Of a stretch of 64,000 bases of DNA, positions 1 through 64,000 are shown one piece after another. Below the pieces are notes generated by a model. The model made no database searches. It was not told the origin of the DNA and worked only from the letters and a program-made list of their open reading frames with translations. The stretch comes from an uncultured bacterium (GTDB lineage: Bacteria > Fidelibacterota > Marinisomatia > Marinisomatales > UBA1611): contig CALSPG010000001.1 of the NCBI GenBank assembly GCA_943788175.1, forward strand, positions 128,001 through 192,000. The letters run 5' to 3'. Position 1 is the first letter of the stretch; the number at the start of each line of letters is the position of its first letter. Both the position numbers and the translations under genes were made by a program.

Positions 1-380
1 TCATAAAAGGAATGCACTCAAATGATAATGCCTTGCTATTCGGAACAAATAGTTTTTGGGAAGGGGTTGATTTGCCTGGTGAATTATTAGAAATATTGAT
101 TGTTGTTAAGCTTCCTTTTGATGTCCCATCTGATCCTCTTATAAAGTCTTATTCAAATCATTTAGACAAGAATGGTTATAATAGTTTTATGAACTTTACT
201 ATTCCAGAATGCACTACAAGATTTAGACAAGGCTTCGGGCGACTTATTAGAACTACTTTTGATTCTGGCGTTTTTATCAGTCTTGATAATAGAATTATAA
301 CAAAAAGGTATGGAGATGTTATTCTAAACAGTATACCAACTGATCCAGAAATTTTTACAGATTATCATTCAATTCGTTAG
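1..380 (+). CDS. DinG/XPD-family helicase, C-terminal part (runs off the window start)
   Basis: Motifs LLFGTNSFWEGVDLPG, VKLPF and RFRQGFGRLIR..DxG..LDNR typical of the DinG helicase_C_2 domain; the frame is open upstream of the listed ATG. Confidence 0.9.
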   Translation, partial: IKGMHSNDNALLFGTNSFWEGVDLPGELLEILIVVKLPFDVPSDPLIKSYSNHLDKNGYNSFMNFTIPECTTRFRQGFGRLIRTTFDSGVFISLDNRIITKRYGDVILNSIPTDPEIFTDYHSIR

Positions 381-438
381 TCTTTTTTTCAGAGGTTAAT
401 TCTTTGTAATAGATGCTAACTTCATTCTAAATTAATCA

Positions 439-1965
439 ATGTCGACCCTTCGGATTACTAAAAAAACATTTACTTTTGAAGACTTTTCGCCATTGCTCAA
501 TGGTCCTTTAAAAGTAGTATTAGATCGGTCCATTCCAAAAAAAGTAAAAAATTCCTATCAACAATTATTAAAGATACTCGCATCCGGTAAAATAGTTTAC
601 GGTGTTAACACTGGATTCGGGAAATTGAGTAATATAAGAATCGATGAAGCAGATCAAGAAAAATTGCAATTAAACTTGGTTCGTAGTCACTCAGCAGGTA
701 TAGGGGATTTTCTGGACATTGGAATTGTAAGAGTGGTTATGGCTTTAAAAGTATTGACTTATTCTCATGGCCATAGCGGTGTGCATCCGGAAACAGTAAG
801 AAAGCTAGTTCAATTTTTAAATAATGATTTAGTTCCAGCTGTTCCTGAGAAAGGTTCCGTAGGTGCGAGTGGTGATTTAGCTCAATTAGCTCATATCGCT
901 AGCTCGATTATTGGTGAAGGTCAAATCATTCAAGATGGAAAAGCTGTTTCTTCAAAAATTCTTTTAAATAAAATGAAAATTAACCCACTAGTATTACATC
1001 AAAAAGATGGCATTAGTTTGGTAAATGGTACTCAATTTTCTACAGCGATCGCAGTCAAAGCCTTAGCTAGTGGATTTAATATCCTTGATGCTGCAGACAG
1101 TATAAGCGCTTTATCTGTAGAAACAAGTTTATCAAGCAGAAATACATTTAACTCTGCCATACATAAACTTAAAAAGCACAAAGGTCAAATTATTTCTGCG
1201 AGTAATGTTTGGAAAATGACAGCTGGAAGTCAGATAGTTAACTTTCATAAAAATTGTGATGTCGTTCAAGATCCTTATAGCTTTAGATGTATTCCACACA
1301 TTCATGGTGCATGTAGAGATGCAATAGTTCAATCATCCGAGACTATTAACAATGAAATTAATAGCGTAAGTGACAACCCTTTGATTTTGAGCAATGGTGA
1401 CATTGGCTTCTCAGGTCATTTTCATGCTGAACATGTAGCAATAGCATTAGATCATATGAGCATAGCAACAGCAGAAATTGGAGCTGTCTCTGAAAGAAGA
1501 ATACATTATTTTATGAAAGGTGTAGAAGGGAAATTTCAACCTTTTCTTGCTAAAAACCCTGGAATAGAGTCAGGTTACATGATTGCTCATGTAACTGCAT
1601 CCGCGCTTGCTTCTGAAAATAAGACGTTAGCTCACCCTGCTAGTGTAGACTCACTGCCTACCTCAGGCGGTCAAGAAGACCATGTCAGTATGGCTCCATG
1701 GGCAGGTTCTAAGCTACTAACAATTCAAAAAAATGTACTTAACATACTAGCAATAGAGTTGTTAATAGCTAGTGCTTCATTTACTCTCTACCATTCAAAA
1801 CTGAAGCCAGGAAAGGGTACTAGTTTATTGTTAAAAAATATTCAAAATATAATTAATGCAAAAAAAGGCGACCGTTCATTAACAATCGAAATAAATAAGC
1901 TAAAAGATATTATTGAAAATGGAAAAATATTTAAAATACTAAAGAATAAAGGGTTATTGGAGTAG
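439..1965 (+). CDS. hutH: Histidine ammonia-lyase
   Basis: YGVNTGFG, MIO-forming ASG in GSVGASGDLA, histidine-specific SH in NLVRSH, QDPYSFRC, QEDHVSM. Confidence 0.92.
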   Translation: MSTLRITKKTFTFEDFSPLLNGPLKVVLDRSIPKKVKNSYQQLLKILASGKIVYGVNTGFGKLSNIRIDEADQEKLQLNLVRSHSAGIGDFLDIGIVRVVMALKVLTYSHGHSGVHPETVRKLVQFLNNDLVPAVPEKGSVGASGDLAQLAHIASSIIGEGQIIQDGKAVSSKILLNKMKINPLVLHQKDGISLVNGTQFSTAIAVKALASGFNILDAADSISALSVETSLSSRNTFNSAIHKLKKHKGQIISASNVWKMTAGSQIVNFHKNCDVVQDPYSFRCIPHIHGACRDAIVQSSETINNEINSVSDNPLILSNGDIGFSGHFHAEHVAIALDHMSIATAEIGAVSERRIHYFMKGVEGKFQPFLAKNPGIESGYMIAHVTASALASENKTLAHPASVDSLPTSGGQEDHVSMAPWAGSKLLTIQKNVLNILAIELLIASASFTLYHSKLKPGKGTSLLLKNIQNIINAKKGDRSLTIEINKLKDIIENGKIFKILKNKGLLE

Positions 1966-1968
1966 TAT

Positions 1969-3438
1969 ATGGAAAACAAAATAAAATTTAGGAAAGGATA
2001 TACATTTGATGATGTTTTACTAGTTCCTCAAAAATCAAAAGTTCTGCCTAAAGAGACTAATCTTAAAACTAGATTAACAAATAATATAAAATTAAATATT
2101 CCAATTATTAGTGCCGCGATGGATACTGTAACTGAGGAAGCCATGGCAATTGCAATGGCAAGGGAGGGTGGACTAGGCGTTATACATAAAAATTGTTCGA
2201 TTGAATTTCAAAAGTCCATGGTTGACAAAGTTAAGCGATCAGAAAGCGGTATGATATTAAAGCCTGTTACAGTAAGACCTAATCAAAACATAAATGATGC
2301 TAAAAAAATTATGTCTGAATTTAGAATAAGTGGTTTGCCCGTTGTGAAAGAAGATAAATTGGTAGGTATTATTACGAATAGAGATATTCGTTTTCAGATT
2401 GATGGAAATATGGAAGTCTCAGCATGCATGACTTCAGAAAATTTAATTACTGTACCCTTAGATACGTCCTTAGAAGATGCTGAAGAATTGTTACACAAGC
2501 ATAGAATTGAAAAGTTATTAGTTGTAAATGATTCAGGAGACTTAGCAGGGCTTATAACTGTTAAGGATATAAATAAGAAGCAGCAATATCCAGCCGCTTG
2601 TAAAGATAATAATGGAAGATTAAGAGTAGCTGCAGCTGTTGGAGTAGCTGGCGATACAAATGAGAGAGTAAAAGAGCTCATAGATGCAGAAGTTGATGCA
2701 ATTGTTGTTGATACTGCACATGGCCACTCAAGAGGTGTACTTGATACTATCTCCCAGTTAAAAGCACAACATTCCAATATCTCTATCATTGCTGGTAATG
2801 TAGCTACAGGTTATGGCGCAGAAGCGCTTATGGATGTTGGTGTTGATTGTGTTAAGGTAGGAATTGGTGCAGGGGCTAGCTGCACAACTAGAATAGTTGC
2901 CGGTGTAGGGGTTCCCCAATTGACTGCTATTCTCGATGCTGTAAATGTAGCAAAGAAAGCAAATATTCCTATAATTGCTGATGGTGGACTAAGATATAGC
3001 GGAGATATTGCAAAAGCATTGGCTGCTGGCGCAGATACAATTATGTTAGGGAGTGTTTTAGCTGGTATGGACGAAAGTCCTGGAGAGACTATATTGTATG
3101 AAGGGAGACAGTATAAAACTTTTAGAGGTATGGGCTCAATAGGAGCTATGGAAGAAGGAAGCGGTGATCGATACTTTCAGGAAGACACAGATAATAAAAA
3201 ATTAGTACCTGAGGGTATCGAAGGAATGGTACCGTTTCGTGGTCCAGTAAAAAACACTATACACCAACTAACTGGCGGTATCAGATCAGCAATGGGTTAT
3301 TGTGGTTCTAGAAATATTGGAGAATTTGGACAAAAATCTGAATTTATAGAGATTACATCAGCCGGCATAAGAGAAAGCCACCCTCATGAAGTAAGAATTG
3401 TGAAAGAGGCTCCTAACTATTCGCCTTCAGAAAGATAG
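1969..3438 (+). CDS. guaB: IMP dehydrogenase (with CBS pair)
   Basis: TFDDVLLVP, SAAMDTVTE, VDTAHGHS, catalytic Cys loop GIGAGASCTTR, IADGG, RGMGS. Confidence 0.98.
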   Translation: MENKIKFRKGYTFDDVLLVPQKSKVLPKETNLKTRLTNNIKLNIPIISAAMDTVTEEAMAIAMAREGGLGVIHKNCSIEFQKSMVDKVKRSESGMILKPVTVRPNQNINDAKKIMSEFRISGLPVVKEDKLVGIITNRDIRFQIDGNMEVSACMTSENLITVPLDTSLEDAEELLHKHRIEKLLVVNDSGDLAGLITVKDINKKQQYPAACKDNNGRLRVAAAVGVAGDTNERVKELIDAEVDAIVVDTAHGHSRGVLDTISQLKAQHSNISIIAGNVATGYGAEALMDVGVDCVKVGIGAGASCTTRIVAGVGVPQLTAILDAVNVAKKANIPIIADGGLRYSGDIAKALAAGADTIMLGSVLAGMDESPGETILYEGRQYKTFRGMGSIGAMEEGSGDRYFQEDTDNKKLVPEGIEGMVPFRGPVKNTIHQLTGGIRSAMGYCGSRNIGEFGQKSEFIEITSAGIRESHPHEVRIVKEAPNYSPSER

Positions 3439-3444
3439 AGTACT

Positions 3445-3699
3445 CTACTTTAATGAATTCAAATGACGAGTGATTTTAGATTTTCTTCTACCTGCTGTAT
3501 TTTTATGAATAAGACCTCTTCCAGATGCCTTATCAATGTAGCTAACGGCTGCAGTATACTCAACCTGGGCTTTTTCTTTATCAGTAGATTCTAAAACTCT
3601 TTTGATTTGCGTACGTAACCTAGACATGCTAGAAATATTTCTAGCTCTTCTCTTAATATCTTGACGCTCTCTTTTAATTTGTTGTGGATGTCTGTCCAT
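3445..3699 (-). CDS. rpsT: 30S ribosomal protein S20
   Basis: 84 aa basic protein with SRLRTQIK and IDKA..GLIHKNTAGRRKS. Confidence 0.95.
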   Translation of the reverse strand: MDRHPQQIKRERQDIKRRARNISSMSRLRTQIKRVLESTDKEKAQVEYTAAVSYIDKASGRGLIHKNTAGRRKSKITRHLNSLK

Positions 3700-3837
3700 T
3701 GTTTAAAATTCCTTTTTATTAAAGCCTTTAAAATTAACATAGAATGGTTTTTGTAGTCAATGAGCGATTTTTAATAAATTTAAGTATATGAAAAAGGTTA
3801 TAATTTAAAATTCGATAAAAATGAGTATCGGTAAAAA

Positions 3838-4776
3838 ATGAAAAAAGTTAATTATAAAGATATACTTAAAAATAATCATGTATCAATCTCGCGCGCTATT
3901 TCTTTGATTGAAAATGATGATAAAAGTGTATCATCTTTTTACGATCAGATTTATAAAAACTCTAATGAATCAATACGCATCGGAGTTACTGGTCCTCCAG
4001 GAGCAGGAAAAAGCACCTTAGTTGATAAATTTGTTTCACTTTTTTTATCTAAAAATTTTTCTGTCGGTGTGGTTGCTATAGATCCGAGTAGTCCCTTTAG
4101 TGGGGGTGCATTGTTAGGTGATAGGGTCAGAATGAGTAAATATTCAGAAAATAATAATGTTTACATAAGAAGTATGGGTAATCGAGGTGATCTTGGAGGT
4201 TTATGCAGAAAAGCTCGAGAAGCAGGTGATGTTTTGGCGGCAAGTGGTAAAGACATTATTATATATGAAACTGTGGGCGTGGGGCAGGCCGAACATGATA
4301 TTGTAAATGCTGCTGACTTTACAGTTGTGGTGCTTGTTCCTGAATCGGGTGATGAGGTGCAATTAATGAAAGCAGGAATAATTGAAATAGCAGATATTTT
4401 TGTTGTAAATAAAGCTGATAGGCCTGGTTCCAAGCGTATTGAGAGGACACTATCCGATACACTGCATAGTTTTAGTAAGCCTAATAGCTTTATCCCTTCA
4501 GTATTGAGCACTACGGCTAGTACAGGGGATGGGGTTGCATATGTACTTGATAAAATCCTTTCAGATATTAATGATTTTAAAAAAAATGATAAGTTTAAAA
4601 ATCGTCGTTTAGAAAGGTATAAGAATAGAATTAAAGACACTATATCTGAAAAATTAGAACAAGAATTCTGGACTGAAGATCAAGAAAAATTATTTAAAAA
4701 AATTACTGAATCAATTAATTCCCTTGAGAGTCCTCCAAGTGCAGTTGTAAAGAAGCTAATTTCAAACTTCAGTTAG
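3838..4776 (+). CDS. meaB: MeaB/ArgK-family GTPase (methylmalonyl-CoA mutase chaperone)
   Basis: GVTGPPGAGKST, AIDPSSPFSGGALLGDRVRM, ETVGVGQ, QLMKAGIIEIAD, VNKAD. Confidence 0.93.
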   Translation: MKKVNYKDILKNNHVSISRAISLIENDDKSVSSFYDQIYKNSNESIRIGVTGPPGAGKSTLVDKFVSLFLSKNFSVGVVAIDPSSPFSGGALLGDRVRMSKYSENNNVYIRSMGNRGDLGGLCRKAREAGDVLAASGKDIIIYETVGVGQAEHDIVNAADFTVVVLVPESGDEVQLMKAGIIEIADIFVVNKADRPGSKRIERTLSDTLHSFSKPNSFIPSVLSTTASTGDGVAYVLDKILSDINDFKKNDKFKNRRLERYKNRIKDTISEKLEQEFWTEDQEKLFKKITESINSLESPPSAVVKKLISNFS

Positions 4777-5531
4777 TGATTTTAGTGGATTCTGAGCAAA
4801 AGTCTATGAGTTTTATTGATCATCTTGAAGAATTAAGATGGAGAATAATTAAAACAATTTCATCCGTGATTTTGGGTGGTATAATAACCTTCTTTTTTAT
4901 CGATCTAATACTTAACCTACTTCTAAGGCCATTAGAAAATATAAATACTAATAATCCTATAAACTTGCAGGTTTTGTCAGTTCAAGGAATGTTTATTATT
5001 AAATGGACCATAGCCTTTATTGGCGGATTGGTTATTTCGGTACCGGTTATAACCTACCAAATATGGAAATTTATTGCTCCAGGTCTTTACGCTAATGAAA
5101 AAGGTTTTGTTTTACCACTGGTTGTATTTTCTTTTTTTTCTTTTTGTTCAGGTATTTTTTTTAGTTACGAGATACTAATACCATATTGTTTAAACTTTTT
5201 TGCTGGACTTTCAGGAGAAAATATTTTAAATAATTTTTCTATAAACCATTATTTTAGCTTTATTACCTGGCTTCTACTGGGGTGCGGTATTGTTTTTCAG
5301 TTGCCAGTAATCTCTTTTTTATTATCAACAATTGGTGTTTTGACTCCAGCTTTTATGAGACACTATAGGAGGCACTCTATTGTGGCTATTTTTATAGTAT
5401 CGTCTTTTATTACTCCACCTGATCCGGTCAGTATGGTGGTAATGGCTTTTCCACTTATTATTTTGTTTGAACTAAGTATTGGAGTGTCTTGGATGGTAAA
5501 TAAGACCAAAGGTTTTAAGAAAAATACATAG
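4776..5531 (+). CDS. tatC: Twin-arginine translocase subunit TatC
   Basis: MSFIDHLEELRWR, YQIWKFIAPGLY..E, FQLP, ITPPDP; about 6 TM segments. Confidence 0.97.
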   Translation: MILVDSEQKSMSFIDHLEELRWRIIKTISSVILGGIITFFFIDLILNLLLRPLENINTNNPINLQVLSVQGMFIIKWTIAFIGGLVISVPVITYQIWKFIAPGLYANEKGFVLPLVVFSFFSFCSGIFFSYEILIPYCLNFFAGLSGENILNNFSINHYFSFITWLLLGCGIVFQLPVISFLLSTIGVLTPAFMRHYRRHSIVAIFIVSSFITPPDPVSMVVMAFPLIILFELSIGVSWMVNKTKGFKKNT

Positions 5532-5550
5532 TTAAATTTTATATCAGAAT

Positions 5551-6528
5551 ATGAATGAATTAGATAAAATAAAATTACCTATTGAAAAAGATATTATTGA
5601 GTTTTATAAAGAATTCAAAAATGCATTGGATTCAGATGTGAAGCTCATCAACTCTATTTCTGGTTATCTTGTTAAGAATAGAGGAAAGGCTATTCGACCT
5701 ACTCTGACTCTTCTCTGTGCTAGGTTATGTAATGAGCCTACTACTCACTCTTACAGAGCCGCTGCTATGATGGAATTATTACATGTTGCTACATTAATTC
5801 ATGACGATATTGTCGATGATGGCAAAATGAGACGCGGAAAACCATCTGTAAAACAAATATGGAAAAACAAAATATCTGTTTTAATGGGAGATTTTATTTT
5901 AGCTAAAGCGTTAATTAATATGGTCAATTTAAAGAATTTTGATGCGTTAGACCTAATTTCAAAGACGGCAGAAAAGTTGAGTGCTGGCGAAATCATGCAA
6001 ATTGAAAAAAGTTTAACTAGAAATATGTCTAAAGATTTTTATTACGAGATGATTAATCAAAAAACAGCTTCTTTAATATCAGCGAGTTGCGAACTTGGTG
6101 CTATTACTACGACCAATGACATGGCAGATAGAAAAGCCACCTTTTTATATGGAGATAATCTTGGGATGGCTTTTCAAATTAAAGATGATCTTTTTGATTT
6201 TTTAGGTTCAGAAAGTCAGACAGGGAAAGATGCTGGTGGAGATGTGAAAAAAAATATGATTACCTTGCCTTTAATTTTTTCGTTGGAGAACTCAACAAAA
6301 GCACAAAGTAAAAAATTAAAATCGCTTGTTCGATCTAAGAAAAAAACAAAAGCGAATTTAAAAGATATTAATGAAATGATTTCGGAATCAGGTGGTTTTA
6401 GATATGCAAACGGTAAACTTAATGAGTTTTCGGAAAAAGCTATTGATGCTATTCAAGGTTATGAAGAATCAGAAATAAAGAAATCGCTAACCCAATTGGT
6501 CTCATTTAATATCAAGCGTAAAAGGTAA
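5551..6528 (+). CDS. Polyprenyl diphosphate synthase (IspB-like)
   Basis: GKAIRP, FARM LIHDDIVD..RRG, KTASL, SARM FQIKDDLFD. Confidence 0.93.
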   Translation: MNELDKIKLPIEKDIIEFYKEFKNALDSDVKLINSISGYLVKNRGKAIRPTLTLLCARLCNEPTTHSYRAAAMMELLHVATLIHDDIVDDGKMRRGKPSVKQIWKNKISVLMGDFILAKALINMVNLKNFDALDLISKTAEKLSAGEIMQIEKSLTRNMSKDFYYEMINQKTASLISASCELGAITTTNDMADRKATFLYGDNLGMAFQIKDDLFDFLGSESQTGKDAGGDVKKNMITLPLIFSLENSTKAQSKKLKSLVRSKKKTKANLKDINEMISESGGFRYANGKLNEFSEKAIDAIQGYEESEIKKSLTQLVSFNIKRKR

Positions 6529-6529
6529 A

Positions 6530-7537
6530 GTGACTCTTTCTGGAAAAATTCTGGTTATTCGCTTTAGTTCAATTGGCGATATTGTTCTTACAACATCTTT
6601 TATAGCTACCTTAAAAAAAACTTTTCCAAATTTTGAAATTCACTACTTAACATTAGATAAATTCTCTTCAATTTTAGAATTTCATCCAGAAATTGATAGA
6701 GTAATTGAGCTAAATAGTAACTCAAATTTTAAGGAGTTGTTAGAATTTAATAAGTTTATAAAATCGTCAAATTATAATAAGGTTTTTGATTTACATGGCT
6801 CTATACGATCTAGACTAATTACTAAAGGTATCGGTCAAAGTATCTCAAGAGTAAAGAAGCCTAGATTTCTAAGATTTATTCTTTTTCAATTCCATATAAA
6901 CATGTTTCCCTTAAATTTTTCTGCTACGCACATGTATCACAATTGCTTGGAAGAGTATAAAAGTATAGAATTTCCAAAGACCTATTTAAGTGTTAGCGAT
7001 TTAGAACGAAAAAATGCAATTAGTTTTTTAAAAAAAAATAATGTCGAAGGGCGGTTTATTGCAATCGTGCCTGGTGCCGCTTGGCCTCAAAAACAATGGG
7101 GAGTAGCAAAATATAGCAAAGCAATAAATAAAATCATATCTAGATCCAATGAAAGTATTGTTCTGCTAGGAGGCGTAAAAGATAAAATTAATAACGAGAT
7201 TGAAAAAATAAATAATCAAGTAGTTAATTTGACTGGTAAGACAAATCTAAGACAGGCAATGTCTATATTATCTTTATCAGATACGGTTCTAGGTAGTGAT
7301 ACTGGCTTGGTCCATATAGCAGAAGCTCTCGGTAAATCTGTTAATATGATTTTAGGTCCGACAACTAAAGAGACAGGGGGTGGTGTTTCTTTGTCTTCTT
7401 CGAAGAATATTGAGACAGATTTATGGTGTCGTCCGTGCTCCCAAAATGGTAAAAAAAGTTGCTATAGGTCTAGCCAGCATTGTATGAATTTAATTTCTTC
7501 TGAAATTGCTGTTAAATCAGTTCTTGAAAGATTATAG
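6530..7537 (+). CDS. GT9 glycosyltransferase (LPS heptosyltransferase-like)
   Basis: ILVIRFSSIGDIVL, PGAAWPQKQW, SDTGLVHIAEA, CRPC; adjacent to waaA. Confidence 0.9.
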   Translation: MTLSGKILVIRFSSIGDIVLTTSFIATLKKTFPNFEIHYLTLDKFSSILEFHPEIDRVIELNSNSNFKELLEFNKFIKSSNYNKVFDLHGSIRSRLITKGIGQSISRVKKPRFLRFILFQFHINMFPLNFSATHMYHNCLEEYKSIEFPKTYLSVSDLERKNAISFLKKNNVEGRFIAIVPGAAWPQKQWGVAKYSKAINKIISRSNESIVLLGGVKDKINNEIEKINNQVVNLTGKTNLRQAMSILSLSDTVLGSDTGLVHIAEALGKSVNMILGPTTKETGGGVSLSSSKNIETDLWCRPCSQNGKKSCYRSSQHCMNLISSEIAVKSVLERL

Positions 7538-7538
7538 A

Positions 7539-8822
7539 ATGAATATAGTATTGTTTGTCATCTATAATATATTTTTGTACCCTGCTTTTTTATTTACAAT
7601 TCTCATACTTTCAATATTTAATAAAAAAATCAGAAAAGGTTTTACCGGGCGGATTGGAGTAGTTAAATATTTAAAGCAATACTTTAATAAAAGTAATATA
7701 TATAATAATATTATGTGGTTTCACTGTTCTTCTTATGGTGAGTATTTACAGGCCGAACCAGTAATTAATAATTTGAAAAATAAAAATAAAAAGACAATAA
7801 TTTTAGTTAGCTTTTTTTCACCAAGTGGATATTTTAATACTCATAATCAAAATATAGATTGTAAAATCTTTATGCCATTTGATTTCTATTGGACGATTAA
7901 TTCTGTGTTTGATATTGTAAACCCGACTGCTATAGTGCTAGCAAATAATGATTTATGGTTTAATTTTTTATGGGTTGCGAAAAGAAGATCAATTAAAACA
8001 TTTTTATTTGGAGCTCAATCCAAAAAATTTTTTAATAATAAATTCTCATTCACCTACTATTTTTACAAACCAATCTATTCCTGGTTTACAAAAATATTTG
8101 TGATTAATGAAGATGATTTTATTTCTATTAAAAAATATGTCTGTTTTTCGAATACAAAAAATATAATAGTTACTGGAAATCCTAGATTTGATCAGGTAAT
8201 TAACAGCTCTAGTAAAATTAATGCTTCAAAAAAAGTTAAAATCGAAAAAAGGGAAAATATATTTATTCTTTCTAGTATGCACAAAGAAGATCGCAACATG
8301 TTTTTGTCGCAAACAATTTCATTTATTAAAGAATTTAATGATATAAAAATTATTTGGGCTTCACATGAGCCTAGTGAGCAAGAAAATAGATATCTAAGTA
8401 ATGTATTTAAAAGAAATAATCTGAGTGTAAAAATAATAGAATCATTAAATGATATTGATGGCGTTGGTTCAAAAGTGACAATAGTGAATACTGTTGGTAT
8501 TTTGTCTGAATTATATTGGAAATCCAAACTTGCATATATTGGTGGTGGCTTTTCTTCTGGTGTCCACAATCTTATGGAACCTGCAATCGCAGGTATCCCT
8601 ACTATATTTGGTCCAAATTATAAAAAATTTAAAGAGGCTATAGAAATTGTCGGTCTTCATGCTGGGCATAGTATTAAAAAAAGATTAGATTTTAAAAATC
8701 TAATTACAAGTTACCTTTTGGATGAAAAAAAAATAATCATTGCTGGAAAGGCTGCAACAGAAATCGTCTTTGCTCACTCTGGAGCATCAATAAAAATTGC
8801 AGATCAAATTTGCATTAAATAG
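7539..8822 (+). CDS. waaA: Kdo transferase
   Basis: WFHCSSYGE, SFFSPSG, MPFD, TGNPRFD, YIGGGF..GVHNLMEPA; ATG 7539 preferred over TTG 7506. Confidence 0.92.
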   Translation: MNIVLFVIYNIFLYPAFLFTILILSIFNKKIRKGFTGRIGVVKYLKQYFNKSNIYNNIMWFHCSSYGEYLQAEPVINNLKNKNKKTIILVSFFSPSGYFNTHNQNIDCKIFMPFDFYWTINSVFDIVNPTAIVLANNDLWFNFLWVAKRRSIKTFLFGAQSKKFFNNKFSFTYYFYKPIYSWFTKIFVINEDDFISIKKYVCFSNTKNIIVTGNPRFDQVINSSSKINASKKVKIEKRENIFILSSMHKEDRNMFLSQTISFIKEFNDIKIIWASHEPSEQENRYLSNVFKRNNLSVKIIESLNDIDGVGSKVTIVNTVGILSELYWKSKLAYIGGGFSSGVHNLMEPAIAGIPTIFGPNYKKFKEAIEIVGLHAGHSIKKRLDFKNLITSYLLDEKKIIIAGKAATEIVFAHSGASIKIADQICIK

Positions 8823-8834
8823 AAACAAGATTGT

Positions 8835-9419
8835 ATGAGCAAAATAACAGAAATAAAAAAGCAGTATATGAATAACCCTTCAAAGGTTTTAACGTTAGCT
8901 AATACAATCAGTTTGTTAAGAGCGGCAGCCGCAATACCCATTATTTATACTCTAAATTATCCAGAACTTAGAGCAGTCACGGCGGGAATAGTGATACTTG
9001 CAATACTTTCAGATGCATTAGATGGATATTTTGCTAGAAAGGCTGGTGAAGTAACTCATGTTGGGATGTGGCTAGATCCGATTGCTGATTTTATCGTTAT
9101 AACTTCTATTGTTCTATTTTTAGTTATAATGGAAATCTTTCCACTTTGGTTTTTTTGCTTTTATATTATTAGACACTTTATGATTGCAGTTCCAGCGCTA
9201 TATTTTGTAAATACTGGTCAATACATATTGCACTCCAACTGGTGGGGAAAATGGACAACTGGCATTACAACCTTGACTGTTTTTCTTCACATTTTTGAGT
9301 TTCCTGATATATGGTGGCTAAAGCCATTTACATTATACTCTGCCCTAGTGCTTGCATTAATTAGTTGGCTAATTTATTATCGAGATTATTATAATGTTTT
9401 AAGGGGGAGAGATGCTTAA
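8835..9419 (+). CDS. CDP-alcohol phosphatidyltransferase family protein
   Basis: ANTISLLR and DALDGYFARK..G..LDPIAD signature; hydrophobic. Confidence 0.92.
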   Translation: MSKITEIKKQYMNNPSKVLTLANTISLLRAAAAIPIIYTLNYPELRAVTAGIVILAILSDALDGYFARKAGEVTHVGMWLDPIADFIVITSIVLFLVIMEIFPLWFFCFYIIRHFMIAVPALYFVNTGQYILHSNWWGKWTTGITTLTVFLHIFEFPDIWWLKPFTLYSALVLALISWLIYYRDYYNVLRGRDA

Positions 9420-10302
9420 TCGTTTATTTAGCGCATTAGAGAATACTCGCTCATCAATATCAAATGCTTTTAAAGGTTTATCTGGAAATAATATATCTGA
9501 TGACAATATTGAGCAAATTGAAGAGAAATTGCTTCTAGCTGACATTGGTTTTGACACTGTTGAAAATATTATTAAAATTATTAGAAAATTCAAAAATGAT
9601 AATTTTTTGAATGAAATTAAAAATTATCTTCTTACAGAGTTACCTCAAAAACAAAAATTAGTGGATGACGAATCATTTCCATTAATTATTATGCTAGTGG
9701 GGGTTAATGGGACTGGCAAAACTACGAGCGCTGCAAAGTTAGCTAAGTTGTACAAAGACCTCGGTAGTAATGTTACCTTAGTTGCTGCTGATACTTATAG
9801 AGCTGCAGCGATAGAACAATTAAGAGTATGGTCGAAAAGGGCTAATACGACATTGGTTTACAATGAAAAAGCGACTGAACCGTCTGCTGTTCTTTTTGAT
9901 GGTCTGACATCAGCTTTATCAAATCATTCTGATATAGTCATAGTTGATACGGCAGGGCGGTTGCATACATATGAAAACTTAATGAGTGAGCTCGAAAAAA
10001 TGTACAGGATATCAACAACTAGATTTCCGCAATTTAAAGTTAAAAATATTATTACTATTGATTCGCTTTTAGGGCAAAATTCAATAGTGCAGGCTGAGGA
10101 GTTTAATAAGCATGTCCCACTTGATGGTGCTATTTTGACTAAATTGGATGGTACTGCTAAGGGAGGAATAGTTTTTTCATTGCACAAAAAATTAAACTTA
10201 CCTGTTCAGTACATTGGAGTGGGTGAGGGTTTATCGGATATTGAGGTCTTTGATCCTGAAAAATATATCGATGGTCTTTTTGGAATTGAAAATAATAAAT
10301 AG
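9412..10302 (+). CDS. ftsY: SRP receptor FtsY (NG domain only, no acidic N-terminal region)
   Basis: GVNGTGKTT, ADTYRAAAIEQL, DTAGR, TKLDGTAKGG, IGVGE. Confidence 0.97.
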   Translation: MLNRLFSALENTRSSISNAFKGLSGNNISDDNIEQIEEKLLLADIGFDTVENIIKIIRKFKNDNFLNEIKNYLLTELPQKQKLVDDESFPLIIMLVGVNGTGKTTSAAKLAKLYKDLGSNVTLVAADTYRAAAIEQLRVWSKRANTTLVYNEKATEPSAVLFDGLTSALSNHSDIVIVDTAGRLHTYENLMSELEKMYRISTTRFPQFKVKNIITIDSLLGQNSIVQAEEFNKHVPLDGAILTKLDGTAKGGIVFSLHKKLNLPVQYIGVGEGLSDIEVFDPEKYIDGLFGIENNK

Positions 10303-10311
10303 AAAGTCAAA

Positions 10312-11596
10312 ATGGAAAAAGTAGTTAACTTAATCAGCCTAGGCTGTGCAAAAAACCTCGTTGATTCTGAGATACTTCTTGGCGGCATCAATAAATCTGA
10401 ATTAACTATAACAAAGAATCCTGAAGAAGCTGATACAATTATTGTTAATACATGTGGGTTTTTAGATATAGCTCGAGAAGAATCAGTTGATACTATTTTA
10501 CAAGCAGCCGAGCTTAAAAAAACAGGAAAACTTAGCGAACTCGTCGTTATGGGCTGTTTGTCTGAAAGGTATCCTGAAGAAGTTGCAGCAGAAATACCGG
10601 AAATCGATCGAATCTTCGGTAGTAATGATCATCGGCAGATAATATCTTTTTTGACTGGGAAAGATTTCGCAAAAGATGACCCCATGTTTTTTCGGTCATT
10701 AATGACTCCAAATCATTATGCTTATATAAAAATTGCTGAGGGATGTGATAATGCATGCTCATTCTGTAGTATACCGATTATGCGTGGTCTGCAGAAGAGC
10801 CGTAGTATACCAGCTATTATGGATGAAGCAACCAGGCTGGCTAGTAATGGTACAAAAGAATTATTAGTCATTGCTCAGGATTCAACCTCATACGGTTGGG
10901 ACCTTGAGAAAAAAGTATATTTAAGTGACCTTTTAAAAGAGCTTAATACGATCGACGAAATAGATTGGATAAGAGTGCACTATGCTCATCCAGCCCATTT
11001 ATCTCAAAGAATCATTGATGCGATTGCGGATTGTGACAAAGTATGTAATTATCTAGATATGCCTGTGCAGCATGCATCAGATGATATTTTAAAATCAATG
11101 AAGAGAGGATTAAATCAGGAGGGCATTAGAAATAGAATCTCTAGATTGAGATCAGCAGTTCCGCACATTGCTATTCGAACAACTCTAATTGTAGGCTATC
11201 CAGGTGAAACGGAAGCTCATTTTAACGAGCTTTATAATTTTGTAGATGAAATGCAATTTGACCGATTAGGTGCTTTTACTTATTCTGAGGAAGAAGGTAC
11301 TACTGCAGAAGTCTTTAGAGGATAATGTGTCCAGAGAAACAAAAAATGAGAGAAAAAATAAAATTGTAGAGTTGCAACATGGAATTAGCTTAGAGAAAAA
11401 TGAAGCATTTATTGGGAAAACTATGAAAGTTTTGGTTGATCAATGTGAGAATAATATTGGGGTTGGAAGAACAGAATTTGATTCTCCAGAAATCGATAAT
11501 ATTGTGCAAATCAATGGTAAGGTAAAAAAAGGAGAATTTGTAAATGTGAAAATTGAAAAAGTCAATGAATTCGAACTCATAGGAAAGCCATTATAA
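10312..11596 (+). pseudogene. rimO: S12 methylthiotransferase RimO, split by a +1 frameshift near 11311 (possibly a sequencing error)
   Basis: SLGCAKNLVDSE, VNTCGF and radical SAM CDNACSFC in 10312..11325; the TRAM domain (GRTEFDSPEID) continues in ORF 11270..11596; removing one base gives ..EEGTTAESLEDNVS.. Confidence 0.92.
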
Positions 11597-11606
11597 AATA
11601 TTTAGT

Positions 11607-12863
11607 GTGATTTCAGTTAAGGAAAAAAAAAGGTTAAGTAAGCTTTCTAAATTATTATACATAGCTAGTAAAAAAATAAAAATATTGAGGCACATAGCCT
11701 GGCCTTTAGAAGTTAAAAACAAGTTCTTTAAAGAAAGTTGTCAAAAACTTCCTGTTCATACTTATCCCTTACATGATGATTCTGAATTAAAACTTATACT
11801 AAATGAAACAGATAAATATTTTGGTGATACTTTATATGACTCTTGGTTAAAAACAAAAGCTAAAGAAATTAAAAAAAATTCTGCATTACTAAAAGCATGT
11901 GGTACTAAAGAATTTTTTAATATCTCCTCTGATATATATGGATTACCATCAACCCCAATCCATGACAATGTTACAAAACCAATTAATCTTTCTAATCAGT
12001 TTGAAAATATAATTGGTGCCATTAAAAATAGTAAAATCAAATTAAAACCAAGCCCTTCTTTAAGTTCAAGTCAGGTTGCGAAAAAAATAGATGATAAAGT
12101 AAAATTGTACTTTAATGAACATGCACCTCAGGTTAAATTAGTCAAAAACCTGTCAGCGAAAGCGACAGCAACCTCAAAATACATTAGAATTCGCGAAGGT
12201 AGTGAGTTTGATCAAGCAGATATTAATCAACTCTTAAATCATGAAGCATATATACATGTTGCGACCACTATAAACGGTAGAAAACAGAACAATATGAAAA
12301 TTTTAGGCGCGAATTATGGCTCTGTTACTAAAACTCAGGAAGGTTTAGCCGTTTTTTCTGAGTTCATATCTGGTTCAATTGATGTTGATAGACTTAAACG
12401 AATTTCAGACCGTACAATAGCAATCCAGATGGCCATTGAGGGTGCAGATTTTATTGATGTCTATAATTATTTCATAAAAGAAGGAGTATCAATGGACCAA
12501 GCTTTTGAAAACAGTAGAAGAGTTTTCAGAGGAGGTCTCCTAGCCGGTGGTGCTCCATTTACAAAAGATTTAGTTTATTTAGATGGTTTCATCAGAGTAT
12601 TCAACTTTCTTCGAAGCGCTATCTCATTAGGGAAAATTGAATGTATTGAACTTTTATTCTCGGGAAAAATGGATTTAGATGATATGCCAGTAATATATGG
12701 TCTATACAAGGATGGTCTTATTCGTAAACCTGATTTTATTCCACCTTGGGCAAATAACTTGAATTATCTTATTTGCTTTTTTTCTGTTTCAATGTTTATA
12801 GAAGATATTAATTATAGTAATGTTTCTAAACATTATGATTTATTACTTAATAGTATTAATTAA
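11607..12863 (+). CDS. DUF1704 / QEGLA-motif metallopeptidase (MATCAP-like Tyr/Phe carboxypeptidase domain)
   Basis: HExxxH (HEAYIH), TQEGLAVFSE, RVFRGG, FTKDLVYLDG. Confidence 0.85.
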   Translation: MISVKEKKRLSKLSKLLYIASKKIKILRHIAWPLEVKNKFFKESCQKLPVHTYPLHDDSELKLILNETDKYFGDTLYDSWLKTKAKEIKKNSALLKACGTKEFFNISSDIYGLPSTPIHDNVTKPINLSNQFENIIGAIKNSKIKLKPSPSLSSSQVAKKIDDKVKLYFNEHAPQVKLVKNLSAKATATSKYIRIREGSEFDQADINQLLNHEAYIHVATTINGRKQNNMKILGANYGSVTKTQEGLAVFSEFISGSIDVDRLKRISDRTIAIQMAIEGADFIDVYNYFIKEGVSMDQAFENSRRVFRGGLLAGGAPFTKDLVYLDGFIRVFNFLRSAISLGKIECIELLFSGKMDLDDMPVIYGLYKDGLIRKPDFIPPWANNLNYLICFFSVSMFIEDINYSNVSKHYDLLLNSIN

Positions 12864-14587
12864 ATTATTTCTTTTATTTTTTCTATCATTTTTTGAAACT
12901 CTTGTTCATCAAATAATCTTGTTAAGAAAACTATTTTTCCATTTTTATCAATCACTACATTTCTAGTAATTCCAGCATTTACGTGCGCAAATTTTGAAAA
13001 GTGTTTCGCACCCGGGTCTAAAGCAATTGGGTATGTAATACCTGTCTTTCTCTTGAAAGCTTTCACGACTTCGATAGGTTCATCTCGATCTATACCTATC
13101 AAAACGAAGTCATCGTTTTTAAATTTTTGCCAGACGTCATTCTCGAGGTGAGGCATCTCTCTAATACATACAGAACACCAGCTAGCTGTAAACTGAAGTA
13201 CGACTACCTTTCCAAGGTAGTCAGATAGTTGTACATTTGTATCATTGATTAAGTCTAAAGATAAATCAGGAGCGGTATCTCCAATTGAGACAATATAACC
13301 TCTTTCATCGTATCCATTTCTGTTAATTGCCCTTTTAAAAGCTAAACTTCCATTTCTTAGTTTTCTTATTTGAGTATTAAAATCAACTTCGTAAAGGCCA
13401 AACTTCATGGAGTACCCTTCCGCCCATTCAAAATTATCCATCAATGACCAATAAAAATAACCTTGAATATCCATTCCATCATCTATAGACTTGTTTAAAG
13501 CATATAAATATCTATTAATAAAAGTTTCTCGTCGATCATCTTTATCATCAGCTATTCCATTTTCAGTTACTATAATGGGTATGTTAAGCTTACTTATATC
13601 ATTCAAAGCTTTATAAAAACCTTCAGGGTAGATTGAATATGGCATATCTGTTTGGATATCTTGCTTTCTTTTTTCGAAGGTAAATGGAGACGTTGGACTT
13701 AGGTGTCCTTTAACATGCCACCTAGAATAATAGTTTAAGCCTATAAAGTCTGCTGAACCAATAGCATTTGAATTTGAATCTGATATGTTTACCATTCCCG
13801 GTAAATAAAAATTAAACTTTCCATTTAAAAATAAATCAATCGTACTATTAGTAAAAATATCATTCAAAATTTTACTAAAATACCAATCAAGTAAATGCCA
13901 TCTTCTTAAAGGGTCAAATTGAGTAATGTTTTTAACCAAACCTATCTGAGCAATCTCACCATTTTCTAGCCCTTTTAAATGATGAAATGCCTTTATATGA
14001 GTAAATAATAAATTTCGCATCACAATTCCAGCGAGTTTTGGATCTTTTTTCCCCGGAGGGAAAACACCATAGAAATAACCTTGAGAGACGTAGACGGCAG
14101 GTTCATTAATTGTGCACCAGTATTTAACAATATCTGATAAATGATTAAAAACAATTTCAGAAAATTCAATAAAATGATCGATGTTTTCTTCTTTTTCAAA
14201 CCCACCTAGTTTTTCAAACCATATTGGGTTTGTGAAGTGATGCAAAGTAACAACAGGAGTTAGCCCAGAATCAATTAGTGCTATACATACATCACGATAG
14301 TGATCTAATGCATTTTCATCAATTAATCCTTCTTTTGGTACTATTTTACTCCATTCAACGGAAAACCTATATGCATTTACTCCTAGTTCTTTCATTAAAG
14401 AAATATCATCTCTGTACATATCCCAATGGTTGGCTGCCTCGCCAGATTTATCATTGTTATGTATATTAGATTTGCCGTTTTGGTTTAAACTATTTTCCCA
14501 TTCATACCAGTTGTTATTTGTATTGTTTCCTTCGACTTGGTGGGCTGCAGTAGATGTTCCCCATATGAAGTTTTCAGGAAAAAACAT
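12860..14587 (-). CDS. GH1 beta-glucosidase fused to a C-terminal TlpA/ResA-like thioredoxin domain; the true start is probably TTG 14714 with a frameshifted N-terminal anchor
   Basis: FIWGTSTAAHQVEG, YRFSVEWS, acid/base TINEP, nucleophile VTENG, WSLMDNFEWAEG, then GDTAPD..FTASWCSVC..EMPHL..TRNVVID. Confidence 0.92.
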   Translation of the reverse strand: MFFPENFIWGTSTAAHQVEGNNTNNNWYEWENSLNQNGKSNIHNNDKSGEAANHWDMYRDDISLMKELGVNAYRFSVEWSKIVPKEGLIDENALDHYRDVCIALIDSGLTPVVTLHHFTNPIWFEKLGGFEKEENIDHFIEFSEIVFNHLSDIVKYWCTINEPAVYVSQGYFYGVFPPGKKDPKLAGIVMRNLLFTHIKAFHHLKGLENGEIAQIGLVKNITQFDPLRRWHLLDWYFSKILNDIFTNSTIDLFLNGKFNFYLPGMVNISDSNSNAIGSADFIGLNYYSRWHVKGHLSPTSPFTFEKRKQDIQTDMPYSIYPEGFYKALNDISKLNIPIIVTENGIADDKDDRRETFINRYLYALNKSIDDGMDIQGYFYWSLMDNFEWAEGYSMKFGLYEVDFNTQIRKLRNGSLAFKRAINRNGYDERGYIVSIGDTAPDLSLDLINDTNVQLSDYLGKVVVLQFTASWCSVCIREMPHLENDVWQKFKNDDFVLIGIDRDEPIEVVKAFKRKTGITYPIALDPGAKHFSKFAHVNAGITRNVVIDKNGKIVFLTRLFDEQEFQKMIEKIKEII

Positions 14588-14710
14588 TTTTTCTGTATTT
14601 ATTTTATCCCAGTTCCATTGTTGGTCAGGGTGTTTTATATTGAGGTAACCTATTATAGTAAACCAAACAATTAGTGGACAGTATGATGAACTTAATGAAT
14701 GATTTAGAAA

Positions 14711-15664
14711 TCAAATATTAAATCCTTTTTCTTTCATCCAATCATCATTTGGAAACTTTGTCATATAGTTACGAATGCCATCTGCTAGAACAACAAGGCA
14801 ATTTTGTCCTTTTTTAAGATTGGAAGCTGCTTGCAATGCTGCAACCATAGTTGCCCCACAAGAACCGCCACAGAGTAGTCCTTCTTCTTTTATAATTCTT
14901 CTGGCCATAATGAAAGATTCTTCATCTTTTGTTTTTATGTATCGATCTACTAAACTATTATCTAAAACATCTGGAAAAAAATCATAACCTATGCCTTCGA
15001 CTAAATAAGAACTAATTTCATCTCCACCGCCTAAAATAGAACCTTCTGGATCAGCACCAACAATTGATATATGAGGTATCTTTTCTTTTAACCTTTTTGC
15101 TACGCCTGTTATAGTTCCGCCTGTTCCTACAGACATAACTACCATATCAAGATTATCAGAAAAGTCTTTAATAATTTCTTCAGCAGTACCATAATAATGT
15201 GCATCAGGGTTTGCCGGGTTAGAATATTGATCTAAAATGTGAGAATTCTCCAATTCGCTATTAAGCTTTTTCGCAACTGAAATATGACTTTCAGGGTCAC
15301 TTGATAAAGCTTCAGTTGGTGTTCGAACAATTTTTGCACCTAATGCCTCAATAGCAATTTGTTTTTCTTGACTCATTTTTTCTGGCATGATAATAATACA
15401 TTTATATCCTTTTACAGCAGCAGCAAGAGCAATTCCTTGGCCAGTATTTCCAGAAGTAGGCTCAATTAAAGTATCTCCAGGCTTAATTCTGCCAGACTTT
15501 TCGGCTTCTTCAACCATATTCCATCCTATTCTGTCCTTAATAGAACCACCGGGGTTAAAAAACTCACATTTAGCATATACGTTGCAGTCTAGATTTTTCG
15601 CAATTTTATTTATTTTCACTATTGGAGTGTCTCCAATAGTGCTCAAAACATTATCATGTATCAT
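14711..15664 (-). CDS. Cystathionine beta-synthase-like PLP enzyme (catalytic core only)
   Basis: [57 protein letters not shown]. Confidence 0.88.
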
Positions 15665-15759
15665 TTATTTATATTATTTGGTTAAAAATTTGTTCTATAT
15701 TAGTTAATACTCTTCACAATATAAATGTCTTCTTTCTAAAATTATACAACCAAACTATT

Positions 15760-17235
15760 ATGGTTAATCAATCGCATAAACTTAGTGGCCCATTTTTAAT
15801 AGAGCTAAAAAATAAATTTCGAGAAATAGCTGGGTCAGATAATAAAATTGATAGATTAGAGTTTAAAGATAGTCTAGTAATTGAAAACGAAAATATTATT
15901 AATCGCATATTTGATATTTTTGATAAAGATGAAAATAATCTTTTAGATATAAATGAATTTATTAATGGTATTGAAACTTTAATTAAAAGCACTAATGCTC
16001 AAAAAATAAAATTTGCTTTTGATATACATGACTTTGATGGAAGCGGAGATATCGATAAAGATGAATTAAAAATATTGATAAAAAACATTCTTATTGAAAA
16101 CAACTTAGATTTTGATACAAATCAAGTTGATTTGATTGTTGATGAATTTTTTAGGTATGGGGATATTGATAAGAATGGAAGAATTGATTTTAATGAGTTT
16201 TTAAACTTAATAAAAAAATATCCTGATTTAATAAATAGTCTAGCTGCTAACCCTGTAGCATGGTTTAGAAGTAATAAGTCAAGGAAAGATTATGAAACTA
16301 CTAAGAAGGTTGTTTCAAAAATTAGTAGGGTACAAGTTCAAAATTTAAATGTATTGCAATGGCTCTTAGTCCCAAGGTTGATATATTTTTATAATATTAT
16401 TATAAATCGAAATAAGAACAATGAATTGATTTCTATTAAATCTTTAAAAATTTTACCCGAAAAAAATATATCGTTTTCATTTAATAAACCTAGCTGGTTT
16501 AAGTTTCAAGCAGGTGATTATGTATATATAAATTGTCCCTGGGTTTCAAGTTTGCAGTGGTATCCTTTTAATATAATAAGCTCTACGAATGATAATTCAG
16601 TACTGTTAAATATTAAGGCAGAAGGGGCGTGGCCCCAAAAAATATATAATAAAACATTATCTATGTTGAGTAATAAAAATGTTGAAAATCTGAAAATAAG
16701 AATTGACGGCCCATTTGGATCATCGAGTGATAGAATTTTACAATCTGAAAATTTAATAATTATTGCAGAAGATATGGGCGTGGCAAAATTTGCATCTGTT
16801 CTTCAAGATATCTATCATAGAACAAAATCAAATCAAATTCATTCTAGAGTAAAAACTCTTAATTTTATTTGGCTTTGTAGTGAAGGTAATTATTTTGAAT
16901 GGTTTAAAAAAATGCTTCAAGAATTAGATAAGAGTTTTAATATAGACAACTTTAATTATAGTATTTATTTTTTGAATAGAAATGCATCCGATTTGCCAAG
17001 AGACATGCTCTACGTCTCTAAGGATGTTTTTAAAAAAGAATTTAAAATTAATCTATTACCCGGTCTTAAAAACAAATATCATATCGGTACTCCGTCATTA
17101 CAAAAAAAATTATCTGATATTATTTCAGAGCAAGGTAATGGAAAGTTTGATTTGTTTTTTGCAGGATCTAGAAAAATAAAGACAAAAATAAAATCTGCTT
17201 GTAAAGAATTAGGTATAAACTTTAATAATAGTTAA
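15760..17235 (+). CDS. NOX5-like protein: 4 EF-hands plus NADPH-oxidase dehydrogenase fold, lacking the heme transmembrane domain
   Basis: EF loops DKDENNLLDINE, DFDGSGDIDKDE, DIDKNGRIDFNE; NOX-type GDYVYINCP..WYPF, IDGPFG, FIW..FEWF. Confidence 0.85.
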   Translation: MVNQSHKLSGPFLIELKNKFREIAGSDNKIDRLEFKDSLVIENENIINRIFDIFDKDENNLLDINEFINGIETLIKSTNAQKIKFAFDIHDFDGSGDIDKDELKILIKNILIENNLDFDTNQVDLIVDEFFRYGDIDKNGRIDFNEFLNLIKKYPDLINSLAANPVAWFRSNKSRKDYETTKKVVSKISRVQVQNLNVLQWLLVPRLIYFYNIIINRNKNNELISIKSLKILPEKNISFSFNKPSWFKFQAGDYVYINCPWVSSLQWYPFNIISSTNDNSVLLNIKAEGAWPQKIYNKTLSMLSNKNVENLKIRIDGPFGSSSDRILQSENLIIIAEDMGVAKFASVLQDIYHRTKSNQIHSRVKTLNFIWLCSEGNYFEWFKKMLQELDKSFNIDNFNYSIYFLNRNASDLPRDMLYVSKDVFKKEFKINLLPGLKNKYHIGTPSLQKKLSDIISEQGNGKFDLFFAGSRKIKTKIKSACKELGINFNNS

Positions 17236-17246
17236 TAGTATAATTT

Positions 17247-17284
17247 ATAATTGGGAGGAGAGTTTATTCTCTCCTCCCAATTAT
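17247..17284. terminator. Bidirectional intrinsic terminator between the convergent NOX5-like gene and hsp20
   Basis: Perfect 16-bp inverted repeat ataattgggaggagag / ctctcctcccaattat with a 6-nt loop and AT-rich flanks. Confidence 0.85.
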
Positions 17285-17292
17285 TTAATAGA

Positions 17293-17730
17293 TTATTTAA
17301 TTGATATTAATCTATTATTTGGTTTTTCTTCTTCTGCTTTAGGTATTGTAATAATAAGAGTCCCATCTTTAAAATTTGCTGATATCTTATCTTCTATTAT
17401 CGATTGTGGCAGTTTAAAAGATCTAGCGAATTTCCCAACTTTACGCTCACTGTAATGATAGTCATCGTTATCCTCTTCGTTATCTAGCTTTTTATCCCCT
17501 TTAATTATGAGAATATTTTCTTCTACCTTAGCCTCAATATTACTTTTTTTAACTCCCGGCATATCTGCAACTAAAATATATGATTTGCTATTCTCTTTTA
17601 TGTCTACTAATGGTTGCCATTCATTGTTATAAACCTCCTTGTCGTTTACATTATAGGTCGCATTATCTAATATATTTGGCATTCTATTTAAAAATGATAC
17701 TGGTTTATATCTCCAATTAACTATGTTCAT
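17293..17730 (-). CDS. Hsp20/alpha-crystallin small heat shock protein
   Basis: WQPLVDIKE, ADMPGV, SER..GKFARSFKLP, ANFKDGTLIITIPK; SD AGGAGA upstream. Confidence 0.96.
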   Translation of the reverse strand: MNIVNWRYKPVSFLNRMPNILDNATYNVNDKEVYNNEWQPLVDIKENSKSYILVADMPGVKKSNIEAKVEENILIIKGDKKLDNEEDNDDYHYSERKVGKFARSFKLPQSIIEDKISANFKDGTLIITIPKAEEEKPNNRLISIK

Positions 17731-17773
17731 TTTAGTCTCCTTTGATTGATTATGTTTATATTATCTTTTTAAT

Positions 17774-17790
17774 TGCAATCTACATGCCAA
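17774..17790 (-). promoter_or_regulatory. sigma54 (-24/-12) promoter of hsp20
   Basis: Minus strand TTGGCATGTAGATTGCA = GG-N10-GC with TGGCA and TTGCA elements, about 45 nt upstream of the ATG. Confidence 0.7.
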
Positions 17791-17952
17791 TACAAATTGT
17801 TATCTTTATTAGTTATTTTTTATGACAAATTGTCTTATAATTAATTTTTTTACATTTTTAACATGACATTATTGCATTAAAGTGGCTAAAATGAATCTTC
17901 TGATTGCATTGTGGAGTCGAATAGTAGTTTGTAAATTATGTATATATAATTA

Positions 17953-19200
17953 ATGAAAGTTTACAAAGTGAATGAATTAGCAATTTTTGGTGGAAATCCT
18001 ATAAGAAAGGAATCTTTTCCTGTTTGGCCGCGAGTTACTCCTGAGATGAAAGATAGCCTAATCGATACTTTTGAAAACCAATCATGGGGTGTTGGCAGTG
18101 AAACTATAGATCTCTTCAATGCCGAGTTTGCAAAAATGCAAGATGCTAAATTCGCATTGTCAATTCATTCTGGGACATCTGCAATTTGGATATGCTTGAA
18201 AGCTGCTGGTATTGAAGCTGGTGATGAAGTCATTCTTCCATCATACACTTTTATCGCTACCGCTACAGCAGTGGTTTTAGCGAATGCTGTTCCTGTTTTC
18301 GCAGATATTGATTTAGAAACTGGAAACATAAATCCTGTTTCTGTTCAAAGTTTAATAACGAGTAAAACCAAGGCAATTATTCCAGTTCATACTGGGGGAT
18401 CTCCAGCTGACTTAGTTAGTCTTATTGATATATCTAAAAAACATAATATTCCAATAATTGAAGATGCTGCGCAGGCGCATGGATCTATGCTAAATGGTAA
18501 TAAAGTGGGTGCTATAGGTCTAGGCGGAATATTTAGTTTTCAAACGTCTAAAAATATGAGTGCTGGTGAGGGTGGGGCAATCGTTAGTAATGATGAGTCA
18601 TTTATTGATGCATGCTTTTCTTATCATAATTGCGGGCGAGTTAGAAATGGTAAATGGTATGAACATTATCGAATGGGAAGTAATTTACGGATGAGTGCTC
18701 TAAACGCTGCGATTCTATTACCACAAATAAAATCTATGGATCGAGATTTTCTGCTCAGAGAAAGAAGTCGTAAAATAATAGATGATGGCATTGATAATAT
18801 TGATGGGTTAGTGCCCTTAAAACAGATTCAAGGGACTAAATCATCGAACCATATTTATATAATTCGTTATCAAAAAGAAAAATTCCATAACATTTCAAGA
18901 GAAGTCTTTTTCAAAGCTATGCAAGCTGAAGGAGTATACACTTACAAGGGTTGGTCACCGCTATATAAAGAGCCATTGTTTTCTATAAATCCGAAGGAAT
19001 ACCCATGGTTAGAGAATATTGATTATAATAGTTTATTTCATGACAACACGGAAGTGTTCGCTCAAGAGCAAGCTGTCTGGTTGAGGCAAAATCATTTGAT
19101 TGGCACAGATAATGATTTAGAAGATATTATTAATGCTTTTGAAAAAGTGACCACTGAAATGCGTAAAAAACCAGATAGATTTAAAAATATTATTACATAA
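17953..19200 (+). CDS. DegT/DnrJ/EryC1/StrS-family PLP aminotransferase
   Basis: SGTSA, GDEVILPSYTFIATA, IIEDAAQAHG, FSFQTSKNMSAGEGG. Confidence 0.93.
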   Translation: MKVYKVNELAIFGGNPIRKESFPVWPRVTPEMKDSLIDTFENQSWGVGSETIDLFNAEFAKMQDAKFALSIHSGTSAIWICLKAAGIEAGDEVILPSYTFIATATAVVLANAVPVFADIDLETGNINPVSVQSLITSKTKAIIPVHTGGSPADLVSLIDISKKHNIPIIEDAAQAHGSMLNGNKVGAIGLGGIFSFQTSKNMSAGEGGAIVSNDESFIDACFSYHNCGRVRNGKWYEHYRMGSNLRMSALNAAILLPQIKSMDRDFLLRERSRKIIDDGIDNIDGLVPLKQIQGTKSSNHIYIIRYQKEKFHNISREVFFKAMQAEGVYTYKGWSPLYKEPLFSINPKEYPWLENIDYNSLFHDNTEVFAQEQAVWLRQNHLIGTDNDLEDIINAFEKVTTEMRKKPDRFKNIIT

Positions 19201-19212
19201 AAGGATTAAAGA

Positions 19213-20655
19213 ATGAGAGATGAAATTAATTTAAAATCATTATTAGACGCTGTTAATGTTCCTGCAGATTGGGTGGGGATTAGGGAAGTGTATGAATCAA
19301 ATACTCCTAGAATGATTAGGGATGGTATTCCAGTCTCAAATGGACATTATTCTACTCATGGTATAATGGTAGAAGTCCTTGTTAATGGTCAATTTGGTTA
19401 TTTCGGTACGCCTGACCTTAGTAAGAAAGGAATTGAAGAGGCTTCAAACAAAGCATATTTCCAAGCGGAAGCTGCTTCAAAATATGCTTTACATCGATTT
19501 ACAGATGATGTAAGGCCGAAAAGTGTTGGTAAATATTCATCTGAATTTGAAAAAGACCTTAGAGATATTAGTGCTAAAGATATAAATATTATGTTGCTTG
19601 ACGCATGTAATGCCTTAAAAGTATCTGAGAAAATAGTTAGTGCTAGTGCACTTGCAAATGTAATTGAAAGTAACTTTCATTTTGTAAGTTCAAATGGTAG
19701 TGACGTTGTTCAAGATTTTTTAATGTTAGAATTTGACCTATCGGCTACTGCAGTAGATGGTGCAAATCAACAAACTCGCACTTTTGGAGGTATGAGAGGA
19801 ACTTGTCGACAAACAGGGAAAGAATTTTTAGATAATATTGAAATATTAGCTCAGGCTAATAAGATAGGAAATCAGGCTATTGAGTTGCTATCAGCAGACG
19901 AAACACCTTCTGGAGAAATGGACATTGTCATTGCGCCAGACCAAATGATGCTCCAAATACATGAAAGTATTGGCCATGCATTAGAAGTAGATAGAATTTT
20001 AGGTGATGAAAGAAATTATGCTGGTTGGAGCTTTGTTAAACTTGAAGATTTTGGAAAAATGCAATATGGTTCTAAGCATATGAATATAACATTTGACCCA
20101 ACGGTATCTTCTGAATTTGCATCATATGCATTTGATGATGGAGGCCTAAAAGCTGAAAGGGAATATTTAATTAAGGATGGTTTACTTGTTAGGGGTCTTG
20201 GAGGAAAAGAGAGTCAGGTTCGGTCAGGTTTAGAAGGAGTCGCTAATTTTCGTGCTAGCTCTTGGAATAGAGCACCTATAGATCGAATGGCAAACATAAA
20301 CCTAGAGCCAGGAGAGTCATCTTTTGATGAAATAATTGGCAGTGTCGAAAAAGGAATTTATGTAGAAAGTAATCGATCGTGGAGTATTGATGATTACAGA
20401 AATAAATTTCAATTTGGTTGCGAGTATGGTAAGCTGATTGAGAACGGGAAGCTGACAAAAACGATAAAAAACCCTAATTACAGAGGAATAAGTAATCCAT
20501 TCTGGAATAGTTTAAAGATGGTAGGTAATGGTGATACATATGGTATATATGGCACTCCTAATTGTGGTAAGGGTGAACCTAATCAAGTTATTAGAGTTGG
20601 ACATGCATCACCTTTATGTTTGTTCGAAAATATACAAGTATTTGGAGGTGCTTAA
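19213..20655 (+). CDS. tldD: TldD-family metalloprotease, catalytic subunit
   Basis: HExxxH (HESIGHALE), FDDGG, RMANINL, CGKG..Q..VGH. Confidence 0.92.
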   Translation: MRDEINLKSLLDAVNVPADWVGIREVYESNTPRMIRDGIPVSNGHYSTHGIMVEVLVNGQFGYFGTPDLSKKGIEEASNKAYFQAEAASKYALHRFTDDVRPKSVGKYSSEFEKDLRDISAKDINIMLLDACNALKVSEKIVSASALANVIESNFHFVSSNGSDVVQDFLMLEFDLSATAVDGANQQTRTFGGMRGTCRQTGKEFLDNIEILAQANKIGNQAIELLSADETPSGEMDIVIAPDQMMLQIHESIGHALEVDRILGDERNYAGWSFVKLEDFGKMQYGSKHMNITFDPTVSSEFASYAFDDGGLKAEREYLIKDGLLVRGLGGKESQVRSGLEGVANFRASSWNRAPIDRMANINLEPGESSFDEIIGSVEKGIYVESNRSWSIDDYRNKFQFGCEYGKLIENGKLTKTIKNPNYRGISNPFWNSLKMVGNGDTYGIYGTPNCGKGEPNQVIRVGHASPLCLFENIQVFGGA

Positions 20656-20657
20656 GG

Positions 20658-21980
20658 ATGGAAAATCAATTTAAAACAATATCAAAAACTCTATTTTCTT
20701 TAATTAACAAAGATGAAGTGCTAACGGTCTCTTTTACTGGAGAGGAAAGTCAATTTATCAGATTGAATAATGCTAAAATTAGACAAACAGGGTTGGTGAA
20801 TGATGCAGATATTAATTTAAAAATGATATCAAATGGCACTACTTGTACGGGAAGTTTTACTTTATCAGGAAATGATAGTTTTGACTTACGTCGAGCAAAA
20901 TCAGAAATCGAAAGAATGCGTATTGAGGTGAGTCAGATTCTAAAGGATCCATACGTAACTATGCCTTCAGAACTAGGCTCGAGTCATGAAACCAAACACT
21001 CAAATGGACTTAGCTTTGAAAATGCGGTAGATGCAATTATGCCTTGTGTTCAAGGGGTAGACTTCGTTGGTATCTTATCTAATGGAAGGATGTATAGAGG
21101 AAATGCGAATTCTCTGGGTCAAGAACATTGGTTTGAAACTGAATCTTTTAGTCTCGATTTTTCGCTAGTTGCAAAAAACCATCAAATGGTCAAAGGCACT
21201 TTTGCTGGAACAGATTGGAACCAGAATAATTTTGAATTGTATCTAGATCAATCAAAAAAGAAATTAAAAATGATGGAACTAAAACCTGTAAAGATAGATA
21301 CAGGTAATTATAAAGCCTGGTTCGAGCCTGCTGCTGTTTCTGATTTTATTAACATGTTTTCTTGGAATGGTATTAGTGAGGCAAGTATTCAGCAAGGCTG
21401 TAGCGGTTTTGGTAGAATGAGAAATGAAAATATTAAATTATCTTCAAAATTTTCGATTTCAGAAGATTTCTCTCTGGGCTTGGTCCCTAAATTTAACTCA
21501 AATGGAGAAGTGTCAGTTGATAAGGTACCAATTATTAGCTCTGGAGAACTTAAGAACACGCTAGTGAGTTCAAGAACGGCCTCAGAATATGGTCAGGTTA
21601 GTAATCATGCAGAGCCTGGAGAACATTTAAGATCTCCCTCAATGGCGCCTGGGGAATTAAATCGTAATGATATTTTAAAAGAAATTGATAAAGGTTTGTA
21701 TCTATCAAATATTCATTACTTAAACTGGAGCGACAATTCAAAAGGCAGAATCACAGGATTGACTAGGTATGCTTGTTTTTGGGTCGAAAGTGGTGAAATT
21801 GTTGGTCCAATTAATACAATGAGATTTGATGATTCCTTCTATAATTATTTTGGTGATAGTTTAGTACAGGTTGGAAAAGAAACAGAATTCATTCCTAGTA
21901 CAAGTACCTACGGAAACAGAGAAATGGGAGGGACTACATGCCCAGGTATTTTAGCTGATTCTTTTGCACTTACTCTTTAA
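20658..21980 (+). CDS. TldE/PmbA-family protein
   Basis: Follows tldD, lacks HExxxH; RLNNAKI, FNSNG, HYLNW, ITGLTR, MRFDDS; ATG 20658. Confidence 0.88.
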   Translation: MENQFKTISKTLFSLINKDEVLTVSFTGEESQFIRLNNAKIRQTGLVNDADINLKMISNGTTCTGSFTLSGNDSFDLRRAKSEIERMRIEVSQILKDPYVTMPSELGSSHETKHSNGLSFENAVDAIMPCVQGVDFVGILSNGRMYRGNANSLGQEHWFETESFSLDFSLVAKNHQMVKGTFAGTDWNQNNFELYLDQSKKKLKMMELKPVKIDTGNYKAWFEPAAVSDFINMFSWNGISEASIQQGCSGFGRMRNENIKLSSKFSISEDFSLGLVPKFNSNGEVSVDKVPIISSGELKNTLVSSRTASEYGQVSNHAEPGEHLRSPSMAPGELNRNDILKEIDKGLYLSNIHYLNWSDNSKGRITGLTRYACFWVESGEIVGPINTMRFDDSFYNYFGDSLVQVGKETEFIPSTSTYGNREMGGTTCPGILADSFALTL

Positions 21981-21982
21981 TA

Positions 21983-23083
21983 ATGGTTATGATTTTTGAT
22001 TTAATTTATTTTTTTTTAGGATTTGCTGTCGGGGGATCTATTGTTTGGTATCTACGACAAAAAGAGCTTGATGCTACAAAGCAAAATCAGGATGAATTGA
22101 AAAAAAGTTTTAGTGACTTATCAAATGAGGTCTTAATTGATAGTCAAAAGATTTTCCTAGATCTAGCAGAATCAAGGTTTTCATCATTATTAGACAGCTC
22201 CGGGAATCAGTTAGATAAGAAAAAAGAACTTATTGATACAAGCCTTAAAGAAATGAAAGAAAGATTAAACAGCCTTTCCGAAAATACGGTTGCGCTTAAA
22301 TCGCAAATGGAAGAATCTCGTAAGACTGTAGGTGATCTTTCAGATACTACATCTAGGCTACGTCAAATATTGTCTAGTTCCCAAGCCAGAGGCCAATGGG
22401 GGGAAAGAATGGTTGAGGATATATTAAACTTTATTGGACTCAAAGAAGGTATTAATTTCAAGCAACAGTCGCAAACGGGTAACAATAGGCCAGACTTTAC
22501 TTTTTTTTTACCAGATAAAAAAATTATTAATATGGACGTCAAATTTCCACTGTCTCATTATGAAAAGTATATCAAAGTTGATAGTGATTCTGAAAAAGAA
22601 TTAGAGAAAAAAGCTTTTTTAAAAGACGTTAGGAATAGAATTAAAGAGGTTTCTGATCGATCTTATATTGATCCGGAAGGTGGAACTGTTGATTACGTTT
22701 TATTATTTATACCAAATGAAAGTATTTATTCTTTTTTAAATCAAGAAGATGATTCTTTAATTGATTTTTCTTTAGAAAGAAAAATCATCCTATGCTCTCC
22801 GATAACGCTTTATGCTATACTTTCCTTGGTTCGTCAAGCGGTGTCAAATTTTGCTATGGAACAAAAAGCGGGGGAGATGCAAGTGTTGGTTGGTGTCTTT
22901 AGAAAACAGTGGGAGCAGTACAAATCAAAAATTAATGCAATGAGTAATTCACTGAGTGCTCTAACAAACCATTACGAAGAACTTAGAGGCCCTCGATTAA
23001 GGGGGCTTGAAAAACCAATGGATAAGATATCTGAATTGCAATTAGGCAATAACAATCAACTATTGAAAAAAGAAGACACTTAG
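21983..23083 (+). CDS. rmuC: DNA recombination protein RmuC
   Basis: N-terminal TM segment, coiled coil, RGQWGE, RPD..LP..DVKFP, DYVLLFIPNE, SPITL. Confidence 0.92.
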   Translation: MVMIFDLIYFFLGFAVGGSIVWYLRQKELDATKQNQDELKKSFSDLSNEVLIDSQKIFLDLAESRFSSLLDSSGNQLDKKKELIDTSLKEMKERLNSLSENTVALKSQMEESRKTVGDLSDTTSRLRQILSSSQARGQWGERMVEDILNFIGLKEGINFKQQSQTGNNRPDFTFFLPDKKIINMDVKFPLSHYEKYIKVDSDSEKELEKKAFLKDVRNRIKEVSDRSYIDPEGGTVDYVLLFIPNESIYSFLNQEDDSLIDFSLERKIILCSPITLYAILSLVRQAVSNFAMEQKAGEMQVLVGVFRKQWEQYKSKINAMSNSLSALTNHYEELRGPRLRGLEKPMDKISELQLGNNNQLLKKEDT

Positions 23084-23084
23084 T

Positions 23085-23510
23085 ATGAAATTGAATATTT
23101 CTATATATTTTATCATTATATTGCTTGGCGGTTGCGTAGAGCCACCAGATTATGATGATGGACTTCTTGAAAATATTCCAGCCATTATTAATGCCGACGA
23201 TTATTTTTCTTTGAGTTTATATGCGGAAAACCACACCAAAAATTATAATTGGAATTTAGGTTTTAGTTCAACTGTCGAAGACACTCTTCTTACTTCCCTA
23301 ATTATTAAAAACTACTTAGGGTCAGCTGCAGATTCATCAACTTTAATTCTTTATAACACTAATGAAGCAGAAATTTTTAATATTTTGTTAAATGGAGAGA
23401 CCACTTCAATTAGTGAAATATCTATGGAGTACATAGGTAATCCTCATAGATTAGAACTTATTTCTAATAAATTAAATTGTTCGCTTGAATTACAGCTTAT
23501 AAGGCAATAA
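23085..23510 (+). CDS. Hypothetical lipoprotein
   Basis: 141 aa ORF, signal peptide with lipobox LGGC; tightly packed in the operon. Confidence 0.7.
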   Translation: MKLNISIYFIIILLGGCVEPPDYDDGLLENIPAIINADDYFSLSLYAENHTKNYNWNLGFSSTVEDTLLTSLIIKNYLGSAADSSTLILYNTNEAEIFNILLNGETTSISEISMEYIGNPHRLELISNKLNCSLELQLIRQ

Positions 23511-23514
23511 TTGT

Positions 23515-26490
23515 TTAATCTTCCCAAACGGGACAGGCTAAGTATTTATAATCGCACCAATTACAATGGTTCCCTTTTTTTGGATTAAAATCTTTTTTTC
23601 GTATACCTTTCGATACTTCTATTATTTTTTGTTCTGTATCACGTAATTCATCAATAGAAAAAGCATGTTCTTTTATTGGGTCTTCAAAATCTCTCAAAAA
23701 GTAAAGTTTTGATATTTCAGGTATCCCTCTTAGAACTAAATCTTCTGTTTGCTCCAAAAATAAGGAATAGATTGCTAGCTGTAGACTAGTTTTTGCTTTG
23801 GTTGAAGATTTACTTGTTTTGTAATCCGTAATAACTATTCCATCCTCTTTATCAAGCCTATCAATAGTACCAGCTATGGTAATGTCATTTAATTGAAAGG
23901 TAAAGTTTAGCTCAGTAGCAATTACATTTGGAGGAGACTTGCTAATATTTTTTACATAATGAGTTAACATTTCAATACCCTGAGTTTTGAATTTTTCCTC
24001 TCTGATTTTATATTCAAACATCCCACTTTGCCATTCTTCATTTAACAGTCTAAGAGCTCGCTGCTCATTAAGATTTTTATCCTTTTCATGAAAGCGCTGT
24101 AATACTTTGTGAATAATATTACCAAAAACTAATTCTGGTTTACTTGAAGTTTGTGGAATTTTATCAATTTTGGACATTCTATATTTTAATGGGCATGCTA
24201 AATATGTCTCTATAGCGCTGGCTGATAAACTTATTTGATTAGGAATTTCAGGTGTGAATGTAGTTTTTAAATCACTCTTTAGCTGTTGATGTAATTCTGA
24301 GTTGTCTAAAACATAGTTTTCATTATTTTCGTATTTGTCGATAATCGATAAAATATTAGCAAGTTCTTTGATGATAGCGTATTGGTTTTCAGATAATGCA
24401 TCCTGCATCATTTTGGAATACTTTATTTTCAACTCTGAACGTAAAATATGTTTGTCTTCTTGATTATTCGTTGTTTTTTTATCCATTATTTCTTCGGGTA
24501 GTTCCTTTACAAATTTAGATGTGGCCTTTGTTGGAGCGAGAATATACAGCAAGTTTTTAGCTCTAGTGATAGCAACATAAAACAATCTTCGTTCTTCTTG
24601 ATAATGGTGTTCTTTAGGCGATAAATCTGTATAATTTTCATAATTTAGTAATATATCAGGTGGGTTTTTTATTTTCTTTTCTGATTTAAAATTTAGCGGA
24701 AAACTAGCAGATCGTTGAAATGGTAAGAATACTATTTCAAATTCACCACCTTTGACACCGTGTACTGTATTAATAGTAACGGCATCATAGTCTTTATTAA
24801 TTGCTGGCTCTAAGGATGGTAGGCCACCAGAGGTCATTATATCTTCAAGGAATCTATTAAACCTGAATATATTATCATTTTTCTTATTATTGGTATTGTT
24901 TGAGAATTTTTGAGCATTAGATATAATAGAGCTGATATTTAATATTTCATATTGATCTTGGAGTAAATATCTTCGAGATTTATTCTTTAGAATTTTTAAT
25001 TTTTCACATAATTCCCAAACAATTTCTCCAGCGGATCTTTTATGAGCTATCCTTTTAAAATATTCGATTATTAAAGTGATTTCATTAATGAATTTTGAAG
25101 CTTTATCAGTTTTTATAGTCTCGCTATTTAATCCTGATTTATTTTCTTCCCAAGATTTATTAAAAAAAATATGAGCGTTTTCATACCCACTTTTATTTTT
25201 TAATATTCTAAATAGAGCAATCTCATAATATTTACCTTTTGCTATTAGTTGAATCCATGCAAGCAAGTCCTTAACTTGAGCAATATTAAATAAGTTTCTT
25301 TTCGATGAACGATTTGGAATTCCTAAAGAGTTTAAGTGGTCAATAATTTGGATTGACTGCTGATGAGTTCTGCATAGGATTGCCATTTCTTTGTACGGAA
25401 AGTCTTTTTTTAATTGGTTAATTTTATCAGAAATGAATGTTATTTGATCATTTTTCTCGCCGTTAAAAAGGACTGGTTTTATTTCACTTAATGTAGAATT
25501 TGACCAAAGTGATTTTTCTTTTCTCTCTTTATTGTTTTTAATAGAGTGGTTAGCTAAATCTAGAATAGGCTGAGATGATCTATAATTCGTTTCTAGAGTA
25601 ATCGTTTTATATTGATTATTCGATTTATAAGTATTTTCAAATGTCGATATATTGAATGCATTTGCTCCTCTAAAACTGTATATCACTTGATCATCATCAC
25701 CAACAACTGTAATTGATTCATTTTTTCCTGATATGAGTCTAGCTATTTCATTTAATGCATAGTTATTATCTTGAAACTCATCAATAATGATGTGTTTAAA
25801 CTTGTTTCTGACATCATTAAGCACTGCTTTGTCATTTTTTAAAGAGTTGTAAGCATCTTTTATCATGTCATTATAGTCAATAAAATTGTTTTCTTTTTTC
25901 CATTTTTGAAAAATGGGATAAATACGTAATAGGTCTTTTAGTTGAAAGAACAATTCTTGATTATTTTCATAAAATTTTTCAAGATTTTCATAATCAATTG
26001 TCTTTATATCTATTAATTCATCTCTTATTCTATTAAAAAAAGGTATAAAACTTTCAATAACAGCAGCTTTTGGGTTAAGAGAAAACTCATCAGATAACAG
26101 AGGATAAAAATCATCATAACGCTCAAGTAACATGTGGACAGCTTCACTCTGATCTATAAGGATAGAAGCGGTAGCGTTATTTCTAAAAAAATCTTTCATT
26201 AGTTTATAACAGAATGAATGAAACGTTCCAATAAACATGGGATGGACTTTTTGTCCTACTTTGTTAAGAAGTCTGAATTTTAATTCATTGGCTGCTTTTT
26301 CTGTGTACGTAATTGTAAGAATATTTTTTGGATCAACATTGTATTTTTGAATCATATATACAATTCGATTTTCTAAGGTGAATGTTTTTCCAGTGCCAGC
26401 TCCTGCAATTATCATCAGAGGTGCAAGAGGATGTTTTATAGCCTCGAGTTGTTTTGGATTTGCAATTTCTAATATTTTATTTAAATGCAT
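23515..26490 (-). CDS. UvrD/AdnAB-like ATP-dependent helicase with a C-terminal PD-(D/E)XK nuclease and probable 4Fe-4S cluster
   Basis: AGAGTGKT, TFHSF, IDEFQD, VGDDDQ.IYSFRGA, NYRS, TVHGVKGGEF, EERRLFYVAITRA; SAIETYLACP, GTIDR..DYKT, QLAIY, CNWC..C. Confidence 0.92.
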   Translation of the reverse strand: MHLNKILEIANPKQLEAIKHPLAPLMIIAGAGTGKTFTLENRIVYMIQKYNVDPKNILTITYTEKAANELKFRLLNKVGQKVHPMFIGTFHSFCYKLMKDFFRNNATASILIDQSEAVHMLLERYDDFYPLLSDEFSLNPKAAVIESFIPFFNRIRDELIDIKTIDYENLEKFYENNQELFFQLKDLLRIYPIFQKWKKENNFIDYNDMIKDAYNSLKNDKAVLNDVRNKFKHIIIDEFQDNNYALNEIARLISGKNESITVVGDDDQVIYSFRGANAFNISTFENTYKSNNQYKTITLETNYRSSQPILDLANHSIKNNKERKEKSLWSNSTLSEIKPVLFNGEKNDQITFISDKINQLKKDFPYKEMAILCRTHQQSIQIIDHLNSLGIPNRSSKRNLFNIAQVKDLLAWIQLIAKGKYYEIALFRILKNKSGYENAHIFFNKSWEENKSGLNSETIKTDKASKFINEITLIIEYFKRIAHKRSAGEIVWELCEKLKILKNKSRRYLLQDQYEILNISSIISNAQKFSNNTNNKKNDNIFRFNRFLEDIMTSGGLPSLEPAINKDYDAVTINTVHGVKGGEFEIVFLPFQRSASFPLNFKSEKKIKNPPDILLNYENYTDLSPKEHHYQEERRLFYVAITRAKNLLYILAPTKATSKFVKELPEEIMDKKTTNNQEDKHILRSELKIKYSKMMQDALSENQYAIIKELANILSIIDKYENNENYVLDNSELHQQLKSDLKTTFTPEIPNQISLSASAIETYLACPLKYRMSKIDKIPQTSSKPELVFGNIIHKVLQRFHEKDKNLNEQRALRLLNEEWQSGMFEYKIREEKFKTQGIEMLTHYVKNISKSPPNVIATELNFTFQLNDITIAGTIDRLDKEDGIVITDYKTSKSSTKAKTSLQLAIYSLFLEQTEDLVLRGIPEISKLYFLRDFEDPIKEHAFSIDELRDTEQKIIEVSKGIRKKDFNPKKGNHCNWCDYKYLACPVWED

Positions 26491-26513
26491 ATCGAAAAAT
26501 ATGAATTAATTTT

Positions 26514-26541
26514 TTAACCTTTTCTAACTTTATAGGTCTAA
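26514..26541 (+). promoter_or_regulatory. Putative autoregulatory ECF sigma promoter
   Basis: AAC (26516-18), 18 nt, TCTAA (26537-41): sigmaE-type spacing, ending 12 nt before the ECF ATG. Confidence 0.55.
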
Positions 26542-26553
26542 TTAAATAATGAT

Positions 26554-27078
26554 ATGCTTAGTGATAACGAATTAATTGAAAAATTTCAAAATGGTGATGA
26601 CAAAGCATTCAATAAACTTATTCAAAATAATTTAAATAATGTATTCGGTTTTTTTATGAAAATTACAAGAGATGAAATGGCAGCAGAAGATTTAGCACAG
26701 GATGTTTTTATGAAATTATATAAAAATCTTAAAAAATTTAGACATGATTCAAATTTTTCCACATACCTATACAGAATTAACACCAATACCGCAAATTCAT
26801 GGATTACAAGAAATAAATGGAAGAACTTATTACATCTAGACCAAGCACCAGACAGAGGTGAGTATGATCAAGTAAATGAAGCTGAGTGGGAGCGAAAGGA
26901 ACTTTGGGAGTCTATTTCTAAGTTGCCAAAAAAGCAAAGAAAGGTCGTTATCTTAAGGCTAACTAATTCGTTGTCTTTCCGTGAAATATCAAATATTACC
27001 GGCATGAAAGAAGGGACAGCTAAAGTTAACTTTCATCATGCGTTAAAAAAGTTAAAAGAGGATCTGATCGATGAATAG
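26554..27078 (+). CDS. ECF RNA polymerase sigma factor
   Basis: SDNELI..GD..AF, AEDLAQDVF, FSTYLYRI, LPKKQR..LSFREIS..GTAK. Confidence 0.95.
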   Translation: MLSDNELIEKFQNGDDKAFNKLIQNNLNNVFGFFMKITRDEMAAEDLAQDVFMKLYKNLKKFRHDSNFSTYLYRINTNTANSWITRNKWKNLLHLDQAPDRGEYDQVNEAEWERKELWESISKLPKKQRKVVILRLTNSLSFREISNITGMKEGTAKVNFHHALKKLKEDLIDE

Positions 27079-27463
27079 TCTTGAAAAAAAACTTTCAAAA
27101 TTATCTAGTTTTAAAATAAATAAAATAGATTCATCAAATTTTATATCATCATTAAGAAATAGACAAAGAATTGAGTCATTAAGAAAAAAAAGATTTCAGT
27201 CCGGAATTAGAGGGTTGGCTTTTGTGACTCTAATTTCGTTCATTACTTCACTTCAATTAGATGACACTAATTATCATTATGATAACTTTAATATTGTTTC
27301 CTATTATCAAGACTTCGATAATGAGATTTTTAATATTAACGATATTCTTGTTGAGGTAGATGAAATTGATTTCGGACTGTTTCTTATTGAAGAAACAGTT
27401 GATATTGGCATTAGTGAATTGATTTATTACAATAGTTTTTTAATTGAAGATGTAGAAGGGTAA
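27071..27463 (+). CDS. Hypothetical single-pass membrane protein, probable anti-sigma factor
   Basis: Overlaps the ECF stop; basic N-terminus, one TM segment, acidic C-terminus; positional inference. Confidence 0.6.
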   Translation: MNSLEKKLSKLSSFKINKIDSSNFISSLRNRQRIESLRKKRFQSGIRGLAFVTLISFITSLQLDDTNYHYDNFNIVSYYQDFDNEIFNINDILVEVDEIDFGLFLIEETVDIGISELIYYNSFLIEDVEG

Positions 27464-27471
27464 ATGGCTTT

Positions 27472-28011
27472 ATGAAAATAGTATTTTTAATTTTAGTATT
27501 TGGTCTAGCAAAAGACACCTACTCGCAACGGGCAGAGGTTGCTGAGACTGAACTTGACTCTGCCTTTAATCTAGATAATAGAAAAGAGATGGAGTCTATG
27601 ATGATATGGAAGTTGACTAGCGAGCTTGACTTAGAGGTCGAGCAAGCAGAAAAGTTTTTTCCTAGATTTCGAAAGCATCGAAAAGAGATAGAGACTTTAA
27701 GAAAAAAAGACCGTTTATTGGCAAAGTCAATTAAACTAAGCATTTCTCAAAATAAAAAACTGATGCAATCTGAAGTTGTAAAAATGATTAAAGAATCTTC
27801 TTCTTTTAGGAAAAAAATGGCTGATAAGGAAGAAGACTTTTTAATAAAATCTGGAGATATACTTAATCCCAAGCAACAGGCTAAACTTGGAATTTTTAAA
27901 CATAAAATGTTGCGCGAGCTAAAAGGCGGTATAAATAAAAAACGCTCTCGAGGTGGTAAAAGAAAATTTGGTAATGAAAGAAAAAATAATAAAAGAGGAT
28001 TTTGGAAATAA
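27472..28011 (+). CDS. Secreted helical protein, Spy/CpxP-like (ECF-associated)
   Basis: Signal peptide; WKLTSELDL..EQAEKFFP and LNPKQQAK resemble LTxxQ repeats; basic tail. Confidence 0.6.
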   Translation: MKIVFLILVFGLAKDTYSQRAEVAETELDSAFNLDNRKEMESMMIWKLTSELDLEVEQAEKFFPRFRKHRKEIETLRKKDRLLAKSIKLSISQNKKLMQSEVVKMIKESSSFRKKMADKEEDFLIKSGDILNPKQQAKLGIFKHKMLRELKGGINKKRSRGGKRKFGNERKNNKRGFWK

Positions 28012-29051
28012 TGAAGAAAGAAAAAATTATTAAAGTATTAAATGTTCTGCTATTTGTTGCCGTTATTTTTAACGGTTGCGTAAATCTGAAAAATGATTCT
28101 GAAAATGATAAGAGCGAATTAATGAGACTCTTAGATGAGGACACAGCAGTAGGAATTGACGGTTATGATGATCAAGGTGTAGTTGATATAGAGTTTGATA
28201 ATGGTCTTGAATCTATTGGAATGGCAAGAATTACTGAAGATACATTAAAGTATGGTGAGGGTTATCGGATACGGTTTGGTAGGCAAATAATTAGTAGAGA
28301 AAGATCAGTAGAGTTTAATGTTGACGGTGATACTGCAATTGGATTGATTAGTTACAATTTAAATGGGATTTTTAGAGTTTTGGTAAAAGATACTTCCAAT
28401 TTAGAAATTATTGATTCTATGAGTTTCTCAAAAAACTTTGAGTCTTTAATGACTAGAAAAGTAAAATTCTTTAAATTGTCTGATAATAGCAATCCTAATG
28501 GTTATAGGTGGAAAATAGCGGCTATTACTCCAATCACTGGTAGCTCGGGGAATAAAGTATCTATTTCTTCTTTGAATATTTTTTCAATAGAAACTTTAAT
28601 AAATGATGATGGCGAGAGTTCATATAATCAAAGAGAATTACTGTTTTCAATGAATTCAGATGATTCTGGCGATTTGTATTTAGATAGAGAAAACTTGCCT
28701 ACATTTAATGCGTTTCAACAAATAATGATAAAAGTCGATGTTGAAAATTTTGGTCCTGAACATGCTCTTGATTCTTTGGGTGTAGGTGAGTGGGTTATGC
28801 ATCGTTTTGGTAGAAACTCTTCCCAGCGAGGAAGACGTAAATTAAATGATAGAGGGGTAGCATCTGATAGCGTGGAAAATGATAATATCCATACTGCTAT
28901 TTGGCGTTTGCATGGACCTGGATTTGGTAGAGATTCACGAACATTTAGATCTTTTTTTAATACTATTGATTTAGCTACCATATTTGTAGAAAGTAGTGAT
29001 TATAACAACGTTACCTGGTCGATTCCTTACAAAGTAACTAGGCAGAATTAG
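28011..29051 (+). CDS. Hypothetical lipoprotein
   Basis: ATG overlaps the upstream TAA (taatg); lipobox FNGC; about 346 aa. Confidence 0.7.
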   Translation: MKKEKIIKVLNVLLFVAVIFNGCVNLKNDSENDKSELMRLLDEDTAVGIDGYDDQGVVDIEFDNGLESIGMARITEDTLKYGEGYRIRFGRQIISRERSVEFNVDGDTAIGLISYNLNGIFRVLVKDTSNLEIIDSMSFSKNFESLMTRKVKFFKLSDNSNPNGYRWKIAAITPITGSSGNKVSISSLNIFSIETLINDDGESSYNQRELLFSMNSDDSGDLYLDRENLPTFNAFQQIMIKVDVENFGPEHALDSLGVGEWVMHRFGRNSSQRGRRKLNDRGVASDSVENDNIHTAIWRLHGPGFGRDSRTFRSFFNTIDLATIFVESSDYNNVTWSIPYKVTRQN

Positions 29052-29196
29052 ATTTTAGTTAATATTACCACGCTCTAATCAGTTTAAAATAATATTATTG
29101 TCGATAACATTATTTGCACATAGAGCGTAGTAGCTATTGACCTAATGTGCTGATTTTATCAAATTTTAGATATAATATTATCAATTTATTAGAAAT

Positions 29197-30282
29197 TTGA
29201 AGAAAATATATAATTTTAGTGCAGGACCAGCCTGCTTACCTGAACAAGCTATAAGCTCTTCAATAGAATCGATAAAAAACTTTAAACAATCAGGAATGAG
29301 CCTATTAGAAATGAGCCATCGCTCCGTTCCGGTTGTAGATTTATTTGAAGAAACTACAAATAACATTATTGAGCTCTTAAATATTCCTAAAAATTATAGT
29401 GTTCTTTGGCTGCAAGGTGGTGCATCATTACAATTCTCGATGGTTCCTATGAATCTTTTACCTCTAGCAGGCTCAGCAGATTATATTGACACTGGTTCTT
29501 GGTCTGCAAAAGCGATTATAGAATGCGAAAAATTTGGTAAAGCCAATGTAATAGGTAGTAGTAAAGAGGCTACTTACTCTTTTATACCTAAAGATGTGCA
29601 AATTTCTTCAAGTTCTTCTTATTTGCACATTACAAGTAATAATACTATCTACGGTACACAATACAAAAATTTCCCGGAAATAAATAATGATAATACATTA
29701 TTAGTAGCTGACATGAGTTCTGATATATTATCAAAGACAATAGATATATCGAAATTTGGTTTAATTTATGCAGGAGCTCAAAAAAATATCGGGCCGGCTG
29801 GTGTGACCTTAGTTATAATAAGATCGGACCTTTTAAAACTAAAATATAGAGATATACCCACCATGATGAGTTACAGCACACATGCGTCTAAGGACTCTAT
29901 GTTTAATACACCACCTGTGTTTTCAGTTTGCGTTGTGAATGAAACGTTGAAATGGCTAAAGCAACTAGGCGGTTTGGATTCAATGGCTAATATTAATGAA
30001 CTGAAAGCAGGTCTGCTTTACGAAGAGATTAATAGAAATACTTTATTTAAAAGCCCTATCAATGAAGAAGACCGGTCTTTAATGAATGTTTCATTTATAT
30101 TTGATAATAATAAAATTGACGATAAAGTATTTTTAGACTTTTGCCTTGCAAGAGGGTTAACAACTTTAAAAGGTCATCGATCTGTAGGTGGGTTTAGAGC
30201 TTCAATTTACAATGCTATGCCCCAAAAAGGTGTAGAAGTCCTTATTGAAACAATGCAAGAATTCGAAAATAGATATTCTTGA
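29197..30282 (+). CDS. serC: Phosphoserine aminotransferase
   Basis: NFSAGPA, EMSHRS, LQGGA, NNTIYG, DMSS, YAGAQKNIG, NTPP, GHRSVGGFRASIYNA. Confidence 0.97.
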   Translation: MKKIYNFSAGPACLPEQAISSSIESIKNFKQSGMSLLEMSHRSVPVVDLFEETTNNIIELLNIPKNYSVLWLQGGASLQFSMVPMNLLPLAGSADYIDTGSWSAKAIIECEKFGKANVIGSSKEATYSFIPKDVQISSSSSYLHITSNNTIYGTQYKNFPEINNDNTLLVADMSSDILSKTIDISKFGLIYAGAQKNIGPAGVTLVIIRSDLLKLKYRDIPTMMSYSTHASKDSMFNTPPVFSVCVVNETLKWLKQLGGLDSMANINELKAGLLYEEINRNTLFKSPINEEDRSLMNVSFIFDNNKIDDKVFLDFCLARGLTTLKGHRSVGGFRASIYNAMPQKGVEVLIETMQEFENRYS

Positions 30283-30385
30283 TTAATTTTTTATCGAATA
30301 TTTCAGGATATTTAATTATAGACCAATATTATTAAAAACGAGCCTTATGGTTATCCTATTTTTTTATGCAGAATTATACTAGAAA

Positions 30386-30994
30386 CTATTGAGTCTTAAT
30401 TACTCCCTTTTCTACAAGTTTATCTAGTTTTGGTTTTATTACAAAAACACAGTAAGGCTGATTAGGGTTGTTTTCATAATAGTCATTATGATAATCTTCG
30501 GCATCGGAGTAATTATAAATTTCTGCTATTTCTGTGACAATTTTATCTTTCCAATATCCTGATTTATCAGCTTCTATTTTTGACTCGTTAGCCAACTTCT
30601 TCTGCTCCTCATTATGATAATAGATTACGGATCTGTATTGGGTGCCTGTATCATTACCTTGTCTATTAAGAGTCGTTGGGTCATGAGCTTGCCAGAAGAT
30701 ATTTAATATTTGTTTGAATGAAATGATTTTTTTATCATATTCTATTTTAGCAACTTCTGCATGTCCAGTTTTTCCGGTGCAAATTTCTTTGTAGGTAGTA
30801 CTTTTAGATTTACCTCCAGCATATCCTGGTGTTACAGATATTACGCCATCGATTCTTTGGTATACTGCTTCAACACACCAAAAACAACCGCCCCCTAATG
30901 TAGCTAATCCTGTTTCAGTCATTTTTTGTCCTTTAATAAATGAAAAAAATATAAATGTAATAATTAAAAAATAATTTATTTTGGTATTAACCAT
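30386..30994 (-). CDS. msrA: Peptide methionine sulfoxide reductase MsrA, probably exported
   Basis: GGGCFWC, TGHAE, HDPTTLNRQGND.G.QYRS, AEDYH; hydrophobic N-terminal extension. Confidence 0.95.
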   Translation of the reverse strand: MVNTKINYFLIITFIFFSFIKGQKMTETGLATLGGGCFWCVEAVYQRIDGVISVTPGYAGGKSKSTTYKEICTGKTGHAEVAKIEYDKKIISFKQILNIFWQAHDPTTLNRQGNDTGTQYRSVIYYHNEEQKKLANESKIEADKSGYWKDKIVTEIAEIYNYSDAEDYHNDYYENNPNQPYCVFVIKPKLDKLVEKGVIKTQ

Positions 30995-33900
30995 ATATCA
31001 GTTCCATAAAAATCACCTTTCCTATTACGAATTTTAATTTTTTTCTCTTGTACCCTGTAATTATTTGTAGGTGCATTTACTTTAATCATTAAAAAGCCAG
31101 TATCTTTAACAGCTATCGCAAATTTTCCTTTTATGCCTGTAATCCTTCCCCCTTTTTCTTCTGGATATTTATTTATTGTTGGTGATTTATAAAGTGACCT
31201 TTTTGTGGGTAGCCTATTGCCATCATCCCAAGTTTCACCATCGATTAGATTTATTAATCTAGTTTGACTTCCACCATTCCTAGGTGTCTGCGAACCATAG
31301 ATTCTTACTTCTGCACCTAAAATCGGTTTACGTGTTTTGTAATCTCTCACAGTTCCAAATACTAAAGAATTATCTAGCTTTTCTTGTGGCAAATACCTCG
31401 GGAGATTCTCAGTTTCTAGAGGGTTTGAAATATAGTTTTTTTGTATAATTCCAAGGTTTTCATATTGGCCATAACTAGGAACATAACATTTTGAAGGGTT
31501 AATATTTATAGAATCATTTAGGAGAATTTTTATAAATCTCTTTGAGTCTAGGTTAAACTCATATGAATTTATTTGAATTCTTTCTAGTTCATATGACTGG
31601 TGTTTATTTTCATGGGCAATGTAAATTATATGTCCTTTATTAAAGTATGATTTAGTTTTATTTAAAATTAAATCATCAGCTTGCTTATCATACATTTCGG
31701 ACGATTCTAAGGTAACTACATAATCACCTGTCCCATCAACAGAATAATGTTTTATTCTTAAAAAATGAGGTCCAGGTAGTAGTGGAAGCTTCATCATGAA
31801 ATTATTACTATCTCTACTATTATCATCTGAAGATATTAGCTGTCCAGCATTATCAAATATTTCGGCATATATATCAGTTTCACCTAAAGATTTTGTAAGT
31901 ACAGTTATTGGATATTTAAGGTCAAATCTGAAAATATCTACATCTCCGCCAAGCTCAATAATACCAGATGAAGAACTACCCATTTTTATTTTTGTTGATG
32001 AGATAAAATCATTTCCATGGTCATCACCACTAAATTCAATTGTTGGGCGGTCATCATTATCAATGATGGTATATGTATACCTAGTCGAATTCCCTAAGCT
32101 TGCATTTTCTGGTTCCCCTATTAGATTTACAATTAATAATTCATCGAATTCATCTAATTTATCATCAATGACTTTGAAATTTATGGTACCGGTTCCAGGC
32201 GTTCCAGGAGGAATAATCATTTTTCCATTTTCTAGAATATAATCTTTATTTCTTTTTGAAGTGGTACCGTAGGAACTTACTCTATATTTTACTGACACTT
32301 CTTTTTCTGAATGAGTAGACAATGCATATCGGATGAATTTTGAGCTGTCGGACTCTAAACCGCTGCCTCTTTCATTGACTGTGTAGATATAAGGCGCTGG
32401 ATCATCATCATTTATCACAACTCTATGTGAAGCTTTAGCGCCGAGAGTACTGTTAACAGGGTCTAAAAGAGAAATAATAATATCCTGCAATGGTTCATCA
32501 ATTGTATCATTAATTATAGAAATATCTAAAGTGTCTCGTGTAATCCCTATAGGGAAAAAAATAGTACCATTTATTAGTCTGAAATCCTGATCATTTATCG
32601 CGCTGCTATTAGACTCAACTTGATAATTAACTGATACTTGTTTCCCACTTTGGTTTGAAAGAGCTAAAATCAGATAGTGTTTTTCAATTGATTCCGAAAT
32701 TGTTGTATTAGTAGATAAAAACTCCACAATAGGAGGAGGGTCATCGTCTAAAATTGTTAAGATATGTCTTCTTGATGCCCCGGTGTTAGCATTAGTAACA
32801 GTCGAATCTATAAGGTCGATTATTAATGTTTCATCATATTCATCTATATTATCATTATTTATATTTAATGGAAATGTTATGCGTGATTTTGTTGCTGGTA
32901 CGGAAATGATTTCTTTAATGTTTGTATAGTCTTTTCCATTTCCTGAAGCCGTACTATCATGTGATACAGCGTATATTGATGTGTTTTTTCCTGATCTGGC
33001 TGAGACGCCAAGAGAAATTTTTGCCTTTCCAACGCTTTCTATAGCACTTGAACGACTAGTTAATATTATCAATGGCTCGGGTATGTCTAGAATGTAAACA
33101 TTTAAAGTATCTATTCCAGAATTATACTTGTCATCTACTTTTAATTCAAAAACCAATGTATCAATTGTTGCTCCAGCCGCCTTTACATTAACAACAGCTT
33201 GACTCCAAATTTTTGAAGTAGCTTGAGTTCCTGAAAGCTGGCGCCACGTATATTTTAAAATTTCCCCATCAATATCATTACTTTTTGAACCATCTAAAAT
33301 GATAGGGTCTCCGATGTCAATTGTTTGGTCATCACCTGCAATAGCAATTGGGAAAAAATTTTTATTATATACGCTCACTTTTACAGTATCGTCATCGATG
33401 ATGTTTCCAGGACCTTTAACAGTTAGTAAAAATTCATAATTCTCATCAATAGCTGGACCTAAAAAATTAAAAATCGGATTAAAAGGATCTTCAATTTTGA
33501 AATTATCTGATAAGGTAGTCCATTCATAACTTTGAATAATATTATTTGGATTATAACTCTGACTTCCATCAATAAATATTGTTTTTTCATAGGCACTCTC
33601 TTGATCTTTACCAGCATTTGCTATAGGTGGTTCTGGTCCAAATGTTAAAGTGCTTACCTCTTGTTTCTCTTTGGTCATTGTGACATCAATGTCTGCAATG
33701 TTTTGATTATTCTTTGGCCATGATTTTAATTTGAATTTTACTAACATCTTTTTCTTTGAAATTGTGAGAGTATAATTAGCTGGATTTAGATTTTCAATTT
33801 TAAAAAGACCTTCTTTATTGGTCTCTATTTCAGAAACGGCGTTATAATTTTCATCAATAAGAATTATAACAGCTTTTTTAACAGGTTTACCTTTTTTATT

Positions 33901-34395
33901 TAATACTTTACCACTAACAAATACTTTTTCTGCCTTTTTTGGCATTTTTTTTCTTTTTTTAGGTTTTTGTTCTGTTTTTTGTTTAGTATCATTTTTTATT
34001 AATGTGGCAGCTTCTTTATTTATAGTTGGTTCTGGACCAAAAGAAGTCTTTATTCTAGTGCCTTTTTCGGATAACTTTATTTCTAAGTCCTCAATATCTA
34101 AATTTCCTGAAGGCCAAGCACGAATTATTACTTCTCCAGACTCTTTCTTTTTAATTACACTGAGATAATAATTTTTTGCATCAAGATTTTCTAGAACAAA
34201 TTTTCCCTTCTTATCTGTCTCCACAACTGTGACTTTTTCTTTTTTTGCATTCAAAAGCTTAATTTCAGCCTTCTTAATCAATTTTCCATTTGATCCTTTG
34301 ACAATTCCTTTTATTGAGACCTTATCAATAGAAAATGCAAATGTAGTGATAATTATTAAAAACAATAATTCTTTATATATTTTGCTAGAATTCAT
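30976..34395 (-). CDS. Large secreted multidomain protein (carboxypeptidase-regulatory-like, PKD-like, Calx-beta and PPC-like domains)
   Basis: Signal peptide; two repeats ending FGPEP; PIANAGKDQ and PIAIAGDDQ modules; three Calx-beta units ending TILDDD, VINDDD, TIIDND; DDHGND..GDVDIF. Confidence 0.8.
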   Translation of the reverse strand: MNSSKIYKELLFLIIITTFAFSIDKVSIKGIVKGSNGKLIKKAEIKLLNAKKEKVTVVETDKKGKFVLENLDAKNYYLSVIKKKESGEVIIRAWPSGNLDIEDLEIKLSEKGTRIKTSFGPEPTINKEAATLIKNDTKQKTEQKPKKRKKMPKKAEKVFVSGKVLNKKGKPVKKAVIILIDENYNAVSEIETNKEGLFKIENLNPANYTLTISKKKMLVKFKLKSWPKNNQNIADIDVTMTKEKQEVSTLTFGPEPPIANAGKDQESAYEKTIFIDGSQSYNPNNIIQSYEWTTLSDNFKIEDPFNPIFNFLGPAIDENYEFLLTVKGPGNIIDDDTVKVSVYNKNFFPIAIAGDDQTIDIGDPIILDGSKSNDIDGEILKYTWRQLSGTQATSKIWSQAVVNVKAAGATIDTLVFELKVDDKYNSGIDTLNVYILDIPEPLIILTSRSSAIESVGKAKISLGVSARSGKNTSIYAVSHDSTASGNGKDYTNIKEIISVPATKSRITFPLNINNDNIDEYDETLIIDLIDSTVTNANTGASRRHILTILDDDPPPIVEFLSTNTTISESIEKHYLILALSNQSGKQVSVNYQVESNSSAINDQDFRLINGTIFFPIGITRDTLDISIINDTIDEPLQDIIISLLDPVNSTLGAKASHRVVINDDDPAPYIYTVNERGSGLESDSSKFIRYALSTHSEKEVSVKYRVSSYGTTSKRNKDYILENGKMIIPPGTPGTGTINFKVIDDKLDEFDELLIVNLIGEPENASLGNSTRYTYTIIDNDDRPTIEFSGDDHGNDFISSTKIKMGSSSSGIIELGGDVDIFRFDLKYPITVLTKSLGETDIYAEIFDNAGQLISSDDNSRDSNNFMMKLPLLPGPHFLRIKHYSVDGTGDYVVTLESSEMYDKQADDLILNKTKSYFNKGHIIYIAHENKHQSYELERIQINSYEFNLDSKRFIKILLNDSININPSKCYVPSYGQYENLGIIQKNYISNPLETENLPRYLPQEKLDNSLVFGTVRDYKTRKPILGAEVRIYGSQTPRNGGSQTRLINLIDGETWDDGNRLPTKRSLYKSPTINKYPEEKGGRITGIKGKFAIAVKDTGFLMIKVNAPTNNYRVQEKKIKIRNRKGDFYGTDIWLIPK

Positions 34396-34618
34396 TTAAT
34401 ATTTATTTTTTGCTGTTTTGTAAAAATAATATAGCTTATCTATCTTCAAATTATTCTCAAATTACACAATACTAAATAAACCTACAATGTTATGAATACG
34501 CCTATATTTCAAACATATTATATATATATTAGAACTAATAGTATGGATGTTTTTAAAAATAGATAGTGATTTGTAGCTATTAATTAGTGATCATAAATTG
34601 AATTTGATATATTAAAAA

Positions 34619-36307
34619 GTGGATAATAACAAATTTATTAAAAATCTAAATTCTATTATTGGCGAATCTAATGCTCTTACTGCCGATTGGAATAAACAAC
34701 CTTTTTTAAAAGGCTGGAGATATGGAGAAGGTGATGCAATTGCAGTAGCAAAACCAGGTACATTATTTGAACTTTGGCAAGTCTTGCAGCTTTGTGTAGA
34801 CATGGACATAATTGTTATTATGCAAGCAGCAAACACGGGTTTGACAGGAGGATCTACTCCCTACGGTTACGACTATGACCGACCTATATTAATTATAAAT
34901 ACCATGCGCTTAAGCGATATCCAGATTATTGACAAAGGTAAGCAAATTATTGGATTCTCTGGCAGTACATTATTTAATCTTGAGGACAAACTAAAATCAT
35001 ACGGTAGAGAGCCTCATTCTGTAATTGGCTCATCATGTATTGGTGCTTCAATTGTCGGCGGCGTATGCAATAATTCAGGTGGTGCTTTGGTCAAGAGAGG
35101 ACCAGCTTACACAGAGCTTTCACTTTATGCAAAGATAGATTCAAAGGGTAAACTAATATTAGTTAATGAATTAGATGTTCATCTTGGTAATACTCCAAAA
35201 GAAATATTAACAAATTTGCAAGATAGTAATTATGGACAAAACGATATTAAATACTCAACAAAACTTGCATCTGATAATAAATATCAAGAAAGGATAAGAG
35301 ATGTTAATGCGAGTACACCTGGACGGCATAATGCAGACAGTAGGCGTTTGTATGGCGCTTCTGGTTGTGCGGGAAAAATCAGTGTTTTTGCTGTACGTTT
35401 AGATACGTATCCTATCTCAAAGAGTAACCAAGTATTTTATCTAGGAACAAATGATCATTACATCCTCGGTAAAATTCGTAAAGAAATATTATCTAATTTT
35501 AAAAATCTGCCTACTTCTGGAGAGTATTTGCATAGAGATTGCTATGATGCCGCAAAAAAATATAGTAAAGATACATTTATAGCCATAAATAAAATGGGTC
35601 CTAGTTTCATACCGAAATTATTTGAATTAAAGAGAAGAGTAGACCTCATTGCTAAAAACTTTAAATTTCTACCCAATAATTTATCTGATAGAATAATGCA
35701 AATTTTAAGCAATTTTTGGCCTAATCACCTTCCGCTTAGAATGGAAAATTTCCGTAAACGTTTCGAGCATCACTGGGTTATTGAAATGTCGGATGAGGGT
35801 ATTAATGAAGCTAATGAATATTTTAATAACTTCTTCGCAAGTAATGAGGGTGATTTTTTTATATGTACTAATGATGAAGCTGAAAAAGCGCTTTTGCATC
35901 GTTTTGTAGCCGCAAGCGCATTTGGTCGTTATTATGCACTCAATGAGAAAAAAACTGGAGGAACTATATCCATGGATATTGCGTTACCTCGAAATGATAA
36001 AGATTGGTTTGAAAAACTACCCCCTGAAATTGATGATTTATTAGAAATGAAATTATATTATGGTCATCTGTTCTGTCACGTTTTGCATCAAAATTATATT
36101 GTTAAAAAAGGTGTTGATGCTGAAAAGCTGAGACAAAAATTATTAAAAATATATGAGTCCAGGGGTGCCGAGTATCCGGCAGAGCACAATGTCGGCCACG
36201 AATATTTCGCTAAGCCTGCTCTTTCTGATTTTTATAAAGACTTGGACCCCACAAATAGCTTTAATCCGGGAATTGGACAGACAAGCAAGCTTAAAAACTG
36301 GAAATAA
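34619..36307 (+). CDS. dld: FAD-dependent D-lactate dehydrogenase (E. coli Dld type)
   Basis: IMQAANTGLTGGSTP, GREPHSVIGSSCIGASIVGGVCNNSGG, YYGHLFCHVLHQ, EYPAEHNVGH, DPTNSFNPGIG. Confidence 0.95.
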   Translation: MDNNKFIKNLNSIIGESNALTADWNKQPFLKGWRYGEGDAIAVAKPGTLFELWQVLQLCVDMDIIVIMQAANTGLTGGSTPYGYDYDRPILIINTMRLSDIQIIDKGKQIIGFSGSTLFNLEDKLKSYGREPHSVIGSSCIGASIVGGVCNNSGGALVKRGPAYTELSLYAKIDSKGKLILVNELDVHLGNTPKEILTNLQDSNYGQNDIKYSTKLASDNKYQERIRDVNASTPGRHNADSRRLYGASGCAGKISVFAVRLDTYPISKSNQVFYLGTNDHYILGKIRKEILSNFKNLPTSGEYLHRDCYDAAKKYSKDTFIAINKMGPSFIPKLFELKRRVDLIAKNFKFLPNNLSDRIMQILSNFWPNHLPLRMENFRKRFEHHWVIEMSDEGINEANEYFNNFFASNEGDFFICTNDEAEKALLHRFVAASAFGRYYALNEKKTGGTISMDIALPRNDKDWFEKLPPEIDDLLEMKLYYGHLFCHVLHQNYIVKKGVDAEKLRQKLLKIYESRGAEYPAEHNVGHEYFAKPALSDFYKDLDPTNSFNPGIGQTSKLKNWK

Positions 36308-36402
36308 TATAACCTATTACTGTAAAACTGGTTCAGGACCATAACCTCTTGTACAAAAATAAATAGATAACTAATTTTAAATTAAACTATTTGAGGAAAA
36401 AA

Positions 36403-38673
36403 ATGCGGAAACATAATCGGACTTTTTACAAAGTAATTCTAGTCTCTCTTTATTTTATAAATATTTCTTTTGGCGAGTCGGTTGCGAGATTGATTAAATC
36501 TGAAGGCGTTGTTTATTTAAAACGAATGGGTATGCAAACATACTCTGAAGTTGCGCAAGTAGGAGCAAGTATTAATAACGGTGATGCCATCAAAGTAGGC
36601 GATTATGGTTTTGCAGCATTAATTTTTATTGATGACAGGTCAGTTGTAAAGGTCAAACCTAATTCACAGTTTGAAATTATGGATACAAAAAATACAAGAT
36701 CGGTAAATATTGAATTTGGAACAATTTTAAACAAAATCGAAAAAGAAAACAGAACCAAAACATTTCGAGTCGTTTCACCAGTTAGTGTCGCTAGTGTAAA
36801 AGGCACTGAGTTTGCAGCTATGATTAATCCTTCAGGTGTTGATCAATTTATAGGTAAGGAAGGGCTTTTTGATGTGTTTAACTCTGTCAGTGGTCAAACA
36901 GTTAGTGTCGGTCCAGGTCAGAAAGCACTAAGTGGTTCCACTGGAAGTTTGATGCAGGCTCCAGCAAGTCCGAATGAATATCCTCAGGATCCAGAATTAG
37001 AGTTAGAAGTTGAAGAAAGGAAAAAACCTTCAGAGCGTGATGAATCAAAAAAAATAGAAAACGATAATCAACAAAGAGAAGTAGAAACAAATGATTCGGA
37101 AATCAAAAATAAAACCGATCAAATAAATGATAGTACCATTAATAATGAAGTTGATTCTAATGATTCACAAAAAACAGATGATGCACCTAGCTCGCCTAAA
37201 AAACCATTTGGAATGGGACTCGGGATTGGCTCTGCTACAATAGATGGTACTCTTTACAATCAGTTAGCATTAAGACCAGAAATCAATTTTGCGGGTATTG
37301 GAATAGGTTTAGATCTAGTTGTTTATATGGATGATGAAGGAAATATTAGACAGGATGAGTGGGACTTTGATGATAATCCAGATTTGATTTATGATAAAAT
37401 TTTATATATACGATATGGTGAAAAGTCTTCTCCTATATGGGCAAAATATGGTTCGATTGAAAATATGACATTAGGTCAAGGTGGATTGATGAAAGGATAT
37501 TCAAACATGATGGAGTTTCCAACTGTTAGAAGAGTTGGGATAAATACGGGTTTTAATCTCGGATCTATTGGAGGAGAAGTGTTCCTATCAAACATAAAAG
37601 ATTTTTCTCGCGGAGGAACGATATTTGGTTTGAGGGCTCAGTATAAAATATCTGATAATTTACCAATTACTATTGGCCTCAATTACATTTCAGATGCAAA
37701 TATGTTTTCTGCGATGAAAGATAAAGATGGCGATTCATTCCCTGATGTGTTTGATGATTTCCCAACAGATAGTACTCTTTGGAATGATACAGATGGTGAT
37801 GGTTGGGCTGATCCAGGGCATGGATTATCTGTACCAGACTCTTTGATAGATATTGACGCAGACGGTGATAATATTGTTGATACTATCGACGACAGTGTAA
37901 TGATTAAAGCTAGGCCATTTAGCATAAATGATAATAAAGCATCTGTATCTGCTTGGTCGTTTGATGTTTCTTATCCTGTATTAACAAGTAAAATGTTATC
38001 ATTGACAGTTTATACCGAATTTAATTCTCTTATGTTTCCTGAGGTATCTACGATAGGTGAGTCTTCTGATACACTTTTTTATCGACCTGAAAGATCTGGC
38101 TCAGGGATTACGCTTCCAGGAATAAGATCAAAACTTTTTGGGTTGCTCGACCTTTCACTTGAATATCGTTCTGTGCAGGGATCTTATGTACCTCAATTTT
38201 TTGATCAAGCATATGATTTAAATAGGGTTTTAAGTGTTTCGCAAGGTACTAGTACGACTATTAAAACAAAAGATATGTCTATTTTTGAAGATTATGATAA
38301 TAAAGCGTCATCAAGTGGTGTTTACGGATCTGCGAATATGAGTATTCTCAATTTATTGAATTTTAATGCATCATATGCAAGTATGAAAGCTGATACTCTA
38401 GAATTCAATAGTTTTAACTCAGTTTTAACATTAAATACTGACAACATTCCCAAATTAAGTGTCGCAACAGCTTTTTATAGAAGAAATAACGATAAAGACC
38501 CTTTTGATTTTAAAAATCCTTCTGCGAATACTGTCATGGGTTATAAAGTCGGTTACGAAATGAGTAAGGGTGTTAGTCTTATTTGGGAGTATAGTGAATT
38601 CTATCGAGATAATGGTTCAGGGGAATTAGAACCTGTTAGACAAACGAAAGTAGAGACAGCATTTAGTTTTTAA
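36403..38673 (+). CDS. FecR-domain protein with an acidic linker and probable C-terminal outer-membrane beta-barrel
   Basis: FecR-like FRVVSPVSVASVKGTEF; DxDGD repeats; alternating beta-strand pattern ending AFSF. Confidence 0.7.
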   Translation: MRKHNRTFYKVILVSLYFINISFGESVARLIKSEGVVYLKRMGMQTYSEVAQVGASINNGDAIKVGDYGFAALIFIDDRSVVKVKPNSQFEIMDTKNTRSVNIEFGTILNKIEKENRTKTFRVVSPVSVASVKGTEFAAMINPSGVDQFIGKEGLFDVFNSVSGQTVSVGPGQKALSGSTGSLMQAPASPNEYPQDPELELEVEERKKPSERDESKKIENDNQQREVETNDSEIKNKTDQINDSTINNEVDSNDSQKTDDAPSSPKKPFGMGLGIGSATIDGTLYNQLALRPEINFAGIGIGLDLVVYMDDEGNIRQDEWDFDDNPDLIYDKILYIRYGEKSSPIWAKYGSIENMTLGQGGLMKGYSNMMEFPTVRRVGINTGFNLGSIGGEVFLSNIKDFSRGGTIFGLRAQYKISDNLPITIGLNYISDANMFSAMKDKDGDSFPDVFDDFPTDSTLWNDTDGDGWADPGHGLSVPDSLIDIDADGDNIVDTIDDSVMIKARPFSINDNKASVSAWSFDVSYPVLTSKMLSLTVYTEFNSLMFPEVSTIGESSDTLFYRPERSGSGITLPGIRSKLFGLLDLSLEYRSVQGSYVPQFFDQAYDLNRVLSVSQGTSTTIKTKDMSIFEDYDNKASSSGVYGSANMSILNLLNFNASYASMKADTLEFNSFNSVLTLNTDNIPKLSVATAFYRRNNDKDPFDFKNPSANTVMGYKVGYEMSKGVSLIWEYSEFYRDNGSGELEPVRQTKVETAFSF

Positions 38674-38680
38674 TTCATAA

Positions 38681-39451
38681 ATGGCCAAAATATGTCTACT
38701 GCTTATCGTTTTATTGAGTCCATTAAAGTCTCAAGGTGAAATAGCTATTTTAAGCTCAAGGGTTGGAACCCTAATTGACATTCACGAAAACAGGTTTTAC
38801 CGTATTTTCCCAAAAGTAAGAAATTTTTTGAGTGCTCAGGTTTACTTAAAAAGCAGCAATGATTACAAGGTTAGAATTGTCGTTAACAGAAAAGATAAAA
38901 AGAAGACTTACGAAAAAAACATGTCTTTAAAGCAGTTTACTAGGTTTCAAAACAACATAAATAGACAACCTGAATTCACAAAAGAAGCTCGCGAGATAAT
39001 GTATGCTGGAATGGATTTTTTAAGGGCATCAGATATTTTAAACGATATTAAAAAACCCCAATATGTCAAAATAATACATACCAATAGTGACCGGCTAAAT
39101 GGAACATTAATTGGTTTTGAGGATAATTTAGTTGCTGTGCAGACTGCTACAGCAATAGAAAAAATAGATTTGAATGATATTGAACGTATTTCATATAGAC
39201 TTTACAGTAATGAATTTTTAGGTTTAAAGCCGTATATTTACGGATTGAGTGGAACTTTTGGATTGAATGTGGCTACACTTTACAATAGTCAACGAAGTCC
39301 TAGGTTAGATGAGTCATGGTATTATAAATTCTATGGTATAGTGGTGGGATTAATTTTCAGTAGTGAGCTTTATGAAGCATTAGCGACTGTTTTAACACCA
39401 TCAGAAACGTTTATCTTATCTCAGGATGAGTATGAACAAAATTATAAGTAA
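38681..39451 (+). CDS. Hypothetical exported/membrane protein
   Basis: 256 aa ORF with signal peptide and hydrophobic C-terminal segments; operonic spacing. Confidence 0.65.
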   Translation: MAKICLLLIVLLSPLKSQGEIAILSSRVGTLIDIHENRFYRIFPKVRNFLSAQVYLKSSNDYKVRIVVNRKDKKKTYEKNMSLKQFTRFQNNINRQPEFTKEAREIMYAGMDFLRASDILNDIKKPQYVKIIHTNSDRLNGTLIGFEDNLVAVQTATAIEKIDLNDIERISYRLYSNEFLGLKPYIYGLSGTFGLNVATLYNSQRSPRLDESWYYKFYGIVVGLIFSSELYEALATVLTPSETFILSQDEYEQNYK

Positions 39452-39465
39452 TAACTGGAGTCTTT

Positions 39466-39900
39466 ATGGCTGGAACAAATAATGATAATATTGAGGACAA
39501 ACCGAAAGTGGACCCTCAAAAACAATATTTAATCGAGCAATTTGGCAACCTGATGGAAAAAGTTGGTGAAGGATATGGTGGTCCATTGCAAGAAGAACTA
39601 ATCAGGCGAATGGAGCAAACAATAGCTGATTTTGATGAAGAAGTAAGCGAGATGCTTGAGCACTTGCGTGATAATTCTGTTAAGCGCCATGAAAAGTTAA
39701 AAGAAATTTGGGAGAATCCTGAGCAAGGGTCTGGTCAAGTCGATAATGACGTTCCCGATGGACCTGGGGCGTCTGAAGATGCTAGTGATTGGGAAAAAAG
39801 GCTTGAAGGTATTGCTGATAGAAAAGAAGAAAATTCAAAGGAAGCTCCTAAAGAAGAAGCCCCAAAGAAAAAAGGTTTGTTTGGGCGCGGCAAAAAGTAG
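39466..39900 (+). CDS. Hypothetical acidic coiled-coil protein with a basic C-terminal tail
   Basis: SD GGAG upstream; 144 aa; ends PKKKGLFGRGKK. Confidence 0.75.
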   Translation: MAGTNNDNIEDKPKVDPQKQYLIEQFGNLMEKVGEGYGGPLQEELIRRMEQTIADFDEEVSEMLEHLRDNSVKRHEKLKEIWENPEQGSGQVDNDVPDGPGASEDASDWEKRLEGIADRKEENSKEAPKEEAPKKKGLFGRGKK

Positions 39901-40289
39901 TGCCAAATTTGAGGGTGCTCATTCGCCTTCAATTTATATTATTATCAGTAACTTTCTGGTCTTTTTTGATCGGTCAAGAACAACCAGAGAAATCTCGCTC
40001 ATTTTCACCACTTACTAAAAAAGTATTTAGTTACTCTAAGTTAGACTTTGTTACATCTGAAGGTGAGTTTAATGAAGCTATATGTACCTTAGAAATTCCT
40101 AATCTTTCTTCTGATAGTCCTCCTTTCATTGCCATTTATTATAGAAGAGAAAACTCTCTTTGGTTCACAGAATCTTTATACAGAAAGCGATTGAGATTTA
40201 GTTTTAAAGACGGTGTTATAAAGTTAGACAGGTCTAATTTTTGGGATTGGTTTGAAATCGAGGAAATTAAGATAGTGGTAATTTATTAA
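39900..40289 (+). CDS. Hypothetical exported protein
   Basis: GTG overlaps the upstream stop; hydrophobic N-terminus. Confidence 0.6.
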   Translation: MPNLRVLIRLQFILLSVTFWSFLIGQEQPEKSRSFSPLTKKVFSYSKLDFVTSEGEFNEAICTLEIPNLSSDSPPFIAIYYRRENSLWFTESLYRKRLRFSFKDGVIKLDRSNFWDWFEIEEIKIVVIY

Positions 40290-40431
40290 AGTTTCAAACG
40301 CTGTCATTTACAAACAAATATGATTGTCATAATTAATATGAGATATATAACATTTTGTGTTTAATTTTGTCATTATAAATAGTTTATGTCTATTTATAGT
40401 TAACATAAAAAGTGATTTGAAAATTAATTTT

Positions 40432-40705
40432 AGGCCGTGCTAGATGGGGAGTTAGCGGTGCCCTGTTACTTGCAATCCGCTATAGCAAGATCGATACTTA
40501 TGCTAGGATTTTATCGATTGATTGTCTAGTACTATGCAGTGTTGATAGTTTAGTCCTGTTGCAACATTAAATTAGTGAACTCCGTCAGGCCTGGAAAGGA
40601 GCAGCGGTAAGCTTTCTTTTTTGTGTGCTTGCAGTTAATTAGATTTGAACTGATAAGGTAATAGATTTTCATTTATGAGATTTCCAAATATAACCGCATG
40701 GCCTA
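40432..40705 (+). ncRNA. ffs: Signal recognition particle RNA, large (Alu-containing) bacterial type
   Basis: Alu 5' domain GCCGTGCTAGATGGGGAGTTAGCGGTGCCCTG..GCAATCCGCTATAGC; helix 8 CCGTCAGGCCTGGAAAGGAGCAGCGG (40582-40607); 5' AGGCCGTGC pairs with 3' GCATGGCCT; lies upstream of dnaX. Confidence 0.92.
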
Positions 40706-40711
40706 ATTAAA

Positions 40712-42538
40712 ATGTCTTACAAAGTATTATCACTAAAATGGCGCCCACAAACGTTTGACGATATTGTTGGCCAAGATCATGTCACAAAAACATTGATTAA
40801 CGCGTTTAAATTAGATCGAGTTGCTCAGGGATATATGTTTACTGGTCCTAGAGGTGTAGGCAAAACTACAACCGCAAGAATTTTATCTAGGGCCCTCAAT
40901 GCTGAGGGTGGGGCAAAATATGATTTTGATCCGAGTTCAAATTTATCTTTAGAGATTGCAGAAGGTCGCGCACTTGATGTTTTAGAAATTGATGGCGCTT
41001 CCAATCGAGGAATTGAAGAAATTAGAAACCTAAGGGAACAAATTAAGTTTGCACCGATGGTTGGAAATTATAAAGTAATAATTATTGATGAAGTGCATAT
41101 GTTAACTAACCCTGCTTTTAATGCTTTATTAAGGACACTAGAAGAGCCTCCATCTCACGGTAAATTTATTTTCTGTACTACTGATATCCATAAAGTTCCA
41201 GCTACGATAATTTCTAGATGCCAAAGATTCGATTTTAATCGAATTTCAACTGATACTATAATATCAAGAATTAATTTTATTCTTGATAAAGAGTCAGTTT
41301 CTTATGATCTAGATAGTCTTCAAATAATTGCAAGAAAAGCAGATGGAAGTATGAGGGATGCCCTGAGTATTTTAGATCAAGTTATTAGCTTTTGCGGTTC
41401 AGAAATTAATCATGATAAAACAGTCATTGCACTTGGTGTTATACCAACTGATTTATATTTTGATTATACCAATGCACTTTTAAGTAAAAATGGAGGAGAA
41501 CTGCTTTCATCTTTAAGTAAATTTTTAAGCTTTGGTGTCCCGGCCGAAGAAGTCGTTAATGGTATATCTAATCATATAAAAAGCTTACTTTATGCTCAAA
41601 TAGATAAAGGAAAAGACTTGCTTGATATGAACCAAGAAAATAAGAAAAAATATATTTTGCATTCATCAAATTGGGATAACCGAGATTTATTAAGATGTAC
41701 CCAAGTATTAATGGATGTATCTAGTCATATTAGGCGTTCAGACGATCCATACTTATTGCTTGAATTTACATCACTCAAATTATTAGAAATGGATAAGTCT
41801 GTTTCGCTTGAGAGCTTACTTGTTTTGCCATCGAATGAGGTTGATGATGATAGTCTCTCTAACAACATAAATGAACAGGAAATTGCAAAAGTTCAAGAAT
41901 TAGTCATTAAAAATAATGATACTAATCTTCCAGGGAATGTCAAAGTTGATGAAAAATCTAATGATAAGAATAAAAGAGAAGATATAAGCGAAGTGGAAAT
42001 TGAAGTTTCTTCAGATAAAAAAGAGCAGGTTGAAAAAATCGATATTATAGATCAAAAAGTTTTATCAGATTCAATAGCTGAAGAAAATAGTGAAACTAAA
42101 ATAGAAAACATTGAACCTAAAGAAAACTATTTCGATAATGAAAGTAATCCCGTTACAAAAACATCAAAAAAAATCGATTTAAAAGCTATCAATGAAAAAT
42201 GGAAAATATTCATTGATAGTGTGCATATTAAAAAGCCTTCGATAGCTTCAATTTTAGATAAAAGTAAACCAGTAGAAGTATCTGGTTCAGATGTTGTTTT
42301 CGAAATTAATAGTACTCTAGACTTCCATGTTAGCATGATAGAAAAAAACCGAGATATTATTAATGAAATACTATCTGAAGAGTATGGTATTGGCACTGGT
42401 TTTAAAGTTTTAAAAGGTAGTAAAAAAAATATTAAGAGTCCAGTAGATCAAGTTCTTACGAATGCAACAGACTCAGAACAGGATGAGAAAGTAAGAGATA
42501 AAGTTGTTGACCTCTTCGACGGAGAAATTTTAACCTAG
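40712..42538 (+). CDS. dnaX: DNA polymerase III subunit gamma/tau
   Basis: KWRPQTF, GPRGVGKTT, EIDGASNRG, IIDEVHML, LEEPP, SRC, GSMRDALS. Confidence 0.97.
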   Translation: MSYKVLSLKWRPQTFDDIVGQDHVTKTLINAFKLDRVAQGYMFTGPRGVGKTTTARILSRALNAEGGAKYDFDPSSNLSLEIAEGRALDVLEIDGASNRGIEEIRNLREQIKFAPMVGNYKVIIIDEVHMLTNPAFNALLRTLEEPPSHGKFIFCTTDIHKVPATIISRCQRFDFNRISTDTIISRINFILDKESVSYDLDSLQIIARKADGSMRDALSILDQVISFCGSEINHDKTVIALGVIPTDLYFDYTNALLSKNGGELLSSLSKFLSFGVPAEEVVNGISNHIKSLLYAQIDKGKDLLDMNQENKKKYILHSSNWDNRDLLRCTQVLMDVSSHIRRSDDPYLLLEFTSLKLLEMDKSVSLESLLVLPSNEVDDDSLSNNINEQEIAKVQELVIKNNDTNLPGNVKVDEKSNDKNKREDISEVEIEVSSDKKEQVEKIDIIDQKVLSDSIAEENSETKIENIEPKENYFDNESNPVTKTSKKIDLKAINEKWKIFIDSVHIKKPSIASILDKSKPVEVSGSDVVFEINSTLDFHVSMIEKNRDIINEILSEEYGIGTGFKVLKGSKKNIKSPVDQVLTNATDSEQDEKVRDKVVDLFDGEILT

Positions 42539-42548
42539 GAGAATAATT

Positions 42549-42872
42549 ATGTTTAAAGGAAATATGTCAAAAATGTTAAAACAGGCTCAGGATATGCAAA
42601 AGAAAATGGAAGGAGTTCAGTCAGAACTCTCAGATATTATCGTAGATTCTGAATCTGGGGGTGGAATGGCCAAAGTGAAAATCAATGGGCAGTTAGAAGT
42701 TTTAGAATTGCATATCGATAAGGAATGCTTAAAAGAAGATAAAGAAGTAGTTGAAGATTTGATTATTTCGGCTGTCAATAAAGGTATATCTAAAGCTCAA
42801 GCAGCAGCGAAAGAAAAAATGAGCTCAGTTACTGGAGGCATGCTTTCAGGTCTCAATTTACCAGGCCTCTAA
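42549..42872 (+). CDS. ybaB: YbaB/EbfC nucleoid-associated protein
   Basis: KQAQDMQ..SGGG..EDLIISAVN; located between dnaX and recR. Confidence 0.95.
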   Translation: MFKGNMSKMLKQAQDMQKKMEGVQSELSDIIVDSESGGGMAKVKINGQLEVLELHIDKECLKEDKEVVEDLIISAVNKGISKAQAAAKEKMSSVTGGMLSGLNLPGL

Positions 42873-43466
42873 ATGCCATTATATCCTAAACCTGCTAGCC
42901 TGCTAATAGACCAATTATCAAAGTTACCAGGTGTTGGCAAAGCAACAGCGCAAAGATTAGCTTTTTTCATACTTAAATCTGATAGTCATGATAATATTAT
43001 TTTAGCTAATGCTATAAAAGAAATAAAAGAAAAAATAAGATTTTGCAAAGATTGTGGTATCATGGCTGAATCAGAGGTTTGTACTATATGTTTAGACCAT
43101 AGTAGAGATAGTTCTCTGATTTGTGTTGTTGAAGAGCCTCAAGACATTTACTCCTTTGAAAAAACTAATTCATTTAAAGGTAGATATCATGTTTTAGGTG
43201 GTGTTTTGTCTCCATTAGATGGTATAGGGCCAGATGAATTGAATCTTGAAAGCCTTTATAATAGAATTAAAGGTGGTATGGAAGTGATTTTGGCGACAAA
43301 TCCAAGCGTAGAGGGTGATACTACCTGTTTATACTTATCACAAAAGTTGGAGAAGTTAGGTGCTACTGTAACACGCTTAGCAAGAGGTATTCCTGTCGGT
43401 AGTGACTTAGAATATATGGATGAACTTACTCTTGTTAGAGCGATGGAAGGCAGGACATCGATATGA
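42873..43466 (+). CDS. recR: Recombination mediator RecR
   Basis: LPGVG..AQRLAF, C4 zinc finger, YHVLGG.LSPLDG, ATNPSVEGDTT. Confidence 0.97.
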   Translation: MPLYPKPASLLIDQLSKLPGVGKATAQRLAFFILKSDSHDNIILANAIKEIKEKIRFCKDCGIMAESEVCTICLDHSRDSSLICVVEEPQDIYSFEKTNSFKGRYHVLGGVLSPLDGIGPDELNLESLYNRIKGGMEVILATNPSVEGDTTCLYLSQKLEKLGATVTRLARGIPVGSDLEYMDELTLVRAMEGRTSI

Positions 43467-44050
43467 ACTTGCCAAACTTATTATCGCTTATAAGAATTAT
43501 ATTAACACCTCTTTTTATTATTTTTTTGTTCTCCAATGTTCCGAATGCAAAATTTTTTGCCCTATTAGTATTTGCAATTGCAGCTATAACGGATGCTTAT
43601 GATGGTTACCTTGCCAGAAAATATAATCAAATTACTCCAGAGGGTAAATTTTTAGATCCCTTAGCTGATAAGATACTAGTTTTGTCCGCATTTATTTCTT
43701 TTGCTTTTATTGGAATAATTGATTTCTGGATGGTTGGAGTTATTATTTTTAGAGATTCATTCATTACAGGCTTGCGCTGGATTATTTCAAATAGAGGTTT
43801 TGAATTTGTTACTACAAATATATCTAAATACAAAACAGCCTTACAATTAACTCTAATTATTTTGACTTTAATTTTTTTAACTTTTGAAGGGTTGAGTATT
43901 GTCGAGTTAACACCTACGTTAAATTTAATTAGGCATTACAACATTATATATATTCTTACTTTGCTTACAGCTATATTTACTGCATATACAGGAGTTGTGT
44001 ACTTATACACGAATAGAATTATAATTAAGGAATTTATGAAAAATAGTTAA
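43463..44050 (+). CDS. pgsA: CDP-diacylglycerol--glycerol-3-phosphate 3-phosphatidyltransferase
   Basis: MNLPNLLS..R, TDAYDGYLARK..GKFLDPLADK; upstream of pgpA-cinA. Confidence 0.9.
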   Translation: MNLPNLLSLIRIILTPLFIIFLFSNVPNAKFFALLVFAIAAITDAYDGYLARKYNQITPEGKFLDPLADKILVLSAFISFAFIGIIDFWMVGVIIFRDSFITGLRWIISNRGFEFVTTNISKYKTALQLTLIILTLIFLTFEGLSIVELTPTLNLIRHYNIIYILTLLTAIFTAYTGVVYLYTNRIIIKEFMKNS

Positions 44051-44502
44051 TGAATAAAGTTTCAGAAATAATATCAACAGTTTTTTATATAGGTAGGTTG
44101 CCCTTTGCTCCTGGGACTTGGTGTAGTTTTGCAGCTTTTTTAGCATGGTTTTTTCTTCGCTTTTATATTGAAGGAGTATTTATTCTTTATGCTAGTCTAG
44201 TATTGTTTTTTATAGGTGTTGCTGTATCTACCATTCATGCTGAATCTCTTAAAGATGAGGACCCTTCAGAAATTGTTATAGATGAATGGGTTGGTCAATG
44301 GATAGCGCTGTGGATGGTACCACATTCTTTTATTTGGGGTTTTGTATCATTCTCTTTTTTTCGAATATTTGATATTTTTAAGCCAGGACCCGTACAATCA
44401 ATGGATGATATAAAATCAGGGACAGGTATTATGATGGATGATGTTATTGCAGGGATTCTTGCACTCCTGGTAACGCAAAGCCTATTTTATTTTATCGGAT
44501 GA
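44050..44502 (+). CDS. pgpA: Phosphatidylglycerophosphatase A
   Basis: PFAPGT, DPSEIVIDE..G, FRIFDIFKP, GIMMDD..AG. Confidence 0.95.
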   Translation: MNKVSEIISTVFYIGRLPFAPGTWCSFAAFLAWFFLRFYIEGVFILYASLVLFFIGVAVSTIHAESLKDEDPSEIVIDEWVGQWIALWMVPHSFIWGFVSFSFFRIFDIFKPGPVQSMDDIKSGTGIMMDDVIAGILALLVTQSLFYFIG

Positions 44503-45710
44503 GGGTCGCAGTATTAACGATTGGAAATGAGCTTTTATCCGGAAAGACAGTAAACACCAATGCAAGCTGGATAAGCAATATCCTTAGTTCAGAGGGTGCA
44601 TGTATTAATCGCCATTTAACTATTCCTGATGAAAAAGAGGCTATAATAGATGGCTTAGATTTGCTATTTAAATCAAAAATAGATTTAATTGTTTGCACTG
44701 GGGGTCTTGGACCGACTGATGATGACATTACAAGAGAAGTAGTATTTGACTATTTTGGAAGTGAAGAAGTTTTTGATGATAGCTATTGGAATTATTTATC
44801 AGATAAATTTTTAAATGCTGGATATGAGTTGTTCGAAAGTAGCAAGTCGCAAGCTATTATTCCTAATAATGGGGATATTATTCCAAATGATCTAGGTTCT
44901 GCAAGGGGACTACTTTATAAAAAAAATAATACAACGCTAATGGTTCTGCCAGGTGTGCCAATGGAAATGAAAGGTATGGTATCTCATTCAATAATTCCTT
45001 GGGTTAAAAACAAAATAGTTTCAAAAATATATTCTGTTAATTTGCGAACAACAGGAGTTCCAGAATCCGTTTTATTTGAAAAGGTAAAGAAATTTGATTT
45101 TAATTCCGAATATCTAAATGTTGGATATTATCCTTCTCTGTATGGTGTAGATTTACGTATTTCACATACGGATAAAAAATTACTTGATCAATTTAGAAAT
45201 TTAGTTTATCAATCTATTAATAAGTATATTTATACGGTCGGTAATGAAAGCATAGAATATGTTTTAGTAAGTGAATTATTAAATCAAAGACTTACAATAT
45301 CCACAGCAGAATCATGCACAGGTGGTTTAATCGGTAATAGACTAACAAACGTTCCCGGTAGTTCAGAAATTTATTATGGTGGATTAATTACATATAGTAA
45401 TCAATCAAAAAAAAATGATTTAGATGTTTCGGCTAAAAGTATTCAGGATTTTGGTGCTGTAAGTAAGGAAGTAGCATTACAAATGGCAAAAAATATAAGA
45501 GCTAAATTTAAAACCAATATTGGGGTTTCTGTAACTGGGATCGCTGGTCCTGGAGGTGGAACAGATTTAAAGCCTGTTGGATTAGTCTATGTAGGATATT
45601 GCGATGAAAACATATTAAAAGTGAAAAAATTTAATTTCACTTCTAATAGAGAATCAAATAAAATTCGTACCAGCCAAGCAGTGTTTAATTTTATTTTGAG
45701 TATGATTTAA
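44499..45710 (+). CDS. cinA: CinA (MoCF-like domain plus NMN deamidase PncC domain)
   Basis: IGNELLSG..NTN, TGGLGPTDDDITR, LPGVP.EM, TAESCTGG, TGIAGPGGG. Confidence 0.96.
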   Translation: MRVAVLTIGNELLSGKTVNTNASWISNILSSEGACINRHLTIPDEKEAIIDGLDLLFKSKIDLIVCTGGLGPTDDDITREVVFDYFGSEEVFDDSYWNYLSDKFLNAGYELFESSKSQAIIPNNGDIIPNDLGSARGLLYKKNNTTLMVLPGVPMEMKGMVSHSIIPWVKNKIVSKIYSVNLRTTGVPESVLFEKVKKFDFNSEYLNVGYYPSLYGVDLRISHTDKKLLDQFRNLVYQSINKYIYTVGNESIEYVLVSELLNQRLTISTAESCTGGLIGNRLTNVPGSSEIYYGGLITYSNQSKKNDLDVSAKSIQDFGAVSKEVALQMAKNIRAKFKTNIGVSVTGIAGPGGGTDLKPVGLVYVGYCDENILKVKKFNFTSNRESNKIRTSQAVFNFILSMI

Positions 45711-45713
45711 TAT

Positions 45714-46290
45714 ATGGAAAAAAAAACTTCTTCGAACTTTTATATCGATACCATTGCCTCATGTAGTCAAGAGTGTTAAGCAAATGCTTACATCTACTTT
45801 TGAAACTGATAGAGTAAAAATACGTTGGGTAAAACATAATAATTTACATCTTACTTTGCACTTTTTAGGTTTTACTCCAGAGGACGATATCCCAATGATT
45901 GAAAAAGAAATATCAGATGTCATTAGCGATCGTAAGCCTTTTGATTTAACAATTTCGCGGACAGGGTGTTTCCCTGATAGTTTAAAACCATCAGTTTTGT
46001 ATCTAGGAGTAGACAATGATTTGAAAGCTCTTAACGATTTAGTCAATAAACTTTCGTTAAAAATGACTACTCTTGGTTATAAACGTAGAGATGAAAATTT
46101 CACTCCTCATGTTACTATAGGTAAAATTAATTACCCTCAGAAATTTAAGCCAGATCTATCAATCTTTTTAAATTCTAGTTATGAAAATATTCAATTTTCG
46201 GTAGATAAAATTCAGTTGTTGAGTAGTGAGGTTTTATCTGAGGGTGTTGTTTATAATATTTTAAATACGTTCTCACTTTCAAAAAATTAA
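45714..46290 (+). CDS. thpR: RNA 2',3'-cyclic phosphodiesterase (2H family); the N-terminus is out of frame by +1 in an A9 run
   Basis: HLTL and PHVT 2H motifs; conserved RTFISI lies upstream of TTG 45754 and joins ATG 45714 only if one A is removed from 45718-45726. Confidence 0.9.
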
Positions 46291-46308
46291 TTAAAAAGGA
46301 ATTATCAA

Positions 46309-47322
46309 ATGTCAACAGATTCAAAAAAAGAAAAAGCTCTAGATTTAGCTATTAATCAAATCGATCGCCAATTTGGAAAAGGCGCCATAATGAAAATGGG
46401 TGGTAATCACATTAGTATTAGTGATAATGTAATATCAACTGGCTGTCTATCATTAGATGCTGCTCTAGGTGTTGGAGGAGTTCCAAAAGGAAGGATTATC
46501 GAAATATTTGGTCCAGAGTCATCAGGAAAAACTACGCTTACATTACATGTGGTTGCGGAAGCTCAAAAAGCAGGCGGTTATGCAGCTTTTATTGATGCTG
46601 AGCATGCAATGGACCCTGAATACGCAAAGAACCTAGGCGTTAATCTCGATGAACTACTTGTGTCTCAACCAGATTCTGGCGAACAATCTCTTGAGATTAC
46701 AGAAACGCTTGTAAGGAGTGGTGCACTTGATGTTATTGTAATTGATTCTGTAGCTGCATTGGTCCCGAGAGCTGAGCTTGAAGGAGAAATGGGCGACTCA
46801 CATATGGGTTTACAAGCTAGATTAATGTCTCAAGCATTAAGAAAACTCACTGGATCGGTGAATAAATCAAACACTACTGTGATTTTTGTAAATCAAATTA
46901 GAGAAAAAATTGGAGTTATGTTTGGCAATCCTGAAACCACACCTGGAGGGAGAGCGCTTAAATTCTACTCATCTGTTAGGATGGATATAAGGAGAATTAC
47001 CAGTCTAAAAGATGGTACTAATATGGTGGGTAATCGTACAAGAGTAAAAGTTGTAAAAAATAAAGTTGCGCCACCGTTTAAAATGACAGAATTTGATATT
47101 ATGTATGGTAAAGGTATATCAAAAGAAGGTGATATTATTGATCTTGCAATTCAAGGTGAGATAGTTGAAAAAATGGGTGCGTGGTTTTCGTATGGTGATA
47201 TGAAAATTGGACAGGGTAAAGAAAATTCTAAAAAGTATCTTTTAGATAATCCTGATATATATAAAGAAATAATTGAAAAGGTTAAATCTTTTATGGGTAT
47301 CAATGCTGACGAAAAAAAATAA
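46309..47322 (+). CDS. recA: Recombinase A
   Basis: [48 protein letters not shown]. Confidence 0.99.
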
Positions 47323-47944
47323 AATACTATCAGTATATCCAAAAAAGAAAAAAAAAGAAATATTTGTTGTAGAATTTGCTGATGGCTCAGTTTGTGAGCT
47401 TTCAAAAGATATCGTTCTTTCAGAATCAATTCATGTCGGTGGTACAATAAGTAGCCTTGATTTTGAAAAAGTTTTAGAAAAGCACGCATATCATCAAGCC
47501 CAGAGCGCTGGACTGAATTTACTTAGTTATCGTATGCGCAGTAAAAAAGAGCTCTACGAGAAGCTTACCAATAAAAATATTGATAAAGCAATAATTGCTA
47601 AAGTCGTCGCAAAGTTTGAAACTGAAGGCTGGATAGATGACTTTCAATTTGGTATTGCATTTTCAAAAGACCACATAAGAAGAAATTCTATTGGCCCTAT
47701 TGCTTTGAAGTACAAACTTAAAGAATATATAGATTCTGATGACTTAATAAAAAGTGTTATGGAAAAAGTGTATAAAGAGTTTTGTCTGGATGGTATAATC
47801 TTAAGTGTATTAAAAAAGTTTAATCCTGAAGAAATCAGTTCTAACAATAATTTAAAACAGAGAGTAATTAATAAGTTAAAACGTAAGGGCCACTATTGGC
47901 AGGATATTAATGAATCAATTAATCAATATCTTGATAGAGCTTAA
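47303..47944 (+). CDS. recX: Regulatory protein RecX
   Basis: [26 protein letters not shown]; directly downstream of recA; ATG 47303. Confidence 0.85.
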
Positions 47945-48131
47945 TGATTGGTTTTTGTAAAATAAGCAGCACTTAAAGTATTAGATTATGTAGGATGTAG
48001 TTCTCTGGCGTGTTACTTCAAGGTTGTTGTAAAGTTACTATTTAAAATAATACGCTATTTAAAACTTAATTTTAAGTAAAGAATATATATCTTGATATTG
48101 TTAAGTTTAAAAATAAATAAAAATCGCAGAT

Positions 48132-48222
48132 AAAAAAATTGGGGCAAACTTCACAATGACCTCGGAACACAGTGAACGTTTACCCCTTCCACATACCAAA
48201 GGTACCAAACCAGCACCTCTAT
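48132..48222 (-). ncRNA. Candidate small RNA (unassigned family)
   Basis: TTGACT-N17-TATTTT promoter, two hairpins with G-U pairs favouring the minus strand, U7 tail; GC-richer than its flanks. Confidence 0.55.
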
Positions 48223-48304
48223 ATCTAAAAAATATATTATAATAGTTTATTAGTCAAGGGAATTTTTAATTAATCTTTAGGCAAGTAAAGATTTTTTTGT
48301 AGTG

Positions 48305-48388
48305 TACCGAGGGAGGGACTCGAACCCCCACGGGCTTGCACCCACCAGATTTTGAGTCAGGCGCGTCTACCAATTCCGCCACCCCGGC
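48305..48388 (-). tRNA. tRNA-Leu (CAA)
   Basis: GCCGGGG..GGAATTGGTAGAC..CT-CAA-AA..long variable arm..GTTCGAGTC..CCTCGGT-A; CCA not encoded. Confidence 0.96.
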
Positions 48389-48557
48389 ATTATACACCCA
48401 AAATAGAGCCAAAATTATTCTATTAGTTAGCTATGTGTCAAGGTATTGGTTTGATTGTTATAAAAATATTTAAGGTTTATTTTTTTACTATATATAATAT
48501 CATTGTTATTAACTTATTTGTGTTAATTCTTTGTAACTAAAATGAAGGAGTAAGTAA

Positions 48558-50336
48558 ATGAGCTACACGCCTAGTTTTCTGATTGATAATAAAACCAAAT
48601 ACCCCAAGGAACCTGCATTATCTATAAAAGTTGATGGTGTCTGGGAAACCATGAACTGGGCTGAATACTATAGTTACGTAATTGAAATATCTAAGTCTTT
48701 AATTGCTCTAAATCTCGAGGTTGGAGAAAAAAGTGCAATTTATAGTTATAACAGAAGAGAGTGGTTTGGTTGCTATAGTGCGATGCAGCTTTTAAATTGT
48801 GTCTCTGTAGCTGTTTATCATACTTCATCCTCTTCAGAAGTTGAATGGATTGTTGGAAATTCAGATTCTAAAATTGTATTCGTTGGCCACAATCCAAATG
48901 ACAACGATGAAGATGATAAAATGCCAATTAATCGACTGCTTGCTATCCTAGAAAAGCTTGAGACTGTTGAAGTCGTTGTCCTAATGGGGGTGGATGTAAA
49001 AGCGCCAAATAGTGGTAAAATAATTAATTGGGAAGAATTTATAAAAAAAGGTGTTGATATTTCCGATGAGCAGGTTGAAAAAAGAATGAAAAGTATTGAT
49101 GCCAATGATACCTCCTCTTTAATTTATACATCAGGCACAACGGGTAACCCAAAAGGTGTTGAATTAACTCACAATAATTTTAAAGTTGAACTTGATTCTG
49201 TCGGTCATGTTTTAAAATTTGATCAGGGGGATAGGTATGTCTCTTGGTTGCCTTTAGCTCATGTTTTTGGTCAACTAGTTGACAATCATTATTGGGTAAG
49301 GCGTGCTTTGCATATGTCGATTGTAGATAGTCCTTTAAACACTATTGATTATGCTAAAGAAGTTCAACCTCATTTATTTATAAGCGTTCCTCGTATCTAC
49401 GAAAAAGTTTATTCCAATTTAAAAGCAGCTATAAAAACGAAGCCGATTTTAAAAATAGGGTTAAAAATACCAGTTCTTTCATCTGTTTTTAAGAAAAAAT
49501 TAAGAGAAGCTGCAGGTTTTGGTAGTAATAGGTTCTCAATATCGGGAGCCGCACCAATAAACCCTGAAATCTTAGAATTTTTTCATTTCTTAGGTATCCC
49601 TATTTATGAAGGTTATGGTATGACGGAAAATACAGCTGGAATATCAATAAATTATCCAGGCAATAATAGAATTGGTTCGGTTGGTAAATGTATGCCTTAC
49701 TTCGACCTCAAGATTTCTCATGATGGTGAGGTTTTAATTAAGGGCGGCAATGTAATGAAAGGTTATTACAAAAATTCTGATTCAACAGAAAAAACAATTA
49801 TCGATGAATGGTTGTATACTGGCGATGTTGGAAAGATTGATTCAGATGGTTTTTTGTTTATCACCGGAAGAAAAAAAGAAATTTATGTAAGTTCCAGTGG
49901 AAAAAATATTGCTCCTTTAGTTATTGAAGAATGTATGAAATCTATTCCAATCGTATCGCAATGCTTTTTAGTCGGAGATAATAGAAAATATTGTTCTGCA
50001 TTAATAACACTTGATATGAGTGTGATATTAAGAGATAATATCGGGATTGAACCAAACAGTATCCCAAAGGACCCAACAAAACAAAATAAATTGATTGTTG
50101 AAAATGGTAAAACCCTTTCAGATTACACAAATAGTAAAGATGTTTTTGAAAGTATTCAAGAACAGATTGAAAATCTTAATCAGAAATTTTCTAGTCCTGA
50201 ACAAATTAAAAAGTTTTCAATCTTACCACGAGATTTTTCTATTGATGATGGCGAACTGACTCCAACTTTAAAAATTAGAAGAAAGCAAATCAATGAAAAC
50301 TGGTTAGATACAATTGAATCGCTTTATAAAGAATAA
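48558..50336 (+). CDS. Long-chain fatty acid--CoA ligase (FAA1/FadD15-like)
   Basis: IYTSGTTGNPKG, LPLAH, SVPRIYEK, EGYGMTE, TGDVG, RKKE..GKNIAP, ELTPTLK. Confidence 0.93.
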   Translation: MSYTPSFLIDNKTKYPKEPALSIKVDGVWETMNWAEYYSYVIEISKSLIALNLEVGEKSAIYSYNRREWFGCYSAMQLLNCVSVAVYHTSSSSEVEWIVGNSDSKIVFVGHNPNDNDEDDKMPINRLLAILEKLETVEVVVLMGVDVKAPNSGKIINWEEFIKKGVDISDEQVEKRMKSIDANDTSSLIYTSGTTGNPKGVELTHNNFKVELDSVGHVLKFDQGDRYVSWLPLAHVFGQLVDNHYWVRRALHMSIVDSPLNTIDYAKEVQPHLFISVPRIYEKVYSNLKAAIKTKPILKIGLKIPVLSSVFKKKLREAAGFGSNRFSISGAAPINPEILEFFHFLGIPIYEGYGMTENTAGISINYPGNNRIGSVGKCMPYFDLKISHDGEVLIKGGNVMKGYYKNSDSTEKTIIDEWLYTGDVGKIDSDGFLFITGRKKEIYVSSSGKNIAPLVIEECMKSIPIVSQCFLVGDNRKYCSALITLDMSVILRDNIGIEPNSIPKDPTKQNKLIVENGKTLSDYTNSKDVFESIQEQIENLNQKFSSPEQIKKFSILPRDFSIDDGELTPTLKIRRKQINENWLDTIESLYKE

Positions 50337-50342
50337 AGTTAA

Positions 50343-51338
50343 GTGTCAAAGAAAATAATAGCATTTATAGGCTGCGGTTCTTGGGGTGCAGCATTGGGTG
50401 ACGTCCTTTCAAAAAAAGGTTATAACATCCAATTTTGGCACCGCAATTCAGACACATGTCATGCAATGAAAATTTCAAGGAAACACTACTTATTGCCCAG
50501 CATCGTTTTCGGAAAAAATGTTACTTTTCATTCAGATATAAATCTTGCTTTAGATGGCGCAAAATATATTATACTGGCTGTGCCTTCACAGGCCATGAGA
50601 TCTGTTGTTTATCGAATAAAAGACAGTCTTAACCCTAAAAGTTATATCGTCAATGTATCTAAAGGGATTGAAAATGAAACATTGAAAACCATGAGCAAGG
50701 TAATATCAGAAATAGTAGGGGAAATTCCAAACTTTGTGACTCTGTCTGGTCCAAGTCATGCTGAAGAAGTCGTCAGACAGAAACCAACTGCTATTGTATC
50801 AGCATCAAATAATATTCTAGCAGCAAAAGAAATTCAAAATCTTTTTTCAACAAACAAGCTTCGAGTCTATACAAATCAAGATTTGATTGGTGTCGAAATT
50901 GGTGGCTCAGTAAAAAATGTCGTTGCGATTGCCGCTGGGTTTTGTGATGGTTTTGGTTACGGTGACAATACAAAAGCTGCTCTTATAACTCGTGGAATTA
51001 ATGAGCTTTCTAAACTTGGTGCATGTTTTGGTGCTAATACTGAAACATTTTTTGGTCTTGCTGGGATTGGTGATTTAATTGTCACTTGTAGTAGTGTGCA
51101 TAGTAGAAATAGAAAATTAGGTGAAATGATAGGGAAAGGGAGTGATTTGGAAAGTGTTTTAAACCAAAGTCATATGATAGTGGAGGGAGTAAAAACCGCG
51201 TTCTCAATAAAAAAAATATGTGAAAAATTTGATATAGAAATGCCGATTTGTGAGGCCGTTTTTAAAGTACTATACAAAGATTCAGATCCCGAGAAAGAAG
51301 TCGATTTACTGATGACAAGAAATCTTAAGTCAGAATAA
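50343..51338 (+). CDS. gpsA: NAD(P)H-dependent glycerol-3-phosphate dehydrogenase
   Basis: GCGSWG, SKGIE, SGPSHAEEV, KNVVAIAAG, GDNTKAALITRG, GDLIVTC..SRN. Confidence 0.97.
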   Translation: MSKKIIAFIGCGSWGAALGDVLSKKGYNIQFWHRNSDTCHAMKISRKHYLLPSIVFGKNVTFHSDINLALDGAKYIILAVPSQAMRSVVYRIKDSLNPKSYIVNVSKGIENETLKTMSKVISEIVGEIPNFVTLSGPSHAEEVVRQKPTAIVSASNNILAAKEIQNLFSTNKLRVYTNQDLIGVEIGGSVKNVVAIAAGFCDGFGYGDNTKAALITRGINELSKLGACFGANTETFFGLAGIGDLIVTCSSVHSRNRKLGEMIGKGSDLESVLNQSHMIVEGVKTAFSIKKICEKFDIEMPICEAVFKVLYKDSDPEKEVDLLMTRNLKSE

Positions 51339-51441
51339 CTGGTTAAAACTTAAACTAATTTGTCCGAACATAGATTATATTTTGATTTTACTAATAGTAA
51401 AGTAATTTTGGATGATATATTAGTCAATAAATTATTTATAT

Positions 51442-51513
51442 ACCCTCGTAGTTCAACGGATAGAACAAGTGCCTCCTAAGCATTAGATGCAGGTTCGATT
51501 CCTGCCGAGGGTA
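51442..51513 (+). tRNA. tRNA-Arg (CCT)
   Basis: ACCCTCG/CGAGGGT acceptor stem, AGTGC-CT-CCT-AA-GCATT anticodon arm, GGTTCGATTCC. Confidence 0.96.
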
Positions 51514-51538
51514 CTTATAAATTTTAAAGGAAACAAGA

Positions 51539-52207
51539 ATGTTAAAACCGCAAAGAAAAATTACTCGAAATGAAATAAAAAGAGACCCGCTATTGGATAC
51601 TTTAGAAAAAATCGAATCAGGTTTTGAAAATAATAAAAAAATTGTAACGAATGCTGGGTTGTTAATAATCGCTTTTGTTGTAGGTACTTATATATATTAC
51701 AATAATAGTAAGCAAAATGATTTGGAATCTAATTCTGCTATTGGTATCGCAATGATAGCTTATTCAAATGCAGATTATGAAAATGCGAAATTCCAGTTTG
51801 AAACTGTAGTATCAAATTTTAATGGAACTAATGGATCCAATATTGCACACTATTTTTTGGGCAAAATAGCATTTAAAAATAATAGCTATGATGATGCAAA
51901 GACCTACTTGAATAATTATATAAATTCAGCATCAGATCCGGTTATTGCTTGTGGAGCGATAAAGTTATTACATAGTATTTCATCTCAAGGCGGTAATCAT
52001 GCTGAAAGTCTGGATATTTTAAAAAAAGGCAATAAGTTTAATTTGGGTTCGAGTTCTAAACTTGAATTACAGCTTTTAGAGGTTTATACATATATTAAAT
52101 TAAATGATTTTACTAATGCTCGAGAAAATATAGATGATATTTTGCAATTTAAAAAAATACCATCAAGTGTAAAACAAAAAGCTGATGAGCTAAGCGGAAT
52201 GATGTAG
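51539..52207 (+). CDS. Membrane-anchored TPR protein (YfgM-like)
   Basis: One N-terminal TM segment then TPR-like helices (AHYFLGKIAF, AKTYL). Confidence 0.75.
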   Translation: MLKPQRKITRNEIKRDPLLDTLEKIESGFENNKKIVTNAGLLIIAFVVGTYIYYNNSKQNDLESNSAIGIAMIAYSNADYENAKFQFETVVSNFNGTNGSNIAHYFLGKIAFKNNSYDDAKTYLNNYINSASDPVIACGAIKLLHSISSQGGNHAESLDILKKGNKFNLGSSSKLELQLLEVYTYIKLNDFTNARENIDDILQFKKIPSSVKQKADELSGMM

Positions 52208-52263
52208 TTATTTAATTGTTCTTTCTATTGTAATAATAGTTTTAAATATATAATTTTCCGGAC

Positions 52264-52297
52264 GAAAAGTGGGTTGAAAGACCCACTTTTCTTTTTT
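52264..52297 (+). promoter_or_regulatory. rimP leader hairpin / terminator-like attenuator
   Basis: GAAAAGTGGGT-TGAAAG-ACCCACTTTTC followed by a T-run, just before the rimP ATG; matches the widespread GTGGG..CCCAC rimP-leader pattern. Confidence 0.75.
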
Positions 52298-52303
52298 AAG
52301 ATT

Positions 52304-52741
52304 ATGGATAATTTAAAAAATATAGTATTAAATCATCTTGGTGATGATGTCGAATTAATGGATTTAGTATTTGATTCTAGGTCAGACTATGTCAGGGTTG
52401 TTGTGGATTCTATTGGTAATCTATCTATTGGAAAAACATCGAACATCGCCAAAAAAATTAGAAATGATGAAAGTATGCTTTCAATGTTTCCAAATGGTTG
52501 CAAGCTTGAAGTTGGTACTCCAGGCATTGGAGTCCCTCTTACGAGAAGTTTTCAATACAAAAAAAATATTGGCAGAAAAATATTGTTAGAATATTCTAAT
52601 AATAACGATGAGCCTGTTTCTAAGGTTTATAATTTGGTTAGTGCAGATGACAAGGGTATTAATGTAAAGATTAAAGGCAAGTTAGTCTTTATTAATTACG
52701 ATAATATTATTTCTGCAAAAGTAGAAGTTTCATTTGATTAG
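52304..52741 (+). CDS. rimP: Ribosome maturation factor RimP
   Basis: LEVGTPG..PL...QYKKNIGR, I..AKV; first gene of the nusA-infB operon; ATG 52304. Confidence 0.85.
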   Translation: MDNLKNIVLNHLGDDVELMDLVFDSRSDYVRVVVDSIGNLSIGKTSNIAKKIRNDESMLSMFPNGCKLEVGTPGIGVPLTRSFQYKKNIGRKILLEYSNNNDEPVSKVYNLVSADDKGINVKIKGKLVFINYDNIISAKVEVSFD

Positions 52742-52756
52742 TTATTAGGAGGAGTT

Positions 52757-54064
52757 TTGGTTAATAGAGAATTAATAGAGGTTTTTTCAGAAATTGCTAG
52801 AGAAAAAAATGTTGAGAGATCTGAGCTTGCATCAATTTTGGAAGAGTTGTTTTTATATATAATTGAAAGAGAATACGGTGATTCATCAAATTGTAGTTGT
52901 ATTGTCAACCTGGATAAAGGTGAAATTGAAATATATGCTGAAAAAACTATTGTTGAAGAAATAGATGATTACAAAGTTGAAATTACTCTTGATGAGGCTA
53001 TTGCTAAGGAACCAGAAGAGGCTGAGGGCCTAACTGTTGGTGATGTGTTTGTCGAAGTAATTGACTTGAGAGTTTTTGGCAGAAGAATAATTAGCACAGC
53101 TAAGCACTTTTTTTCTCAAAAGCTCAGAGACGTTGAAAGAAATTATATTTATGAAGATTATGCGAATCGCATAGGTGAGATTGTGATTGGAGTAGTACAT
53201 CAGGTACAAAGAGATAATGTATTTGTCAATATTGATCAGGCTGAACTTCGATTGCCAAAGAGTGAACAGATTTATTCTGAAAGGTACAGAAGAGGTGATA
53301 CCGTACGCAGTATTATAAAATCTGTTGAAATCACATCAAAAGGCCCGGATATTGTTGTAAGTAGAAGTGATAATCATTTTTTAAATAAACTTTTTGAAAT
53401 GGAAGTACCTGAAATTGAAGATGGTATAATTGACATTACTTCTATTGCTAGGCAACCAGGAGAAAGAGCAAAAATAATTGTTCAATCTAACGACCGGCGT
53501 ATAGACCCTGTTGGTGCTTGTGTAGGTATGAGAGGGAGTAGAATTCAAGCAGTAGTGAGAGAGTTAAACAATGAAAAAATTGACATTGTTAATTTTAGTG
53601 AACAACCTGAGATTTTAATTACCAGGGCTCTATCTCCAGCAAAACCAATAAATCTTTATATTGATGAAGAAAAAGAATATTGCATTGCTATTTTTGAAGA
53701 TGAAAACCTCGATTCAGCTATTGGTAGAAACGGTATGAATATAAATTTGGCTTCCAGAGTTACAGGTTATAGGATAGATGCATATGGTGTTAATCAGTAT
53801 AAAAGATTGCAAGATGATCAAAATACATTATTGTCAGATATCGATGGAATTAAAGCTTCCTTTAGTAAGGCTTTAAATGAAGTTAACATTAAAACAGTTG
53901 CTGACTTAATGGACGCGGACGAAGAATCACTTGTTGAGATAAAGAGTCTTTCTTCAGAAAAAGTCGAAATAATATTTTCATCAGTTCAGTTGTTTATTGA
54001 AAGAGAATTAGATGAGCCTGAGGATGTAAATAGTGTAGATTTAAGTATCACTGAAGAAGAATAA
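52757..54064 (+). CDS. nusA: Transcription factor NusA
   Basis: FGR, S1 domain, VSRS..LFEMEVPEI, DPVGACVGMRGSRIQ, AIGRNG.N..LA. Confidence 0.97.
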   Translation: MVNRELIEVFSEIAREKNVERSELASILEELFLYIIEREYGDSSNCSCIVNLDKGEIEIYAEKTIVEEIDDYKVEITLDEAIAKEPEEAEGLTVGDVFVEVIDLRVFGRRIISTAKHFFSQKLRDVERNYIYEDYANRIGEIVIGVVHQVQRDNVFVNIDQAELRLPKSEQIYSERYRRGDTVRSIIKSVEITSKGPDIVVSRSDNHFLNKLFEMEVPEIEDGIIDITSIARQPGERAKIIVQSNDRRIDPVGACVGMRGSRIQAVVRELNNEKIDIVNFSEQPEILITRALSPAKPINLYIDEEKEYCIAIFEDENLDSAIGRNGMNINLASRVTGYRIDAYGVNQYKRLQDDQNTLLSDIDGIKASFSKALNEVNIKTVADLMDADEESLVEIKSLSSEKVEIIFSSVQLFIERELDEPEDVNSVDLSITEEE

Positions 54065-54091
54065 TTCTTAATAATTTAATCAAAGGTAAAA

Positions 54092-56497
54092 ATGGCAATA
54101 GTAAGAATATTTCAAATTGCAAAAGAATTAAACATATCGCACACAGATATTGTAGATTTCTTAAATAAAAAAGGTCTTGATGTTAAAAGCCATATGTCTC
54201 CTGTTGGCGACGAGGTTCGTAATCTTATTATGTCTGAATTTTCAAAAGACAAAATGTTGGTGGATAGGTTTAGGAAAGAGCAAGTAAGAAAAGAAATTCA
54301 TGATACTAGATTGAAAGACAAGCAAGAATCTCAAAAAAAGCTTCAATTATTGAGTCTTCAAGATCAGCGCGAGTTGGAAAAAAAAGAAAGACTTAAAAGC
54401 GAAAAAGAAAAAGAGGCGATAGAAAAGAAAAAAATAGAGGATCAAAAAAGTTCTCCTGAGAAAATCTCTGGAGATAGAGTAAAAGAAATTAAAAAGAAGC
54501 TTACTCCTTCAAAGAAGCCAAAACTAAGAAAAATAAATCTAACAAATATTAGATCGGAAATTAGTCAGCCAGGTTCCACGAAATTTGAAAAAAGCCCAAA
54601 AGGTAAAACTGAAAAATCTTCTAAAAATGTTGAAACCAAGGTTAAGGAAACGCTTGCTGCTATTGGCACTAAGAAAAAGAAAAAAGTATATAAAAAATCA
54701 AAATTAAAATCTGATATTATTGACGAAAATGATGATATCGAAAGATCAATAAAAATACCTGAATTTTCCAGCGTTGATGAACTTTCAAAAATTTTCGGAG
54801 TCTCTTCTAGTGATATCATTGCATTTTGCCTAGAACTTGGTACTCTGGCTACAATCAATCAGCGATTGGACTGGGATTCTATTGAATTAATAGCTAATCA
54901 TTTTGAATATAATGCCGAGAAGATAAATGATGTCACAGAAGACCTTTTTTCCTTTGAGTATTCCGACGAGGATAAAAAAAATTCTGTAAGTAGGTCTCCA
55001 GTAGTTACGGTAATGGGACATGTAGATCACGGAAAGACTAGCCTTCTTGATTTTATTAGAAACTCTAAAGTCGCTGATGGTGAATCTGGTGGGATAACTC
55101 AGCATATTGGCGCCTATAAAGTAGATGTCAAGGCACAAAAATCAATTACATTTTTAGATACTCCTGGTCATGAAGCTTTTACCGCTATGCGTGCGAGAGG
55201 TGCTCAAGTCACAGATATTGTTATTTTAATTGTAGCAGCAGATGATGCTGTGATGCCGCAAACAAAGGAAGCTATTAGTCATTCAAAAGCTGCCGGTGTC
55301 CCAATGATTGTGGCTATAAATAAGTGTGATAAACCTGGAGCTGATCCAGATAAGGTTAAACGTGAGTTATCAGAAAATGATGTTTTAGTTGAAAGTTGGG
55401 GTGGCAAAGTTCAGTCAGTAGAAATTAGTGCTCTTAATGGTGACGGTGTGGATAGCTTGTTAGATAGTCTACTTTTAGAAACCGAAATTCTTGATTTAAA
55501 AGCGAATAAGGAATGTCTCGCTGTCGGTACTGTCATTGATTCTAAATTAGACAAAGGTCTAGGTCCAATAGGTACCGTCTTAGTTCAAAAAGGCACATTA
55601 AAAGTTGGCGATCCTTTTATATGTAATGATTTTGCTGGAAAAGTTAGAAGTATTATGAATGAAAATGGTGAGAGATTAAAGACTGCTGAACCGTCTGACG
55701 CTGTGCAGCTACAAGGTTTTAACACTGTTCCAAAAGCGGGAGATCTTATTGCAGTGCTTCAGAATGAAAAGGACCTTAAAAAGATTTCAAATGAGAGGCA
55801 AAAAACCCGAAGAGAAATTGAACAAAAGAGAATGTCTTTTTCATTGGATTCAATGTCCGCACTAATAAAAGAAGGTTCTATTAAATCACTACCTGTTATT
55901 TTAAAAGGAGATGTTGACGGATCTATTGATGCTATTTCTGAAAGTTTAATGAAACTCAATAATAACGAAGTTGAAATAAAAGTCATTCATAGTGCAGTAG
56001 GAATGGTAACGGAGTCAGACGTTCTTCTGGCTGATGCTTCGAATGCAGTAATCGTGGCTTTTGGGGTTCAGATTTCCTCGAATGCAAAGCTCCAGGCTTC
56101 GCAAGCTGGCGTAGATATTCGCACTTATAATGTAATATATAATGTTGTTGATGAAATAAAATTGGCTCTAGAGGGTTTATTAGATCCTGATAAAATAGAA
56201 AAAGTAGTAGGTAAAGCGCTTGTTCAGCAACAATTTAAAATTCCTAACATAGGTTTTATCGCTGGTTCTAAAGTTATAGAAGGTGTAATTAAGAGAAATA
56301 TGAGTGCCCGTTTATACCGAGATGACGAATTGTTTATTGAAGGAAAAATTGAATCTTTAAAGCGATTCAAGGATGACGTGAAAGATGTAAAAGATGGGCT
56401 AGAGTGTGGTATTGGTATTTCAGGTATGAAAAAATACCTTGAGGGCGACGTAATTGAGGTTTTCGAAGTTGAAGAAATAAAAAGAACTTTGGATTAA
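54092..56497 (+). CDS. infB: Translation initiation factor IF-2
   Basis: VTVMGHVDHGKTSLLD, GGITQHIGAY, DTPGHEAF, NKCD, KGDVDGS. Confidence 0.99.
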   Translation: MAIVRIFQIAKELNISHTDIVDFLNKKGLDVKSHMSPVGDEVRNLIMSEFSKDKMLVDRFRKEQVRKEIHDTRLKDKQESQKKLQLLSLQDQRELEKKERLKSEKEKEAIEKKKIEDQKSSPEKISGDRVKEIKKKLTPSKKPKLRKINLTNIRSEISQPGSTKFEKSPKGKTEKSSKNVETKVKETLAAIGTKKKKKVYKKSKLKSDIIDENDDIERSIKIPEFSSVDELSKIFGVSSSDIIAFCLELGTLATINQRLDWDSIELIANHFEYNAEKINDVTEDLFSFEYSDEDKKNSVSRSPVVTVMGHVDHGKTSLLDFIRNSKVADGESGGITQHIGAYKVDVKAQKSITFLDTPGHEAFTAMRARGAQVTDIVILIVAADDAVMPQTKEAISHSKAAGVPMIVAINKCDKPGADPDKVKRELSENDVLVESWGGKVQSVEISALNGDGVDSLLDSLLLETEILDLKANKECLAVGTVIDSKLDKGLGPIGTVLVQKGTLKVGDPFICNDFAGKVRSIMNENGERLKTAEPSDAVQLQGFNTVPKAGDLIAVLQNEKDLKKISNERQKTRREIEQKRMSFSLDSMSALIKEGSIKSLPVILKGDVDGSIDAISESLMKLNNNEVEIKVIHSAVGMVTESDVLLADASNAVIVAFGVQISSNAKLQASQAGVDIRTYNVIYNVVDEIKLALEGLLDPDKIEKVVGKALVQQQFKIPNIGFIAGSKVIEGVIKRNMSARLYRDDELFIEGKIESLKRFKDDVKDVKDGLECGIGISGMKKYLEGDVIEVFEVEEIKRTLD

Positions 56498-56504
56498 ATT
56501 TAAT

Positions 56505-56873
56505 TTGGATCATAACAAACCTTACGATCGTATTGATAGAGTAAATAATCAGATCTTAGATATCTTGAGTTCTATATTACATAAGAATATTGATTTAAGT
56601 CGCTTGGGGTTTGTAACATTCACAAAAGTAGATGTTGCTAGAGATTTGCGTGTAGCAAAAGTATTTTATAGTGTGTTAAATCAAACCCTTCGAAAAAAAC
56701 AATTAAACATAGAAATTAATAAACATCGAAAGCCATTTAAGAAATATCTGGGGCCTGAATTAACAATGAAACATACCCCTGACTTACGATTTTATTTTGA
56801 TGATACATATGAATACACAGAGTATGTATCTACTCTAATTAAAAAACTCAAAATAAGTGATAATAAATATTGA
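56505..56873 (+). CDS. rbfA: Ribosome-binding factor A
   Basis: RIDRVN, VDVARDLRVAKVFYS, TPDLRFYFD; operon position. Confidence 0.92.
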   Translation: MDHNKPYDRIDRVNNQILDILSSILHKNIDLSRLGFVTFTKVDVARDLRVAKVFYSVLNQTLRKKQLNIEINKHRKPFKKYLGPELTMKHTPDLRFYFDDTYEYTEYVSTLIKKLKISDNKY

Positions 56874-57510
56874 TAAGCCAGTTGACTGGACGTCTTTTGA
56901 CGTTGTTAAAAAAATAAGAAATGTAACCAAGCATAAAAAGGTTGGACACGGAGGAACTCTCGATCCTTTTGCTACTGGCGTTTTAATTATTGGAACCGAA
57001 AAAGACACTAAGCAACTTTCATCTATTACCAATTCAGATAAAGAGTACATTGCAGAATTAAAATTAGGTGAGACAACTAATACGTTGGACACAGAGGGTG
57101 AAATAGTAGAAGAGATTTCCGTCCCTACCATTGATGAGAATCTTGTAAATAGCGTTTTAAAAACTTTTTTAGGAAAGCAAAAACAAAGGCCACCTATGTT
57201 TTCTGCTAAGAAAAAAAATGGTACTAGACTCTACAAATTAGCTAGAAAAAATATTGAAGTAGAAAGAGAAAAAATTGACGTTATGATAAACAGCATTTAC
57301 ATTAATGATTTTTCTAGAGACAAAATAAGTTTTAGCGTTAATTGCTCGAAGGGTACATATATACGAGTTCTTGGAGCAGATATTGCAAAAAAAATTGGCA
57401 CAGTTGGATATTTAATTAACCTAAGAAGAACAAAGGTTGGTGATTTTGCGGTCACAGAATCCCTACCTTTAGAAGAATTTATTTCATCATGGAAGTCCAT
57501 TACGGCCTAA
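56857..57510 (+). CDS. truB: tRNA pseudouridine(55) synthase TruB (no PUA domain)
   Basis: IDKP..WTSFDVV, KVGHGGTLDPFATG, PPMFSA, CSKGTYIR, LRRT. Confidence 0.96.
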   Translation: MIINIDKPVDWTSFDVVKKIRNVTKHKKVGHGGTLDPFATGVLIIGTEKDTKQLSSITNSDKEYIAELKLGETTNTLDTEGEIVEEISVPTIDENLVNSVLKTFLGKQKQRPPMFSAKKKNGTRLYKLARKNIEVEREKIDVMINSIYINDFSRDKISFSVNCSKGTYIRVLGADIAKKIGTVGYLINLRRTKVGDFAVTESLPLEEFISSWKSITA

Positions 57511-58436
57511 GTACTTTTAAAAAGCTCGGTAGTAGTGTTATTACGATTGGTTCATATGATGGTATTCACAGAGGGCATTTTCAATTAATTAATAAAGTTA
57601 AATCTTTGGCTGTTTTAAATGGTCTTAAATCTGTCTTAATAACTTTTAATCCTCACCCAAGAAGTGTAATAAATAAAAAAGAGGGTACAATTAACCTTAT
57701 AATGAGCCTGGATAGAAAAATTGAAATCTTAAGTGAAATGGGTCTAGATATATTAGTTGTTCTTGAATTTGATTTAAGTCTAATGATGATAGAAGCAAAA
57801 ATATTCTTAGATAATATTGTAGTTAAGTATTTTAGTCCATTAACTATAATTGCGGGTGAAAACCATGCTTTTGGATTTAAGAGAACAGGAGATACAAAAT
57901 TTCTTGGTGATTATTGTAAAAACAATAATATTCAATTTGAAATTGTCGAACCTTTAAAAGATGGTGAAATAATTATTTCTAGCACTAATATCAGAAAGCT
58001 AATTGATAGCGGCTATATAAGGAGGGCAAATTATGAATTGGGATCAATTTTTGGATTTTACGCTAAAGTTGTTAGTGGTTCAGGCAGAGGCCATAAATTA
58101 AAATACCCTACAGCTAACCTTGTTTCAGTTGACAAAAATCAGTTGTACCCTAAAAAAGGGGTGTATTTTACTAGGTGTATTATTCATGGACTTAGTCGTT
58201 ATGGAATGTGTAATTTCGGACACAGACCAACCTTTGAAGAAAATGAGTTAGTTCTCGAAGTTCATATCTTTGGGGACATCCCAAATAATCTGTATGGTAA
58301 CATTATTTGGATTGAGTTTTTAGAAAGAATTAGGAATGAGAAGAAGTTTTCTTCAGCAAATAATTTAACTAATCAATTAGAGAAAGATGAAAAAAGATGT
58401 TTATCTCTAAAGTACAAATACGAACTAGGAGTATAG
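57489..58436 (+). CDS. ribF: Bifunctional riboflavin kinase/FAD synthetase
   Basis: IGSYDGIHRGH, TFNPHP, ISSTNIR, YPTAN, G.RPT, EVHI. Confidence 0.96.
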   Translation: MEVHYGLSTFKKLGSSVITIGSYDGIHRGHFQLINKVKSLAVLNGLKSVLITFNPHPRSVINKKEGTINLIMSLDRKIEILSEMGLDILVVLEFDLSLMMIEAKIFLDNIVVKYFSPLTIIAGENHAFGFKRTGDTKFLGDYCKNNNIQFEIVEPLKDGEIIISSTNIRKLIDSGYIRRANYELGSIFGFYAKVVSGSGRGHKLKYPTANLVSVDKNQLYPKKGVYFTRCIIHGLSRYGMCNFGHRPTFEENELVLEVHIFGDIPNNLYGNIIWIEFLERIRNEKKFSSANNLTNQLEKDEKRCLSLKYKYELGV

Positions 58437-58437
58437 G

Positions 58438-58707
58438 ATGCCTATTACAAAAGAAGATAAAGAAAAAATTATAAAAAAATTTGGGAAGAGTAAAGATGAC
58501 ACCGGCGCAACTGAGGTGCAAGTGGCTATATTATCCCATAGAATCTCAGAATTAACAGAACACGTAAAAATACATAAAAAAGATAAGCACACTAGAAGAG
58601 GATTAGTGCAATTAGTTTCTCAAAGAAAAAAATTGCTAAAATATTTGTCAAAGACAAATGCTAAATCCTATGTAACGCTTATTAAAGAATTATCAATTCG
58701 TGGATAG
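58438..58707 (+). CDS. rpsO: 30S ribosomal protein S15
   Basis: DTGATEVQVAIL, HKKD..RRGL..VSQRKKLLKYL. Confidence 0.98.
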   Translation: MPITKEDKEKIIKKFGKSKDDTGATEVQVAILSHRISELTEHVKIHKKDKHTRRGLVQLVSQRKKLLKYLSKTNAKSYVTLIKELSIRG

Positions 58708-58726
58708 AAGGAAAAAATAGAAAATT

Positions 58727-60883
58727 ATGAAAAATGTTGAAAAAGAAATAGGCGGTAAAACGCTGACGTTGGAGACTGGAAAGATTGCTAGGCAATCTGC
58801 GGGATCTATTGTATTAACTTATGGAGAAACAGTTTTGTTAGTAGCTGTTAATGCTGCTAAAGAAGCTAGGGAAGATATAGGATATTTCCCTCTGCAAGTA
58901 GAGTATCGCGAAAAACATTACGCTAGTGGTAAAATACCTGGAGGTTTTTTCAAAAGAGAAGCTAGGCCTACTGAAGGAGAAGTTTTAACTAGTCGTTTAA
59001 CAGATAGGCCAATAAGGCCCCTGTTTCCAAAATCATTTAAAAATGAAACTCAGGTAATGGTTACTGTCCTGCAAAGTGATGGTGAAAACCTTTCTGATAC
59101 ATGGGCTGGCGTTGGAGCATCAGCTGCTCTGCTCATTTCTAATATTCCTTGGAATGGTCCTATTGCAACTGTCAGAGTAGGTCTGATTGGTTCTGATTTT
59201 GTTTTTAATCCGACTAGGGAACAACTTGGTGAATGCCTATTTGAAATGGTTGTGTCTGGTAACAAAGAAAATATTGTTATGGTTGAGGGCGAGGCTAAGG
59301 AAGTCAAAGAAGATGTAATTATTGAGGGTCTTAAATATGCTCACAAGTATATTCTTGAGATAATATCAGTTCAAGAGGACTTAGCATCAATGCTTGATAT
59401 TTCAAAAATGGACATATCTGAAGTTGCTCAAAATACTGAGTTAGATGCATTTGTTAAAGATGATTTCAGCGATAAAATTGATCAAATTGTCAAAATAACT
59501 GATAAGGTCGTCAGGAATGAATCCAAAACAGAATTAACGGAAGCAATATTATCTTCTGCTAACGAAAAATTTCCTGAACAAGAAAAAGAAATAAAATCCA
59601 TTATTGATGTGCTATTTAAAGAATCAATGAGAGAGATGATCTTATCAGACGGTGTAAGAAGCGATGGACGTGCAACAACAGATATTCGTGAAATAACAAT
59701 CGATCCTTCTATCTTAAAAAGAGTTCATGGATCCGCTTTATTTACTAGAGGAGAAACGCAAGCACTGGTTGTAACTACCCTTGGTTCAAAAAGAGATGAA
59801 ATGATAATTGATAGTATGGATGAAGATTATAAAAAGAATTATTATTTGCACTATAATTTCCCTCCATATTGTGTTGGCGAAGTTGGTCGTATTGGATTTA
59901 CAAGCAGGCGAGAGATTGGTCATGGAAATCTCGCTCAAAGGGCAATAAAGCCAGCGCTTCCAGATTATGATGATTTTCCTTACACGATTAGAATTGTTTC
60001 TGAAATAATGGAGTCAAATGGATCTTCATCCATGGCCTCTGTTTGTGGCGGTTCGATATCATTGATGTGCGCGGGTGCTCCTTTAAAAGGGCATGTTGCG
60101 GGCATCGCAATGGGTTTAATCACTGATGGAACTAGAAACGCTGTATTAAGTGATATACTTGGTTTAGAGGACCATCTTGGTGATATGGACTTTAAGATTG
60201 CAGGTACTCGAGAAGGTGTAACAGCAATCCAGCTTGACTTGAAGATTGATGGCATATCTTTTGATCTTATGACTGAAGCACTTAGTCAGGCAAATGCAGG
60301 TAGAATGCATATTCTAGATAAAATGTACGAATCTGTACCTGAGGTAAGAGAGCTATCGGAATTTGCTCCTAGAATTACCTCAATTCAGATTAACCCTGAG
60401 AAGATTGGTGCTCTAATAGGCCCTGGTGGTAAAAATATTAAAAAAATCATTGAAGATACCGAATGTGAGGTTAATGTAGATGATGATGGTATAGTTACCG
60501 TTGCAGGACAAGATGCGGCAAAATGTGAAGAAGCAATAAAGTTAGTTGAGGCGATTACATTCGAACCTGAAGTAGGTATGGAATTTGATGGCAAGGTTAC
60601 AAGGCTGATGAATTTCGGAGCATTTGTGGAGTTTGCGCCTGGTCGTGAAGGTCTCGTCCATATTTCAGAGTTAGAATGGAGCAGAGTCGATAAGGTTGAA
60701 GATGTCTGTGGACCTGGCGATGCAATGAAAATAAAACTTATGAAAATTGATGATCAAGGCAGGCTTGATTTTAGTAGAAAAGCACTACTCGAAAAGCCTG
60801 AAGGCTGGACACCACCTCCAAAGCGTGATAGAAACCAAGGTAGCAGAGATAGAGGTAGAAAACCTTTTAAAGGTAGAAGATAA
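58727..60883 (+). CDS. pnp: Polyribonucleotide nucleotidyltransferase (PNPase)
   Basis: GKIPGGFFKRE, HGSALFTRGETQ, RREIGHG, ESNGSSSMAS, GDMDFK, KH and S1 domains. Confidence 0.99.
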   Translation: MKNVEKEIGGKTLTLETGKIARQSAGSIVLTYGETVLLVAVNAAKEAREDIGYFPLQVEYREKHYASGKIPGGFFKREARPTEGEVLTSRLTDRPIRPLFPKSFKNETQVMVTVLQSDGENLSDTWAGVGASAALLISNIPWNGPIATVRVGLIGSDFVFNPTREQLGECLFEMVVSGNKENIVMVEGEAKEVKEDVIIEGLKYAHKYILEIISVQEDLASMLDISKMDISEVAQNTELDAFVKDDFSDKIDQIVKITDKVVRNESKTELTEAILSSANEKFPEQEKEIKSIIDVLFKESMREMILSDGVRSDGRATTDIREITIDPSILKRVHGSALFTRGETQALVVTTLGSKRDEMIIDSMDEDYKKNYYLHYNFPPYCVGEVGRIGFTSRREIGHGNLAQRAIKPALPDYDDFPYTIRIVSEIMESNGSSSMASVCGGSISLMCAGAPLKGHVAGIAMGLITDGTRNAVLSDILGLEDHLGDMDFKIAGTREGVTAIQLDLKIDGISFDLMTEALSQANAGRMHILDKMYESVPEVRELSEFAPRITSIQINPEKIGALIGPGGKNIKKIIEDTECEVNVDDDGIVTVAGQDAAKCEEAIKLVEAITFEPEVGMEFDGKVTRLMNFGAFVEFAPGREGLVHISELEWSRVDKVEDVCGPGDAMKIKLMKIDDQGRLDFSRKALLEKPEGWTPPPKRDRNQGSRDRGRKPFKGRR

Positions 60884-60977
60884 TTCTATTGAATAAATAA
60901 GTATGAAAACTTTAAGGTTTGACGTTTCAAATGTCGTTTTGACTTTTCAGTCCAGCCTTAAAGTGTTGTATCCTTAA

Positions 60978-62285
60978 ATGTCTCCACGTTTATCTTCTTA
61001 TTACAAACAAAGAGAGCCTTCATCAATTAGAAAGGCTCAGATTTCTTATAAATCTAGGGTAGATATATCAGAATTAGATGTCATTAATCTTGCCATCGGC
61101 AATGTTTCTCTTCCAATGCATCCTACTATGATCGCCAGAGCAGAAAACTTACTAAGTGAAGACTCTCCTTTTAAAGATGGGGTTGTACGCTATAGTTCTA
61201 GTGAAGGAACTAGCGAATGTGCTGATGCTATAATTAAATCTATTAGTGCAGAGCTAACAGTTGATTTGAGCAAAGACATTCATTGCGTTATCACTGATGG
61301 TGGATCTCAGGCTATGGAGTTAATGCTTTTAGGTATATGTGACCCGCTAAGTGATAAACCTATATTATTTATTGACCCATTATATACGAATTATAATGAA
61401 TTTTCTAAAAGACTTTCAATTTCCAGTGTTTCTTTTTACCGATCATTAAACGATGATGGATTTTTTTCTGAAATAGATATTACCCGGTTGCGTAAGCAAG
61501 TAGAAAAAAATAAACCTAATGGAATATTAATTATCCCATCCGATAATCCTACTGGGCAGCAAATTTCAAGAAAATCAATTATTGAAATTGCGCAACTTTG
61601 TGTTGAAAAGGATATCTGGTTAATTAGTGATGAGGCATATCGGAATATTTATTTTACGAATAATGGTCCATCGAGTATTTGGAATATATCTTCAGAAGAG
61701 GTGCCTGGAATAGTTGGTAGAAGGATTAGCATTGAATCTGTATCGAAAGTTTGGAATGCTTGTGGTTTGCGTATAGGTGCTTTAGTAACAGATAATGAAG
61801 ATATGTATAAAAAAGTAAGATCTGAGTACACTGCCAATCTTTGTGCAAATGTTATCGGACAATATATATTTTCATCTGTTGCAAACTTGAATCCAATAGA
61901 CATTGTTAGATGGTATAATAGTCAAAGAAATTATTATTTAAAAATAATCGATGAATTAGTATTTGGATTTAGAAAAGTGTTGCCAAGATTAATAATTTCA
62001 AAACCTCAAGCTGCAATTTACATTGTATTAGATTTTAAAAATATCGTACCAGTAAGTTTTAATATTTCAGATTTTATTGATTATTGCGCTTATTACGGTA
62101 GGTGTAATATTGACTCTAAAATTTACACTTTATTACTTGCGCCAATGACGGGGTTTTATTCTGATAGTAATACTGGAAGTAAGCAGGCAAGGATTGCATT
62201 AGTCGAACCTGAAGATAAAATGAAAATAGTACCTGAATTATTATCAAAATTATTAGATGATTTTATGCTTTATCAAAAGAGCTAA
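60978..62285 (+). CDS. PLP-dependent class I/II aminotransferase
   Basis: NLAIG, ITDGGSQA, DNPTG, ISDEAY, SVSKVWNACGLRIG. Confidence 0.92.
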   Translation: MSPRLSSYYKQREPSSIRKAQISYKSRVDISELDVINLAIGNVSLPMHPTMIARAENLLSEDSPFKDGVVRYSSSEGTSECADAIIKSISAELTVDLSKDIHCVITDGGSQAMELMLLGICDPLSDKPILFIDPLYTNYNEFSKRLSISSVSFYRSLNDDGFFSEIDITRLRKQVEKNKPNGILIIPSDNPTGQQISRKSIIEIAQLCVEKDIWLISDEAYRNIYFTNNGPSSIWNISSEEVPGIVGRRISIESVSKVWNACGLRIGALVTDNEDMYKKVRSEYTANLCANVIGQYIFSSVANLNPIDIVRWYNSQRNYYLKIIDELVFGFRKVLPRLIISKPQAAIYIVLDFKNIVPVSFNISDFIDYCAYYGRCNIDSKIYTLLLAPMTGFYSDSNTGSKQARIALVEPEDKMKIVPELLSKLLDDFMLYQKS

Positions 62286-62347
62286 TTATGCTTGCTACAA
62301 TATTTTATTGTTATTAATATAAAGTAATATGTTAAGTAGAATTAAAT

Positions 62348-62683
62348 ATGAAAAGTGAAATTAAAAAACTTTATTACTCAATTGGTGAAGTTAGTAAAAT
62401 TGTCGGTCTTAAATCTTATGTTTTACGTTACTGGGAAACAGAGTTTAAGCAATTAACTCCACCCAAAAACAGGGCCGGAAATAGAACTTATCGTCAAAAA
62501 GATATTGATATTATTTTAGAGATTAAAAATTTGCTTCATGGTAAAAAATTTACTATTGAGGGAGCTAGAGCTGCTTTTTCATCAAAAGTAATTAAACAAG
62601 ACCAATCTGAGGTCATTAATTCTAAGGTAATAACCAGTTTAAAAAATGAACTGCATACTATATTGCAAATTATTAAAAAATAA
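62348..62683 (+). CDS. MerR-family HTH transcriptional regulator
   Basis: YYSIGEVS..VLRYWETEF..P.K..GNR.Y..FTIEGA; adjacent to tRNA-Pro(GGG). Confidence 0.93.
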   Translation: MKSEIKKLYYSIGEVSKIVGLKSYVLRYWETEFKQLTPPKNRAGNRTYRQKDIDIILEIKNLLHGKKFTIEGARAAFSSKVIKQDQSEVINSKVITSLKNELHTILQIIKK

Positions 62684-62685
62684 AT

Positions 62686-62759
62686 CGGAGCGTGGCGTAG
62701 TCCGGTAGCGCACTGCAATGGGGTTGCAGGGGTCGCAGGTTCAAATCCTGTCGCTCCGA
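62686..62759 (+). tRNA. tRNA-Pro (GGG)
   Basis: CGGAGCG/CGCTCCG acceptor stem, CTGCA-AT-GGG-GT-TGCAG anticodon arm, GGTTCAAATCC. Confidence 0.96.
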
Positions 62760-62781
62760 CTAGTCAGCACGTAAAAATTTT

Positions 62782-63534
62782 ATGAATCCTACATTTCTTA
62801 TTGTTAGTTGTTTATTTATAGTGTTCCTTACTATTTCTTATTTTCTTAAAATTTTAAGAATTTCTACTCCACTATTTCTAATATATTTTGTTTTTTGCAT
62901 TAGTTATATTGTTAATCAGGGCTCAGAAAATATCGATCAACAAAACTATACTTATGATAAACAGGTCCTTAATAATGATAATCCTGAATTCTTTAAAAAA
63001 ACGAAGCAAACAAAGAAATTAAAGAACTCTAACGCTAAAACAATGCCCATTGTTTCTTTCACTCCAAAACCAATTATTATTGACTCTAATATTATTTTTA
63101 AAAAGAATATAGAAAAATCCAAAAAAAATAATAAGAGCAATAGTTTAATTAGTGTTGATGTTAGTAGTGATGATAATATTAAGAAAGTTTCTACCCTGGA
63201 TGTAAAAGAAATTATTGTTTGCAGAGGGGTTTACAAAAGAAATCCAATTAAACCAGGTTTTGAGTTTACCAATAATGTCGATTCCTTGTTTTGTTATTCA
63301 AAAATTTCAAATAGTGGTTCTAAAAAAGAAATAAAGCACAATTGGTATTTTAAGGATAAAATAGTTACCACAGTTGTTTATAATATTAAAACTTCTTATA
63401 ACTATAGGTCTTGGAGCAGAAAAACTATTCTTCCTACTCAAATTGGTAATTGGAGAGTAGAAATAGTAGACGAAAATGATGAATTACTAGCATCTACGAA
63501 CTTTTCTATCTCATTATTAAATGATGTGTATTAA
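62782..63534 (+). CDS. Membrane protein with C-terminal DUF2914-like domain
   Basis: Two N-terminal TM segments; C-terminal CYS..HNWY..YRSWS.K..GNWRVEI. Confidence 0.7.
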   Translation: MNPTFLIVSCLFIVFLTISYFLKILRISTPLFLIYFVFCISYIVNQGSENIDQQNYTYDKQVLNNDNPEFFKKTKQTKKLKNSNAKTMPIVSFTPKPIIIDSNIIFKKNIEKSKKNNKSNSLISVDVSSDDNIKKVSTLDVKEIIVCRGVYKRNPIKPGFEFTNNVDSLFCYSKISNSGSKKEIKHNWYFKDKIVTTVVYNIKTSYNYRSWSRKTILPTQIGNWRVEIVDENDELLASTNFSISLLNDVY

Positions 63535-64000
63535 AATTGCTGTAAAATTTATTTTCTTAACTTTTTTCATTTTCATAAATGCTTGTAATCGTTCTCAGTT
63601 CCGTACTGTTATTGAAATGAATTGGGATATTAAAGATAAAAATATTGGTGATGGCATTATACTTATGGAAGGTTATAATTCAGATGTCCCACTTAGAGCT
63701 TGGGCTGTTATTATTCCAAAGTCTAATAATAAAATTAAAATCTTAGTTTCAGATGATGATGATGGCTTAGAAACTCCTCAGGAAATGGCAAAAAAAACTG
63801 GGGCTGTTGTCGTTATAAACGGAGGCTATTTCTCCAGAGGGCAGTATCCTATAAGTCACGTTGGTCTTTTAAAATCTAAAAATAAATTGATTGAACCAGC
63901 AAGTGGTTCTGTTATTAGAGACAATATTCGGTATAACATTAATAGAGGAGCTCTAGGAATCATGTATGATAATACTGTTGATATTAGTTGGGCTAGTACA
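63521..64000 (+). CDS. Phosphodiester glycosidase (NAGPA/DUF2233)-family lipoprotein, truncated by the window end
   Basis: Read by hand from ATG 63521 (not in the ORF track): MMCIKIAVKFIFLTFFIFINAC lipobox, VVINGGYF, RGALGI; open to the end of the window. Confidence 0.75.
   Translation, partial: MMCIKIAVKFIFLTFFIFINACNRSQFRTVIEMNWDIKDKNIGDGIILMEGYNSDVPLRAWAVIIPKSNNKIKILVSDDDDGLETPQEMAKKTGAVVVINGGYFSRGQYPISHVGLLKSKNKLIEPASGSVIRDNIRYNINRGALGIMYDNTVDISWAST

Follow-up and report, generated by a model that had tools for sequence, protein, structure and literature searches.

NOX enzymes are defined by transmembrane electron transfer through two hemes, and the locus described here raises the question of what a NOX5-like protein does when the heme-carrying part is gone. 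The gene lies in a genome of SAR406/Marinimicrobia, an abundant, uncultured ocean lineage. It is part of the window, by which we mean the whole stretch of 64,000 nucleotides that was analysed, and all coordinates below are positions within this window, whereas residue numbers refer to the encoded protein. As the sequence-only reading of this DNA had stated, an uninterrupted reading frame with an ATG start (15760..17235, + strand) codes for 491 residues. The protein contains, in this order, four NOX5-type EF-hands, a 27-residue linker, a remnant of transmembrane helix 6 (TM6), and a NOX-type FAD/NAD dehydrogenase (DH), as listed in Table 1. A Pfam scan detected EF-hand families at residues ~45-153 (EF-hand_7, 2.7e-15), FAD_binding_8 (5.8e-21) and NAD_binding_6 (6.1e-15), and gave no match to Ferric_reduct (PF01794) in the 491-aa protein, an absence that had been anticipated. 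A literature search found no published description of a heme-less protein combining EF-hands with a NOX DH domain, in line with the earlier remark that no such architecture was known. PADLOC returned 0 families, thus giving no pointer to a known defence system, and a promoter and terminator scan of 15500-17450 yielded 16 promoter-like sites versus 14.6 expected, and 0 terminators.

Table 1. Features of the heme-less NOX5-like gene and its neighbours (positions within the window; residues of the 491-aa protein)
Feature	Residues	Position	Strand	Remarks
Whole gene: EF-hand and NOX-type dehydrogenase protein without Ferric_reduct	491 aa	15760..17235	+	
EF-hand domain	16-168	15805..16263	+	Colinear with human NOX5 residues 14-169
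EF1 loop, AGSDNKIDRLEF	24-35	15829..15864	+	Non-canonical
EF2 loop	55-66	15922..15957	+	Canonical; canonical in 90/91 family rows
EF3 loop	91-102	16030..16065	+	Canonical; canonical in 91/91 family rows
EF4 loop	135-146	16162..16197	+	Canonical; canonical in 90/91 family rows
Basic linker	169-195	16264..16344	+	Replaces TM1-5; no His; conserved VQVQ at end
TM6 remnant helix, LQWLLVPRLIYFYNII	196-218	16345..16413	+	Aligned to NOX5 372 onward; AF2 helix
FAD_binding_8 domain	224-323	16429..16728	+	Pfam, Foldseek
YPFN	268-271	16561..16572	+	Where NOX has HPFT
NAD_binding_6 domain	330-481	16747..17202	+	Pfam, Foldseek
AEDMGVAK	336-343	16765..16788	+	Where NOX has G-x-G-x-G-x-T-P
AGS	468-470	17161..17169	+	Where NOX has CGP
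PALP-family cysteine-synthase-like gene, divergent, upstream		14711..15664	-	Directly upstream in 35/37 loci
Hsp20 gene, convergent, downstream		17293..17730	-	Found in 31/37 loci

In a phmmer comparison with solved structures, human NOX5 (6sz5_B) was the top match (1.6e-56), and the two proteins align over three colinear stretches (residues 17-172, 197-298 and 304-488 with NOX5 14-169, 372-475 and 510-714), so that NOX5 residues ~170-371, which comprise TM1-5, have no counterpart in the window protein. The NOX5 pairs quoted in the sequence-only reading (YPDLINSLAANPVAW, LQWLLVPRLIY, LLNIKAEGAW, IDGPFG, FIW..FEWF and DLFFAGS) all occur in this alignment, and W168 and W201 are indeed only 33 residues apart, in place of TM1-5. 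Bacterial NOX proteins are described as having six TM helices and four His, forming two bis-His heme motifs, in TM3 and TM5 (Hajjar et al. 2017, PMC5676040). Besides the missing PF01794 match, the window protein has at most one borderline hydrophobic segment, the TM6 remnant, whose best 19-residue Kyte-Doolittle (KD) mean is 1.28; a best-segment mean of at least 1.6 is reached in only 27 of the 91 family rows. The linker and the TM6 remnant are nevertheless kept across the family. Full-length relatives share four invariant His columns. Three of these are empty in every one of the 24 truncated rows, and the fourth, Q194 in the window protein, reads Q18/E3/H2/D1 in these rows; as judged from the alignment to full-length relatives, the last few residues of TM5 may persist. 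One ancient deletion took out TM1-5 and with them all four heme ligands. Because the heme-carrying membrane part has been lost, there is no transmembrane electron transfer and the protein is not an NADPH oxidase.

The remaining parts are those of NOX5. As in human NOX5, csNOX5 of Cylindrospermum stagnale and bacterial NOX5-like proteins, there are four EF-hands with a non-canonical EF1, residues 17-172 being aligned with NOX5 14-169. Likewise, the TM6 sequence is present in a colinear alignment, and the FAD_binding_8 and NAD_binding_6 domains make up an FNR-like DH (csNOX5 DH, 5.8e-44 by sequence), together with the insertion specific to NOX in which the EF-binding region lies. Unlike NOX5, the heme-less protein lacks TM1-5 and the heme ligands, and cannot reduce extracellular O2. 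In the AF2 model (mean pLDDT 77.8), pLDDT is below 50 over residues 172-203, a helix is predicted at 196-218, and residues 172-218 are without confident placement. A Foldseek search with this model ranked human NOX5 first, and the csNOX5 DH domain matched with a target-normalised TM-score of 0.84-0.85 (rmsd 3.0). These comparisons support the view that the protein is a NOX5 derivative without the heme-binding membrane domain, and that it has kept canonical Ca2+ loops. NOX5 epsilon and EF-truncated csNOX5 are reported as natural or engineered NOX5 forms that also miss one whole module (PMC7317449), but these keep the membrane and heme core and lack the EF-hands, so the heme-less protein is truncated the other way round.

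The junction is bridged, without joints or indels, by independent contigs that come from other studies. One DNA contig (X5 record 22) runs ungapped over 15400-17400 and differs at 6 letters, and another (X2 record 15) covers 15564-16444 with 0 differences. In RNA libraries of one study (X15 and X16), contigs extend over the greater part of the gene and across the junction (X15 record 5 at 16228-16524; X16 record 10 at 16117-16349), which is only a hint of transcription since DNA can be present in RNA libraries. Selection was assessed by means of pairwise NG86 dN/dS (omega) values. Within the window's subclade, omega was 0.128, 0.117 and 0.125, with each domain below 0.25 and the EF-hand domain at 0.065-0.10, and neighbouring genes of the same genome pair gave 0.029-0.182. 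The NAD domain showed values of 0.11-0.24 in the window's subclade (0.243 in one pair) versus 0.13-0.14 in sister clades. These data support an intact gene that evolves under purifying selection.

The heme-less form is not restricted to this genome. Of 65 database matches, 62 (38-91% identity to the query) list no Ferric_reduct. Near-full-length matches were found in 18 of the 24 other genomes of the same family (GTDB f1; SAR406/Marinimicrobia/Fidelibacterota), so the same deletion, which the sequence-only reading had proposed to look for in relatives, is widespread there, in a conserved gene neighbourhood that is the same in 35 of 37 loci. Outside this family, no near-full-length match was obtained in 16 genomes representing 15 further families of the order, which shows that, among the genomes searched, the heme-less form is confined to one family of Marinisomatales. 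The heme-less gene is followed at 0-6 nt by an SDR gene in 8 loci; in 7 loci an FMN_red gene comes after it. The conserved neighbourhood (37 loci) contains no membrane cytochrome gene. In the tree, the 24 truncated rows are united in a single clade (SH-aLRT 100) with a stem of 1.35 changes per column. The tree was read as unrooted, and only this single-clade result was taken from it, because the outgroup was poorly chosen: 3 of 4 rows labelled 'noEF' fell inside EF-bearing proteins, making the root unreliable. P0114, one row of the tree, is a fragment whose sequence is the same as that of the L053 protein. Only a weak link (SH-aLRT 89, open fork) joins the truncated family to the full-length genes of Marinimicrobia, and their kinship rests mainly on EF-domain identity: among 20 full-length proteins, the Marinimicrobial EF domains are closest to the truncated family (0.45 and 0.44). 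Taken together, the gene is shown to be functional, vertically inherited, and derived from a bacterial NOX5-like gene.

Canonical EF-hand loops have 12 residues with ligands at positions 1, 3, 5 and 12, and follow the pattern D-x-[DNS]-x-[DNSG]-x6-[ED]. EF2, EF3 and EF4 of the window protein fit this pattern and are predicted to bind Ca2+, whereas EF1 is off-pattern, as it is in human NOX5, confirming what had been read from the letters alone. In 276/276 family pairs, conservation is higher over the EF-hands than over the DH domain, compared to only 6% of 190 pairs of full-length EF-NOX proteins. Thus, the EF-hand domain is the most conserved part of the heme-less family, which is the opposite of full-length NOX5. 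Of the 22 EF columns conserved in Ferric_reduct-bearing relatives, 17 are kept in the heme-less family. For the DH domain, 57 columns are conserved (>=85%) in 24 such relatives, and here 22 are kept, 3 have become fixed for another residue, and the other 32 vary.

In NOX5, the Ca2+-bound C-lobe of the EF-hand domain is reported to bind the DH domain, and in csNOX5 two Asp, D611 and D631, are reported to be needed for Ca2+ activation (PMC7317449). The window protein has D411 at the first of these positions, where 43 of the 91 family rows carry D or E, and N431 at the second, where D occurs in 32 of the 91 rows. A complex prediction for the EF-hand domain (residues 1-168) and residues 169-491 with 3 Ca, run without controls, scored 0.14 and 0.11 (mark 0.32) and carries no weight either way. 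The best non-NOX matches among solved structures were calcineurin B and CBL-type regulators (residues ~5-162, E 1e-14 to 1e-18). These regulators are separate subunits and clamp onto a helix of the enzyme they partner with, whereas here the EF-hands are fused to their presumed target.

To describe the cofactor sites, motifs were counted in 91 family rows, 7 of which belong to the window's subclade. The NOX FAD motif is given as H[PSA]F[TS][LIMV] (Hajjar et al. 2017, PMC5676040), where the window protein has YPFNI. Counts over the family rows are Y72/F13/H6 at position 268 and N83/T4/S3/I1 at position 271; P269 is found in 90 and F270 in all 91 rows, W267 is invariant in a 29-row alignment, and DGPxG is kept. 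At the nucleotide site, the window's DMGVAK departs from the NOX motif of the same source; G340 is present in 91/91 rows and G338, which marks an intact Gly loop, in 80/91, position 343 is K or R in 91/91, and S468 occurs in 76/91. A terminal F is present in 45 of 87 full-length rows. The typical family states are therefore xPFN, GAGxG[IV]S[KR] (GxGxG-S-K/R) and SGP, and an acidic residue is often found where NOX keeps a conserved Arg. One lineage, L047/P0060, is nearly canonical, with WHPFT, GAGHGISK, YSGP and a terminal F. Family-wide, the cofactor motifs look remodelled rather than decayed, and the persistence of W267, P269, F270, N271 and DGPxG suggests that the flavin site is still under selection.

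The window's subclade goes further. Seven of its specific changes are at positions conserved in the family, and 4 of these are in the NAD domain (G338D, I347V, W447L/I and P470S), three of them within NOX NADPH-binding motifs. Loss of the GxG and CGP motifs is restricted to this subclade (7/91 rows), as are G338D, W447L and P470S. The terminal aromatic residue, Phe in NOX5, has been lost across the window's genus, the window protein ending in ...FNNS. The earlier description of eroded motifs thus holds for YPFN, AEDMGVAK, AGS and the missing terminal aromatic residue as such, but not as a general decay, since the family as a whole is remodelled and only the subclade has lost GxG and CGP. In human NOX2, T341K, G412E, P415H/L and C537R, at equivalent positions, are reported to abolish activity at normal protein levels, and P415H to block NADPH binding (PMC9674757). 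G338D, W447L, P470S and the lost terminal aromatic residue therefore suggest that catalysis in the window's species may be impaired, changed or absent, with Ca2+ binding retained. Omega of the NAD domain is not raised despite an Asp at the central Gly, so selection on this domain is evidently independent of a canonical NADPH site.

We consider the protein best read as a Ca2+-switched flavin-dependent NAD(P)H dehydrogenase (flavin reductase) that is cytoplasmic or membrane-peripheral, and put the probability of this reading at roughly 45%. In such an enzyme, Ca2+ on EF2-4 would order the EF-hand domain and so let it control the DH domain in the manner of NOX5. The activity would be that of a flavin reductase (diaphorase), as isolated NOX DH domains show, with the flavin probably a loosely bound cofactor or co-substrate, and the nucleotide site would be a remodelled one, with K/R for the motif Pro, Ser for Cys and often an acidic residue for the conserved Arg. 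The isolated DH domain of Streptococcus pneumoniae NOX (SpNOX) is reported to reduce free flavins, its isoalloxazine being held by a Pro-Phe pair and a C-terminal Phe, and the F397S variant to lose flavin and yet be more active (PMC11031084). The motifs of E. coli Fre, which is a genuine flavin reductase of the FNR type, are RPFS and GGTGFSY, so that Tyr and not Pro occupies the equivalent of position 343. Like SpNOX DH and Fre, the heme-less protein has an FNR fold without a heme domain and a Pro-Phe pair at the flavin site, and like Fre it lacks the motif Pro. Measured against the Fre pattern (FNR fold, x-P-F-[ST], Gly-rich loop), it differs in N where Fre has S, and in D338, the window's subclade having no central Gly in the nucleotide loop. 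Neither SpNOX DH nor Fre has EF-hands or Ca2+ control, and the NCBIfam Fre and LuxG models score only 25-31 bits, far under their cut-offs of 230-340. The redox neighbours (SDR and FMN_red genes) and the selected flavin site speak for the flavin-reductase reading; the poorly kept D611 and D631 equivalents speak against a Ca2+-switched one, and the higher conservation of the EF-hands fits a key function in Ca2+ binding rather than in catalysis.

The main rival, which we regard as a real possibility without preferring it, is a Ca2+-sensing pseudoenzyme, in which the DH fold no longer moves electrons and has become a scaffold or binding module. The conservation of EF over DH, reversed relative to full-length pairs, the 32 of 57 NOX-conserved DH columns that are no longer conserved, and the long stem leading to the family all point this way, as does the replacement in most rows of the motif residues H, T, P and C at the four NOX cofactor sites, which are positions where substitutions abolish activity in NOX2. 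The window's subclade adds G338D, W447L and P470S, with its changes concentrated in the NAD domain, and purifying selection is unchanged. However, the replacements are fixed and not scattered (N271, K/R343 and S468), the residues sandwiching the isoalloxazine (P269, F270 and in part the terminal F) and the nucleotide-loop Gly persist, one lineage has nearly canonical motifs, and the example of Fre makes clear that a Pro is not needed at position 343.

A related reading, possible though less likely than not, is that of a dedicated bacterial Ca2+-signal transducer, in which the EF-hands would report cytoplasmic Ca2+ and the DH domain, either redox-dead or an NAD(H)/flavin sensor, would be the output module. 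If so, the output could run via partner binding or via membrane contact through the TM6 remnant, and the heme-less NOX5 would have been kept through the diversification of this SAR406 family because its EF-hand domain reports Ca2+. In that case, a free-living marine bacterium would possess a conserved EF-hand protein for signalling, which is rare, and NOX pseudoenzymes would have their first natural example.

It seems improbable that the protein is the reductase half of a split system that passes electrons to a separately encoded membrane heme protein. E. coli Fre-MsrQ is reported as a precedent (PMC11031084), and the conserved TM6 remnant together with the basic linker could hold the protein at the membrane, but the window's own genome (92% complete) has 0 PF01794 matches, including the YedZ/MsrQ type, any such match at E <= 0.001 occurs in only 5 of 41 family genomes, and the conserved neighbourhood offers no membrane cytochrome gene. 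The same distribution goes against the suggestion of the sequence-only reading that the protein partners a full-length NOX5 in a regulatory or dominant-negative role, a reading that we hold to be very improbable. Full-length EF-hand NOX5-like genes (662-663 aa) do exist in the same bacterial family, and their EF domains are the nearest to those of the truncated family. However, the search for a full-length paralog, proposed earlier, retrieved one above the family cut-off in only 3 of 41 family genomes and in 0 of 5 searched genomes of genus g1, including the window's own. Both forms occur together in only 1 of 5 genomes checked for both (G048), and the truncated form has no match in the other two full-length carriers (G009 and G051). 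The truncated form is thus maintained almost everywhere without its supposed partner. An assembly collapse across 16270-16350 or a decaying pseudogene beside relatives retaining TM1-5, both named beforehand as what would overturn the finding, can practically be dismissed: only the slightly higher NAD-domain omega in one pair fits, whereas independent contigs span the junction, all orthologues lack TM1-5, the same architecture recurs at 37 distinct loci (including L037, L044 and L049, which are not labelled 'MAG') with uninterrupted reading frames in the relatives, and omega is ~0.12, inside the range of neighbouring genes.

To our knowledge, Ca2+ signalling in SAR406/Marinimicrobia is essentially unexplored, and the heme-less protein points to Ca2+-dependent regulation in this lineage. 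A conserved natural form without the heme domain implies that the pair of EF-hands and dehydrogenase has a selectable function of its own, and a naturally soluble or nearly soluble EF-DH module would enable the Ca2+ gating of the NOX5 dehydrogenase to be studied without detergents. The graded motif loss, from the near-canonical L047 over the remodelled majority of genera to the more eroded subclade of the window, forms a natural series with which one can ask which residues the DH reaction really needs.

A search for longer homologues retrieved a single 1084-aa protein, which bears Ferric_reduct, and no other fused forms, the latter being weak evidence. Among the short database entries, P0059 is a fragment of the heme-less family, P0181, P0201 and P0206 seem to be pieces of proteins with TM helices, and P0192, with 309 aa, consists of TM6 and a DH domain with canonical motifs.

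The open reading frame is intact and encodes 491 residues, and a Pfam scan of this EF-DH protein found EF-hand families, FAD_binding_8 (residues 224-323, 5.8e-21) and NAD_binding_6 (330-481, 6.1e-15) and no Ferric_reduct, as the sequence-only reading had predicted; the sequence pairs and motif states that it quoted were likewise all correct on alignment. Human NOX5 was the top match among solved structures (1.6e-56), in three colinear stretches (see the table) that leave about 200 NOX5 residues, holding transmembrane helices (TM) 1-5, without a counterpart, and the crystallized dehydrogenase (DH) domain of Cylindrospermum stagnale NOX5 (csNOX5) matched at 5.8e-44. The AlphaFold2 model (pLDDT 77.8, pTM 0.68) fitted csNOX5 DH with a target-normalised TM-score of 0.84-0.85 and an rmsd of 3.0, and the first Foldseek match was human NOX5. 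In the alignment with full-length relatives, Q194 falls in the column of their fourth heme-ligand His, the 24 truncated rows all have gaps at the other three, and the C-terminal end of TM5 may be left. The protein cannot work as a NOX-type NADPH oxidase. It shares the DH fold and EF-hands of NOX5, but lacks all three features by which bacterial NOX proteins were filtered in PMC5676040 (FAD motif, NADPH motif and four heme His), and by its sequence is a NOX5-family derivative rather than a member in the functional sense. Full-text searches turned up no account of an EF-hand NOX relative without heme and no paper with both 'Marinimicrobia' and 'NADPH oxidase'; supplementary tables of the surveys may list such sequences. 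Surveys based on the ferric reductase domain or heme motifs would leave out this family by design. One database member is labelled 'Ca2+-binding EF-hand superfamily protein/NAD(P)H-flavin reductase'.

Of 65 proteins retrieved in a word-indexed search, 62 list no Ferric_reduct, share 38-91% identity with the query and are mostly 484-499 residues long; the best of the three with Ferric_reduct reached only E 1e-21. In a library clustered at 50% identity, the same architecture occurred only in two other full-length clusters (P0066 and P0068), the next relatives being EF + Ferric_reduct + FAD + NAD proteins of 650-690 residues with at most 33% identity. Titles of 18 of the 39 loci in species-representative genomes name Marinimicrobia or Neomarinimicrobiota (currently Fidelibacterota at NCBI) and 21 name no phylum; ESM Atlas neighbours were consistent with a Marinimicrobia origin. 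Near-full-length matches without internal stops were present in 18 of the 24 other genomes of the window's GTDB family, f1 in Marinisomatales. The match in G024 (60% complete) is split, with one TAG, perhaps because the gene is broken there or the assembly faulty; G009 matched only through a full-length NOX5, G013 weakly, and G006, G018 and G023 not at all. No match came from 15 further families of the order, represented by 16 genomes.

Neutral decay of this copy beside relatives that retain TM1-5, which the sequence-only reading had named as a refutation, was not observed: relatives keep the truncated form, and NG86 omega for pairs from the window's subclade (7 of 91 family rows) was 0.128, 0.117 and 0.125 (EF 0.065-0.10, linker 0.09-0.19, FAD 0.08-0.16, NAD 0.11-0.24). 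The NAD domain gave 0.13-0.14 in sister clades with intact motifs, and five neighbouring genes in the same genome pair gave 0.029-0.182. Mean identities over 276 truncated-family pairs, not independent of one another, were 0.59 (EF), 0.45 (FAD) and 0.41 (NAD), with EF above DH in all; over 190 full-length pairs, equally non-independent, they were 0.33, 0.42 and 0.41, with EF above DH in 6%. The conservation pattern is thus reversed relative to real NOX5. Between truncated and full-length proteins, EF identity (0.33) equals the full-length level, and DH identity (0.26-0.30) lies well under it. Among 57 DH columns at least 85% conserved in Ferric_reduct-bearing relatives, 22 were retained, 3 replaced and fixed, and 32 variable; in the matching EF comparison 17 of 22 were retained.

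Residue counts at the cofactor sites, over 91 family rows of which many are close kin, are listed in the table. In seven full-length outgroups the tabulated positions from 268 to 468 read H, P, F, T/S, G, G, P and C, position 470 is P (five) or S (two), and F is the last residue in five; the L047/P0060 lineage of the family keeps WHPFT, GAGHGISK, YSGP and ...NF. The window's subclade differs at 7 of 124 columns at least 90% conserved in the other 84 rows (G77S, V163A, Y319F, G338D, I347V, W447L/I and P470S), and G338D, W447L/I and P470S sit in NADPH-binding motifs of NOX proteins. From these counts, the subclade-specific changes and omega, we read the cofactor sites as remodelled and then held fixed across the family, and the NADPH site of the window's subclade as eroded further without relaxed selection. 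In NOX2, H338Y depletes FAD, which would point towards loss of function, and the 2'-phosphate of NADPH is contacted by R446; the matching column, 374, holds E10, D6, S3 and K2 in truncated rows, which would suggest a shift towards NADH if that role is right.

Our preferred reading, to which we give a probability of about 0.45, is a flavin-dependent NAD(P)H dehydrogenase or flavin reductase switched by Ca2+. The main rival, a Ca2+-sensing pseudoenzyme, is a serious though tentative possibility, and a stronger one for the window's own subclade. According to PMC9674757, human NOX2 T341K, G412E, P415H/L and C537R leave protein normal and activity nil, and P415H prevents NADPH binding, which points towards loss of function at the changed sites. 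Against the rival, a freely drifting site would not keep N at position 271 in 83 of 91 rows or a basic residue at 343 in all 91. Precedents also point towards retained function: the isolated DH domain of Streptococcus pneumoniae NOX (SpNOX), as described in PMC11031084, acts as a flavin reductase that uses flavin as a co-substrate, the C-terminal Phe and a Pro-Phe pair grip the isoalloxazine, and F397S loses flavin with higher activity; E. coli Fre reads RPFS and GGTGFSY, and therefore lacks the motif Pro. Short-chain dehydrogenase (SDR, 8 loci) and NADPH-dependent FMN reductase (FMN_red, PF03358, 7 loci) genes downstream lend the flavin-reductase reading weak contextual support.

For the preferred dehydrogenase or flavin reductase, Ca2+ binding to the predicted EF2-4, whose loops are canonical in at least 90 of the 91 rows, would switch the DH domain by analogy with NOX5, in which, according to PMC7317449, the Ca2+-loaded EF C-lobe docks on that domain. 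Coupling may differ from csNOX5, because two Asp residues required there are poorly conserved in the truncated family. The sole hydrophobic stretch is the TM6 remnant, with a best 19-residue Kyte-Doolittle mean of 1.28 (family median 1.48; at least 1.6 in 27 of 91 rows), compared with 2-6 segments of at least 1.6 in seven full-length proteins. The model has a low-confidence helix at 196-218 and a disordered linker at 172-203, and the protein would be soluble or peripherally attached. That it is the reductase of a split system, serving a separate heme protein, is unlikely.

A role as partner of a full-length NOX is less credible still. Ferric_reduct exceeded the cut-off in 3 of 41 family f1 genomes (G009, G048 and G051) and in none of five from the window's genus, its own included; G048 has both forms, and no truncated match was found in G009 or G051. 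The G048 and G051 proteins (663 and 662 residues) have EF-hands, Ferric_reduct, WHPFT, GIGVTP, FFCGH and a C-terminal ENF, and their genes lie in a different context, directly following a gene with four CxxCH motifs, which they abut or overlap by a few bases. The four-CxxCH protein gave weak cytochrome c7 and NrfB-like matches, under those families' cut-offs; the pair may be a NOX5 + multiheme cytochrome c operon and would then hint that the acceptor is not O2.

In a 48-row tree with a poorly chosen outgroup, 24 truncated proteins formed one clade (SH-aLRT 100, stem 1.35 changes per column), weakly linked to Marinimicrobial full-length genes and P0072/79/83 (SH-aLRT 89, an open fork). The EF domains closest to the truncated family are those of Marinimicrobial full-length proteins (identity 0.45 and 0.44; mean 0.33 over 20 full-length proteins). 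We infer that a NOX5-like gene underwent a single deletion, no later than the base of family f1 and probably after duplication within the lineage.

An assembly artefact or pseudogene has a negligible chance, since independent DNA contigs cross the deletion junction, where the sequence-only reading had allowed for a collapse, with no joints or indels reported over the gene: a 2,598-nt contig of an independent run (X5 record 22) spans 15400-17400 without gaps, differing at 6 letters, and another (X2 record 15) spans 15564-16444 with no difference. The architecture is therefore real. Fourteen DNA runs, belonging to 8 coded studies, contained 0.88-0.92 of the words sampled from this stretch. Contigs of two metatranscriptome libraries from one study, in which DNA is possibly present, also cross the junction, only a hint of transcription.

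Coordinates of features and residue states at cofactor sites
Feature	Location	State
EF-DH gene	window 15760..17235 (+)
GH1-AhpC/TSA fusion gene	window 12860-14587 (-)	575 aa
SDR gene, example	L026 7494-8222 (+)
FMN_red gene, example	L018 3668-4192 (+)
ClpB-type gene, example	L037 8718-10811 (-)
Full-length NOX5-like gene, G051	L054 577-2565 (-)
Four-CxxCH gene, G051	L054 2566-3333 (-)
Full-length NOX5-like gene, G048	L053 577-2568 (-)
Four-CxxCH gene, G048	L053 2565-3254 (-)
Split match, G024	G024:C73:1275-2188	one TAG
Aligned stretch 1	residues 17-172	human NOX5 14-169
Aligned stretch 2	residues 197-298	human NOX5 372-475
Aligned stretch 3	residues 304-488	human NOX5 510-714
H of HPFT	268	Y72, F13, H6
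	269	P90
	270	F91
T of HPFT	271	N83, T4, S3, I1
Central Gly	338	G80, D7, S3, E1
	340	G91
Motif Pro	343	K59, R32
Cys	468	S76, C7, A4
	470	P82, S6
C-terminal residue		F in 45/87 full-length rows; lost in the window's genus

The gene order is fixed: GH1-AhpC/TSA fusion (-), PALP cysteine-synthase-like (-), EF-DH (+), Hsp20 (-) and TldD. Of 37 distinct loci, 35 have the PALP gene immediately upstream of the EF-DH gene and two begin at the EF-DH gene itself. The fusion gene, second upstream in 34 of the 37, encodes a GH1 beta-glucosidase followed by a thioredoxin-fold domain (AhpC/TSA-Redoxin) at the C-terminus; it is unusual for a glycosidase to be joined to a peroxiredoxin-like domain. The SDR gene (0-6 nt after the EF-DH gene, in one subclade) and the FMN_red gene are both inserted before Hsp20, as is a ClpB-type AAA+ chaperone gene in several loci, which with Hsp20 gives the downstream region a heat/stress-related character. 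Most orthologues in clade B of the family (L010, L021-L048) apparently start at TTG or GTG, because the conserved N-terminus reads L/V-I-N-x-S-K-K-L, and ATG-only gene callers would cut them by about 67 residues. Database protein P0192 (309 residues, starting with Met) consists only of TM6 and the DH domain, with fully canonical WHPFT, GIGVTPF, YCGP and ...HF, and may be another NOX form without the membrane domain, or a fragment.
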